This document shows positions 1-64,000 of a DNA stretch of 64,000 nt, piece by piece (the stretch's first letter is position 1; each line of letters starts with the position of its first letter). Source of the stretch: Eledone cirrhosa (lineage: Eukaryota); the NCBI GenBank assembly GCA_964016885.1, contig OZ024760.1, positions 26,722,001 through 26,786,000 of the forward strand, given 5' to 3'. The notes under the pieces were generated by a model. The model worked only from the letters and a program-made list of their open reading frames with translations. It ran no database searches and was not told the origin of the DNA. Both the position numbers and the translations under genes were made by a program.

Positions 1-120
1 TATATGTATATATTGTCAACGTAGTTTCCAGTAGGTAAAGAGGTGGAGTACTAAGCAGAGTGTAATAATATTAATGCTGTCTTTATTAACCACAAAGTTG
101 ACACAAAGTATAACATTAAG

Positions 121-370
121 GACGGTACAGGACGGTACAGAACGGTACAGGGCGGTACAGGGCGGTACAGGACGGTACAGGACGGTACAGAACGGTACAG
201 GGCGGTACAGGGCGGTACAGGACGGTACAGGACGGTACAGGGCGGTACAGAGCGGTACAGGGCGGTACAGAACGGTACAGGGTGGTACGGGACGGTACAG
301 GACGGTACAGGACGGTACAGGGCGGTACAGGGCGGTACAGGACGGTACAGGGCCGTACAGGGTGGTACAA
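121..370. repeat. 10-bp tandem repeat (GGACGGTACA/GGGCGGTACA), ~25 copies, inside a dispersed repeat
   Basis: Period-10 array seen directly. The left flank (ctctttattaaccac...aagtataacattaaggac) recurs at ~52527-52592 with only two units. Confidence 0.95.
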
Positions 371-568
371 ATGGCATTTCTGCGTGTAAAGAAAAACCAA
401 ACACAAAGCAAATGGCGAAAAAAGACTCAAAGGAAATTTCCCCAATAAGGAGGAGACTTCCCAGGGTCACTCGTGGAGAAAGCCCATTAAAAAAGTCACG
501 ATGACCCTGACCATCAGGGCAAGTGGCCTCTCCCAAATAATAATCTTTTATATTATTATTATTATTAT

Positions 569-701
569 TCGAGGTTAACTTTGCCTTTCATCCTTACACG
601 GTCGATAAAATAAAGTACCAGTAATGAACTGGGATCGATTTAATCGACTTTCCTCTCCCCTAAAATATGCTGGCCTTGTGCCTATTTAAGAAACCACTAT
701 T

Positions 702-703
<2 letters not shown>
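569..703 (+). mobile_element. 5'-truncated tRNA-derived SINE (family S1)
   Basis: gaggttaactttgcctttcatcct...gtcgataaaataaagtaccagtaatg...gctggccttgtgcc, shared with full copies at 14400, 38613, 44444 and 58247. Confidence 0.85.
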
Positions 704-741
<38 letters not shown>

Positions 742-743
<2 letters not shown>

Positions 744-1108
744 CAAAGAAATGAAGAATAACATGGTCGGCTGTACACTAGGGTTTATTTACAGTATTAA
801 CAATTGTTTCTTTAATCAGGTGAGACTAAAGGTCGCTGATCGTTAGAAGTAACGTTACTCGACCTTAATTACAGTCGATACCCGATCAAGTCGTCAGAAA
901 ACTGATATTGTACAGCCCACCATGTTATTCTTCATTCTTTTGCTATTATTACTCCAGCAAACACCTGCCTGGGAACTTTATTAAACTGGCCACCAGACTA
1001 AGGAAACTTCTTGTTGAATCAAACAATGCCGAACGTTAAAACACTATCCTCGACACAGAGCACTCATAACCTCTAACTGGATTACCTTAAACGATATCTT
1101 GTTATCAT
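742..1108. mobile_element. Fold-back PLE terminal fragment (family D) in (TA)n
   Basis: 742-775 is the inverted copy of ~910-945. (TA)n lies on both sides. A related copy at 37517-37639 has the same two ends. Contains an HHR. Confidence 0.7.
792..904 (-). ncRNA. Minimal type I hammerhead ribozyme with extended stem II
   Basis: Minus strand: CAGUUUU-CUGACGA-cUUGAUCGGG...CCUGAUUAAa-GAAA-CAAUUG-UU/AAUACUG. Stem I 6 of 7 pairs, palindromic stem III CAAUUG, GUU site. Confidence 0.7.
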
Positions 1109-1120
1109 ATATATATATAT

Positions 1121-1299
1121 AGGAACGAGTAGGACCCCGACGGCTGAGCTCAAGCCGTTTCGACGGCTAATTCTGGACTGAGTCCAGAATTAGCCGTCGA
1201 AATTAGCTGTCGTTCCTATTACCCACTCTACTACCCTAAGTACTGAGTACTTTGGTGCGTTATGGTCCACCTGGTTCCTTACCACATTTCCTTCGTTAT
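1121..1299. mobile_element. Fold-back element family A (HHR 3' half plus ~80-nt tail) in (TA)n
   Basis: The arm reads GAAA-CGGCT-tgagctc-AGCCG-TC-GGGGTC on the minus strand. The tail tattacccactctact...ttcgt is shared with copies at 6966, 7481, 10550, 38826, 57241 and 59741. Confidence 0.75.
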
Positions 1300-1412
1300 A
1301 TATATATATATATGAATTATTTCCGGTAAAGGAAGGGTAAAGGTATGGAGAGTGCTCTATGTACGCTACAGAGCTATTTAATTATGTAATAAACAACATA
1401 AGACAATCATTC

Positions 1413-1479
1413 CATTTACCAAAGGTTTCACGAAGACAGACAAGATCAACACAAACGTATGAAAGCGCTCATCAGAATG
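1413..1479 (-). ncRNA. Type I hammerhead ribozyme (intact arm of an inverted pair)
   Basis: CAUU-CUGAUGA-GCG...CGU-GAAA-CC uuu GG-UA/AAUG: all core nucleotides present, GUA site. Confidence 0.8.
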
Positions 1480-1511
1480 AAAAATTTAAATTAAATTCAG
1501 ATTAAATTTTT

Positions 1512-1578
1512 CATTCTGATGAGCAATTTCAGACGTCTGTGTTGAGCTCGTCTGTCTTCGTGAAACCTTTGGAAAATG
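1512..1578 (+). ncRNA. Hammerhead ribozyme, inverted partner with mutated cleavage triplet
   Basis: CAUU-CUGAUGA-GC...GU-GAAA-CCUUUGG-AA-AAUG, so GAA replaces GUA. Lies within the inverted repeat ~1380-1612. Confidence 0.65.
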
Positions 1579-2094
1579 GAATAATTTCTTATGTTGTTTA
1601 TTACATAACTATATATATTGTTATATTTAGGGATGGTCATGTGACCAATATTGCTAATAAAAAACCACACGCACCATATACTTTTCACTTTTTCACTTCA
1701 TTTGTGTTACTAGCTATTCGTTAGTTTGGCAAAGTTATTTCGTCACACGTTCTGTGACCTCCTCAATGATTATTTGTTCTCTTATAATATACATTTTTTT
1801 TTTTTTTATTATATTTCTAGACCAACGACTGTGCTGTGGCGTTGAAATGAAATGAGCTCAGATCAGGCAAGATGTTGGCATAGCTGAAGTCTTTAATATC
1901 AGCTGTGCCGCGTGTTGCCATCTTTGGGCTCGTGTTGACTGCAGATACATTCATTCGTCAAACGAACATACGATTCTGAAGAAGACTACGTCAATATCGA
2001 ACAAGATAGAAGAGGGATACTTGCCAAGGGAAGACAACTGTGAAGAAATGAACCAAATAATGTATGTATGGATGTATGTATGTATGTATGTATG

Positions 2095-2815
2095 GACTCT
2101 CTCAGGGGAAGATGCTCGGTATCAGGTGGTACAAGCATGTGAGTGATGTTGAGGTCCTTGAGAGAAGTGAGTGTCAGAGCATTGAAAGTATCATCCACCA
2201 ACGACGTTTGCTATGGACCGGACACATCTGCAGAATGGAGGACGATCGAATCCCAAAACAACTTTTGTATGGCGAGCTTTGTAAAGATAAAATACCACCT
2301 CACAAGCCAAAGCACCGATTCAAAGATTGTGTGAAGGACTCATTGAAAAAATAACTGGTTTCATGGTGGCTGACTGGGAGATAGAAGCTCTTGAAATAAA
2401 AAATTTGGCGTGGAATTGTGAATGATGGGGTCCATAATTTTGAGGACGGACGCATAGAGCACGAGAAGATCAAACAGGATGTGCGTAAGAAATGCCCAGG
2501 TGTATCTCTCGAAACGATCGGTGTCTCCATTGAATTGGTGTGCCCTGAGTGTGGAAAGATTTGCCTGAGCAAATCTGGTCTCAGGAGCCACAGTCGCAGC
2601 CATGTTCAGAGAGAACCAGGGAACTATGATTTCCACGGTATTGTGGAGGTTCACAGGCCACCTGATGCAAGACCTGGGGCCAGGGGGATCCATAGTTGTC
2701 GTCAATGTGCCAATGAGTGCAAGTCTCTAGCAGCCTTGAAAAGCCATATCCGAGCGTCACACATCTGAACCTGACAAGCGATTACATTACTCTTAGCAGA
2801 GTTTTCAGCCATCAT
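2095..2815 (+). pseudogene. RTE-clade LINE 3' fragment (RT C-terminus plus two C2H2 fingers), disrupted
   Basis: RRLLWTGHICRMEDDRIPKQLLYGEL...RFKDCVKDSLK, then CPECGKICLSKSGLRSHSRSH and CRQCANECKSLAALKSHIRASH. Ends gcagagttttcagccatc(atgt)n. Confidence 0.85.
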
Positions 2816-2879
2816 GTATGTACGTATGTATGAGTGTGTGTATGTATGTCTGCCTGTATGTATGTATGTATGTTTGTTT

Positions 2880-3076
2880 CTCTTTCTCTTAATTTCGTGT
2901 ACATTTTTGACCGGCCACCTTCCTTTGAATCGCAAGAATGTTTTGCAAATTTTGAAGGTGCCAGCTACCGCAGCCATTTCTAGTCTATGAATTCGGGAGC
3001 TGCGCTCTTTGTCCACAAATCCAAGTTCAGTCATACTTTGGTCCAAGCGGGATGGTATATATCATGTAGTCCAATA
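2880..3076 (-). pseudogene. 3' fragment of an RLE-type (R4/Dong-like) non-LTR retrotransposon
   Basis: LEMAAVAGTFKICKTFLRF resembles the C-terminus LQVQSINGTVKICRTFQKF of the element at 19258-21628. Confidence 0.6.
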
Positions 3077-3079
3077 ATA

Positions 3080-3280
3080 AGATCTCTCTGCACTTGTCGT
3101 CACATGGTACCATGGGCCCAGCACTATGTGTCAATAATTGTCACAAGTGTAGTGTTTGTACCAGAGTTTTCAAGTCGCTGGCTGGACAAAAAAGTCACAC
3201 TCGTTCAGCGCATCGGTAGGGGTTCTCCTACTTGGATATAAAGTAGTGGCCGTACTCGAAAACAAGTTGGCAGCCACCAT
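3080..3280 (+). mobile_element. RTE LINE extreme 3' end with terminal C2H2 finger
   Basis: Encodes CSVCTRVFKSLAG(Q/L)KSHTRSAH and ends gcagccacc(atgt)n. Near-identical copy at 59529-59727. Confidence 0.75.
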
Positions 3281-3324
3281 GTATGTATGTATGTATGTAT
3301 GTATGTATGTATGTATGTATGTAT

Positions 3325-3900
3325 GGGTCACTCTTGAGTGCTACTGGTAACATGTAACCCAGTACAACCTGTCGCATGGTCGACTAAACCAGCAACCCCA
3401 CCAAGTTTACTTGGTGAGGAGGAGGATGTTTGGACACCCTACAGGACAAAAAACAAAACCTGACAAAGGGCGGAAGAATTCATAAGAGTCGACGGCCATC
3501 CAAAAATGTGTAAATATGTATATACACATGTATATATAGATATATATATGTATGAATATGCGCGGGGACATAGAAATAGTCGGGCTGGATACCCAATCCC
3601 GCAGGTAAACCACTGGGAGTGAACGACCCCTAGCCTTTGTCAGGGCATTCTTCTAGGAGAAGGCAACTCAGGAAACTGGGATAACTCCGACATAAAACCT
3701 GCAGCTTAGTAGTTACCGATGATGTTGATCTTTTCTTCTTTTCTACTGTCGCTAAGAGAGTGGGATTGGCTCAGTGCACAGTCTTACCTCACTTTAAAAA
3801 TAATCTTCACGCACAGGCATTGCACAATAGAATTAATTCATAACTATTAATAACGTTATATCGTGCAATGTCCATACTCGATAACGAGGGGGCAGCCATC
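3325..3900 (+). mobile_element. Non-autonomous RTE-associated retroposon (RTE-like 5' region joined to RTE-type 3' end)
   Basis: Homologous copies at 46971-47377, 59120-59520 and, partly, 39330-39500. The 3' end tactcgataacgagggggcagccatc(atgt)n matches the RTE 3' ends at 2815 and 3280. No ORF. Confidence 0.7.
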
Positions 3901-4103
3901 ATGTATGTATGTCTTGCAAGCTATATGATGAGAGGTAACAAAAAAAAAAAAAAACCTGCTACAAAACTTTTACTATGGAAACCCATTAATGTGAAACCCA
4001 AATATGGAAGAACTCTGAAGACATTAAAGAGAGTTATTGAGGAAGATCTGGTGAAGGACTGAGGGAGTTAATGTTGGGTCGTGTCACTAGAAGTGGGTGG
4101 ATT

Positions 4104-4577
4104 TAGTAGTATAGTAGTAGTAGTAGTAGTAATAGTAGTGGTGGTGGTGGTAGTGGTGTTGGTGGTGGTGGTGGCTGGTAGTGGTGGTGGTGGTGGTTGG
4201 TAGTAGTAGTAGTGGTGGTGGTGGTTGGTAGTAGTAGTAGTGGTGGTGGTGGTGGTGGTTGGTAGTAGTAGTAGTGGTGGTGGTGGTTGGTAGTAGTAGT
4301 AGTGGTGATGGTGGTGGTGGTGGTGGTGGTTGGTAGTAGTAGTGGTGGTGGTGGTGGTGGTGGCTGGTAGTGGTGGTGGTGGTGGTGGTTGGTAGTAGTA
4401 GTGGTGGCGGTGGTGGTGGTTGGTAGTAGTAGTAGTAGTAGTGGTGGTGGTGGTGATGGTTGGTAGTAGTAGTAGTGGTGGTGGTGGTGGTGGTTGGTAG
4501 TAGTAGTGGTGGTGGTGGTGGCTGGTAGTGGTGGGGCTGGTGGTTGGTAGTAGTAGTGGTGGCGGTGGTGGTGGTTG

Positions 4578-4612
<35 letters not shown>

Positions 4613-5079
4613 GGTGATGGTTGGTAGTAGTAGTGGCGGTGGTGGTGGTTGGTAATAGTAGTGGTGGTGGTGGTGGTGATGGTTGGCAGTAGTAGTGGTG
4701 GTGGTTGGTAATAGTGGTGGTGGTGATGGTTGGCAGTGGTGGTGGTGGTGGTGGTGGTTGGAAGTAGTAGTCGTGGTGGTGCTGGTGCTGGTAGTAGTAG
4801 CGGTGGTGGTGGTGATGGTTGGCAGTAGTAGTGGTGGTGGTGGTGGTTGGCAGTAGTAGTGGTGGTGGTTGGTAATAGTGGTGGTGGTGATGGTTGGCAG
4901 TAGTAGTGGTGGTGGTGGTGGTGGTTGGTAGTAGTAGTCGTGGTGGTGCTGGTGCTGGTAGTAGTAGCGGTGGTGGTGGTGATGGTTGGCAGTAGTAGTG
5001 GTGGTGGTGCTGGTGATGGTTGGCAGTAGTAGTGGTGGTGGTTGGTAATAGTGGTGGTGGTGGTGGTGGTAGTAGTAGT
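4104..5079. repeat. Compound (GGT)n/(AGT)n low-complexity tract
   Basis: Directly visible trinucleotide runs. Confidence 0.95.
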
Positions 5080-5108
5080 ATGTAAATAAGACCATCACAA
5101 AAGCACTC

Positions 5109-5220
<112 letters not shown>

Positions 5221-5363
5221 CTCTGCGGACGTTTCACTCGGCTCTACACACGATGATGCTTTGGGATGGCTGACTTAGGATGACCCCAGCCTCGTCGAGC
5301 AAGAAGAAAGAGTTGGACGTTTCAACTAGACTAGAATATCGCATGTATATATATATATATATG

Positions 5364-5419
<56 letters not shown>

Positions 5420-5420
<1 letters not shown>

Positions 5421-5868
5421 GATATATTAACAAATGGAAACTATATTTATAAAACCATATTTATTTCATTATACATATTTCAAGGACACCAAGTTAAATT
5501 ATGGTGTGCTTTCATCAGATAAAATATAATATAGAGCAGTTTTATAAATAAATATTGACATACCCTTAAAGAATGCGACCATTTCTGTTGGACACTATCC
5601 GGGAGCTTCCAACAGTAATGGTTGCATTCTTTAAGGGTATGTCAATATTTATTTATAAAACTGCTCTATATTATATTTTATCTGATGAAAGCACACCGTA
5701 ATTTAACTTGGTGTCCTTGAAATATGTATAATGAAATAAATATGGTTTTATAAATATAGTTTCCATTTGTTAATATCGTATTTTTACTCCAATTATTTGT
5801 TGAGTGCTTTATATCAGTTATAAAAATATTTACTTGTTGTATCCCAACAATTTAAATAGAACTTTTAC
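5420..5868. mobile_element. Fold-back fragment of the PLE terminal repeat (family B), one HHR per arm
   Basis: 5420-5582 is the inverse of ~5620-5780. Homologous to 56472-56687. Plus-strand HHR at 5674-5738: UAUUUUAU-CUGAUGA-AAG...CUU-GAAA-UAUGUA-UA/AUGAAAUA. Minus-strand HHR at 5462-5526. Confidence 0.85.
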
Positions 5869-6033
5869 ATATATATACATATATATATTTATATACACCC
5901 TTTTGGGGACAGTGTGAAATTTCTTTTTGAAGAACTACTGGGCTTTCAAGCTTAGCGGTCCTTCTAGCACTGACGGAGACCATCACTGAATATTAATATT
6001 AATGTAGTTTTTTATATTGATTCTGCCTGGGCA

Positions 6034-6156
6034 TCCACTGATGAGTTATAAGGGCCGGCTTGTGTGTATATCTATGGATTATATGCAAGCTTCTACATAA
6101 CTTGGACATTATTTTTCCCACCTTGTAGAAATCTTATAACGAAACGATCGTATGGA
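6034..6156 (+). ncRNA. Minimal type I hammerhead ribozyme with ~80-nt insertion in loop II
   Basis: UCCA-CUGAUGA-GUUAUAAG[~80 nt]CUUAUAAC-GAAA-C GAUC G-UA/UGGA. Perfect 8-bp stem II, palindromic loop III, GUA site. The downstream region 6170-6330 recurs inverted at 42287-42465. Confidence 0.85.
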
Positions 6157-6552
6157 AAGAAAGAGAGATTTATTTAATTATGTCTCATATAAAATAATAC
6201 AGCCAACTATCCACGAAATACAATATAGTTATCACTCCAAACGTATACTGAGGTAGATCCTAATGTTTGTTGAGTGAGATGGAGTTGGTCAGAGTATCGC
6301 TAAAAGCTTTCTCTGTTAATGTATTAAATATATATATTTTGACAACAGCTGGTGATATGGATGTAAGTAAATATTCACCTTATCTGATATTTTGTAGATA
6401 GATCGATAACGAAGTATAGTTACGTTACATAGATCGATAACGAAGTATAGTTACGATGTATTATCCTCACCTAGAAACGATCGTAAAACTGAAGTATATT
6501 TCTAATGACTTGATTTTTTATTTCATTTTTTTAACTTATATATATATATATA

Positions 6553-6965
6553 AAATAAAATAATTAAGTCAAATATTTAAAATTTGGCTTCGTTTATGAA
6601 AGGTGTACTGCTATATATATTTCGGTGCCAGCCATCCTGGGCTGTGACCTCTTCAGGCAGTCCAAATTGGTGTGGTAGAGACAGGTACACATGTTGTTGA
6701 AGTTTTTAACTCCGTCAATACTCCGATATGACCAGTTCCTGGTTGGGAACTGGAATCATATATGATTCCAGTTCCTCAGAGAAATAACAACTCAACCAGG
6801 AACTGGACATATCGGAGTATTGACGGAGTAAAACACTTCAACAACATGTGTACCTGTCTCTACCACACCAATTCGGACTGCCTGAAGAGGTCACAGCCAA
6901 GGATGGCTGGCACCGAAATATATATAGCAGTACACCTTTAATAAACGAAGCCAAATTTTAATATA
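6553..6965. mobile_element. Fold-back element family O with two HHRs
   Basis: Near-perfect inverted repeat centred ~6762. HHRs at 6607-6661 (-) and 6877-6931 (+): ACUGC-CUGAAGA-GGU(cagcca agga uggcug)ACC-GAAA-UAUAUA-UA/GCAGU. Confidence 0.85.
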
Positions 6966-7640
<675 letters not shown>

Positions 7641-7657
7641 TATATATATATATATAT

Positions 7658-9381
<1,724 letters not shown>

Positions 9382-9383
<2 letters not shown>

Positions 9384-10155
9384 AATAAAATAATTAAGTC
9401 AAATATTTAAAATTTGACTACGTTTAATAAAGGTGTACTGTTATATATATATTTCGGTGCCAGCCATCCTTGGCTGTGACCTCTTCAGGCAGTCCGAATT
9501 GGTGTGGTAGAGACAGGTACATATGTTGTTGAAGTGTCTTTTACTCCGTCAATACTCCGATATGTCCAGTTCCTGGTTGGGTTGTTATTTCTCTGAGGAA
9601 CTGGAATCATATGAGGTAGAACAAACGAATTTCGGCGTCATAGGACACCCTCTCCTCCCATTGGTCAGTTGTGAGAACATTCCTCAGTCAAAAGTCTATA
9701 GAAATTTTTCTAAGGCAAGACAATCTGTTGTGGTTGTACAGTACAGCTGACCTCCTCCATTGTGTTGGTAGTGGTATTGGTGTTAGGGGTCAGCAAGCAG
9801 GTCAGCTTTAGTTCGGCTGCTGCTAATTTTACAAGAATTTGTGTGTGGGGGTTGGCATCTACCCTGCCACCATTTGAAATGTCTTAGTCACCAGGAGAAA
9901 GGTGTTCAAACATACATATGTGTGTATATATATAGAGAGAGAGATTTTGAGTTTATGACTCCAGTTCCTCAGTGAATTAACAACCCAACTAGGAACTGGG
10001 CATATCAGAGTACTGACAATATTATACACCTAAACAACATATGTACTTGTCTATACCATACTAATTCAAACTGCCTGAAGAGGTCACAGCCAAAGATGGC
10101 TGTCACTGAAATATATATAGCAGTAATAAACGAAGCTAAATTTTAATCATTTGAC
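9382..10155. mobile_element. Family O arms in inverted orientation with HHRs
   Basis: HHRs at 9437-9493 (-) and 10070-10124 (+). The right arm is more diverged, and extra internal sequence lies at 9612-9910. Confidence 0.75.
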
Positions 10156-10168
10156 TTTTATTTAACTT

Positions 10169-10208
<40 letters not shown>

Positions 10209-10212
<4 letters not shown>

Positions 10213-10507
10213 CTCTATATATATATATATATATAGTGCTCTACCACTACGGATATTACCTTCCAGTGTTCTACCACTATATATATATATATATATAGTG
10301 GTAGAACACTGGAAGGTAATATCCGTAGTGGTAGAGCACTCAGTCCATGGGACGGGTTAGGTAGAAGTTGTTACACAACAGTTAGTTCACCATACCGAGA
10401 ACAATTGTTTCACCTTAGCGGATCCTCAGCTGGTCCATTACGAGCTGAGAATCCGCTAAGGTGAAACAATTGTTCTCGGTATGGTGAACTAAATGTTGTG
10501 TAACCAC

Positions 10508-10510
<3 letters not shown>
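10209..10510. mobile_element. Fold-back element family F (HHR 3' half) plus detached tail copy
   Basis: Palindrome 10370-10510 contains GAAA-CAATTG-TT-CTCGG. 10234-10278 is the inverse of 10296-10340 across a TA tract. Confidence 0.65.
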
Positions 10511-10549
<39 letters not shown>

Positions 10550-10551
<2 letters not shown>

Positions 10552-10741
10552 CGAAGGAGGTGTGGTAAGGAACCAGATGGACCATAACGCACCAGAGTAC
10601 TCAATACTTAGGGTCGTAGAGTGGGTAATAGGAAAATGTTTAACCCCGACCGTAGCTCAAGCCATTTCGACGGCTATTGCTGGACTACAGAAATAGCCGT
10701 CGAAACGGCTTGAGTTCTGCCGTCGGGGTTAAACATTTTCC
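10550..10741. mobile_element. Fold-back element family A
   Basis: Palindrome aggaaaatgtttaaccccgac...gtcggggttaaacattttcct plus the family tail. Confidence 0.75.
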
Positions 10742-10805
10742 TATATATATATATATATATATGATAAAGAACACAAGAGCGTCTACAACATCAAAAGATT
10801 TTTAT

Positions 10806-10854
10806 TGGCTTACAATGTTTCTTCCTTACGTAACCGTAGGATTCGTCAGAGCTA
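10806..10854 (-). ncRNA. Minimal hammerhead ribozyme (family L)
   Basis: uaGCU-CUGACGA-aUCCUACG guua CGUaAGGAa-GAAA-C AUU G-UA/AGCca. Confidence 0.65.
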
Positions 10855-11462
10855 TAAAAGGGGTTTGATTGGTGTTATGGACTCTACCAACCAAACATTC
10901 AAGAACAAAGAGTAAAGAGAGTAAAGAGCAAAAGTAGGGGACGATAAGTCTAATTTTGGTGCGGGAGGGTGGGGTGTGGGTCCTTGTTTACTAGCTGTGG
11001 TCATATTCAACAACCAACATATACTCAATATATATATATATATATTGAATATATGTTGGTTGTTTACCGACACCTCAGTATGCAGATTGGGGCACTCGAC
11101 GAAGTACGCAGGTTGGTTTGGGTACTCCGGGGTAATGTAAAATGAACCATTTGACTAAGACCATATTCTCTCTAATTCTAAACACAGCCGATATCTTCCA
11201 GAGAAAGAGATGAAGAAAGAGGAGAAATCGATCCTGATATTTTCTTATCGTCCTCGACAGATAGGGTTGACCTCGGCAGGATTTGAACGCAAAGCACAGA
11301 TAACATTAACAGCTACAACGAAGCTTTCTATCCGACGTTCTAACGACTCTACCAATCCACCAACTTACGTGGATGTAATGAAAAGAGGAGAAAAACCACA
11401 TTTTTGACGTGGGAATGATCCCAACTCGCACTAAAATATTTGATTTTCTGATTTATTTAATA

Positions 11463-12092
11463 CTAGCAGTGGTACCTGGTGTTGCACGGGATAAGGTATT
11501 TTCGAACGCGGGCCGCCAACAGACCTAATCGTGGAAAAACTGCATGCCTGTACAATATGTAAAGAAAATAACCCGAATACTCTGATGGCTGGATAATCTT
11601 TAAGATTTTCCTCGATGAAGCAGAAAAAGTGCAGGTTTTCACCTAATGCGGGCCCTGGAGGATCAAGAAAATTAATTTTTTTATGTGCATAATATGACTT
11701 GAAATTTCAGGAAAATCGGCTAGACGTAACGCCTCAAAAGAGCCCTAAAAAGCTGAAAAAGTGAAGTTTTTCACCTAATGCGGACCCTAGGCCATAAAAA
11801 AGTTGGATTTTCTTTGCTCACGGTGTGAAGAAGAGACTGACTAATACATAATTACAATTTCAAGGAAATCGGTCTGACGTAAGGCCTCAAAAAAAACCTA
11901 AAAAGCTGAAAAAACCCAGTTTTTCACCTAATGCGGGCCCTAGGGGATCGAAAAGTTGAATTTGATGTTCATAACACTCCCTGAAACATAAGTAATACAC
12001 ATGTAAAGTTTGAAAAAAATCGGTTGGGTACTTCTCGAGTTTTAGGGATTCACACACACACACACAGACATATTCAGTTTTATATATATAGA
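11463..12092 (-). mobile_element. Non-autonomous Helitron
   Basis: Minus strand: 5'-TCtatatatataaaactgaatatgtctgtg...cccgtgcaacaccaggtaccactgCTAG-3', inserted between A and T. Three internal ~130-150-bp subrepeats (ttttcacctaatgcgg). Confidence 0.8.
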
Positions 12093-12350
12093 TAAAACGG
12101 TATCCTTTATTCTCTACAAAAAGGGACCCCGTCCTCCCCTACACACTTGGTTAAGCAGATACATGATACGAACAAGCTCCTGGGAATTGGTGCCTGGTGT
12201 TATAATAAACAAGAACATGATTTATACTTCCCCAGCACACCGTCCCCCGATGTGATTTAAACCGGGTACCCCGACTTTCAAGGAAATTAGAGGTTCTTTA
12301 TGATACTCCGTAATTTCGATTCCACAAAAAATTATAATGAAACTATCGGA

Positions 12351-12471
<121 letters not shown>

Positions 12472-12844
12472 GAATCAATAAGGTGGATGGTCATCAGAAT
12501 TCCCCCCTCTCCTCAAGAACTTAAGGATTCACTCAACTTTGATTTAACTGGACCATGGATCGGTAACTTCCTTTTACTATGGCGGCATATCTGGGTTTTT
12601 TTTCTTCTTTGTTTTGTTTGCTTGTTTTTTTTTTTTTTGTTTTTTGCTTCTGGCCCACAGATACAGCTGAATGGACAAGGACATTCTGAAATAAAGCATC
12701 CTACTCAAGGCGAGTGGCCTAATGGTAAGTGTGTTGGACTTATGATCATACCAACTGGAGGACAGGGTGTTGTGTACTTGTGTAAAACACTTTATTTCCC
12801 CTTGTACCAGTATACACAGTAGAAGATGAGTACCAGTAATAGTT

Positions 12845-13030
12845 GTGAAGGTGCATGGCTTAGTGGTTAGAGCATTGGGCTTGCAACCGAAAGGTTGTGA
12901 GTTCAATTCTCGGACCGGTTGATGTGTTGTTTCACGTTGCTCCAGTTTACTCAGCTGTAGAAATGAGATGATAGGACTGGGGTCCCCGTCATTAAATCAC
13001 CCAAGACACCTCCAACGAGACATACCTTGG
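12845..13030 (+). mobile_element. tRNA-derived SINE (family S2)
   Basis: A box tggcttagtggtt and B box gagttcaattc. Homologous minus-strand copy at ~40150-40362. Confidence 0.8.
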
Positions 13031-13139
13031 AGGAGGCCAGCTAAACGTGCATAGGTGTGAGCTGTAATACACACACACACACACACTGCGATGGACTGGT
13101 GTTGTGTCAGGCGTGGAGACTTGTACTCTTAGTCACTTA

Positions 13140-14180
13140 ACACCATGGAAACTTTGATAAGCACCGGTCTGAAACGCCCCGGGGTTCCAGACAGACACAA
13201 GAACGCAATGCGCAGCTCCAACCCGGGAATCCAGCTGATGACCTTACCGTCATAACCCTGTTACCTGTAACCACCAAGCCACGGCCTTCACAAGTCTCTG
13301 TAGGGTCGTGGAGGCAGAGTCTTGAAACATTTCTTCCCGCGAGTCCTATCAGCATCAGCCGTGACTAATTGATCCAGTTGGATCCCCAAGTTAAACTAGC
13401 CAAGCTCACAGATTTTATCCAACAACAATCTTGCTCGGGGGTCTACCCCTGGGCCTCCCGCCGATTTGTTTCGTCTGTAAAATCTGTCCAGCAATTCTTT
13501 CCTGAGACATTCTAACCACATTCGGAGAAGTAGCGGCTCTACCTGGAGTGACTCTCTCATCTCCGTGCTACAAATCTGACCAGAGTTTCTTTCCTGAGAC
13601 ATTCTAACCACATGTCCATAGTATCAGAGCTGTGATCTCTCAATTCGGAGAAGTAGCAGCTCTACCTGGAGTGACTCTCTCATCTCCGTGCTACAAATCT
13701 GACCAGAGTTTCTTTCCTGAGGACATTCTAACCACATGTCCATAGTATCAGAGCTGTGATCTCTCAATTCGGAGAAGTAGCAGCTCTACCTGGAGTGACT
13801 CTCTCATCTCCGTGCTACAAATCTGACCAGCGATTCTTTCCTGAGACATTCTATCCACATGTCCATAGTATCAGAGCTGTGATCTCTCAATTCGGAGAAG
13901 TAGCAGATCTACTTGGAGTGACTCTCTCATCTCCGTACTACAAATCTGACCAGAGATTCTTTCCTGAGACATTCTAACCACATGTCCATAGTATCAGATC
14001 TGTGATCTCTCAATTGGGAGAAGTAGCAGCTCTACCTGGAGTTTCTCTCTGTTCTCCGAGCTACACACTTTATCGAGTAACGTTACTCCAAGGACCCATT
14101 TCGGCCGCTTGTATTCGCGATCATATTCTTTCAGTCATTACCCAAGATTCATTGCCATAGGTAAGGTTTGACCGATTGTT
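13140..14180 (-). pseudogene. RTE LINE 3' fragment with internal 123-bp tandem amplification
   Basis: Minus frame MRESLQVELLLLRIERSQL*YYGHVVRMSQER. Unit starts at 13591, 13714, 13838 and 13961, plus a partly deleted unit at 13499. Confidence 0.8.
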
Positions 14181-14399
14181 ATATATATATATATGTTATT
14201 TAATTAATAATTAAATCTAAAATTAAATAAAGTTTCCTTTGTGAATTTCTTGGACGACTTCTTTCATTATTTCCTGATTAGAAACAAATAAAAAATATTT
14301 TTTAAAATTTGATAAGTTTCAAAAAATAAAAAATATGTCTTTGTTTTGTTTTTTTCTCTTTTTTTATGTTGTGAGTTATGAGTTATTATTTATTTTATT

Positions 14400-14592
14400 T
14401 GGCGGTGGGTTGGCAGTATCGGTAGAGGGTTGGACACCATGCTTTGACGCATAGAGTTACGGTCCTTGCCATTCTGAGTTCAAATCCCGTCGAGGTTAAC
14501 TTTGCCTTTCATCCTTACCTGGTCGATAAAATAAAGTACCAGTAATGCACTGGGTAATTGCTGGCCTTGTGTCAAAAGTAGAAACAATTATT
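14400..14592 (+). mobile_element. Full-length SINE family S1
   Basis: A box tggcagtatcggtag, B box gagttcaaatcc, conserved body, ends agaaacaattatt. Other copies at 38613-38791, 51385-51570 (-) and 58247-58434. Confidence 0.85.
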
Positions 14593-14617
14593 TATTTTAT
14601 TTTATTACATATCCACA

Positions 14618-14650
<33 letters not shown>

Positions 14651-15370
14651 GGTGTCGATAAAATAAAGTACCAGTAATGCACTAGAGTCGATTTAATCGA
14701 CTTTCCCCTCCCCAAAATTGCTTCCAGGGCTCGCCAAAGAGGTCGATTTCTTGGTCCCCGCAAAGCATACTTCTTTTTCCATATGAGACTGTTGCTTTCT
14801 CAAGTTATAATCGTTCCCTGATCGATATCAGAGATCATTAATCAGTAATCAGTGATCAGAGATCAATTTCCAGAGCCTACCGCGAGGAGGTCGACACCTT
14901 GCGTCCCCTACTATATCGATTAATTTTGTAAATCTCAGCTTCCATACTTCTTCATCTCCTGTCATCCTAATTACCTCCCCTTCTTAACATCTCTACTGTT
15001 CAAACACATTTACCACTGGCCTACCATTGAAGCAACATACGCCTATCTGTTTGACTGAGGCATGAAGGCCACCTCTTCCTCTCCTGTGACGTTTTATTGC
15101 TCTATTGTCTCATTATTTCGACTTTCAGTCTAACGAATGTCACTGTTTTATTTCATTTAATGCAGTTCCGCCTTTGTTTCAACAATTTCTTCTCAGGTAT
15201 GTCTCTTATTTTCTTGCCTCTCTCTTTTTCTCCTCTCTTTCACCCTCTCCGTCTCTCTACCACTACCACCTCCAACACCACCACTACCACATCCACCGAC
15301 ACCCCCACCAGAAACATACACGTATTAATGTTGACATATTTACATACACACCATACACCACACCTATATA

Positions 15371-16481
15371 CGGAGGGGCTTCAAAATGTTCGTGGAAAAA
15401 GTACATAACTAAAAATCATATGAAGGGATTTTGATCACAATGCAGCTGTACGTTCTCAAACTAACGGGTCATAACATGTTCTAACATGAACCCTTAGATG
15501 GATGTTGCAACGCGGCACCTCCAGTCGGAAGTTACCCCCTGCTCGAACAACATGGCCTCCATCAAAACATCAAATTCATGGTAAAGCTAGGGTGGAAGAG
15601 CAGCCAAACCATTGACACTATGGGGCAAGCTTATGGGGACAATGCCCCAAAGAAATCAACAACCTACAAATGAATGAGTCGTTTTAGAAGTGGAAGAGAT
15701 GAGGTTGAAGAAGATCTCCAGTTGGAGATGTAAAAAAAGCTGCTTTGACCTGGTTTAAATCACATGGCCCTCAGTTTTACACAGATAGATTTAAAGGCTG
15801 GTATTAACACTTGTTTGACCTGGTTTAAATCACATGGCCCTCAGTTTTACACAGATAGATTTAAAGGCTGGTATTAACACTTGTTTGACATGGTTTAAAT
15901 CACATGGCCCTCAGTTTTACACAGATAGATTTAAAGGCTGGTATTAACACTTGTTTGACATGGTTTAAATCACATGGCCCACAGTTTTACACAGATAGAT
16001 TTAAAGGCTGGTATTAACACTTGTTTGACATGGTTTAAATCACATGGCCCTCAGTTTTACACAGATAGATTTAAAGGCTGGTATTAACACTTGTTTGACA
16101 TGGTTTAAATCGCATGGCCCTCAGTTTTACACAGATAGATTTAAAGGCTGGTATTAACACTTGTTTGACCTGGTTTAAATCGCATGGTGCTCAGTTTTAT
16201 ACAGATAGATTTAAAGGCTGGTATTAACACTTGTTTGACATGGTTTAAATCGCATGGTGCTCAATTTTATACAGATGGACTTAAAGGCTGGGATCACCGC
16301 TTGTTTGACATGATTTAAATCACATGGTCCTCAGTTTTACACAGATGGACTTAAAGGTTAGTATTAACACTTCCAGAAATGTATTGGCCTAGCTGGAGCA
16401 TATGTTGAAATATAAACATCATAATTAAAAACGTTTGTTTTACAACTGTCCTCTCCCCACGAAGTTTTGGAAGCTCCCTCG
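15371..16481 (+). mobile_element. Internally deleted mariner (Hsmar2/irritans-like) DNA transposon
   Basis: Imperfect TIRs cggaggggcttcaaaatgttcgtgg / ccacgaagttttggaagctccctcg with TA on both sides. N-terminal remnant IKFMVKLGWKSSQTIDTMGQAYGDNAPKKSTTYK*MSRFRSGRDEVE. C-terminal remnant VKKAALTWFKSHGPQFY...FQKCIGLAGAYVE. Confidence 0.85.
15744..16372. repeat. 70-bp minisatellite, 9 copies, derived from the mariner transposase 3' end
   Basis: tttgac[c/a]tggtttaaatc... recurs every 70 bp (15744, 15814, 15884 ... 16304). Confidence 0.95.
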
Positions 16482-16574
16482 TATATACATACACAACAGC
16501 ACAAACCTCAAACAACACACACACTACATACACATCTGAAGAAACACTCACACTACATACACATCTGAAGAAAC

Positions 16575-19218
16575 ACACACACACATATACACATGTACTG
16601 GTACTCCGTCGGTTACAACAACGACTGTCCCAGTTAGAATCGATGGAACAGCCTGCTCGTGAATTTAAGGTGCAAGTGGCTGAACATTCCTTCCACAGAC
16701 ACTCATATAGTTAACGTAATTTCTCAGGGAGATTCAGCATGACACAGAATGTGACAAGGATGGTCCTACCAATTACAGGTACAACTCATATTTTGCCAAC
16801 TGAATGGACTGGAGCAACGTGAAATAAAGTGTCTTGCTCAAGGACACAGTGGACTTGTGCAATGTGAAATAAAGTGTCTTGTTCAAGGACACAGTGGACT
16901 GGAGCAATGTCAAATAAAGTGTCTTGCTCAAGGACACAATAGACTGGAGCAACGTGAAATAAAGTGTCTTGTTCAAGGACACAGTGGACTTGTGCAATGT
17001 GAAATAAAGTGTCTTGTTCAAGGACACAGTGGACTGGAGCAATGTGAAATAAAGTGTCTTGCTCAAGGACACAATAGACTGGAGCAACGTGAAATAAAGT
17101 GTCTTGCTCAAGGACACAGTGGACTGGAGCAACGTGAAATAAAGTGTCTTGCTCAAGGACACAGTGGACTGGAGCAACGGGAAATAAAGTGTCTTGTTCA
17201 AGGACACAGTGGACTGGAGCAACGTGAAATAAAGTGTCTTGTTCAAGGACACAGTGGACTGGAGCAATGTGAAATAAAGTGTCTTGCTCAAGGACACAAT
17301 AGACTGGAGCAACGTGAAATAAAGTGTCGTGCTCAAGGACACAGTGGACTGGAGCAACGTGAAATAAGGTGTCTTGCTCAAGGACACAGTGGACTGGAGC
17401 AACGTGAAATAAAGTGTCTTGCTCAAGGTCACAGTGGATGGAGAAACGTGAAATAAAGTGTCTTGCTGAAGGACACGGTGGACTGGAGCAAGGTGACATA
17501 AAGTGTCTTGCTCAAGGACACAATAGACTGGAGCAACGTGAAATAAAGTGTCTTGCTGAAGGACACGGTGGACTGGAGCAAGGTGACATAAAGTGTCTTG
17601 CTCAAGGACACAATAGACTGGAGCAACGTGAAATAAAGTGTCGTGCTCAAGGACACAGTGGACTGGAGCAAGGTGACATAAAGTGTCTTGCTCAAGGACA
17701 CAGTGGAGTGGAGCAACGTGTAATAAAGTGTCTTGCTCAAGGTCACAGTGGATGGAGAAACGTGAAATAAAGTGTCTTGCTGAAGGACACGGTGGACTGG
17801 AGCAAGGTGACATAAAGTGTCTTGCTCAAGGACACAATAGACTGGAGCAACGTGAAATAAAGTGTCGTGCTCAAGGACACGGTGGACTGGAGCAAGGTGA
17901 CATAAAGTGTCTTGCTCAAGGACACAGTGGAGTGGAGCAACGTGTAATAAAGTGTCTTGCTCAAGGTCACAGTGGATGGAGAAACGTGAAATAAAGTGTC
18001 TTGCTGAAGGACACGGTGGACTGGAGCAAGGTGACATAAAGTGTCTTGCTCAAGGACACAATAGACTGGAGCAACGTGAAAAAAAGTGTCTTGCTCAAGA
18101 ACACAATAGACTGGAACAATGTGAAATAAAGTGTCTTGCTCAAGGACACAATGGACTGGAGCAACGTGAAATAAAGTGTCTTGCTCAAGGACACAGTGGA
18201 CTGGAGAAACGTGAAATAAAGTGTCTTGCTCAAGGACACAATGGACTGGAGCAACGTGAAATAAAGTGTCTTGCTCAAGGACACAGTGGACTGGAGAAAC
18301 GTGAAATAAAGTGTCTTGCTCAAGGACACAATGGACTGGAGAAACGTGAAATAAAGTGTCTTGCTCAAGGACACAATGGACTGGAGAAACGTGAAATAAA
18401 GTGTCTTGCTCAAGGACACAATGGACTGGAGCAACATGAAATAAAGTGTCTTGCTCAAGGACACAATGGACTGGAGCAACGTGAAATAAAGTGTCTTGCT
18501 CAAGGACACAGTAGACTGGAGTCACGTGAAATAAAGTGTCTTGCTCAAAGACACAGTGGACTGGAGCAACGTGAAATAACGTGTCTTGCTCAAAGACACA
18601 GTGGACTGGAGCAACGTGAAATAAAGTGTCTTGCTCAAAGACACAGTGGACTGGAGCAACGTGAAATAAAGTGTCTTGCTCAAGGACACAATGGACTGGA
18701 GAAACGTGAAATAAAGTGTCTTGCTCAAGGACACAGTAGACTGGAGTCACGTGAAATAAAGTGTCTTGCTCAAAGACACAGTGGACTGGAGCAACGTGAA
18801 ATAAAGTGTCTTGCTCAAAGACACAGTGGACTGGAGCAACGTGAAATAAAGTGTCTTGCTCAAAGACACAGTGGACTGGAGCAACGTGAAATAAAGTGTC
18901 TTGCTCAAGGACACAATGGACTGGAGAAACGTGAAATAAAGTGTCTTACTCAAGGACACAGTAGACTGGAGTCACGTGAAATAAAGTGTCTTGCTCAAGG
19001 ACACAGTAGACTGGAGTCACGTGAAATAAAGTGTCTTGCTCAAAGACACAGTGGACTGGAGCAACGTGAAATAAAGTGTCTTGCTCAAGGGCACAGTGGA
19101 CTGGAGAAACGTGAAATAAAGTGTCTTGCTCAAGGTCACAACGCACCGCCCGGAATCGAAGTCATGACTTTATGATTGTGAGCTGAATACCCTAACCACT
19201 AAGCCAGGCACCTTCACA
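16575..19218 (-). mobile_element. SINE family S2 expanded by an internal satellite
   Basis: tRNA-like head at 19218-19150 (tggcttagtggtt; cttcgattcc) and SINE tail at 16575-16805 flank the array. Confidence 0.8.
16805..19140. repeat. 45-bp minisatellite, ~52 copies
   Basis: Unit ggactggagcaacgtgaaataaagtgtcttgctcaaggacacagt. A single copy of the same segment occurs in ordinary S2 SINEs (40238-40280). Confidence 0.97.
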
Positions 19219-19257
19219 TTATACATACATACACACATACTTGCATACACACATATA

Positions 19258-21628
19258 TTGCATGCCAGAACCTGATGTATAAGATGCATACAGCCTGCCT
19301 GAACCTATTTCTCCAAGATATCTGTGAAAATAATTGTTTCTACTTTTGGCACAAGGCCAGCAATTATCTCAGTACATTACTGGTACTTTATTTTATCGAC
19401 CCTGTAAGGATGAAAGACAAAGTTAACCTCGGCGGGATTTGAACTCAGAATGACAAGAACCGTACCTCTATGCGTCAAAGCATGGCGTCCGACCCTCTAC
19501 CGATACAGCCAATCCACTGTGAAAATAATAACACCATCACAGATGAACAAGCAGCTGGAAAGAAAGGGGTTTAGGGATGTGCTGAACAACTCCTAATCAA
19601 CAAAACTGCGATGTTAGAGGTGCGACAACTTAGGTGAAATATGGCTACATTCTGGCTGGAAAGCTTTCGATTCCGTTCCCCACTCTTGGATGATAGAAGC
19701 CTTCCAACTTGCTAAAGTCCCAGATATTATTGTCAGAGCCATAGAGAGGCTGTCTTCTTCTTGGGCTACTATCCTAAGGTTAAAGACAGTGAGGGATACA
19801 TCATTGGCTCACAGGAGGACAGAAATACGAATCTAACCCATAATTTCTTTGTGGACGATCTGATACTCTATGACAAGAACATAGATGGGATGAACAAAAA
19901 TCTTGACCTGGTTACAACGTTCTCAAAGGATATAGGAATGGAGTTTGGCCAAGATAAATGCTCATACATGACTGTAAAGCGAGGAAAAACAACAACCCAA
20001 TCTAGCAACATTATCATCAATGGCCTAACTGTTTCACCGATATCTGATGAGGACTGCTACAGATACCTGGGGATAGATGAGGACATATCCTATAAGGTAT
20101 CTGTAATAAAGAACGCGTAACCAGGGAATACTACACCCGATTAAGAAAGATCTGGTCATCGGAACGCTCTGCGCAAAACAAAACAGTGGCTCGCAATGTG
20201 TTTGCTGTGCCTGTCCTAACACCAACGTTTGGAATACTCAATTGGACGATAGACGAAATTCGAGCAGTTGATGTTGGAACTCGAAAAATACTAAACAACA
20301 CCGGAAACTTCCACATCAACAGTGACATAGACCGCCTTTACTTGAAACGTAAGCAGGGAGGTAGAGGCCTAACATCAGTCCAGGCAACATTTGAATGTCG
20401 CATCATATCTCTCCGACAACATCTACGAACCTCGAAGCGTAGGAGCCCGTTTCTCGAGCAAATCTATCTGCATGAAACAGATAAGATCATGAGAGTTGGG
20501 AAGGAACTCCTCGAGATATATTCCGTATGATAATCAAAAACTCACAACCAGGGAAGTCTCTCAGCAGTATCGCAGTGAATCCATGGATGAAAAACTGCAT
20601 GCTTATCAGCAAAAAGTCATGCATGGATATGTTGCCAGGAAGCTCCAGAGTGAGAGTAATATAGATAAAGAAAGTAGTCTATCTTGGACCAACAACCGCT
20701 ATATTGGCTCCCACTTTGAAGGATACGCTTTTGCAATCCAAGAACAGGAGATTAACACGAAATACCTGATTCACAAAAGAGATAGGGGTGCAGGCTAAAC
20801 ACCTAGATGTGATAACAAGTGCAGACTCTGCAGAACTAACATCGAGGATATCACCCATGTCATAAGCAGCTGTCCAAAGATGACATCGCGGTACTATCTA
20901 CCTATGAGGCGTGAATTAGTGGCCACAACACTGTACAATGCAGTTCGTAAAAAAGATAGCCCCGATAATAAACACATTAAAAGCTACAGCAATGTGGAAG
21001 ACATCCATGTACATAATATGAAAGAGTACTGGTGGAATGTTCCAGTAAAAACCCCAATAAAATGCAGACATAACAGACCAGATATTATGATATGGGACGG
21101 AGAAGAAAACATGCGCAGTAGTGGAAATTAGCTGCCCAGCAGATGGCAGTATAATATCAACGATTAGTGAAAAGGAGAATATTTATGCAGAACTGATGAG
21201 AAATCTGCAGATACTCCACCCTAATTACACCTTCAGATTTATGCCTGTGATTATTGAGGCACTGGGATATGTTAGTAACTGCCTCAATACAAATCTTGAG
21301 AAGCTGGGCTTCACAGGAACAGTAAGAAAACAACTAGTTAGGAAATTACAAGTACAATCCATTAATGGAACAGTAAAAATATGTAGAACATTCCAAAAAT
21401 TTTGCATCTAATAACTGCATATACACATGTACAGATACAAAGCATATACACATGCACACATACAACACAAAACATACACATCCACACATACAATAACATC
21501 CATATCTACACATACATACATATCTACCTAGTTGATGTTGTGTAAATTCCAGTGAGAGAGTCTTGTGTCTATGTTAGAAACCGACTCTCTCTCTATTGGT
21601 AAAACTTTGTGACATTATAAAACCAGAA
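19258..21628 (+). pseudogene. Decayed RLE-type non-LTR retrotransposon (R4/Dong-like), 5'-truncated
   Basis: RT motif LTHNFFVDDLILY, LYLKRKQGGRGL, CCHC finger CRLCRTNIEDITHVISSC, and RLE motif HNRPDIMIWD...VEISCP. Several frameshifts. (CATA)n on both flanks. Confidence 0.85.
19335..19516 (-). mobile_element. SINE S1 nested in the R4-like element with a 13-bp TSD
   Basis: TSD ctgtgaaaataat at 19322-19334 and 19517-19529. Confidence 0.9.
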
Positions 21629-21936
21629 CATACATACATATATACACACATATATACATACATACTCACATATATACATATATACACACACACACATACA
21701 TACATACATACATACATACATACATACATACATACATACACACACCCATACATACATACATACATACATAATACACACCCATACATGCATACATACATAC
21801 ACACACCCATACATACATACACACATATATACAGACATACACACATATATACATATATACACACATATACATATATACATATATACATATTAAGAGAGTA
21901 AAACAAAGAATCCTTTAATACATCAAAAGTTTTTAT

Positions 21937-21972
21937 TAGCCGACAATGTTTCGTCCTATTAAGGACTCATCA
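21937..21972 (-). ncRNA. 5'-truncated canonical minimal hammerhead (family L)
   Basis: (C)UGAUGA-GUCCU uaau AGGAC-GAAA-C AUU G-UC/GGCUA. C3 and the 5' strand of stem I are replaced by a TA tract. Confidence 0.7.
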
Positions 21973-22354
21973 TATATACATATATACATACGCACACATG
22001 CACACACATGTAAACCACATACACACCACACCACAACTTTACAATATACATGCATACATACACACATCCACACCACACATATATACACACCACACACACA
22101 TATACACACATCCACGCATACACACACATCCACACCACACCACACATACACACACATCCACACCACACACACATACACACACATCCACACCACACACACA
22201 TACACACACATACACACACATCCACACATACACACCACACACACACATATCCACACATACACATACATCCACACCACACACACATACACACACATCCACA
22301 CCACACACACATACACACATACACACACATGCACACCACACATATATACACACC

Positions 22355-22412
22355 ACACACACACAAATATATATATCGTGTGTGCTGTGTGTATATATAT
22401 TTATTGTGTGTC

Positions 22413-22443
<31 letters not shown>

Positions 22444-22609
22444 CTACATATATATTTATAGTGTGTGTGTGTATATATATATATATAGTGTGTGGTATAT
22501 ATATATATATATATGTGTGTGTGTACAGGGTATCCCAAAAATCTATACACACATAAATAGCATTGTAATAAAAGTATGTATACACTTTTTGTATACATAC
22601 ATATATATG

Positions 22610-22675
<66 letters not shown>

Positions 22676-22688
22676 CATATATATTTAT

Positions 22689-22720
<32 letters not shown>

Positions 22721-22797
22721 CAGGGTGTCCCAAAAAGTGTATACATACTTTTATTACAATGCTATTTATGTGTGTATAGATTTTTGGGATACCCTGT

Positions 22798-22836
<39 letters not shown>

Positions 22837-22890
22837 CCACACACTATATATATATATATACACACACACACTATAAATATATATGTAGAT

Positions 22891-22923
<33 letters not shown>

Positions 22924-22985
22924 GACACACAATAAATATATATACACACAGCACACACGATATATATATTTGTGTGTATATATAT
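22355..22985. repeat. ~630-bp imperfect palindrome centred on a (TA)n tract
   Basis: 22362-22590 is the reverse complement of ~22730-22975, including unique words (atcgtgtgtgctgtgtg) and the mini-MITE. Confidence 0.85.
22721..22796. mobile_element. 76-bp Tc1/mariner-type mini-MITE
   Basis: TIRs cagggtgtcccaaaaa / tttttgggataccctg with TA on both sides. Confidence 0.75.
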
Positions 22986-23029
22986 ATATATACACTCAGC
23001 ACACTGGACTATCGACAAAACCCACCCAC

Positions 23030-23480
23030 CTACCGCACCACACCACACCACATCACCCTCCACACCACACTACACTACATCACCCTCCTCACCACACCAC
23101 ACCACACCACACCACACCACACCACACCACCCTCCACACCACACTACACTACATCACCCTCCTCACCACACCACACCACACCACACCACACCACACCACA
23201 CCACCCTCTACACCACACTACACTACATCACCCTCCTCACCACACCATACCACACCACACCACACCACACCACCCTCCACACCACACTACACTACATCAC
23301 ACCACACCACACCACACTACACCACACCACACCACACCACACCACACCACATCACCCACTACACCACACTACACTACATCACCCTCCTCACCACACCACA
23401 CCACACCACACCACACTACACCACACCACACCACATCACCCTCCTCACCACACCACACAACACCACTCTACATCACCCTC
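23030..23480. repeat. (CACCA)n-based compound repeat
   Basis: Directly visible. Confidence 0.9.
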
Positions 23481-23730
23481 CCCAACCACAAACCCTCCTC
23501 CAATCCCAGAGAATCTTAAGTTTCCAAATGGTTATCGATTATAGAAGAAAGTAATTCCATTATAACATCCCCCCCACCTCCAGGGAATAACTCTCCTAAA
23601 ACAACATACACCCCCTCCCCCACCGTAACCAACACCATTCTAACACCACGTACAGGCAGCCCCCACCACCCTACCACCACCACCAGTCACCCTTACCCTC
23701 ATTACCACTCACATCAGTAGTTACCGGCCC

Positions 23731-23763
<33 letters not shown>

Positions 23764-23784
23764 TATACATGCATGCAAACATTA

Positions 23785-24153
<369 letters not shown>

Positions 24154-24155
24154 TA

Positions 24156-24193
<38 letters not shown>

Positions 24194-24430
24194 TATACAC
24201 ACATATATATATATATACATATACACATATATATATATATATTAATATATGATAAACATTTACATGTTTTAGTTGCAATTGACTAATAAAATAGTTAGAA
24301 TGAAATATCTTAATTCAAATACATATAGTTTGCCTGTACGATCTAAAAAATAACAAATCAATACTCACAAACCATATGGGCAAAAGGCCTTGGTACCTAG
24401 ACACGTTTAAATTTCAAGCTTGCACGGTTT

Positions 24431-25350
24431 TCCACGACACGTTTCCTCCATCCATCTCTGTCTCTCATAGCGTTTGCCAGTTTTTCCGCAGTGCATCAAG
24501 TATCGTCCTCAAGCTGCTTGACGTATGTCTTCTTGGGACGGCCAACGTTTCTTGCTCCATGAGATGGACTCCATAACAACACGTCACCTGCTATTTCTTC
24601 CTTGCTGCGCCAACAGTGGCCAGCAAATCTGATGTTAACATCAGACTGGGAAAAGCCTGGGGAGCATTGAATGCAATGGAAAAGATATGGAAATCAAACC
24701 TGCCGGCCAAACTGAAAAGGAATTTCTTCAGAGCTGCTGTGGAATCTGTGCTTGTTCATGGCTCTGTCACTTGGACGCTAACGTCGAGACTGGAGAAAAA
24801 GCTAGACGGGGCATACACACGTATGCTCCGCACTGCTGTAAACGTGTCTTGGAGGGAGCACCCAACAAATAAGGATATCTATGGTAATATACCACCTATC
24901 AGCAGGTCAATACGTGGGCAGAGACTCAGATATATATATACTAGACTATATATATATATAGTCTAGTATATATATATGTAGTCAAAACTGGAGGAAAAGC
25001 TAGACGGGGCATACACACGTATGTTCCGCGCTGCTTTAAACGTGTCTTGGAGGGAGCACCCAACAAATAAGGATCTCTATGGCACCTATCAGCAACTCAA
25101 TACGTAAACAGAGACTCAGATTTGCTGGCCACTGTTGGCGCACCAAGGAAGAAATAGCAGGTGACGTGTTGTTATGGAGTCCATCTCATGCAGCAAGAAA
25201 CGTTGGCCGTCCCAAGAAGACATACGTCAAGCAGCTTGAGGGCGATACTGGATGCACTGCGGAAGAACTGGCAAACGCTATGAGAGACAGAGCTGGATGG
25301 AGGAAACGTCTCGTAGAAGGCCGGGCAAGCTCGACCTGATGATGATGATG
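24431..25350 (+). pseudogene. Two RTE-like LINE 3' fragments, the first internally inverted
   Basis: [18 protein letters not shown]...[10 protein letters not shown]...GRP. 24431-24631 is the inverted continuation of 24632-24930. The second copy (24985-25350) ends in (tga)n. Confidence 0.85.
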
Positions 25351-25368
25351 ATATATATATATATATAT

Positions 25369-25495
25369 CCTGATGATTTCTCACGAATGAAACAGTTCTA
25401 GTCCTGTAGAAGCTCTTCTATATTAAAACTTTTATACTCTGCTGTGTATTGAGTACCTTACTTACTGTGGTTACCTCCGATTCAACCCGGAATAA
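25369..25495 (+). mobile_element. Family C fragment starting at an HHR core
   Basis: CUGAUGA-uUUC ucac GAAu-GAAA-CAG uucuaguc CUG-UA/GAAGC. The 5' strand of stem I is lost into (TA)n. Confidence 0.65.
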
Positions 25496-25544
<49 letters not shown>

Positions 25545-25656
25545 AGATACTATTTACAGTTATGTATATAGTATATTATAAAACAACATCAATATATATG
25601 TATCTATGATTCTTCAGTTGAATAGGAGGTTAATTATATGTACAAACATTGATAAT

Positions 25657-25701
25657 GCTCCGAGGACTCCAAGCTTAAGTTTCGAAGAAACAATTGTCAG
25701 C
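25657..25701 (+). ncRNA. Hammerhead-like motif with CCGAGGA core
   Basis: GCU-CCGAGGA-stem II-GAAA-CAAUUG-UC/AGC. Confidence 0.55.
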
Positions 25702-25739
25702 GATTAAATGTTTTAAACATAACTTTGATACTTGTGTAA

Positions 25740-25802
<63 letters not shown>

Positions 25803-25972
25803 TAAACTTTAATCTGTTATTTTAATAAATATTTGCTCTACGGTTCTTATATATTTGATATATATTTATCCTTATCGAGCCCTCTTTGGATTTTAGTCTT
25901 GACATTTATTATTATTACTATATATATATATATAGTATAATATATATATATATATATATATATAGTATATAG

Positions 25973-26040
<68 letters not shown>

Positions 26041-26045
26041 TATAG

Positions 26046-26101
<56 letters not shown>

Positions 26102-26679
26102 TATAGTATAATATATATATATAGTATAATATATATATATATGTTTGTGTGTGTGTATATATGTGTGTATATATGTGTGTATATATATGTATATATATAT
26201 ATATATGTGTGGAGGCTGAGTGGTTAGAGAATTGGATTCGCAATTTCGTCAAATCGGAATATGGTGGTGAAAAACTGATTCGTAAGTTTCTTGGGCTACT
26301 TCTGGAAATCTAGAAGGTCGGACATGCCCCTCAAGACTTCTGGGATGTATCTATCATCTTTAAGAACAAAGGTAATCTATATATCTAAAACAGAGAATCT
26401 CTGTCTGTCAGCTCACTAAAACTCGAGAACCACCCAACCTTTACACTAATACTTATAGTCCTGTAAGTGTTTTGAGCAAAAGGAATTTCAAATTTTCAAT
26501 GCCCTAGGGACCGCATTAGGCGATTTAGCAATCTCTCTCTCTATAATTCTTAGTCTTTCTCATTTGAGATAGATACATAGTTATAACGTTGCGCCATTAT
26601 AATATCTGTTTGTATGCCTGGCTGTCTGCATTACGACATTATGACGCGGTGTATGCGTGTGTGTGTATATGTATATATA

Positions 26680-26727
<48 letters not shown>

Positions 26728-26777
26728 TGTAACGTTTTTCGAAATATTTACTTCTGCGTTCACAGATTTATTATTTT

Positions 26778-26828
26778 AGTTTCAGAAGATCCCGTTAAGG
26801 GTGAAAGCAGCGATTGTTTGCTTAAACT
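26778..26828 (+). ncRNA. Degenerate hammerhead (family E)
   Basis: AGUUU-CAGAAGA-uCCC guua aGGGu-GAAA-GCA...UGC-UU/AAACU, with one core mismatch. Confidence 0.55.
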
Positions 26829-27070
26829 TTAATCTGTTATTTATATATATATATATATATATAATTATATATTCATGTACAGATATTTTTGCATACACAT
26901 ATAAACAAAAGTATTTATTTCGCGATAAAGTATTGATTTTCTTCGCACGGAAAAAACCCTTGTAATGTACGATCGATTTTTTTTTATAAGCACAAAATGT
27001 AGACACCATCCCGAGGCCGAGGTATTCCGTACTTCTCTGTACTGTTATATATATATATATATATATATAT

Positions 27071-28320
27071 CTAAGGCGGGTAAAATTCCCGAGATCCATG
27101 GACGAGTTCTCTCCAGCGGTCTCTGTCCCTCATTATCGCTGCCATATCCTGCATCTCCAACAGACCAGTGTCTGTCCTTAGGGCATCAACATATGTTAAC
27201 CTTGGTCTTCCACTTGTAGTGTGTCCATGTAGGGGCTCCCAAAGGAGCACTGAGTGCAATGTCAACTCCGGATGTCGGTGAGCATGTCCAGCTAACCTCA
27301 GTCTCCTCTGTGTCACTTTTGAGCTGACTTTTGGGATGCTCCCATACAGCTCTGAGTTTTTCATCCTCAGTGTATACTGATTAATGTTCAGAGTCATCCT
27401 CAGCATTCTCGTGTAGCACTCATCCACCATCTGAGTGAGTTTCTTGGTCAGTGTCCAAGTCTCAGACCCATACAGCAGCACAGACTCCACTACAGCAATG
27501 AAGAGGCGGATTTTCAGGTCTCTACGAAGGTCCGACTTCCACACCGATCTCAAGCTGTGGCACGCCGCCCAGGCCTTCCTCTTCCTCTCAACCACATCAT
27601 CTTCCGTATTCCCAATCTTTGCTCCCAAATACAGGAAGTCCTCGACCAATTCCAGCGGCTTCCCGCCTACATTAGTGATCCCCTCTGGCTTCTCAACATT
27701 CTCTACCAGATATTTTGTTTTAGTCTCATTCATTCTCAGCCCCACACTCATCGACACAGTCTCAACCTCCCGCATCAAATCTTTTGTCACTTGTGGCAAA
27801 GACCCTCAACAGGATGATTCTTAACAGGATCCAGCCTGAGATGGAGAAGAAGCTCAGGGACAACCAGAACGGCTTCAGAGAGGGTAGATCAACCACCAGT
27901 CACATCCTGATGCTGAGGAGGATATTATAGGGAGCTAGAGCAAAGTGCCTTCCTGCGGTCATAGTTTTCATTGACTTTAGGAAGGCCTTTGATTCTGTGG
28001 ACCGTTACTGCCTGATGAAGATCTTACAGGCTTATGGAATCCCCAAGAAGATAGTGGACCTGATATCACTGCTCTACACCAACACCAAAGCCCAAGTCAT
28101 TACACCTGATGGGATGACAGAGTTCTTTGAGATACTGGCTGGAGTGCTCCAGTGAGATACATTGGCTCCCTACCTTTTTATCATCGTAGTGGACTATTGT
28201 ATGCGCCTTGCACTGGAGAAACACCAGGACTCTGGCTTTACTGTAGCACCGGCTCAGAGCAGGAGAGTTAGGGCGAAAAAGGTATCGGATGCTGAATTTG
28301 CCGACGACATAGTTTTGGTG

Positions 28321-28325
<5 letters not shown>
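27071..28325. pseudogene. RTE-like LINE with 5' inversion, in (TA)n
   Basis: Plus strand 27795-28325: RT core NQNGFREGRST...FIDFRKAFDSV...GVLQ*DTLAPYLF...FADDIVL. Minus strand 27795-27071: continuation GLRMNETKTKY...ESVLLYGSETW...RLRLAGH. Confidence 0.9.
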
Positions 28326-28395
<70 letters not shown>

Positions 28396-28714
28396 TATAT
28401 TCGTGTACAGATATTTTTGCATACACAATAACAAAATATAAACAAACGTATTTATTTCACGAGGCTCGATAGAGTTCTTATATATCAAATATATAAGAAC
28501 TCTAGAGCAAATCCCGAGCAACGCCGGGCCATTCTACTAGTAATACCTACAATGAAAATATGGGTGGTTTCCTCACACACGTTTTTGAAGGGTAACAGAG
28601 AGGGGGGTGGAGAAAACAAACCACAGAGAAGGGAGAAGAGAGAGAGAGAAACAATAGCAGTGAGAGAGAGGGAAAGAGGCAGAGAGATGGAAAGAGAGGG
28701 GGAGACAGAGAGGA

Positions 28715-29640
28715 TGGTGATGATGATGATGGTGATGGTGATCATGATGGTGATGATGGTTGTGGTGGTGATGACGACAATGTTGGCAGTGGTTGGACTG
28801 ATGGAGGTGGTGGTGACGACAACAGTGGTGGTGGTGGTGGTGGTGGTGGTGGTGGTGGTGGTGGTGGTGACAACAGTCATGACAGTGGTGGTGGTGGTGG
28901 TGACAGTGGTCCGACTGATGGCGATGGTGGTGGTGATGACAACAGTGATGACAGTGGTGGTGGTGGTGGTGACAACAGTGATGACAGTGGTGGTGGTGGT
29001 GGTGGTGGTGACAGTGGTCCGACTGATGGCGATGGTGGTGGTGATGACAACAGTGATGACAGTGGTGGTGGTGGTGGTGACAACAATGATGACAGTGGTG
29101 GTGGTGGTGGTGGTGGTGGTGGTGGTGGTGACAGTGGTGGTGGTGGTGGTGGTGGTGACAGTGGTGGTGGTGACAGTGGTGGTGGTGGTGGTGGTGGTGG
29201 TGACAACAGTGATGACAGTGGTGGTGGTGGTGGTGGTGGTGACAACAGTGATGACAGTGGTGGTGGTGGTGGTGGTGGTGGTGACAACAGTGATGACAGT
29301 GGTGGTGGTGGTGGTGGTGGTGACAGTGGTCCGACTGATGGCGATGGTGGTGGTGATGACAACAGTGATGACAGTGGTGGTGGTGGTGGTGACAACAATG
29401 ATGACAGTGGTGGTGGTGGTGGTGGTGGTGACAGTGGTGGTGGTGGTGGTGGTGACAGTGGTGGTGGTGGTGGTGGTGGTGGTGACAGTGGTGGTGGTGA
29501 CAGTGGTGGTGGTGGTGGTGGTGGTGGTGACAACAGTGATGACAGTGGTGGTGGTGGTGGTGGTGGTGGTGACAGTGGTCCGACTGATGGCGATGACGCT
29601 GATAAAGATGTCGGCAATAGCAATGTTGGTGGTGGTAGAG
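28715..29640. repeat. (GGT)n-based compound repeat with gacaacagtgat spacers
   Basis: Directly visible. Confidence 0.92.
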
Positions 29641-29891
29641 GGGTGTAGGGGGAGATAACGATTAAAATGATTGTGACGTGATGGTGGTAAATGTGAGGGG
29701 AGGGAGGATAGTGATGACAGGAGGGTGGGGAGAGGAATGGGAGAGGGGGGTGAAATGAGGAGGAAGGGAGTGAAAGGAAGGGGGGAGATTACTGAGAGGT
29801 GAAAGATATATATATAGAGAGAGAGACAGAGAGGGGGGTGGAATTGAAACGAGGAGAAAGGGAGTAAAAGGAAGGAGTGAGAGTAGTGAGA

Positions 29892-29929
<38 letters not shown>

Positions 29930-30167
29930 GGATGAGAAAAGCAAAATAGAAGCGAGAAAGAAACGAGGAAGAGAGGGAAGGAGAGAGGAAGGAGAGAGGA
30001 AAGAGAGATGGAGAGAGAGGGAGGGGAAAGGGAGGAGAGAGGTTGGTGGGGGGGGGGGGGGGAGAAACAAGATTCATTTGCTGAAGGAAGAGACAGGAAG
30101 GAATGGACAAGATAATAAATAGAGATCTATAGATAGATAGATATGGTGGTGGTGGGAGGGAGGGGGG

Positions 30168-30455
30168 AGAAGAAGAAGAAGAAGAAGACGAAGAAGAAGA
30201 AGACGAAGAAGACGAAGAAGAAGAAGAATAGGAGGAAGAAGAATAGGAAAAAGAAGAAGAATAGGAAGAAGAAGAAGCAGAAGAAGAAGAAGAAGAAGAA
30301 GAAGAGCAGAAGAATAGGAAGAAGAAGAAGAAGAAGAAGAAGAAGAAGAAGAAGAAGAAGAATAGGAAGAAGAAGAATAGGAAGAAAAAGAAGAGGAAGA
30401 AGAAGCAGAAGAAGAAGAAGAATGGAAAGAAGAATGAAAAGAAGAAGAAGAGGAA

Positions 30456-30487
<32 letters not shown>

Positions 30488-30578
30488 CGAAGAAGCAGAA
30501 GAAGAGGAAGAAGAAGCAGAAGAAGAAGAAGAAGAAAAAGAAAAAGAAGAAGAAGCAGAAGAATAGGAAGAAGAAGAA

Positions 30579-30610
<32 letters not shown>

Positions 30611-30647
30611 AGCAGAAGAAGAATGGAAAGAAGAATGAAAAGAAGAA

Positions 30648-30679
<32 letters not shown>

Positions 30680-30785
30680 AGCAGAAGAAGAATGGAAAGA
30701 AGAATGAAAAGAAGAAGAAGAAGAAGAAGAAGAAGAAGAATAGGAAGAAGAATGGAAAGAAGAAGAAGAAGAAGAAGAAGAAGTG
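30168..30785. repeat. Interrupted (GAA)n tract
   Basis: Directly visible, almost purely purine. Confidence 0.95.
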
Positions 30786-30991
30786 GAAGTGAAAGAAAAT
30801 GAAATAATAAATAAATAATAAATAATAATAAATAAATAATAATACAAGTGAAGGAATGAGTTTGTTTAATCAGAGTGTTGACCTTTGACCGTAATTCTGT
30901 AACTGACCTCAACATCTCACCTCATCTCTTCAGCTTTCTCTCAATTCACAACACAATTATTATCTTTGCTGAAGGTTTTTATTAAACCTCA

Positions 30992-31700
30992 TTGTTGTTG
31001 CTGTGGTTGTTGTTGTTGGTGGTGGTGGTGGTGTTGTGGTTGTTGTTGTGGTTGTTGGTGGTGTTGTTGTTGGTGGTGGTGGTGTTGTTGTGGTTGTGGT
31101 TGTTGTTGTTGTTGGTGGTGGTGGTGTTGTTGTTGGTGGTGGTGGTGGTGGTGTTGTTGTTGTTATTGTTGTTGTGGTTGTTGGTGGTGGTGGTGGTGTT
31201 GTTGTTGTTGGTGGTGGTGGTGGTGGTGTTGTTGTTATTGCTGTTATGGTTGGTGGTGGTGTTGTTGGTGGTGGTGGTGGTGTTGTGGTTGTGGTTGTTG
31301 GTGGTGGTGGTGTTGTTGTTGTTGGTGGTGGTGGTGGTGTTGTTGGTTGTGGTGGTGGTGGTGGTGGTGTTGTGGTTGTTGTTGGTGGTGGTGGTGGTGG
31401 TGGTGGTGGTGTTGTTGTTGTTGGTGGTGGTTGTGGTGGTGTTGTTGCTGTTGTTGGTGGTGGTGGTGGTGGTGGTGGTTGTGGTGGTGATAGTGGTGGT
31501 GAGGTTGTTGTTGTTGGTGGTGGTGGTTGGGTGGTGTTGTTGTTGGTGTTGGTGGTGGTGGTGGTATTGCTGTTATATCATTATTGTTGGTGTTGTTGTT
31601 GTTATTGGTGGTGGTGTTGTTGTTGTTGCTGTTATATCATTCTTATTGTTGTTATTGATGGTGTTGTTGTTGTTGTTGTTTTTTTATTGTTATTGTTGTT
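30992..31700. repeat. (GGT)n/(GTT)n compound tract
   Basis: Directly visible. Confidence 0.95.
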
Positions 31701-31819
31701 GTAATATATTTTCCGGTTGCTACTTCGTCAAGATTTACTCATCAAAAAAGTCCTCTTTATTTCTCAATTTACCGCAAAACCCACCAATGTCACTATTAAT
31801 TAACACCACAACCACCACC

Positions 31820-31862
<43 letters not shown>

Positions 31863-32876
31863 TTACTACCACTACTACTACCACCACTACTACTACTACT
31901 ATTACTACCAAAAATTCTAACCACCCTAAAACGAAAAAGCCCAGCTGAGGGCACAAATAAATTGCTACGCCCGTCGCTGTTGCCCTGGGGTCCTGGGAAA
32001 ATTACCCTCCTCCCCCCTCCCCCATTAAATCCGGCCCTGGCTGCCCCAGGTTTTTGAAATGCCCTGGAAACGCTGTAGACGGCGAATTGGCTCAGTCGTT
32101 AGAACGTCGGATAGAATGCTTTATGCTATTCGTTCCGGCGCTCTGCTCTCTGAGTTCAAATCGCGCCGAGGTCAACTTTGCCATTCACCCTTTCGAGGTC
32201 AATAAAAAAAACTACTAGTCTAGTACTGGGGTCGATTCTTTCTTTATATCTCTTTCTCATTTCCTCTATCTTTCTCTGCAAGAAATCTGCTGTACTCAGG
32301 CCTGGAGTTGGACGGGCATTTTTGTGCCATATTTTACGATAAAAATTTTTTTTTAAATCCTGGCATATAATCCACAATTCTTATGCAGTATTAGAGAAAT
32401 AAAATATGAACTGTTTGTAATTTGTGCGGGGTTGAAATGCGATCTGACAAACCCGTTTTACCAAAACGTGCTTCTTCAGCTAAGCACAAATACTGCTGTA
32501 GTAAATTTAAATTCGTCACAAATTATCAAAACACGTGTTCTTTTTGTTTTCCAGTAACATATGCTGCTCTCTCTAATTTTGGACGAATCTACTGATATTG
32601 CTCGTTGAAACATCGGTTTGTCTTAGACATTACAGTAAACAACGAATTATATACATTGACTATTCACAACTTGTAATTAAGCAATGACATAGTTGAAAGA
32701 ATGTTTTCAAGGGTAACTTTCCATCAAAACTAAACTGAGAAATACGATGGAGTCAGTTTTACTTTCGTCAATTTGGGACTAAAAATGTAAATTGAAGAAA
32801 AAATATTTGCTGGTATAACTCTACTCTATGTGAAGCCATGTCAAATTATGTCTCGATAAACTGAAGTCATGTTGAT

Positions 32877-33203
32877 GTACGACTTAAATGAAGCTACATC
32901 AAAGTATGACTCGAGTGAAGCTATGTTTATATACGACTTAAGTGAAGCTATATTGAAGAAGAACTCAAGTGAAGCTATAAAGTACGACCTAAGTGAAGTC
33001 ATGTAGATGTATGACTTAAGTTAAGCTATATCAAAGTATGACTCGAGCGAAGCTGTGTTCAGGTACGACTTAAGTGCGGCTATATCAAAGTACGACTCGA
33101 GTGAAACTATGTTGATGTACGACTTAAGTGTAACTATATCAAAGAACGACTCCAGTAAAGATATGAAGTACGACCTAAGAGAAGCCATATTGATGTACGA
33201 CTG
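32877..33203. repeat. Degenerate 27-bp repeat, ~12 units, two of 24 bp
   Basis: gacttaag / gactcgag motifs at 32881, 32908, 32935, 32962, 32986, 33013 ... 33199. Confidence 0.85.
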
Positions 33204-33324
33204 AAGAATCTACAAAAATTAGTGAAGATAGAATGAAATAATCGATATATTAAAATTTTAGATTTTAAAGGTAAGCATTTTATTGATTATCAACTAATTT
33301 AAAATTCTCAACTAATTAATTACA

Positions 33325-34041
33325 AACTAACTTATAGAGGACAACTACATTATATGGGGGGAGATTAGTTTATAGGGGGAAAACTACCTTATAGGGGGAA
33401 ATTAGCTTATAGGGGGGAAAACTACCTTATAGGGGGAACTTAGCTTATAGGGGGAAATTAGCATGTAGGGGGAAAACTAACTTATAGGGGGAAATTAGCT
33501 TATAGGGGAAAACTACCTTATAGGGGGAAATAAGCTTATAGGGGGAAAACTACATTATAGGGGGGAAATTAGCTTATAGGGAGGAAACTACATTATATGG
33601 GGGGAATTAGCTTATAGGGGGAAAACTACCTAATAGGGGGAAATTAGCTTATAGGGGGAAAACTCCATTATAGGGGGAAATTAGCTTATAGGGGGAAACT
33701 ACATTATAGGGGAAAATTAGCTTATAGGGGGAAAACTACATTATGGGGGAAATTAGCTTATAGGGGGAAAACTACCTAATAGGGGGAAATTAGCTTATAG
33801 GGGGAAAACTACATTATAGGGGAAAATTAGCTTATAGGAGGGAACTACCTTATAGGGGGAAATTAGCTTATAGGGGGAAAACTACATTATAAGGGGGAAA
33901 TTAGCTTATAGGAGGGAACTACCTTATAGGGGAAAATTAGCTTATAGGGGGAAAACTACATTATAGGGGAAAATTAGCTTATAGGGGGAAAACTATCTTA
34001 TAGGGGGAAATTAGCTTATAGGGGGAAACTACCTTATAGGG
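33325..34041. repeat. ~37-bp G-run minisatellite (two ~18-bp subunits), ~19 copies
   Basis: aaattagcttataggggg-aaaactaccttatagggg repeated. Confidence 0.93.
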
Positions 34042-34139
34042 CAATACTTTTTTTTATTTGGAATAGGAGGGGGGGTTATATTTGGGAAGATCCTTTATTT
34101 TATATTTGTATTGTTTTTTGTTAATTCCATTCGGAGGGT

Positions 34140-35500
34140 AGTGTTGTAGTATAGGGGAGAGTGGTGTGGTGGCTAGTGTTGTAGTGTACAGTGGTGTGGT
34201 GATGGTGTGGTGGCTAGTGTTGTAGTGTCCAGTGGTGGTGTGGTGGCTAGTGTTGTGTACAGTGGTGTCGTGGTGGTGTGGTCGCTAGTGTTGTAGAGTA
34301 CAGTGATGTGGTGGTGGTGTGGTGGCTAGTGTTGTAGTGTACAGTGGTGTGGTGATGGTGTGGTGGCTAGTGTTGTAGTGTCCAGTGGTGGTGTGGTGGC
34401 TAGTGTTGTGTACAGTGGTGTCGTGGTGGTGTGGTGGCTAGTGTTGTAGAGTACAGTGATGTGGTGGTGGTGTGGTGGCTAGTGTTGTAGTGTAGTGTAC
34501 AGTGGTGTGGTGGTGATGTGGTGGCTAGTGTTGTAGTGTCCAGTGGTGGTGTGGTGGCTAGTGTTTTAGTGTACAGTGGTGTGATGGTGGTGTGGTCGCT
34601 AGTGTTATAGTGTACAGTGGTGTGGTAGTGGTGTGGTGGCTAGTGTTGTAGTGTAGTGTACAGTGGTGTGGTGGTGATGTGGTGGCTAGTGTTGTAGTGT
34701 AGTTTAGCAGTACGAAGCCTATTACGGTGTGTTATAAAGAAGTGCATGGTGTGACGTGGTGTAGTGTAGTGTATTATAAAGAAGTGGATGGTATAGTGTA
34801 GTGTAGTATAGTGTGTTATAAAGAAGTGGATGGTGTAGTGTAGTGTAGTGTGTTATAAAGAAGTGGATGGTATAGTGTAGTGTAGTATAGTGTGTTATAA
34901 AGAAGTGGATGGTGTGGTGTAGTGTAGTGTGTTATAAAGAAGTGGATGGTGTAGTGTAGTGTGTTATAAAGAAGTGGATGGTATAGTGTAGTGTAGTATA
35001 GTGTGTTATAAAGAAGTGGATGGTGTAGTGTAGTGTAGTGTGTTATAAAGAAGTGGATGGTATAGTGTAGTGTAGTATAGTGTGTTATAAAGAAGTGGAT
35101 GGTGTGGTGTAGTGTAGTGTGTTATAAAGAAGTGGATGGTGTGGTGTAGTGTGTTATAAAGAAGTCCAGAGTGCGGCGTGGTGTAGTGTAGTGTGTTATA
35201 AAGAAGTGCATGGTGTGGCGTGGTGTAGTGTAGTGTGTTGTAAAGAAGTTGATGGCGTGGTGTAGTGTGTTATAAAGAAGTGGATGGTGTAGTGCGTTAT
35301 AAAGAAGTGGATGGTGTGGTGAGGTGTAGTGTGTTATAAAGAAGTGCATGGCGTGGTGCAGTGTAGTGTGTTATAAAGAAGTGGATGGTGTAGTGCGTTA
35401 TAAAGAAGTGGATGGTGTGGTGAGGTGTAGTGTGTTATAAAGAAGTGCATGGCGTGGTGCAGTGTAGTGTGTTATAAAGAAGTGGATGGTGTGGCGTGGT
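34140..35500. repeat. Two adjacent minisatellites (ggctagtgttgtagtgtacag...; gtgttataaagaagtggatg...)
   Basis: Constant cores with variable (gtgta/gtgtg)n spacers. The switch occurs at ~34705-34728. Confidence 0.9.
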
Positions 35501-36287
35501 GTGGTGTAGTGTGTTGAGATGTGGTGTGGTGTTGATGTAAGGAATAACGAACATTTGACTGTTTTAGTGCAACCATTCTTTAAATCCTACCTCCCTATAG
35601 ACTAAGTTTCCCTCAAAACACCTTCATCTTCCTTCTCCCATCTCCTCTCCCTTCTCTTTTTCTCACCCTTCCTCCTATTATACAACCATTCTATCTGGCT
35701 CCCTTCTCTCTTCCCTCCATTCTATCTACCTCTCTCTCTCTCTCCCTCCACCATTCTACCCTCACACCACCACCACCAATCTCTCCTCCTCTCTAATGAC
35801 AACTAACACCGTTTTCTTGTCACATGACATCCATATCAGTTTAGCACATCTTGAAGACAATCAGCTATCGTCACAATAGACACCACGCACCTACACCATA
35901 CCACACTAGACAACACCACACCCGCACCACACCACACCCACACCACACCCCATCTAACCACAGGAACACCTACACCACACCAGAGCCACACAACACCACA
36001 CCAGGTCATACAGCCGTATGACAACACAAATCACTACAACTCACCACACCACACCACCTCACCTCACCTCACCTCACCTCACCTCACCTCACACCACACT
36101 ACACCACACCAAACCACCTCACACCACACTACACTACACTACACTACACTACACCACACCAAACCGGAACCACACGACGTCCAACATATAGATGTTTGTG
36201 GTTTTACAAGGAGACATCACCGGTGGTCGCGTTTGGAGTTATAAACCTTGCTTAATGTGGTTGCCCCCGATTGAACCCGGGATAAAC

Positions 36288-36318
<31 letters not shown>

Positions 36319-36321
<3 letters not shown>

Positions 36322-36465
36322 GAAAATGTGTGTAATCCTTGGTACAGTTAGGTATATTAAGACGGGGGGAAGAAAAAAATGGCTTCACTTGTGCTTTCAA
36401 CAAATTTATTAAATTTGTTGAAAGCACAAGTGAAGCCATTTTTTTCTTCCCCCCTGTCTTAATAT
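36319..36465. mobile_element. Fold-back element family N in (TA)n
   Basis: Palindrome 36355-36465 centred on aaatttattaaattt, plus a tail. A second copy with the same long-arm end starts at 39122. Confidence 0.7.
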
Positions 36466-36489
36466 ATATATATATATACATATATATAT

Positions 36490-36856
36490 AAAGTAGAAGG
36501 GATATTCAATTTGTTGGTAATTCAACAAATATAAATATTTATAACTGATTCAGAGCACTCGACAAGTTTTCTGGAGTATAATATACAATGATATTAAATA
36601 AATGGAAACTATATCTATAAAACCATATTTATTCTATTATATATATTTCAAGGAAAACTTATATTTCAAGGAAAACTTATATTTCAAGGAAAACTTGAAC
36701 CGTTAAGGTATATTATCCTTGGTTATGTCAAAATTTATAAAACACACTTTGTATTTTATCTGATGATAGCGTACCAAAATGTTGGTACCCTTGAAATATA
36801 TATAATAGAATAAATATGGTTTTATAAATATAGTTTCCTTTTATTTAATATCATTG
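36490..36856. mobile_element. Fold-back fragment of PLE terminal repeat family B
   Basis: Long arm homologous to 56475-56622. The short arm carries an HHR with core ctgatga at ~36760. Confidence 0.75.
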
Positions 36857-37118
36857 TATATATATATACACACACACACAATGTCAGGACCCCGACGGCT
36901 GAGCTCCGGCCGTTTCGACAGCTAGATCCGAACTATATATATATAATTTAATAGAGAAATGGCTTTCCCGGAGATTTTTATTGAATGAAACAGTTCTAGT
37001 CCTGTTGAAGCCATTTCTATATTAAATTTGTTGTTTACACTCTACCAATGTATTGAGTACATTATTTACTGTGCTTACTCACGATCGAACCCGGGACTCG
37101 TGTGTGTGTGTGTGTGTG

Positions 37119-37151
<33 letters not shown>

Positions 37152-37270
37152 GTTTACGGCCATATCACGCTGAGAATATCGGTTCTCGTCCGATCACCGA
37201 AGTTAAGCAACGTCGATCCTAGTTAGTACTTAGATGGGTGACCTTGGGAACCCTAGGTGCCGTAAGCATT
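37152..37270 (+). rRNA. 5S rRNA copy (probably a pseudogene or SINE head)
   Basis: gtttacggccatatcacg...ctcgtccgatcaccgaagttaagcaac...gttagtacttagatgggtgacc...gccgtaagc. Terminal stem pairs, internal promoter boxes are recognisable, and there is a small deletion after gtgacc. Confidence 0.88.
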
Positions 37271-37276
37271 TACTGC

Positions 37277-37390
37277 TGAAGGCTGAGTGGTTAGAGAATT
37301 GGATTCGCAATCGTGAGGTTGTGATTTCGATTTCCGGGCCGGGCGATGTGTTATGTCCTTGGGCAAGACACTTTATTTCACGTTGCTCCT
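37277..37390 (+). mobile_element. tRNA-derived SINE head and body (S2-related)
   Basis: ggctgagtggttagag...tttcgatttcc...tccttgggcaagacactttatttcacgttgctcc. Confidence 0.75.
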
Positions 37391-37482
37391 TCTACCTGGA
37401 GTTGCGACCGATAGATTGTATTAGCAATTGAAAGACCAATGGAAACATTGTTTCCTCGGTCCGATTTGACGAAAGTCGATCG

Positions 37483-37520
<38 letters not shown>

Positions 37521-37635
37521 AAAGAATGAATAATAACACGGTTGGCTGTACAATAGCGTTTATTTACAGTATTCACAATCGTTTCATTAATCAGGTGAGT
37601 CTAAAAGCTGCTGATCATTAGAACGTTAACTTGTT

Positions 37636-37687
<52 letters not shown>

Positions 37688-37689
<2 letters not shown>

Positions 37690-37973
37690 AAAGTTCTATT
37701 TAAAATTGTTGGGATACAACAAGTAAATATTTTTATAACTGATATAAAGCACTCGACAAGTATTTGGAGTAGATATACGATATTAATAAATGGAAACTAT
37801 CCGGATAACTTCCAAAAACAATGGTTGTATTTTAATAGGGTATGTCAACGCTTATTTGTAAAACTGTTTATATATTGTATTTTGTCTGATGAAGGCATAC
37901 CATAATTTAATTTGGTATCCCTGAAATATGTATAATGAAATAAATATGGTTTTATAAATATAGTTTCCATTTA

Positions 37974-37980
<7 letters not shown>
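37688..37980. mobile_element. Fold-back fragment of PLE terminal repeat family B with HHR
   Basis: UAUUUUGU-CUGAUGA-AGG...CCU-GAAA-UAUGUA-UA/AUGAAAUA at ~37878-37942. (TA)n on both sides. Confidence 0.8.
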
Positions 37981-38031
<51 letters not shown>

Positions 38032-38177
38032 ATTTCTGTATACACAGAGAGTGGGTAACCGAGACTGCACTAATGTATATATAAATATACACATATCTTA
38101 TATGTAGACATATAAATATGCCAGAACATACGAATTTCCTTGCAAATTGAAAAAGATGATAAACACTTTAATTCATT

Positions 38178-38223
<46 letters not shown>

Positions 38224-38506
38224 TATTCATTCAGGTTTGAGGTTCACCACTGGATAGAGCTGGTCAATTCCGTATGGTCAATCTTAATGTAATAATATAG
38301 AGAGTACTCAACGTAAAGCAGTTCAACCGTCTTCGTTTTTGTAGTTGGTGGTGCTAGTACGCAGTTAAATATTATAATGAAATGACAGGAGGCTGGATTT
38401 GTGTAAATCCTTGAAAGGTTTATTATACTATGATCATTTCAAGGGTTCATTCGAAATATAATAAATGAATGTAATGGATAAATTACATTCTTTTATTATA
38501 TTTTGA

Positions 38507-38564
38507 ATACCTGATGATATCACCGGATTCATACGGAACCCGGTCCTTGAAATGATCAAAGTAT
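38507..38564 (+). ncRNA. Hammerhead (family H) within fold-back 38376-38612
   Basis: AUAC-CUGAUGA-..ACCGG...CCGGU..-GAAA-UGAUCA-AA/GUAU. The inverted arm retains the AUA site. Confidence 0.65.
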
Positions 38565-38785
38565 AATAAACCTTTCAAGGATTTACACAAGTCCAGCCTC
38601 CTGTCATTTCATTGGCAGTATCAGTAGAGGGTCGGACCCCATACTTTCCAGCATAGTTACGTCCCTTTCCGATCTGAGTTCAAATCCCGCCGAGGTTGAC
38701 TTTGCCTTTCATCCTTACGGGGTCGATAAAATAAAGTACCAGTAATGCACTGGGTATTTGCTGGCCTTGTGCCTAAAGTAGAAAC

Positions 38786-38825
<40 letters not shown>

Positions 38826-38827
<2 letters not shown>

Positions 38828-39020
38828 CAAAGGAAGTGTGGTAAGGAACCAGGTGGACCATTACGCACCAGAGTACTCAATACTTAAGGTAGTAGAGTGG
38901 GTAATAGAAGAATCAGGACCCCGACGGCTGAGCTCTGGCTGTTTCGACAGCTAGATCCGAACGTTCGGATCTAGCTGTGGAAACGGTCGGTGTTCAGCCG
39001 TCGGGGTCCTGATTCTTTTC
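38826..39020. mobile_element. Fold-back element family A
   Basis: Palindrome centred on ccgaacgttcgg, with the same end points as other copies. Confidence 0.75.
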
Positions 39021-39081
39021 CTATATATATATATATATATGGTAAGAAATAAAATTCAAATTTTATTTATATATATATGTA

Positions 39082-39126
<45 letters not shown>

Positions 39127-39555
39127 AAATGTGTGTAATCCTTGGTACAGTTAGGTATATTAAGAGAGGGGGGAAGAAAAAAATGGCTTCACTTGTGCTT
39201 TCAACAAATTTATTTTCTTCACAAAATCCAAAAAGAATTTTTTTCCGGATTAGAAAAAAATATTTTTTTTCTTAAAAAAATTTTTTTTATAAATTAAGTT
39301 GTTGGTTGTATGACGAAGCGACTATGCACAGGTTATACTGGGTTACATCCTGCGGAATGAAAAACAAGACCCGTCAAAGGACAGAGAAACTCAGGAGAGT
39401 CAACGGCCATCCAATAAAGTATTTTTTGTGGAGCGAGAGACTCCAACTCTTCATTAAGACATCTCTCTAGGAGAAGGTCACTCTGATATAAAACCTGCGC
39501 CTTCGTTTACATCCAATACAAGATTTCGCGGGTAGCAGAGACAAGAGAATACAGA

Positions 39556-39595
39556 ATCTTGACAAGGAGCAAGACAGTCCGAAACAATTGTCGAT
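39556..39595 (+). ncRNA. Decayed hammerhead-like motif
   Basis: AUC-UUGACAA-GGA...UCC-GAAA-CAAUUG-UC/GAU, with two transitions in the core. Confidence 0.45.
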
Positions 39596-40369
39596 AGTTT
39601 TCTCTGTTACCGCTGGAACAAACGGATGACGTTGTCATCTATCACGTGGTGTTTTCTGAAGCTGTTTACTTGTAAACAAACCTAATAATAATATGATAGT
39701 ATATAGTATTGTGGTTTGGCAGTATTGCGAGTGTGTCAGACACCATACTTTGTAGCATAGAGTTAAGGCCCTTTACATTCTGAGTTGTAATCCTGCCGAG
39801 GTTAACTTAACTACAACACACACCACACCACCCACACCACACTACACCACATCACCCACACTACACCACACACCTGCACCACACCACACCAAACCAAAGC
39901 CACACCTCCACTACACCACAACACACACCACGTCACGCATACACTGCACAACACCACAGCAGAGCCACACAACACCACACCAGGTCACACGACAGCACAA
40001 ATCACTCCACCACACCACACCACTACAACATACCACAACTACACCGGACCATACCACATCCACACCACACCACACAACACCACGATAAAATAAAGTACCA
40101 GTAATGTGCGTGTATGTGTTACAGCGCCCACCTATGCAGGTTTAGCTGGCCTCTCCGAGGTATATCTCGTTGGACGTGTCTTGGGTGATTTAATGATAGG
40201 GACCCCAGTCCTATCATCTCATTTCTACAGCTGAGTAAACTGGAGCAACGTGAAATAAAGTGTCTTGTTCAAGGAAACAACACATCACCCGGTCTGAGAA
40301 TTGAACTCACAACCTTTCGATTGCAAGCCAAATGTTCTAACCACTAAGCCATGTGTCTTCACACCAGAA

Positions 40370-41210
40370 ATGTACTTGGTAATTGCTGACCTTGTGCCAA
40401 AAGTAGAAACAATTATTTCGGGAGGTTGATAAAATAAAGTACTAGTAATGTACTGGTACAATTGCTGACCTTGTGCCAAACGTAGAAACAATTATTACAG
40501 GAGGTTGATAAAATAAAGTACCAGTAATGTACTGGTACAATTGCTGACCTTGTGCCAAATGTAGAGATAATTATTACAGGAGGTTGATAAAATAAAGTAC
40601 CAGTAATGTACTGGTACAATTGCTGACCTTGTGCCAAAAGTAGAAACAATTATTTCGGGAGGTTGATAAAATAAAGTACCAGTAATGTACTGGTACAATT
40701 GCTGACCTTGTGCCAAAAGTAGAAACAATTATTTCGGCGGGGTTGATAAAATAAAGTACCAGTAATGTACTGGTACAATTGCTGACCTTGTGCCAAATGT
40801 AGAGACAATTATTACAGGAGGTTGATAAAATAAAGTACCAGTAATGTACTGGTACAATTGCTGACCTTGTGCCAAATGTAGAGACAATTATTACAGGAGG
40901 TTGATAAAATAAAGTACCAGTAATGTACTGGTACAATTGCTGACCTTGTGCCAAATGTAGAGACAATTATTACAGGAGGTTGATAAAATAAAGTACCAGT
41001 AATGTACTAGTACAATTGCTGACCTTGTGCCAAATGTAGAGATAATTATTACAGGAGGTTGATAAAATAAAGTACCAGTAATGTACTGGTACAATTGCTG
41101 ACCTTGTGCCAAAAGTAGAAACAATTATTTCGGGAGGTTGATAAAATAAAGTACCAGTAATCTACTGTTACAATTGCTGACCTTGTGCCAAATGTAGAGA
41201 CAATTATTAT
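40370..41210. repeat. 79-bp minisatellite (~10.5 copies) derived from the SINE S1 3' half
   Basis: ggaggttgataaaataaagtaccagtaatgtactggtacaattgctgaccttgtgccaaa...aattatt recurs every 79-80 bp. Confidence 0.95.
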
Positions 41211-41548
41211 TATTATTCACACAGGAATCTTTACAGAAACTCAGCTCAGTAATAAATCTTTCATCACTCACTTTTTTAGATAAAATGTTATACCTTAATC
41301 TTACATGTCAATCATCTACAAGAAAAACAGCGTTATGCCTTTATGCATTATATTATAAATGGTTAGTGTGTGTGTGTGTGGTTGTGTGTGGTTGTGTGTG
41401 TGTGTGTGTGTGGTTGTGTGTGTGTGTGGTTGTGTGTGTGTGTGTGTGTGGTTGTGTGTGCGTGGTTGTGTGTGTGTGGTTGCGTGTGAATATATATATA
41501 TATATGCACACATCTCTCTCTCTATATATATATACATATATATATTTG

Positions 41549-41582
<34 letters not shown>

Positions 41583-41621
41583 TCATACATGTTATATATT
41601 ATGTATTGATGATACACACAG

Positions 41622-41693
<72 letters not shown>

Positions 41694-42101
41694 ACATAAT
41701 ACCGTTTTATAACCAGTTTAATTTGTCACGCTATAGCCAGGCATTGGTTTGCATGAAACAAAGATGGCGCGTGAAGATATATCACGTGACAGGTCAGTCT
41801 GTTATTAGTAACAGATTTAAGCGCCCTCTGGAGACATGAGAAATAACAATGTTATAATTGGTAAGGTGTTGTAGTTTGTTACCCACCAATTTCTCACTTA
41901 AGAACATTGTAACAAGATTTTCTCTGCAAAAGAAAATGAAGAAAAAAAATAAAAGGTTTCATTTTCTGCCCGCTAGATTTTCTAATCTACTTATTCATTT
42001 GTAAAGATAGATACTTGTACACAGACATGCAATATATATATACATTATATATCATATATACATTATATATTATATATATAGTATATTATATATATTATAT
42101 A

Positions 42102-42268
42102 CCGTGTTTCCCGGCGCCGAAGACACTTCGTCATCGAGGAAGCACCCTAATTTTGATAACCAAAGATTTGAAAAAAAATATAAAAACCAAACTTCGGCCT
42201 CTAGAACACATGGTAGATTTTTGAGACTTATTTTAGGAAAAAAGTAGCGTCTTCGTCGCCGGGAAATA
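42102..42268. mobile_element. pogo/Tc2-like MITE
   Basis: TIRs ccgtgtttcccggcgccgaagac / gtcttcgtcgccgggaaata in a TA context. Confidence 0.65.
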
Positions 42269-42775
42269 TATATATATATATATATATTTAATACATTAAC
42301 AGAGAAAGCCTGAAGCTATACTCTGACTGGCTTCCATCTCACTCCATAAACATTAGGATATACCTTAGTATAATCCCAATTTTACGTTTGAGGTGCGAAC
42401 TATATGTATTTTGCGGATAGCCAGTTGTATTATTTTATATGAGACATAATTAAAATACATCTCCATTATTCTTTCTTCACCATTTCCTTAACATGTTCAA
42501 CATCACCAACAGTTTACACCTATACAAATTCCCTCCTTTGATAATGCATAAAATGCTGAAACAGGTAATAGACAATTGTTAAATATATAAATAAATAAAT
42601 AAATGCCATTGTTAATAAATAAATTAACTAATACCTTAACACTTCACAGAAAGTAAAATATTTTGTTTTAAACATTTACTAACCCAGAAAAAAGAGAAAA
42701 AAATAAAAGGGAAAAAATATTTTTTTCTTCCTAATAATCGTCTTTTTCTCCCTATTTTCATATATATATATATAT

Positions 42776-43408
42776 AAGTATGTATACGTACATACATATA
42801 TGTATACAGACGTACAGTAGTATGTATATATATATAGATACATGCACACATATATATATGTACGTATGGATTCACCGAACATTTATTATAATGCTCGGTG
42901 TGTTTGTAAACAAATATATATTTAAGTAACAGCCGTACTAAGAGTGAGAAATGAAATTTCGTTTCATTTTTTCCGTTTATCGTTTTCGGCGCGCCCGACC
43001 GATTAACTCACTCGATATGCAAATTAGGCTGCTCAGCCGTTAATATGCATAAGGAAAGTATATACTTTGAGACGTTCAATCATCTGGCAGGAAGGTATAC
43101 GTTGCTGACGATAGCTAATAAGCTTGAAACTAGTACAGCGTTCCTTTGTCAGTGTTGAACAAATGAGCAACGATTGTTGCTAGACACTGTACGGCTTAAT
43201 TCGGGATGTTTGTTTACAAACACACCGAGCGTTATAATAAATGTTCGGTGAATCCATACGTACATATATATATATGTGCATGTATGTATATATATATATA
43301 CATACTACTGTACGTCTGTATACATATATGTATGTACGTATACATACTTATATTTAAGTAACAGCCGTACTAAGAGTGAGAAATGAAATTTCGTTTCATT
43401 TTTCCGTT

Positions 43409-43410
<2 letters not shown>
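42776..43410 (+). mobile_element. Non-coding HHR element: ~432-nt unit with ~60-bp direct terminal repeat plus inverted arm
   Basis: 42919-42979 matches 43351-43410 as a direct repeat. 42776-42913 is the reverse complement of ~43208-43350. Ends lie in (TA)n. Confidence 0.75.
43100..43140 (+). ncRNA. 41-nt ultra-minimal hammerhead ribozyme
   Basis: CGUUG-CUGACGA-uAGCU aaua AGCUu-GAAA-CUAG-UA/CAGCG. Confidence 0.8.
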
Positions 43411-43440
<30 letters not shown>

Positions 43441-44400
43441 ATATATTATATATATATAAGTTAAAACAATGAAATAAAAAATCAAGTCATTAGAGATATA
43501 CTTCTAATGACTTGATTTTTTATTCCATTGTTTTAACTTATATCATGACTCTGTTTTCCTTTTAATGTTTTATTGTTTTCCGAAATATATGTTAACCTAC
43601 AACATTTTCAACATATGAATTACATCGAGTTCTTCATACAGAATAGACCCCACAACTTACTGTGGATACCTCTGTGTATATATATATAATAGAATAATCG
43701 AGTATCGGAAAATCAGCTCACGAGTTTACGATAAACAAATCCGACATGAGTGGCAGAGGGCTCAATAATTCAGATAAATCAGAGCTATAACTATCGTTAA
43801 AATACCAACACACAAAGATTATGCCTAAAATCACCCGTGCAGCCGAAAAATAACGACCAGGAAGATTCGGGTCACTCAGATAAAATATCAATAAATCAAT
43901 AACTTATATGAATGTAAAAACTTACCCGGACCCACTAGAAAGATGGTAAATCTAGCTTCTTGGGTTTCTGCAATTCCTTAATCCGCCCCCTATCAGCCCA
44001 CATAAAAATATATAAGACTTCTAGAGAGCGGATGGACCGGAACACTTTATCAACGGGTCATGTCCAAACGAATAGAGAAGCTAACTTTAGCTGGGACGCA
44101 CATGGAGTCCAGCAAGGGAGATAACCTCTATATCCGCGAAAAATTATCGGTAATGTGGGAAACCACATATCGAATAAGAGTGCTCGATAGACATGTTAAA
44201 ATAAACAGGAGCTATTCATCATTCAATAGAATCGACAAAAAATGAACAAAAAAAAAAAATATATATATATATGAAATATAAGAATCAAAGAACTGTTCAA
44301 AACATTATTGTGTAAAATACTTACAACTGCTTAAGGTTTTGTATTTACATAACCATAAATAGTATAACTAATACTATATATATATATATATATATATATA

Positions 44401-44751
44401 GGTAAAATTCCGTTATAATGGATACCGTTATTACAAACAAAGGTGGATTGGCAGTATCGGTAGAAGGTCGGATGCCATGCTTTGCAGCATAGTTACGCCC
44501 CTTTATGGTCTGAGTTCAAATCCCGCCGAGGTTAACTTTGCCTTTCATCCTCACGGGGTCGATAAAATAAAGTACCAGTAATACACTGGGATAATTGCTG
44601 GCCTTGTGGCCAAAGTAGAAACAATTATTACAAACAAAGGGAATAACAAACAAACGCTTGATTTGTTTTGGTCGATCTCGTTATAAAGATATTTTTCGTT
44701 ACAACGAATTTTTGGTACAATTCGTGAATTTCGTTATAACGGAATTTCACT
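44401..44751. mobile_element. pogo/Tigger-like MITE with nested SINE S1
   Basis: TIRs gtaaaattccgttataatgga / ttcgttataacggaatttcac. SINE 44444-44624 has a 16-bp TSD ttattacaaacaaagg (44428-44443, 44625-44640). Confidence 0.8.
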
Positions 44752-44889
44752 AAATGTGTGTGTGTGTGTGTGTGTGTAGAAAGTTCAGTAAGTCCGAAGA
44801 AAACTTGTCCAAATCCCATGGACATCCTGACCGAAGGGTCTCTTTACCTTTTTGTGTGTGTATATATGTGTGTATGTATATATATTATA

Positions 44890-44940
<51 letters not shown>

Positions 44941-45230
44941 TTCATTAAAATAACAGTAGGGCCGACAGGTGAAGTTCCCTTAAAGTTTGATTGTTGGTAA
45001 GCTAGGTGTAGGACTTGCATATATTGTTGTTGGTGACACGTTGAGTGCTTTTGTGCTATTACATCATGATTAAATTATACGGTTTGACCAGTTCTATCCA
45101 GTGGTAAACCACGAAACTTCGATTGAAACAGTTCTAATCCTGTAGGAGCCATTTCTATATTAAACATTATATACTCTACTAATGTATTGAGTACCTTACT
45201 AAATGTGGTTACTCCCGATTGACCGGGACG

Positions 45231-45263
<33 letters not shown>

Positions 45264-45373
45264 ATATATGCATACATATATATATATATAATGAAAAATT
45301 GAACAGGGACAGAACAGAGGCAGTACGATAAATGTTTATTAAATTCACGCTCAGGAGAGTGGGGGGTAGGTGG

Positions 45374-45410
45374 GGGACGACGTTTCGGGCATAAGCCCTT
45401 CTTCAGGTGA
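45374..45410 (-). ncRNA. Hammerhead core typical of PLE terminal repeats, stem I poorly paired
   Basis: CUGAAGA-aGGGC uuau GCCC-GAAA-CGUC. Confidence 0.55.
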
Positions 45411-45511
45411 GAGTTCAAAAGGTGTGTATACTATGCTGTATATATATATATATGTGTGTGTGTATGTGTAATATGTATGTATATATTTAATGTATATATA
45501 TATCATATATA

Positions 45512-45545
<34 letters not shown>

Positions 45546-46127
45546 AATATGTATGTATATATAATGTGTATATATCACGTATAATATATATATATATGTA
45601 TGTGTAATATGTATGTATATATAATGTATATATATCATGTATAATATATATATATATATATGTATGTATATGTTTGTGTGTATATTTAAATAAAGGAAAA
45701 GAATGACTTCACTTAAAGTTCTAAACAATTTAATTTAATTTTATAATATTGTAATTTTACAATTTGGTTTTTTAGATCTAGTAAGTTCTTTGTTAACTTC
45801 CGTGGAGAGATTTTTAAATGATTCCTGGTTAACTTTGTCGCATTCGTCTGTGGCGATTGTCAACTTTCATACATTTTCCAATATATATTAAGGATACTAT
45901 TTATGGTTATGTATATATTAAGGATACTATTTATGGTTATGTATATACTAAAACTTTTTATAGTTATATAATATATATTTTAAACCCTAAACAGTGAAAG
46001 ACAGTAATTTATTACTACCTTATTACCAGTAAGATAAATAAAAAGCTCAATGTAATAACATCAGTTGTTCTACAGAGCAGTTATATAGAAATCACATGAA
46101 TCAAAGTTCTGTTCAAACCATTTATTA

Positions 46128-46171
46128 GCCTACAATTGTTTCATCCAAACCGAGGTTGGATTCTTCGGAGC
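46128..46171 (-). ncRNA. Hammerhead-like motif with CCGAAGA core
   Basis: GCU-CCGAAGA-AUCCAACC uc GGUUUGGAU-GAAA-CAAUUG-UA/GGC. Same family as 25657-25701. Confidence 0.55.
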
Positions 46172-46477
46172 ATTTTTCAATGTTTGTTTACATACATGAC
46201 CTCCTTTCCAACACAAGAGACATACAGATACATATGTATATATTGATGCACAGTGGGGTGACATCCATTATATTATTTCTGAATGGCAATTTAAATTAAA
46301 AAATTAAAATCATATTAAAACAGAATCAAAGCAAAATTAAAATTAAAATACAACATCGGCAGTTAACGTAGATAATGCAAGAGGATAGTTTGTTAGTCAG
46401 TTGTAGTAGTTATTGCATGCAATAGTTACACGTGGAGCATGCACGTGTGTCTTATATATATATATATATATATATAA

Positions 46478-46943
46478 ATTAAAACAATAAAATAAAAATT
46501 CAAGTCATTAGAAATATACTTCACTGCTTAACGTTCGTTTCCAGGTGATAATAATACATCGTACGCATATTTCGTTATCGATCTATGGAATATATTTACC
46601 TACATGTAGATCATCAGCCGTTGTCTTGACAACGGCTGATGATATACATGTAGGTAAATATATTCCTTATTTGATATTTTATAGCTAACCCTACATAGAT
46701 CGATAACGAAATATGCGTACGATGTATTATTATCACCTGGAAACGATCGTTAAGCAGTGAAGTATATTTCTAATGACTTGAATTTTTATTTCATTGTTTT
46801 ATATTATATCATGACTCTGTTTTCCTTTTTTTGTTTTATTGTTTTACGGGATTTATTTTAACCTACAATATTTTCAACATATGGATTACATTGAGTTCTT
46901 CATGCAGACTAGACCCCACAACTAACCGTGGATATTTCTGTGT
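46478..46943. mobile_element. Fold-back element family G
   Basis: Inverted repeat centred on ttgtcttgacaa (~46627), containing GAAA-CGATCG-TT. Relatives at 6340-6540 and 43458-43676. Confidence 0.7.
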
Positions 46944-47994
46944 GTGTGTATATATATATATGTATGTAATGAGTGCTACTGGTAACATGTAACCCAATAC
47001 AACCTGTCACATGGTCGGGTCGCTGGCGACTAAACCGGCAACCCCACCAAGTCTACTTGGTGAGGAGGGTGATTTTCTACACGATGCAGGACAAAAAACA
47101 AAACCTGTCAGGCATTCTTCTAGGAGAAGGCAACTCAAGAAACTGGGATAACTCCGATATAAAACCTGCTGCTCAGTAGTTACCGATGATGTTGATCTTT
47201 TCTTCTTTTCAGGTTATAGCTACTGTCGCTCAGATAGTGGGATTGGCTCAGTGCACAGTCTTTCCTCACTTTAAAAAATATTTCACGCAGAGGCATTGCA
47301 CGATAGAATTAATTAATAATTATTAATAATGGTATATCGTGCAATGGCCATACTCGATAACGAGGGGGCAGCCATCATGTACGTTTGTTTGTATGTATGT
47401 ATGTATGTGTGTGTGTGTGTGTGTTTGTGTGTGTGATGTATATTCCTAACTTCAGATTGACAGGCTGCAGGATCTGCCTTAGTTAACTATTAATCTCTAC
47501 TATAATACTGCGGACTCATTCAATGGAAGTGAGAGGGAGACAAAGAGGGAGAGAGAGAGAGAGGGGGAGACAGAGACACAAAGAGGTAGCGAGAGAGATG
47601 GGAACATTGATTGAAGGGAAATTTGTAAAGTAGAGAAAAAGAAGGTAAATTTGTGATAGGTATCGGGTTGTGGGTGGAGGCGGTGAGGTAATGAGGAGGG
47701 GGGGGGGATTTCGATAATGGAACTGGCAGATATTGATCTCATTGTGTGGAGGTTTACATCGTCACCCCTCCCCTAACCACCACCACCACCACCTCCGCCG
47801 CCGTCGCCCTCCACCCTCACCGCTACCACCACCGCCGCCACCACTTCTATTCAACTCCACTCCATTTTATCACTATTTTTATTGTCTGAAAACAGAAAAC
47901 GACCTCAATTAACCCTCACAGTCGCTGATGTGTCTCTCTCTCTCTCTCTTCCTCTCTCTCTCTCTCTCTTCCACTCTCTCTCTCTTCCTCTTTC

Positions 47995-48330
47995 TCTCCC
48001 TATCTCTCGCCGAACCTCTCTCTCTCCCTATCTCTCGCCGAACCTCTCTCTCTCTCCCTATCTCTCGCCGAACCTCTCTCTCTCTCTCTCTCTCTCCCTA
48101 TCTCTCGCCGAACCTCTCTCTATCTCTCCCTATCTCTCGCCGAACCTCTCTCTCTCTCTCCCTATCTCTCGCCGAACCTCTCTCTCTCCCTATCTCTCGC
48201 CGAACCTCTCTCTCTCTCCCTATCTCTCGCCGAACCTCTCTCTCTCCCTATCTCTCGCCGAACCTCTCTCTCTCTCCCTATCTCTCGCCGAACCTCTCTC
48301 TCTCCCTATCTCTCGCCCTATCTCTCGCCG
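47995..48330. repeat. ~30-bp minisatellite (ccctatctctcgccgaac plus (CT)n)
   Basis: About 11 visible units. Confidence 0.9.
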
Positions 48331-48420
48331 GACCTCTGTCTATCCCTTTCTCTCACCGAACCTCACTACCTCTCTCTCTATCTCTCACCGTCTCTGTCTC
48401 TCTCTCTCTATCTCTCACCG

Positions 48421-48454
<34 letters not shown>

Positions 48455-48694
48455 CCCTCTCTCCCCTTCTCTATTCTATATTTATATGTATAAATAAATA
48501 TATATATATATCCCTCTATCTCTCTCCATTCACACACACACACGCGCGCGTATATATATATATATATATATATACACACTATATCTATCTCCCTATATCT
48601 ATCTCCCTTTCTTTCTCTAATCTACCTATCCCTCTATCTCTGATCTATCAATCTCCCTCTCTCTCCCTCTCCCTCTTTATACACACACATTCCC

Positions 48695-48727
<33 letters not shown>

Positions 48728-49417
48728 CCACTCTCTCTCTCTCTACACACACACACGTTCCCTTCTATCTCTCTCGCTCTCCTGTCCCCAACTCCCCCCG
48801 CCATTCATATCTGTTAATCCGATTTTCAACTCATTATCATCATTTTTACGGCGTCATCAACATTAAAATGATATGGACGACCTGCCGAGACCAACCGAGA
48901 TCTCAGCGAGAATTCAGGAAGATCGGGCGAGATCTGCACTGATTTCTCCTCAGATAATACCGTCTGCTTACTTTCCATGTTTCCTTGTTGTTATTGCTGC
49001 TGGTGTTGTTTGTTCTACATACACACACTCACACTCACATACCCACACATACACACCCACTCACACATACACTTACACACTACATACACTCACTCACACA
49101 CATACAGTTACAGAGAGAGAGAGATAAACAGTCTTACACACACACACACACAGTTACAGAGAGAGAGAAAGAAACAGTCTTAAACATACACAAACACACA
49201 TACACTCACACACAGAGAAACAGTCTTAAACATACCCAAACACGCATACACTCACACACACATACTCTCACACACACACAGAACAGTCTTAAACATACAC
49301 ATATGCTCACACGCATACGTATATAGACACAAATAAAATGAAAATTACACATACACCTCTACTCACAAATAGACATATACATATGCTAAGATATACATGC
49401 ACATATATTCGCATAGC

Positions 49418-49467
<50 letters not shown>

Positions 49468-49588
49468 TGTATATTGTGTGTGTACATACATGCGTGTGTA
49501 TATTTATACATGCATGCATGTATATTTATACATGCATGCATATATTTAATTATATGTATATGTGTATATATATGTACATGCATGCATA

Positions 49589-49624
<36 letters not shown>

Positions 49625-49741
49625 TGTATGTATGTATATATATTGTGTGTGTATATTTATACATGCATGCATGTATATTTATACATGGATGCATATATTT
49701 AATTATATGTATATGTGTATATATATGTACATGCATGTATA

Positions 49742-49774
<33 letters not shown>

Positions 49775-49900
49775 ATATATATATATATTGTGTGTGTGTG
49801 TACATGCATGCGTGTGTATATTTATACATGCATGCATGTATATTTATACATGCATGCATATATTTAATTATATGTATATGTGTATATATATGTACATGCA

Positions 49901-49952
<52 letters not shown>

Positions 49953-50023
49953 TGCATGCATTTACGTGTGTATATGTGTACATGCATGCATATGTATATA
50001 TATATACATGCATGCATACATTT

Positions 50024-50057
<34 letters not shown>

Positions 50058-50245
50058 ACATATATGTATATATATATATATATGCATGCATGCATACATA
50101 TCTATATCTATATAAACATGCTACATATATGCATATATATATTTATACATACAGATGTCTGTGTATCTGTGTATTTGTTTCCTCTCACCCATTCGTGCTC
50201 ACTTCCAACCAACAGTGACCCGTGACTGTCGTTGATCTTCCATTG

Positions 50246-50302
<57 letters not shown>

Positions 50303-50388
50303 AACAGACGATAATATATATATATATATATATACAAACAGACGATAATATATATATATATATATATATATACAAACAGACGATAATA

Positions 50389-50430
<42 letters not shown>

Positions 50431-50438
50431 AACAGACG

Positions 50439-50478
<40 letters not shown>

Positions 50479-50904
50479 AACAGACGATAATATATATGTG
50501 TATATATATATATATATATATTATCGTCTGTTTGTTTGATAAAATATTCATGTTACTCTGTTCCTTCACTTGGCCCTGTCCTTTCACCATCGTGTCAACC
50601 GCCATCAAATATGGCGTCGCCTTTAGGAAGTGTGTAGACAAAATCATAACATACACACACACATACACATACATGTACACATACACACACACACAGAGAC
50701 ATACACACACAGAGAGACATACACACACAGAGAGACATACACACAAAGAGACATACACAAAGAGACATACATACATACACACAGACATACACACACACAG
50801 ACATACACACAGACATATCCACACACACATGCACATACACACATACACACACTCATACACATACACACACATATACACACATATAAACTGATAATAATTG
50901 TAAT

Positions 50905-51690
50905 AATGGTTTATTATTTGGGCACAATGACAGCAATATTGGGGGAAGAGAAAGTCAATTTAATCGACCCAGTACATTACTGGTACTTAATTTGATTGAC
51001 CCCGTAAGGATGAAAGGCAAAGTTAACCTCGGCGGGATTTGTATTCGTAAATGAAGTATAATCTAAACTATAATAAAGGAAGGTCTGCGGGACTGCGTAC
51101 GGTTTATTTATTTTTTTATCCCGTTAGTAAAATAAGTTGGATTACTTTGAATAAATAATGGTTTCTAGTATAGGCACAAGGCCAGCAATTAATCCAGTAC
51201 ATCACTGGTACTTTATTTTATCGACTCCGTAAGGATGAAAGGCAAAGTTAACCTCGGCGGGATTTGTATTCGTAAATGAAGTATAATCTAAACTGTAATA
51301 AAGGAAGGTCTGCGGGACTGCGTACGGTTTATTTTTTTTTTTTTATCCCGTTAGTAAAATAAATTGGATTACTTTGAATAAATAATGGTTTCTACTTTTG
51401 GCACAAGGCCAGCAAATATCCAGTACATTACTGGTACTTTATTTTATCGACTCCGTAAGGATGAAAGGCAAATTTAACCTCGGCGGGATTTGAACTCAGA
51501 TCATAAAGGGGTGTAACTCTTTGCGTCAAAGCATGGCGTCCGACCCTCTACCGATACTGCCAATCCACCGCCCTTTGAATAAATAATTGTTTCTACGTTA
51601 GGCACAAGGCCAGCAATTACCCAGTGTATTACTGGTACTTTATTTTATCGACCCCGTAAGGATGAAAGGCAAAGTTAACCTCGGCGTTGA
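50905..51690 (-). repeat. Tandem cluster of SINE S1 segments including an ~230-bp duplication
   Basis: gtaaggatgaaaggcaaagttaacctcggcg occurs four times, with a shared spacer ggaaggtctgcgggactgcgtacgg. Confidence 0.8.
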
Positions 51691-52607
51691 ATAAATAATG
51701 AATGAATATTACATAATTTATCTACTAAATTTCATAAACAAAAATAATTTCGTAAAAATAAATAATTTAAAATTGACTTCTTTTCAAAGTTGCACTTCCG
51801 GTATATCGTTGCCACCACCACCACCACCACTTCAACTACCATATATATAGAAAGAGAGAGTGTGTGATGTCAACACTTCCGGTATATCGTTGCCACCACC
51901 AGCACCACCATCACTTCAACTACCATATATATAGAAAGAGAGAGTCTGTGATCTCAACACTTCTGGTGGCGATCACTTAAATAAACATACTAATTTTCTG
52001 TCACTAATTTTCTCCTAATACAGTTTATATATAATATCGTCTTATTTTAATGTACCATGGATAACGTTACTGATTACATAAGACAGTGTAACACAGTCTT
52101 CATTCAATTTCTGTTTATATTGTCAATTACGATTTTATTTGATGTATCATATCTACATGTATATATACCTGTGTATAATATCAATATACACACTACACAT
52201 GCAAGTAGAAAACCACCCGAAGGATGGTTTTTCTGCTAGTAATTGTAATAATTGTTTATCCCGCCGAGGTTGACTTTGCCTTTCATCCTTACGGGGTCGA
52301 TAAAATAAAGTACCAGTAATGCACTGGGTAATTGCTGGCCTTGTGCCTAAAGTAGAAACAATTATTTAGGCACAACGACAGCAATATTGGGAGAAGAGAA
52401 AGTCAATTAAATCAACCCCAGTGTATTACTGGTACTTTATTTTATCGACCCCGTAAGGATGAAAGGCAAAGTTAACCTCGGCGGGATTTGTATTCGTAAA
52501 TTGAAGTATAATAATAATAATAATGGTCTCTTTATTAACCACAAGGGTTGACGTAAAGTATAACATTAAGGACAGTACAGGGCAGTACAAATAGGCATAT
52601 GAAAAAA

Positions 52608-52643
<36 letters not shown>

Positions 52644-52681
52644 ATTAAATAAATGGAAAACTATATTTATAAAACCATATT

Positions 52682-52747
52682 TATTTCATTATATATATTT
52701 CGGGGATATCATATTAACAATATGCTATGCCTTCATCAGACAAAATA
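52682..52747 (-). ncRNA. Hammerhead ribozyme in the 3' terminal repeat
   Basis: UAUUUUGU-CUGAUGA-aGG...CCc-GAAA-UAUAUA-UA/AUGAAAUA. The first stem II position is an A-C mismatch here but paired (A-U) in relatives at 5674 and 37878. Confidence 0.75.
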
Positions 52748-53112
52748 CAATATAAACAGTTTTATAGATAAATATATTCGACATACCGTAATAAACATCA
52801 ACTTCATTTGAAGAGGTTCACTCTAGCAGTGAAAATACAGAGAGAAAGAAAGAGAGAGAGAAAAGAGGGAAATAAGAAAGAAAGAAAGACAAAACGAAGA
52901 AAAGGAAGAAAAAGAAGAAAAAGAAGAAATGCATGGGACAAAATAGAGAGATGGAAAAATAGATAAAGCGAAGAGCTTCATGTAAAGAGACCGAAAGAGA
53001 TATATATATATATAGAGAGAGAGAGGAAATAGAGATAGATACATATATAAATATAGATATAGAAAAATTAGGTAGTGGGAGGTCATTTTGAGTAAGTGTA
53101 TCAATGATGCAT

Positions 53113-53147
<35 letters not shown>

Positions 53148-54209
53148 GCTCAAGTATTAATGTAAGGGAGATATATAGAGAGATATAGAGAGATATAGAG
53201 AGAGAAAAATTTAAAAATAGCCAGACATATTCGAGGCGTAGAAAACCCTATGTTTTAATGTATTAGTATTTATAAAACTTACACTATATTGTAAATATCA
53301 GTATTCCTGAATGAAACAAGTATTCACAATGCGTGAAAATTCATTATCTTATGTTTAGTTTTTTTAAAAAAATTCATATGTCTATGTGAATCCAACTGAT
53401 TCACTCCGCAAATTCAAAGTTACAGGAAAACATTCTCAATGTGGTATAAAAATTTGAGCGTATTATTATTCTCTACAAGATTATCTATCAATCTATAGAG
53501 AGCAGATTTCAATATACTAATCGAAAATATATATTATATTATAAGCAGAGATAACAATAATAATGATAATAAGTAAAAATATATAAAAATATAAAAATAT
53601 AGAATAGAAAACTAAAAAAGAATATTACGAAAGAATATTACATAATAAAAATATTGCATATTAAAAATACTACGTATTAAAAATATTACGTATTAAAACT
53701 TTACATATAAAAATATTAAAAATAAACTTACATATAAAAATATTAAAAATAAAAATAAAATAAAATAAAAAATAAAAATATAAAAATATTATAGAATACT
53801 ACAATACTAAAAGAATAAAAATAAAAGTAAACCACAAAGAACAACCCTTCAAGGTTAATTGACAATATATTGCCAAGTTCACTACAAGACAAAGCCAAAA
53901 ATTTATCTATCAAATCACATCTAGCAAGGAATATCGCAAAAAAGATTATGATGTCCAATAATGTCTACATATGTTCCTATATTTAATATATAAGTTTATC
54001 AAGTGTAAGGTTAATTCAGAAAATTTGGAGCATCGGCTTTTAGGGTAGCTTAATTTTTCATGAGGAATGTTTAGATAAAAATAAAAATAAAAATAAAAAT
54101 AAATAAAATAAAATAAACAATAAAAAGAGTAAAAAGAGGGAATCAAAGATTTAGGAATCAAAAGATTTATCGGCTAGTTCTCATATAAATATAAATCAAA
54201 CTAAATATA

Positions 54210-56423
54210 CTACATTTTAAATTTAAATTTATATTTAAACGTTGAGTTTAATCTATGTTTGCAACAACTGAATAAATTTGTCCGTAGGTTAAGGGAATTT
54301 TTAGATTTTAGTATAAAGAATATCTCCTCTGCGCAGAGGTCACATGTCTCAGAGGATGAATTAAAAGGAATCCCTCTTGAGACTATATTCCAAGCCGTCG
54401 AATATCTAACGTTATCTAGCTTAAGTTGCCAGAGTACACCTGATAGTGCCGTTGAAGATTTTTTATTTGGATCTGTGAAAGAATTCTTGTGGTTATTATA
54501 GCGAAGTTTAAATTCCGTCGATGTGGAACCGACGTAGTTAAAAGAATTAGAGTCAGTATTAACATTACAATTGTATACTATATTTTTAACTAAGCAGTTG
54601 TTATTTAACGGACATTTAGATCTATCTCTACAGTTACATTTGTTAACTTGTATATTATTTATGCTATTATCAGTAGGTTTTAAGTTCCTATTATTTATTC
54701 TATTAATATTTTGTGCTAAATTTTTGGTGGATGAGTAGGTTAATTTAATTGTATGCCTATTGAAGATTGAGTGGTACCTATGTGTTCTAGGGAAGCGATT
54801 ATCAAGAGCTTTGAAAAATAATTTAGCGATGTGGGTTTTAATGTTTAGTGAGAAAGGGGGGGCAAACCAAATTATGTTCCTAGTTCTATTTCTTTTTTGT
54901 CCTTTGGAATTATTGTAATGCTTTCTATTATAGTTGTTAATGTTGTTGCCATAATTAAAAAAGTTGTTACTTTGTTTAGTTTGTTTATCATTATCTATGT
55001 ACACAATCTTATCAGCATACCCTGCCCTAGCTAGTGCATCATTATAGTATTGGGTCTTTTCGTCAAAAATCTTTCTATTCGACGAGATCCTAGAGATACG
55101 TTTTTGGACTGAGTTTACTATAGTGTTTTTGACAGATCTGGGGTGGTTAGAGTTAAAGTTGACATAGTTTAAGTTTTCATTCAACTTGTGAAAAGGATAG
55201 TGGAGACATGTGTTGAGATTTAATGTTATATCTAGGAAATTGACTATTCTATGGTTGTTCTCAATTTCTATTTTAAGGTTAAAGTAATTAAAAAATTTTG
55301 TAATTTGTTTACATTTTCTATTTAGTTCAGGGTTATTATTATTAATAAGTAAAAGCATGTCATCCCTATATAAACCTCCGGTAGTACCAGGTATTTTCCT
55401 ATGTAGCGAATTGATTAAAAATAAGCCCACAAGGTCAGTTACTTGAGCTGAGTCGGAAGATCCCATAGTTATGTCAAAATTGCTATCTCTATCTGCTCTC
55501 GTCCATAATTTGTCATCAAATTCTATCAAAGTTTTCCTAGCCGATAATATAATATGCATTTCTTTGCTAGTTAGGTCCGTATGTTTGAATGCGTAATTTA
55601 GTGCCTTATTTAGTAGACTAGGGGTAATAGAAGAATAATAGTTAGCTATATCAAGTTGAATAAACCTATTATTATTGTCATATTTAATTTGCCTAAACCA
55701 CTCAACAACCTCTCCAGTTCCCTTCCACAAGCTCAGGTTAGATACATAATCCAAGCTCTTAATTTGCAGTATCACCCTGTCAAGAATGTTTTTGCTCAAT
55801 TTGCCCAGGTCCGATTTTGAAGGTGCGATCAATCTAACTGGCAGGTCAATCTCAAAATTCCTCTTGTGGTCCTTCATATTGATCTTCGGTTTCCTGGGCA
55901 CGAAAGGTTGTGTTCTGTTCTCAATTTCCAACTCATGCATTATACAAGATGCTTCAACATTCATTTTCTCAAGTTCGGTCTTATCTGCTACCTTGTATTT
56001 TTTCCTCAGCTCTTTCAGTATGAGGCCATTATACATGTCTTTCTGCACTCCATAGAGGTTGTTGGTCTTGTCAGATTTCACCAAGATCTTCCCAGTTTTC
56101 TCTAAGCTCTCAATGTTATCCTTAATGCCTTTCAGATATTCCTGGCCTTTAAAGTTTCTCTTGAATTTGACCCCTTGTATGATAGAAATTATATCGTTTT
56201 CAAAGTCAGATAAAAGTTTGTTAGGGGGTGGATTTCTTTTAGATTTGAAAACTTTGTTTAAGTTCGAGATATTTTCGTCTGCATTAAATTTATCAAAGTG
56301 GAATGCACGCCACCTGATTCTCCTTATAAAAGAGTCAGATTTATCTATTAGTTGTTTTACAAAGTCTTTGTTTCTAGGTAGAGGTATGTCTTTTAGAGAG
56401 GAAGTAATCTTAAAGAATTCCAT
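54210..56423 (-). CDS. PLE polyprotein: reverse transcriptase plus C-terminal GIY-YIG endonuclease (737 aa)
   Basis: KSDKT, PVRLI, LDIANYYSSI, DITMGSSDS, LYRDD, VNFLDITL, SNHP. Linker CNCRDRSKC (CxCx5C). IVY...YVGST...FKLRYNNH, and C-terminal CDLCAEE. Confidence 0.95.
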   Translation of the reverse strand: MEFFKITSSLKDIPLPRNKDFVKQLIDKSDSFIRRIRWRAFHFDKFNADENISNLNKVFKSKRNPPPNKLLSDFENDIISIIQGVKFKRNFKGQEYLKGIKDNIESLEKTGKILVKSDKTNNLYGVQKDMYNGLILKELRKKYKVADKTELEKMNVEASCIMHELEIENRTQPFVPRKPKINMKDHKRNFEIDLPVRLIAPSKSDLGKLSKNILDRVILQIKSLDYVSNLSLWKGTGEVVEWFRQIKYDNNNRFIQLDIANYYSSITPSLLNKALNYAFKHTDLTSKEMHIILSARKTLIEFDDKLWTRADRDSNFDITMGSSDSAQVTDLVGLFLINSLHRKIPGTTGGLYRDDMLLLINNNNPELNRKCKQITKFFNYFNLKIEIENNHRIVNFLDITLNLNTCLHYPFHKLNENLNYVNFNSNHPRSVKNTIVNSVQKRISRISSNRKIFDEKTQYYNDALARAGYADKIVYIDNDKQTKQSNNFFNYGNNINNYNRKHYNNSKGQKRNRTRNIIWFAPPFSLNIKTHIAKLFFKALDNRFPRTHRYHSIFNRHTIKLTYSSTKNLAQNINRINNRNLKPTDNSINNIQVNKCNCRDRSKCPLNNNCLVKNIVYNCNVNTDSNSFNYVGSTSTEFKLRYNNHKNSFTDPNKKSSTALSGVLWQLKLDNVRYSTAWNIVSRGIPFNSSSETCDLCAEEIFFILKSKNSLNLRTNLFSCCKHRLNSTFKYKFKFKM

Positions 56424-56602
56424 TTTTCAGTTATAATATAAAGCGCTCAACAGTATTGGAGCAAGATACATGTAAAGTTATATTTAAAATTGTTGGGTTA
56501 CAACTAGTAAATATTTATAACTGATATAAAAGCACTCGACAAATACTTGGAGTATATTTACAATATTAAATAAATGGAAAACTATATTTATAAAACCATA
56601 TT

Positions 56603-56668
56603 TATTTCATTATATATATTTCGGGGATATCATATTAACAATATGCTATGCCTTCATCAGACAAAATA
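56603..56668 (-). ncRNA. Hammerhead ribozyme in the 5' terminal repeat
   Basis: Identical to 52682-52747. Confidence 0.75.
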
Positions 56669-56696
56669 CAATATAAACAGTTTTATATATTTATAT

Positions 56697-56743
56697 ATAT
56701 TTACTTATTGTTCCACAATGCTTCAAGTAAACTTCAATACTCT

Positions 56744-56787
<44 letters not shown>

Positions 56788-57217
56788 AGAGTATTGAAGT
56801 TTACTTGAAGCATTGTGGAACAATAAGTAAATATCTTTAAGTCGTTTGGAAGCCTCGACAATGCAAATGGGTAAATCTCCGGGTAACAAGGTCCGGTGGT
56901 GGAGAGAGAGATGTAAGTGAGTGTACGTTGAGATGCGTGGTGTGTATAAGATGTGTGAGATGTGTAGAATGAAGGGAAGAGTATAAAGGATAAAAATAAA
57001 AATAACAACACAAGAGAGAGTTACCTTGGGAGAGATTTAATAGTCCCTGGGACTATTAAATCTCTCCCAAGGTAACTCTACACATCTCACACATCTCATA
57101 CACGCCACGCATCTCAACGTACACCCACTTACATCTCTCTCTCCACCACCGGACCTTGTTACCCGGAGATTTACCCATTTGCATTGTCGAGGCTTCCAAA
57201 CGACTTAAAGATATTTA
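56697..57217. mobile_element. Fold-back element family J plus detached tail copy
   Basis: 56826-57048 is inverted against 57049-57217 (centre tccctggga). 56697-56746 is the reverse complement of 56783-56832. No HHR core found. Confidence 0.7.
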
Positions 57218-57240
57218 TATATATATATATATATATATAT

Positions 57241-57400
57241 AACGAAGGAGGTGTGGTAAAGAACCAGATGGACCATAACGCACCAGAGTACTCAATACTT
57301 AGGTTAGTAGAGTGGGTAATAGGAAAATGTTTAACCACGATGGCAGAGTTCAAGCCGTTTCGATGGCTTGAGCTCTGCCGTCGGGGTTAAACATTTTCCT
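57241..57400. mobile_element. Fold-back element family A
   Basis: Same arms and end points as 10550-10741. Confidence 0.75.
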
Positions 57401-57578
57401 ATCTATATGTGTGTGTGTGTGTGTTAAAATAACAGATTAAAGTTTAAGCAAAGAATCAATGGGTTAACGGGATCTTCCTTTGCTCTATGGTTTTTATATA
57501 TTTATATATATATATATATATATATAATCCTTATCGAACCCTCTTCGGATCTTACTTAGTCTTCACATTTATTATTAT

Positions 57579-57621
<43 letters not shown>

Positions 57622-57764
57622 GTAATGAAAACAAAGGGAAAATTCTCCAAAGTGGGGGACTTCCGAGGTTAGGTTTGCCTTTCATCCTTACGGGTTCGAT
57701 AAAATAAAGTACCAGTAATGCACTGGGGTTGATTTAATCGACTTCCCCCTCCCTTCGTTGAAAG

Positions 57765-58223
57765 ACGCTAACATCTCGCGTATTAAATGGAGAAAGACTG
57801 TGGAAGAATGAGGGGAAAGCTGCCTTTGAGGCATCTCGAATCGCACACGAGAAAGTAAAGTGGGACGTGAGGAAGGGCATTGCTGTTGCACTTCCAGGCG
57901 GCGAGGGTCCTCCTATGGCGCTGACATGCAACGTCTGTGCGAGACTCTGCCTCAGCAAAGCTGGACTCGAAAGTCATCTTCGCAGTCATAAAGTAAGACC
58001 AGTGGTTGACTACCAGGCTACTGATAGAGATGCTACTCATCATGCTTGCCAAGCATGTGGTAGAGAATGTAAATCAGTAGGAGGGCTGAAACGACATGCA
58101 AAAGTACATGAAGTCCAACCACAGCGGGCTATTCCCAGTGAATGTTTTGGTTGCCAAATCTGTGCAAGACATTTTAGATCATTGGCTGGACTAAAAAGCC
58201 ACATTCGATCGCAACATCATTAA
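57765..58223 (+). pseudogene. RTE LINE 3' fragment with three C2H2 zinc fingers
   Basis: Homologous to 2400-2768 (RIAHEKVKWDVRK vs RIEHEKIKQDVRK). Fingers CNVC..H..H, CQAC..H...H and CQIC..H....H. Confidence 0.8.
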
Positions 58224-58701
58224 TCATTAATATATGTATATATAAGGGCGGTGAATTGGCAGTATCGGTAGGGAGTCGGGCGCCTTGCTTTCCAGCATAG
58301 TTACGTCCCTTTACGGTCTGAGTTCATATCCCGTCGAGGTTAACTTTGCCTTTCATCCTTACGGGGTCGATAAAATAAAGTACCAGTAATGTACTGGATA
58401 ATTGCTGGCCTTGTGCCTAAAGTAGAAACAATTAATATATGTATATATATATAAATATAAATTATCGAGAATCGTATTTCGGCCTATGAAATAACGAAAA
58501 ACAACCTCCGAGATGTGTAGCAAATGCTCATTGGTTCGGATGAACCAGAGCTACAACATACGTTAAAGGCCAAACACACTGAGACGATGGTTAAAACAAT
58601 CATCCGCACAGCCAAAAAAAAAACGATCAAGTAATTCGGGTCAAACAAATAAAAATATATGTGATATATATATATATATATGATATATATAAATATATGT
58701 G

Positions 58702-58735
<34 letters not shown>

Positions 58736-59740
58736 ATATATATATCATTGTTTTTTTATTGTGCAATGACCATACAAGATAACGAGGGGGCAGCCATCAT
58801 GCATGCATGTATGTATGTATATATGTATGCGTATAAATGTTTATGTAAATGTATATGTATATGTAAGTGTATATGTGTATATATATGTGTGGATATTATG
58901 TATGTATATATATATGTGTGTATATGTATGTATGTATGTATATATATATGACTGTGTGTGTATGTATGTATATATATATGACTGTGTGTGTATGTATGTA
59001 TGTATGTATGTATATATATATGACTGTGTGTGTATATATGTGTATATATATGTGTGTGTGTATATATGTGTATGTATATATATATATGTGTATGTAGATA
59101 TATATGTATGTATATATATGTCAGATCACCAGTTGGTGCTACTGGTAACATGTATCCCAGTACAACCTGTCCCATGGTCGGGTCGTTGGCGACTAAACTG
59201 GCAACCCTATCAAAGTTTCTTGGTGAGGAGGGTGACTTAGGACATCCTGCAGGACTAAAAACAAAACCTGTCAAAGGGCAAAGAAGCTCTTAGTGTCAAT
59301 GGCCATCCAAAATCACCAGGAGAGATGACCTCTTAGCCTTTGTCAAGGCAGAATTCTAGGAGAAGGAAAACTCTGATATAACACCTGCAACTCTGATGGT
59401 ATCCTATGATGTTGACTTGTTCTTCTTTTTGGTAAATATCATCTTGGTTAAGAGAGTGGGACTGGCTTTGAGCAGTGCCTTTGCTCACTATAAAAGCTTC
59501 ACGGCACAGGCATTGCTTTATATCTGGAGATCTCTCTGCACTTGTCGTCACATGGTACCATGGGCCCAGCATTATGTGTCAATAATTGTCACAAGTGTAG
59601 TGTTTGTACCAGAGTTTTCAAGTCGCTGGCTGGACTAAAAAGTCACACTCGTTCAGCGCATCGGTAGGGGTTCTCCTACACGGATATAAAGTAGTGGCCG
59701 TACTCGAAAACGAGTTAGCAGCCACCATATATATATATAT

Positions 59741-59920
59741 AGGAAAATGTATGACCCCGTCAGCAGAGCTCAAGCCGTTTCGACGGCTATTTCTGGAGTC
59801 TAGAAATACCCGTCGAAACGGCTTGAATTCTGCCGTCAGGGTCATACATTTTCCTATTACCCACTCTACTAACCTAAGTATTGAGTACTCTGGTGTGTTA
59901 TGGTCCATCTGGTTCCTATT
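59741..59920. mobile_element. Fold-back element family A
   Basis: Palindrome aggaaaatgtatgacccc...gggtcatacattttcct plus a truncated tail. Confidence 0.75.
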
Positions 59921-60479
59921 TCTCCAGTCTCGTTCCTTAAGACCTGTAATAATATAGAGTGGTAGGGGGGGGGGGGGGGGGTGAGAGGAAACGTAATCGT
60001 CTGACATCACATGGAAATCCCTTCAAATATGTCTGCCAAGGAGCATGTCCATACGATAATATTTTCTACATACTATACAACGTTTGCAAAGCAACCAATC
60101 TTCACGACCTGTGTACAAACATCACCTCTTGTAGCTGTTATTAGAAACTTTAGACTGCGTCCATTTTGAAAAATGGACACCCGCTTCTTCTTTTTTTTTA
60201 TGTGTGTGAATGGGGAATTACTAAGGGCGGGGGACTGAGTGTACTTGAGAATGATACTTGCTCAATAGACGGCAATCAGACGAAAGCTTTAATGTAGCAT
60301 TTCTGCTCTTGAACTCTACCTTAAAAATATCTTATGTTTGAGCAAGACTGACTGCAAACACCAACAAAAACGACAGCAGCTTTGGTACACAATGGAAAGC
60401 TGGGAGTTATCATAATATTGACCATTTTCACTTGGACAGTGAACAAAAGAAGCGATCTAAAGGTGATTGATATAATATG

Positions 60480-60527
<48 letters not shown>

Positions 60528-61231
60528 TATGTATATATACGAATGTATGTGTATATATATATATATATATATATGAATGTATGTATGTATGTATGAATGT
60601 ATGTGTGTATGTATATGTTTTAATGGAAGTATGTATATATATATATATATGTATGTATGTATGTATATATGTATGTATGTATATATGTATGAATGCAAGT
60701 ATGTATATATGAATGTATGCAAGTATGTATATATGTATGTATGCAAGTATGTATATATGTATGTATGTATGTATATATATATAAATGTATGTATGTATAT
60801 ATATATATATATAAATGTATGTATGTATGTATATATATATATATAAATGTATGTATGTATGTATGTATATATATATATATATATAAATGTATGTATGTAT
60901 GTATATATATATATAAATGTATGTATGTATATATATATATAAATGTATGTATGTATATATATATATAAATGTATGTATGTATGTATGTATGTATGTATAT
61001 ATATATAAATGTATGTATGTATGTATATATATATATAAATGTATGTATGTATGTATATAAATGTATGTATGTATGTATGTATGTATGTATATATATATAT
61101 ATATAAATGTATGTATGTATACATATCTATAAATGTATGTAGGTATGTATGTATATATATCTATGAATGTATGTATATATATATGAATGTATATATATAT
61201 ATATATGAATGCATGTATGTTTGTTTTTAGA

Positions 61232-61292
<61 letters not shown>

Positions 61293-61348
61293 GTATACAT
61301 ACATATATATATATGCATGTATGTTTGTATACATACATATATACATAC

Positions 61349-61404
<56 letters not shown>

Positions 61405-61774
61405 GTACATGCAATTATATACATATGTACAAACACACACAGTTGGCCGAGAGACAATGACATTACACACCAGCGCCGTCTCCCCCCCCCCACCACCACC
61501 ACCACCACCCCACCCCACCACCACCACCACCACTTCAGTCGTTATCTTTCATATTATATGATTCTCTCAGATATTTCCTCTGTGACAATCGACCAAACTT
61601 TGGTAAGTGGGGGGAGGGGGAGCGGATGAAGGGGGAGCATTCGGAGGAGGGGCAGAACGTTTGGGGGGGAGTTTCAGAACGTGGGGGGGGGGGGGGCACG
61701 CGGGGGATATATCTTACATTACATATCATTTCTCTTTTTTTTTTATTATTTCTATTTTATTTCATATACATATA

Positions 61775-61827
<53 letters not shown>

Positions 61828-61850
61828 GTACATACACATATATGTATACA

Positions 61851-61901
<51 letters not shown>

Positions 61902-61956
61902 CCACATACACACATATATATATGTGTATGTATATATAAATATATATGTATGTATG

Positions 61957-61990
<34 letters not shown>

Positions 61991-62132
61991 ATACATACAC
62001 ACATATATATATATGTGTATGTATATATAAATATATATATATATATATACATATGCACACTCACACATATATATGTGTGTGTATATGTATGTATATATAT
62101 ATAGGTGCATGTATTATATATATAAATATATT

Positions 62133-62184
<52 letters not shown>

Positions 62185-62581
62185 CATGTATTATATATAT
62201 ATATATATATTTATATATACATATATATATATATATTTATATATATATATATATATGTGTGTGCATGTATTATATATATATATTTATATATACATATATA
62301 TATATATATTTATATATATATATATATATCCTCCACCTTTTTCTATCTTTGTGTTTGGGCAACTAGAACGTTATACAAACCCCTACAAAACACACAACAC
62401 GCACAAACTAAAAACATCTTTTTTCCGAATGACATGGAAAATCCTCTCAATCAAGATGGTCTTCTGTAAACAGTACCACCACAAGAACCTCTCCGCTGTC
62501 CAAAGATTACAAAAATGTTATGGCTTATTGGTTGTGGGAGATTCTTATGAACTAATCTGGCAGCTAATCTCTTCAAGTAGC

Positions 62582-63900
62582 TGTGGTGGTGGTAGTGGTA
62601 GTAATGGTGGTGGTGGTGGTTGTAGTGGTGGTGATAGTGGTGGTAGTAGTGGTGGCCGTGGTGGTGGTTGTAGTGGTGGTTGTGGCGGTAGTGGTGGTAG
62701 TAGTGGTGGCAATGGTAATAATGGTGGTAGTGGTAGTAATGGTGGTGGTGGTTGTAGTGGTGGTAGTGGTGGTTGTGGTGGTAGTGGTGGTGGCAGTGGT
62801 AGTAATGGTTGTGGTAGTGGTGGTTGTGGTGGTGGTGGAGGTAGCTGTGGTAGTGGTAGTAGTAGTGGTAATGGTGGTGGTGGAGGTAGCTGTGGTAGTG
62901 GTGGTATTAGTGGTGGCAGTGGTAGTAATGGTTGTAGTGGTGGTTGTGGTGGTTATAGTGGTGGTGGAGGTAGCTGTGGTAGTGGTAGTAGTGGTGGTAA
63001 TGGTGGTGGTAGTTGTAGTGGTGGTTGTGGTGGTAGTAATGGTTGTAGTCGTGGTAGTGGTGGTGGTGGTAGTGGTGGTTGTGGTGGTTGTGGTGGTGGT
63101 AGTAACGGTGGTGGTGGTGGTGGTAGTGGTGGTAGTAGTGGTGGCAGTGGTAGTAATGGTTGTAGTGGTGGTTGTGGTGGTGGTGGAGGTAGCTGTGGTA
63201 GTGGTAGTAGTGGTGGTAGTGGTAGTAGTGGTGGTGATTGTGGTGGTATTGGTGGTAGTAGTGGTGGCAGTGGTAGTAATGGTTGTAGTGGTGGTAGTGG
63301 TGGTTGTGGTGGTGGTAGCTGTGGTTGTGGTAGTAGTTGTGGTAGTGGTAGTAGTGGTAGTGGTAGTAGTGGTAGTGGTGGTGGTAGCGGTAGTGGTGAT
63401 TGTGGTGGTAGTGGTGATTGTGGTGGTGGTGGTGGTGGTAGGGGTGATTGTGGGGGTGGTGGTGGTGGTAACTGTGGTAGTGGTAGTAGTGGTGGTGGTG
63501 GTAGTGGTAGTAGTGGTGGTGGTGGTAGTGGTGATTGTAGTGGTAGTGGTAGTAGTGGTATTTGTGGTGATTTTTGTGATGTGATAGTGATGATGTTGGT
63601 AGTGGTGGTGGCTGTATTGATAGTGGTAATGGTGGTGGTGTGGTGGTGGTGGTGATGCTGGTAATGGTAGTAGTTCTGGTCATGGTGCTGATGGTGTGGT
63701 GTTAGTTGTTGTCATGATGCTGATAATGGTGTGGTGATGGTGTGGTGTGGATGATGGTAATTGTAGTGGTTCTAGTCATAGTGGTGATGGAGTGGTGTTG
63801 GTTTGTCATGATGTTGGTAAGGGTGTGGTGGTGGTGGTAGTGTGGTAGTTATCGTGGTGATGATGGTAGTGGTGTGGTAATTCTGATGCTGATGGTGGGG
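62582..63900. repeat. (GGT/AGT/TGT)n low-complexity tract
   Basis: Nearly every triplet is NGT. Confidence 0.9.
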
Positions 63901-63920
63901 AACAGGAGAAAGAGAAAGGG

Positions 63921-63956
<36 letters not shown>

Positions 63957-64000
63957 AAGAGAGGGGGAAAGATAAAAAAGGAACTATGAGAGAGAGAGAG

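What the first reader, a model, noticed from the sequence alone, without database searches (positions are those of the whole stretch)
52640..56687. Intact, apparently young autonomous PLE: candidate driver of the fold-back ribozyme insertions
Seen: uninterrupted 737-aa ORF, identical 127-bp terminal repeats, an HHR in each, and TA flanks. Diverged fold-back relatives of its terminal repeat lie at 5420, 36490 and 37688, directly linking the small palindromes to a PLE. The CxCx5C linker, C-terminal GIY-YIG and TA preference match my recollection of the small Hydra clade (Craig et al. 2021); that assignment needs a tree. The protein would be a compact candidate (TA)n-directed RT-endonuclease.
Basis: partly seen in the sequence, partly recalled or inferred. 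Interest (0 to 1): 0.75.

Follow-up and report, generated by a model that had tools for sequence, protein, structure and literature searches.

The report
Hydra retrotransposon with twin start hairpins
This is an unbroken copy of a known kind of jumping gene (a Hydra-clade Penelope-like element), and it carries two small RNA hairpins, shared with distant relatives, that likely mark where copying into DNA starts and would explain the lopsided fold-back fragments scattered through this genome.

Summary
In detail: open 737-aa RT/GIY-YIG ORF, identical 129-nt pseudo-LTRs, a type I hammerhead in each, TA flanks. It is a Hydra-clade Penelope-like element: the published protein motifs are met (RWR for RWK; longer than usual), it is 35% identical over its whole length to Penelope-1_NV, and a Hydra family is already described from Octopus. 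It is not the direct source of the three fold-backs: they are 82-91% identical, carry compensatory ribozyme changes and come from sister families. Youth of this copy is only partly supported. New here: two bulged hairpins downstream of the ribozyme, present in 22 of 22 upstream copies from distant relatives, with the pair above the bulge C-G or U-A in 72 of 72 cases. 17 of 18 TA-joined ends map 4-9 nt before a hairpin, and each fold-back has one end at hairpin 1 and one at hairpin 2. I infer that the hairpins set the two reverse-transcription start sites that create the PLE 'tail'. No description was found in the papers searched. Untested in vitro.

The parts
52611..52639 (.). (TA)n target tract at the element's 3' end
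   Evidence: sequence; repeats table
52638..52766 (-). 3' pseudo-LTR, 129 nt; ends at the 'short' site, so it lacks both hairpins
   Evidence: identical to 56559-56687; hairpins in the element only at 56553 and 56462
52677..52753 (-). type I hammerhead, 3' copy; predicted cut after 52690
52767..54209 (-). 3' UTR, 1,443 nt, U-rich; far longer than in relatives (ORF end to ribozyme 1,471 nt against a median of 153.5, range 102-549, n=28)
   Evidence: 53166-54229 covered in the four runs laid, 52767-53217 skipped as repeat; loose ends show the pLTR running on into its first bases in other copies
54210..56423 (-). 737-aa ORF: N-terminal domain, RT (D258, YRDD 352-355), thumb, Asn-rich loop, CxCx5C linker (596-604), GIY-YIG endonuclease (Y617, Y630, G632, R641, H645, E700, N712), CxxC 694-697, CxH 721-723
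   Evidence: model pLDDT 90.8; residues 1-497 align to telomerase RT, Z 17.6, rmsd 4.3, 317 aligned
56443..56462 (-). hairpin 2 (4-bp lower stem, 2-nt 3' bulge, short upper stem); the 'long' 3' ends lie 7-8 nt before it
   Evidence: loose ends to (TA)n at 56474 in runs X1 and X5
56532..56553 (-). hairpin 1 (A-U closing variant); the 'short' 3' ends lie 5-9 nt before it
56559..56687 (-). 5' pseudo-LTR, 129 nt (truncated tandem copy of the 3' end)
56598..56674 (-). type I hammerhead, 5' copy; predicted cut after 56611; cut-to-cut unit 3,921 nt
56697..56745 (.). inverted copy of the neighbouring repeat's end (56786-56834), 48 nt identical, between the element's 5' end and a TA tract
56746..56785 (.). 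(TA)n tract, 40 nt
5420..5870 (.). sister-family fold-back: left arm ends at the short site, right arm at the long site; two hammerheads, one hairpin 1
36487..36860 (.). sister-family fold-back: left arm long end, right arm short end; left hammerhead broken in stem II
37687..37981 (.). sister-family inverted pair joined through a 9-nt overlap: left piece long end, right piece short end

Best explanation
This is an intact partial-tandem copy (pLTR-ORF-pLTR) of a Hydra-clade Penelope-like retrotransposon joined to (TA)n, whose RT-endonuclease likely binds two conserved RNA hairpins downstream of the hammerhead and likely starts reverse transcription 4-9 nt before either one. Shown: the ORF, repeats, ribozyme motif, the two hairpins, their conservation and covariation, and the position of the inserted ends. 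Inferred steps: (1) the GIY-YIG domain nicks (TA)n; (2) the nicked end primes on the UA-rich stretch just 5' of a hairpin; (3) when both strands are nicked, one primes at hairpin 1 and the other at hairpin 2, the two short cDNAs join head to head, and a fold-back with one short end and one end about 90 nt longer results; (4) since this copy's hairpins lie only in its 5' UTR, a plain transcript would give short ribozyme-bearing pieces, and full-length daughters would need a tandem or a ribozyme-cut, circularised 3,921-nt template. The three fold-backs named were made this way from sister-family RNAs, not from this copy's sequence.
For: Clade: DKT, CxCx5C, CxxC, CxH present, no Cys pair between GIY and YIG (definitions); 256/735 identical to L028, E 9e-140, whose hammerhead (81 nt) and protein rows match published Penelope-1_NV by eye. 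Fold: telomerase RT is the best match. Hairpins: in 31 of 40 regions after a hammerhead against 5 of 800 shuffles; 87 sense against 5 antisense hits in 77 loci; at least one in 22 of 22 upstream copies, two in 14; first pair above the bulge C-G 47, U-A 25 of 72 distinct cases with no pairing filter; both visible in the published Hydra-1_Ajap consensus, one in Hydra-2_Amil; none in 7 of 7 other fold-back stretches of the window. Ends: 17 of 18 TA-joined ends map 4-9 nt before a hairpin, in 6 families; 3 of 3 fold-backs have one short and one long end. Reads: TA-joined loose ends at both sites, opposite-strand joints at 56579 and 56675, pLTR depth far above ORF depth. Family under selection: 14 of 19 shared ORF variants are synonymous against 34% expected. 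Precedent: a Poseidon PLE nicks and extends both strands and starts at two internal sites that bound the tail (PMC11167929).
Against: No binding or priming was measured. The 18 ends are not independent (7 from this family group, 7 from family B, 4 from other loci), one did not map, and three long ends were mapped on this element rather than on their own master. The 72 hairpins are related by descent. G-U against A-C counts (3 against 2 of 72) do not show that the structure acts as RNA rather than single-stranded DNA. The ends share 0-5 nt with the TA tract, so primer pairing alone may set them. The tail stretch and the hammerheads do not fold better than shuffles (z -1.4 to +0.5). Eight of 22 upstream copies showed only one hairpin by the strict pattern. 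This copy differs from the majority letter at 14 of 39 ORF positions shown, 9 non-synonymous. No non-Hydra outgroup in the tree.
Confidence: 0.65

Rival explanations
1. The hairpins are real but serve something else (endonuclease recognition of its own DNA, transcription or translation control, ribozyme folding); the ends are set only by pairing of the nicked (TA)n primer with UA-rich RNA.
For: A UA-rich stretch precedes most hairpins and the ends share 0-5 nt with the TA tract; the D. virilis endonuclease was reported to need the tail sequence for cleavage (PMC11167929); strand test inconclusive.
Against: The whole region is AU-rich yet ends keep a 4-9 nt distance from a hairpin in 17 of 18 cases, some with no TA shared; the spacer inside the motif varies widely, which fits a hairpin better than a duplex-DNA site.
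Confidence: 0.22
2. One reading: this copy or its own family is the direct source of the three fold-backs, which have decayed since.
For: 82-91% identity, same ends, same target; short pieces of this repeat are very abundant in reads.
Against: Arms of 5420 differ at 4 of 173 columns but about 16% from the element; 5420 and 37688 share indels absent from the element; 3 of 8 stem II pairs change on both sides and 97.5% of cells stay paired, which decay would not give. Trans-mobilisation by this protein remains possible.
Confidence: 0.08
3. The protein belongs to an unnamed PLE lineage next to Hydra, not inside it.
For: It falls in a long-branched group with three Argonauta proteins (support 0.97-0.99), apart from the Penelope-1_NV group, in an unrooted tree; unit 3.9 kb against under 3 kb; RWR not RWK.
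Against: All other Hydra diagnostics met; 27 of 86 aligned relatives also have R at that site; shares the hairpins with published Hydra consensi; Hydra-1_Obim shares several residues with it by eye.
Confidence: 0.04
4. The fold-backs and the inverted flank are assembly artefacts at TA tracts.
For: TA tracts and inverted repeats are hard to assemble; the specific 5' junction was not among the rows shown.
Against: Arms are not identical; raw reads of run X17 show opposite-strand joints at 56579 (15 reads) and 56675 (14 reads).
Confidence: 0.03

Closest known systems
Hydra clade of Penelope-like elements (Craig et al. 2021, PMC8557442), e.g. Penelope-1_NV and Hydra-1_Obim of Octopus bimaculoides
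   Same: Single ORF, RT with C-terminal GIY-YIG, DKT, CxCx5C, CxxC and CxH, no CCHH, canonical hammerhead, (TA)n target; 35% identity over 735 columns to Penelope-1_NV.
   Different: A different family from Hydra-1_Obim (other hammerhead; that consensus has no pLTR); unit 3.9 kb with a 1.4-kb 3' UTR; RWR; palindromic stem III and a C.C mismatch in stem II. The twin hairpins are not mentioned in that paper's text or supplement text.
PAc, Poseidon-clade PLE of Anolis (Frangieh et al. 2024, PMC11167929)
   Same: RT-GIY-YIG protein, hammerhead in the pLTR, two internal RT start sites bounding a tail, AT-rich targets, copies that run across the ribozyme cut site.
   Different: Other clade; starts inside an AC-rich stem-loop within the ORF, tail 30-40 nt; here starts lie just before two separate hairpins in the 5' UTR, about 90 nt apart, and nothing has been assayed.
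Inverted-pLTR and tail structures of PLE insertions (PMC8557442 Fig. 2 legend; Adineta vaga Penelopes, PMC3846280)
   Same: Head-to-head inverted truncated copies, tail on one end only, solo pLTR pieces, microhomology at 5' junctions.
   Different: There explained by endonuclease resolution or self-priming; no RNA element fixing the two ends was given in the passages read.
Non-LTR retrozymes (PMC7229834; bioRxiv 10.64898/2026.07.22.740005)
   Same: Short non-coding type I hammerhead repeats linked to PLE pLTRs.
   Different: Retrozymes are head-to-tail tandem arrays expressed as circles; the pieces here are single head-to-head insertions.
Telomerase reverse transcriptase
   Same: Best structural match; residues 1-497 align with the RNA-binding, RT and thumb region (Z 17.6, rmsd 4.3, 317 aligned).
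   Different: Has a C-terminal endonuclease, about 14% identity, copies its own mRNA.

Membership tests
EN+ Penelope-like elements | Single ORF with telomerase-related RT | tested here: met
   D258, YRDD invariant in 86 sequences; top fold matches are TERTs. Pfam gave 0 families.
EN+ Penelope-like elements | GIY-YIG endonuclease with catalytic Y, Y, G, R, H, E, N | tested here: met
   Y617, Y630, G632, R641, H645, E700, N712 invariant in 86 of 86; aligns with the EN of L028. The domain's fold was not searched alone (single-sequence model pLDDT 31.5).
EN+ Penelope-like elements | Pseudo-LTRs from a partial tandem, with hammerhead | tested here: met
EN+ Penelope-like elements | RT, nicking and ribozyme activity; transcription | not testable with these tools
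   No assay; no RNA holder listed.
Hydra clade | C-terminal EN, no N-terminal EN or Naiad CxC block | tested here: met
   Domain order from ORF and model.
Hydra clade | DKG changed to DKT | tested here: met
   D118-K119-T120.
Hydra clade | RWK motif; GxKF/Y not conserved | tested here: inconclusive
   RWR at 37-39; K in 50 and R in 27 of 86 relatives. A GVKF string occurs at 84, and a GxK[FY] string somewhere in 35 of 86; its homology to the canonical motif was not checked.
Hydra clade | CxCx5C linker | tested here: met
   C596, C598, C604, plus invariant C610.
Hydra clade | CCHH absent; C-terminal CxxC and CxH present | tested here: met
   One Cys only between GIY and YIG; C694-C697, C721-H723.
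Hydra clade | Canonical hammerhead and (TA)n insertion | tested here: met
   (8 of 8 ends beside a TA tract, background 12%; ends were partly defined by the tract).
Hydra clade | Generally short (under 3 kb) | tested here: not met
   Unit 3,921 nt; stated as a tendency, not a rule, in PMC8557442.
Hydra clade | Groups with Hydra in a rooted RT phylogeny | tested here: inconclusive
   53-sequence tree with one identified Hydra member and no outgroup; attempts to fetch outgroups failed.
Naiad/Chlamys | N-terminal EN, DKA, no hammerhead | tested here: not met
   C-terminal EN, DKT, hammerhead present.
Penelope/Poseidon, Neptune, Nematis | CCHH in the EN, DKG | tested here: not met
Non-LTR retrozymes (for the three short pieces) | Head-to-tail tandem units each with a hammerhead | tested here: not met
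   Head-to-head single insertions; a few go-back joints in X17 hint at tandem copies elsewhere.

The most novel reading that the evidence does not exclude
Hydra-clade PLEs use a clade-wide pair of bulged RNA hairpins, held by a telomerase-like RNA-binding domain, as the ruler for two RT start sites, one for each nicked strand of (TA)n. This one rule would account for the tail, for the lopsided fold-backs, for the excess of short ribozyme pieces, and would require a tandem or ribozyme-made circular template for full-length copies. A 20-nt tag could then make any RNA a template for this compact RT-endonuclease.
Probability: 0.45. Interest if true: 0.8.

Novelty: new member of a known kind. Interest (0 to 1): 0.58.

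Why it matters
The element itself is a new family of a clade already known from octopus, and fold-backs with tails are known for PLEs. What is not explained in the papers read is what fixes the two ends of the tail. The twin hairpins give a specific, mutable candidate with strong comparative support, and this copy supplies an unbroken 737-aa protein with its cognate RNA, so the question becomes a direct in vitro test with an existing assay. The hairpin is also a marker that assigns ORF-less fragments to the Hydra clade: it flagged 11 more copies of two other families in this window.

Tried and rejected
No whole genome is held, so copy number, empty sites and a genome-wide end census were not possible. 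Pfam: 0 families for the ORF. PDB by sequence: only two group II intron RTs at E 0.6. Rfam: no hammerhead row among the 150 of 318 shown, nothing above chance at 56400-56700. No RNA holder listed; not evidence either way. Outgroups for a rooted tree: none in the 77 metagenome loci, none in 98 viral loci fetched by a ribozyme pattern, no relative in viral contigs. Homodimer prediction for residues 1-480: no answer, score 0.00. Single-sequence model of the endonuclease: unusable, not searched. MAFFT did not align the variable-length hairpins in register, so covariation was counted by anchored pattern instead and no covariance model was built. Six short window motifs did not occur in the published Naiad, Chlamys or Hydra consensi (line breaks can hide matches), so the neighbour at 56787 stays unassigned. 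Earlier findings of this scan: nothing. Minimum-energy folding did not single out the hammerheads or the tail. The private-substitution test of age was inconclusive: 5 synonymous, 9 not, but 5 of the 9 lie in one variable loop. The specific insertion could not be scored present or absent in other samples.
Full report
Observation. The minus strand holds an open 737-aa frame, 56423-54210. The repeats 52638-52766 and 56559-56687 are identical over 129 nt. Each holds a type I hammerhead with a 13-pair stem I, a stem II with a C.C mismatch and a palindromic stem III; my descriptor found 12 such motifs in the window and 1 in 10 shuffled windows. The 3' end joins a 29-nt TA tract. The 5' end joins a short TA-rich stretch, a 48-nt inverted copy of the adjacent repeat and a 40-nt TA tract. 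The relatives at 5420, 36490 and 37688 match the repeat at 81.7-90.7%.

Protein. Pfam found nothing, but 472 representatives score under 1e-30, and the best named relative is an Argonauta hians protein, 39% identical, which suggests an octopod host (inference). In 86 aligned full-length relatives the RT residues D258, Y352, D354, D355 and the endonuclease residues Y617, Y630, G632, R641, H645, E700, N712 are invariant and present here. The model (pLDDT 90.8) matches telomerase RT best (Z 17.6, rmsd 4.3, 317 aligned, residues 1-497). ESM Atlas neighbours are eukaryotic clusters, some with GIY-YIG in 26-50% of members.

Clade. Craig et al. (PMC8557442; abstract, sections 3, 6, 11, 12, 15 and supplement parts 1, 2, 7, 52 read) define Hydra by DKT, RWK, a CxCx5C linker, loss of CCHH, C-terminal CxxC and CxH, a hammerhead and (TA)n targets, and list Hydra-1_Obim from Octopus bimaculoides. 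All are met except RWR for RWK (R in 27 of 86 relatives) and length. Locus L028 matches published Penelope-1_NV by eye, over the 81-nt ribozyme row and the protein rows shown; the ORF is 256/735 identical to it, E 9e-140. A 53-sequence tree (44 of the 85 aligned relatives plus 8 added) puts the ORF in a group with three Argonauta proteins, support 0.97-0.99, but has no non-Hydra outgroup. Of 77 metagenome loci, 20 of 37 with enough downstream DNA and 17 of 27 with enough upstream DNA show a hammerhead.

Age and activity. Zero differences in 129 nt allow up to 2.3% divergence. Four of 19 listed runs were laid on 52767-56745. The family is present in many variants in two organisms; ORF depth rises toward the 3' end, and the pLTR bin is roughly ten to over a hundred times deeper than ORF bins (depth is not copy number). 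Of 308 substitution rows 40 were shown, 39 in the ORF: 23 synonymous, 16 not, no stop; 14 of 19 shared variants are synonymous against 34% expected for transitions. At 14 positions this copy differs from the majority in all runs, 5 synonymous and 9 not, 5 of the 9 in one loop: inconclusive between some decay and a subfamily difference. None of the 12 indels shown (of 25) lies inside the frame. No RNA holder was listed, so expression is untested.

Is it the driver? Not as template. The arms of 5420 differ by 3 substitutions and 1 indel in 173 columns, yet are about 84% identical to the element; 5420 and 37688 share indels that the element lacks. Across five hammerheads 97.5% of cells stay paired and 3 of 8 stem II pairs change on both sides (pairs with such a change were reached by 49 of 500 shuffles, cells by 0 of 500). 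These are products of sister families. The window holds many other fold-backs.

The hairpins. Downstream of the hammerhead, relatives from varied marine samples share a motif: a 4-pair lower stem, a 2-nt bulge on the 3' side, a variable upper stem, then a short conserved run. It occurs in 31 of 40 regions after a hammerhead against 5 of 800 shuffles, and 87 times on the sense against 5 on the antisense strand of 77 loci; most misses are copies that end in (TA)n before it or variants. All 22 upstream copies examined have one and 14 have two (pattern with pairing filter). Without a pairing filter, the pair above the bulge is C-G in 47 and U-A in 25 of 72 distinct cases (72 of 113 anchors had the partner strand). 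The element has both, at 56553 and 56462, the first with an A-U closing pair. The published Hydra-1_Ajap consensus shows both and Hydra-2_Amil one; the single Naiad and Chlamys matches to the 3' half lack the partner by eye. Seven other fold-back stretches of the window have none, while 11 copies of two further families have one.

Ends. 17 of 18 TA-joined ends map 4-9 nt before a hairpin: 13 before hairpin 1, 4 before hairpin 2, from 6 families; one did not map. Each of the three fold-backs has one end of each kind. Reads show TA-joined loose ends at both sites and opposite-strand joints at 56579 and 56675. The ends are not independent and share 0-5 nt with the TA tract.

Mechanism. Frangieh et al. 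(PMC11167929; parts 1-2 of 4 read, supplement text searched) showed that a Poseidon PLE nicks and extends both strands and starts at two internal sites bounding the tail, on uncut RNA. I infer the same here, with the hairpins as the ruler: one strand primes before hairpin 1, the other before hairpin 2, and head-to-head joining gives the lopsided fold-back; 37688 shows a 9-nt overlap at its junction. Because the 3' pLTR stops before the hairpins, this copy's plain transcript would yield only short ribozyme pieces; full-length daughters would need a tandem or circular template, as reported for retrozymes (PMC7229834, passages). Palindromic stem III suggests a dimeric ribozyme (PMC4209133, passages). 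All of this paragraph is inference.

Novelty. Inverted pLTRs, tails and solo pLTRs are known (PMC3846280, passages); recently active Penelope families are reported in Octopus vulgaris (PMC13282606, passages); retrozymes are linked to PLEs (bioRxiv 10.64898/2026.07.22.740005, part 1 of 5 and passages). I found no description of the hairpins: 0 uses of 'hairpin' or 'stem-loop' in PMC8557442 text and supplement text or in the retrozyme preprint, nothing relevant in the listings of searches, and no Rfam family. Subscription journals, Repbase Reports, figures and the preprint's supplements were not seen and may bear on this.

Verdict. A new family of a known clade, correctly recognised, but not the source of the named fold-backs. 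The conserved twin hairpins at a fixed distance from the two ends are the part worth following. Interest 0.58.

Noticed in passing
window:1158-1320, 6961-7150, 7470-7645, 10540-10744, 38820-39017, 57240-57402, 59739-59960: Seven copies of a second Hydra-type family (B): very short fold-backs turning inside the hammerhead, with the same hairpin and a tail of about 75 nt on one side.
   Followed up: partly
window:7332, 25370-25500, 37039, 45173: Four pieces of a third family (C) with the hammerhead's 3' half, the hairpin, and an end at (TA)n or (CA)/(TG)n about 45-55 nt later.
   Followed up: partly
window:56691-56840, 10235-10340, 36353-36466: Short inverted duplications of flanking DNA directly beside PLE-type insertions, two of them centred on a TA tract; possibly fold-back priming of the nicked target, or a tail piece of the neighbouring repeat.
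   Followed up: partly
window:56787-57215: Fold-back between TA tracts with a tail of about 41 nt on one side, no hammerhead and no hairpin; PLE-like, clade unassigned.
   Followed up: partly
window:6520-6975 and 9360-10185: Another hammerhead fold-back family with the same palindromic stem III and a C.C mismatch in stem II, but a tail of about 25-30 nt and no Hydra hairpin.
   Followed up: partly
window:5596-5605 and 37795-37805: 5420 and 37688 begin at nearly the same place upstream of the ribozyme, possibly the 5' end of the sister family's RNA or a shared microhomology.
   Followed up: no
window:54855-55000: Asn-rich, low-confidence loop (residues about 475-520, 13 Asn in 50) between thumb and linker, recalling the Asn-rich inserts of Adineta Penelopes.
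   Followed up: no
window:37152-37268: Lone 5S rRNA-like sequence, 93.6 bits.
   Followed up: no
window:44180-44212: A lone hairpin motif on the minus strand not linked to the other families.
   Followed up: no
L005:455-500: A TA run of 18 nt sits inside the 5' UTR just before hairpin 2, at the position of the long end.
   Followed up: no
L038:2507-2956 and L058:2272-2567: Hydra copies ending in a TA tract tail to tail with another hammerhead-bearing repeat on the opposite strand.
   Followed up: no
window:19716-21131, 24414-25334, 27071-28100, 57762-58223: Fragments that look like LINE-type ORFs by eye (labels recalled, not tested); 24414-25334 is folded back.
   Followed up: no
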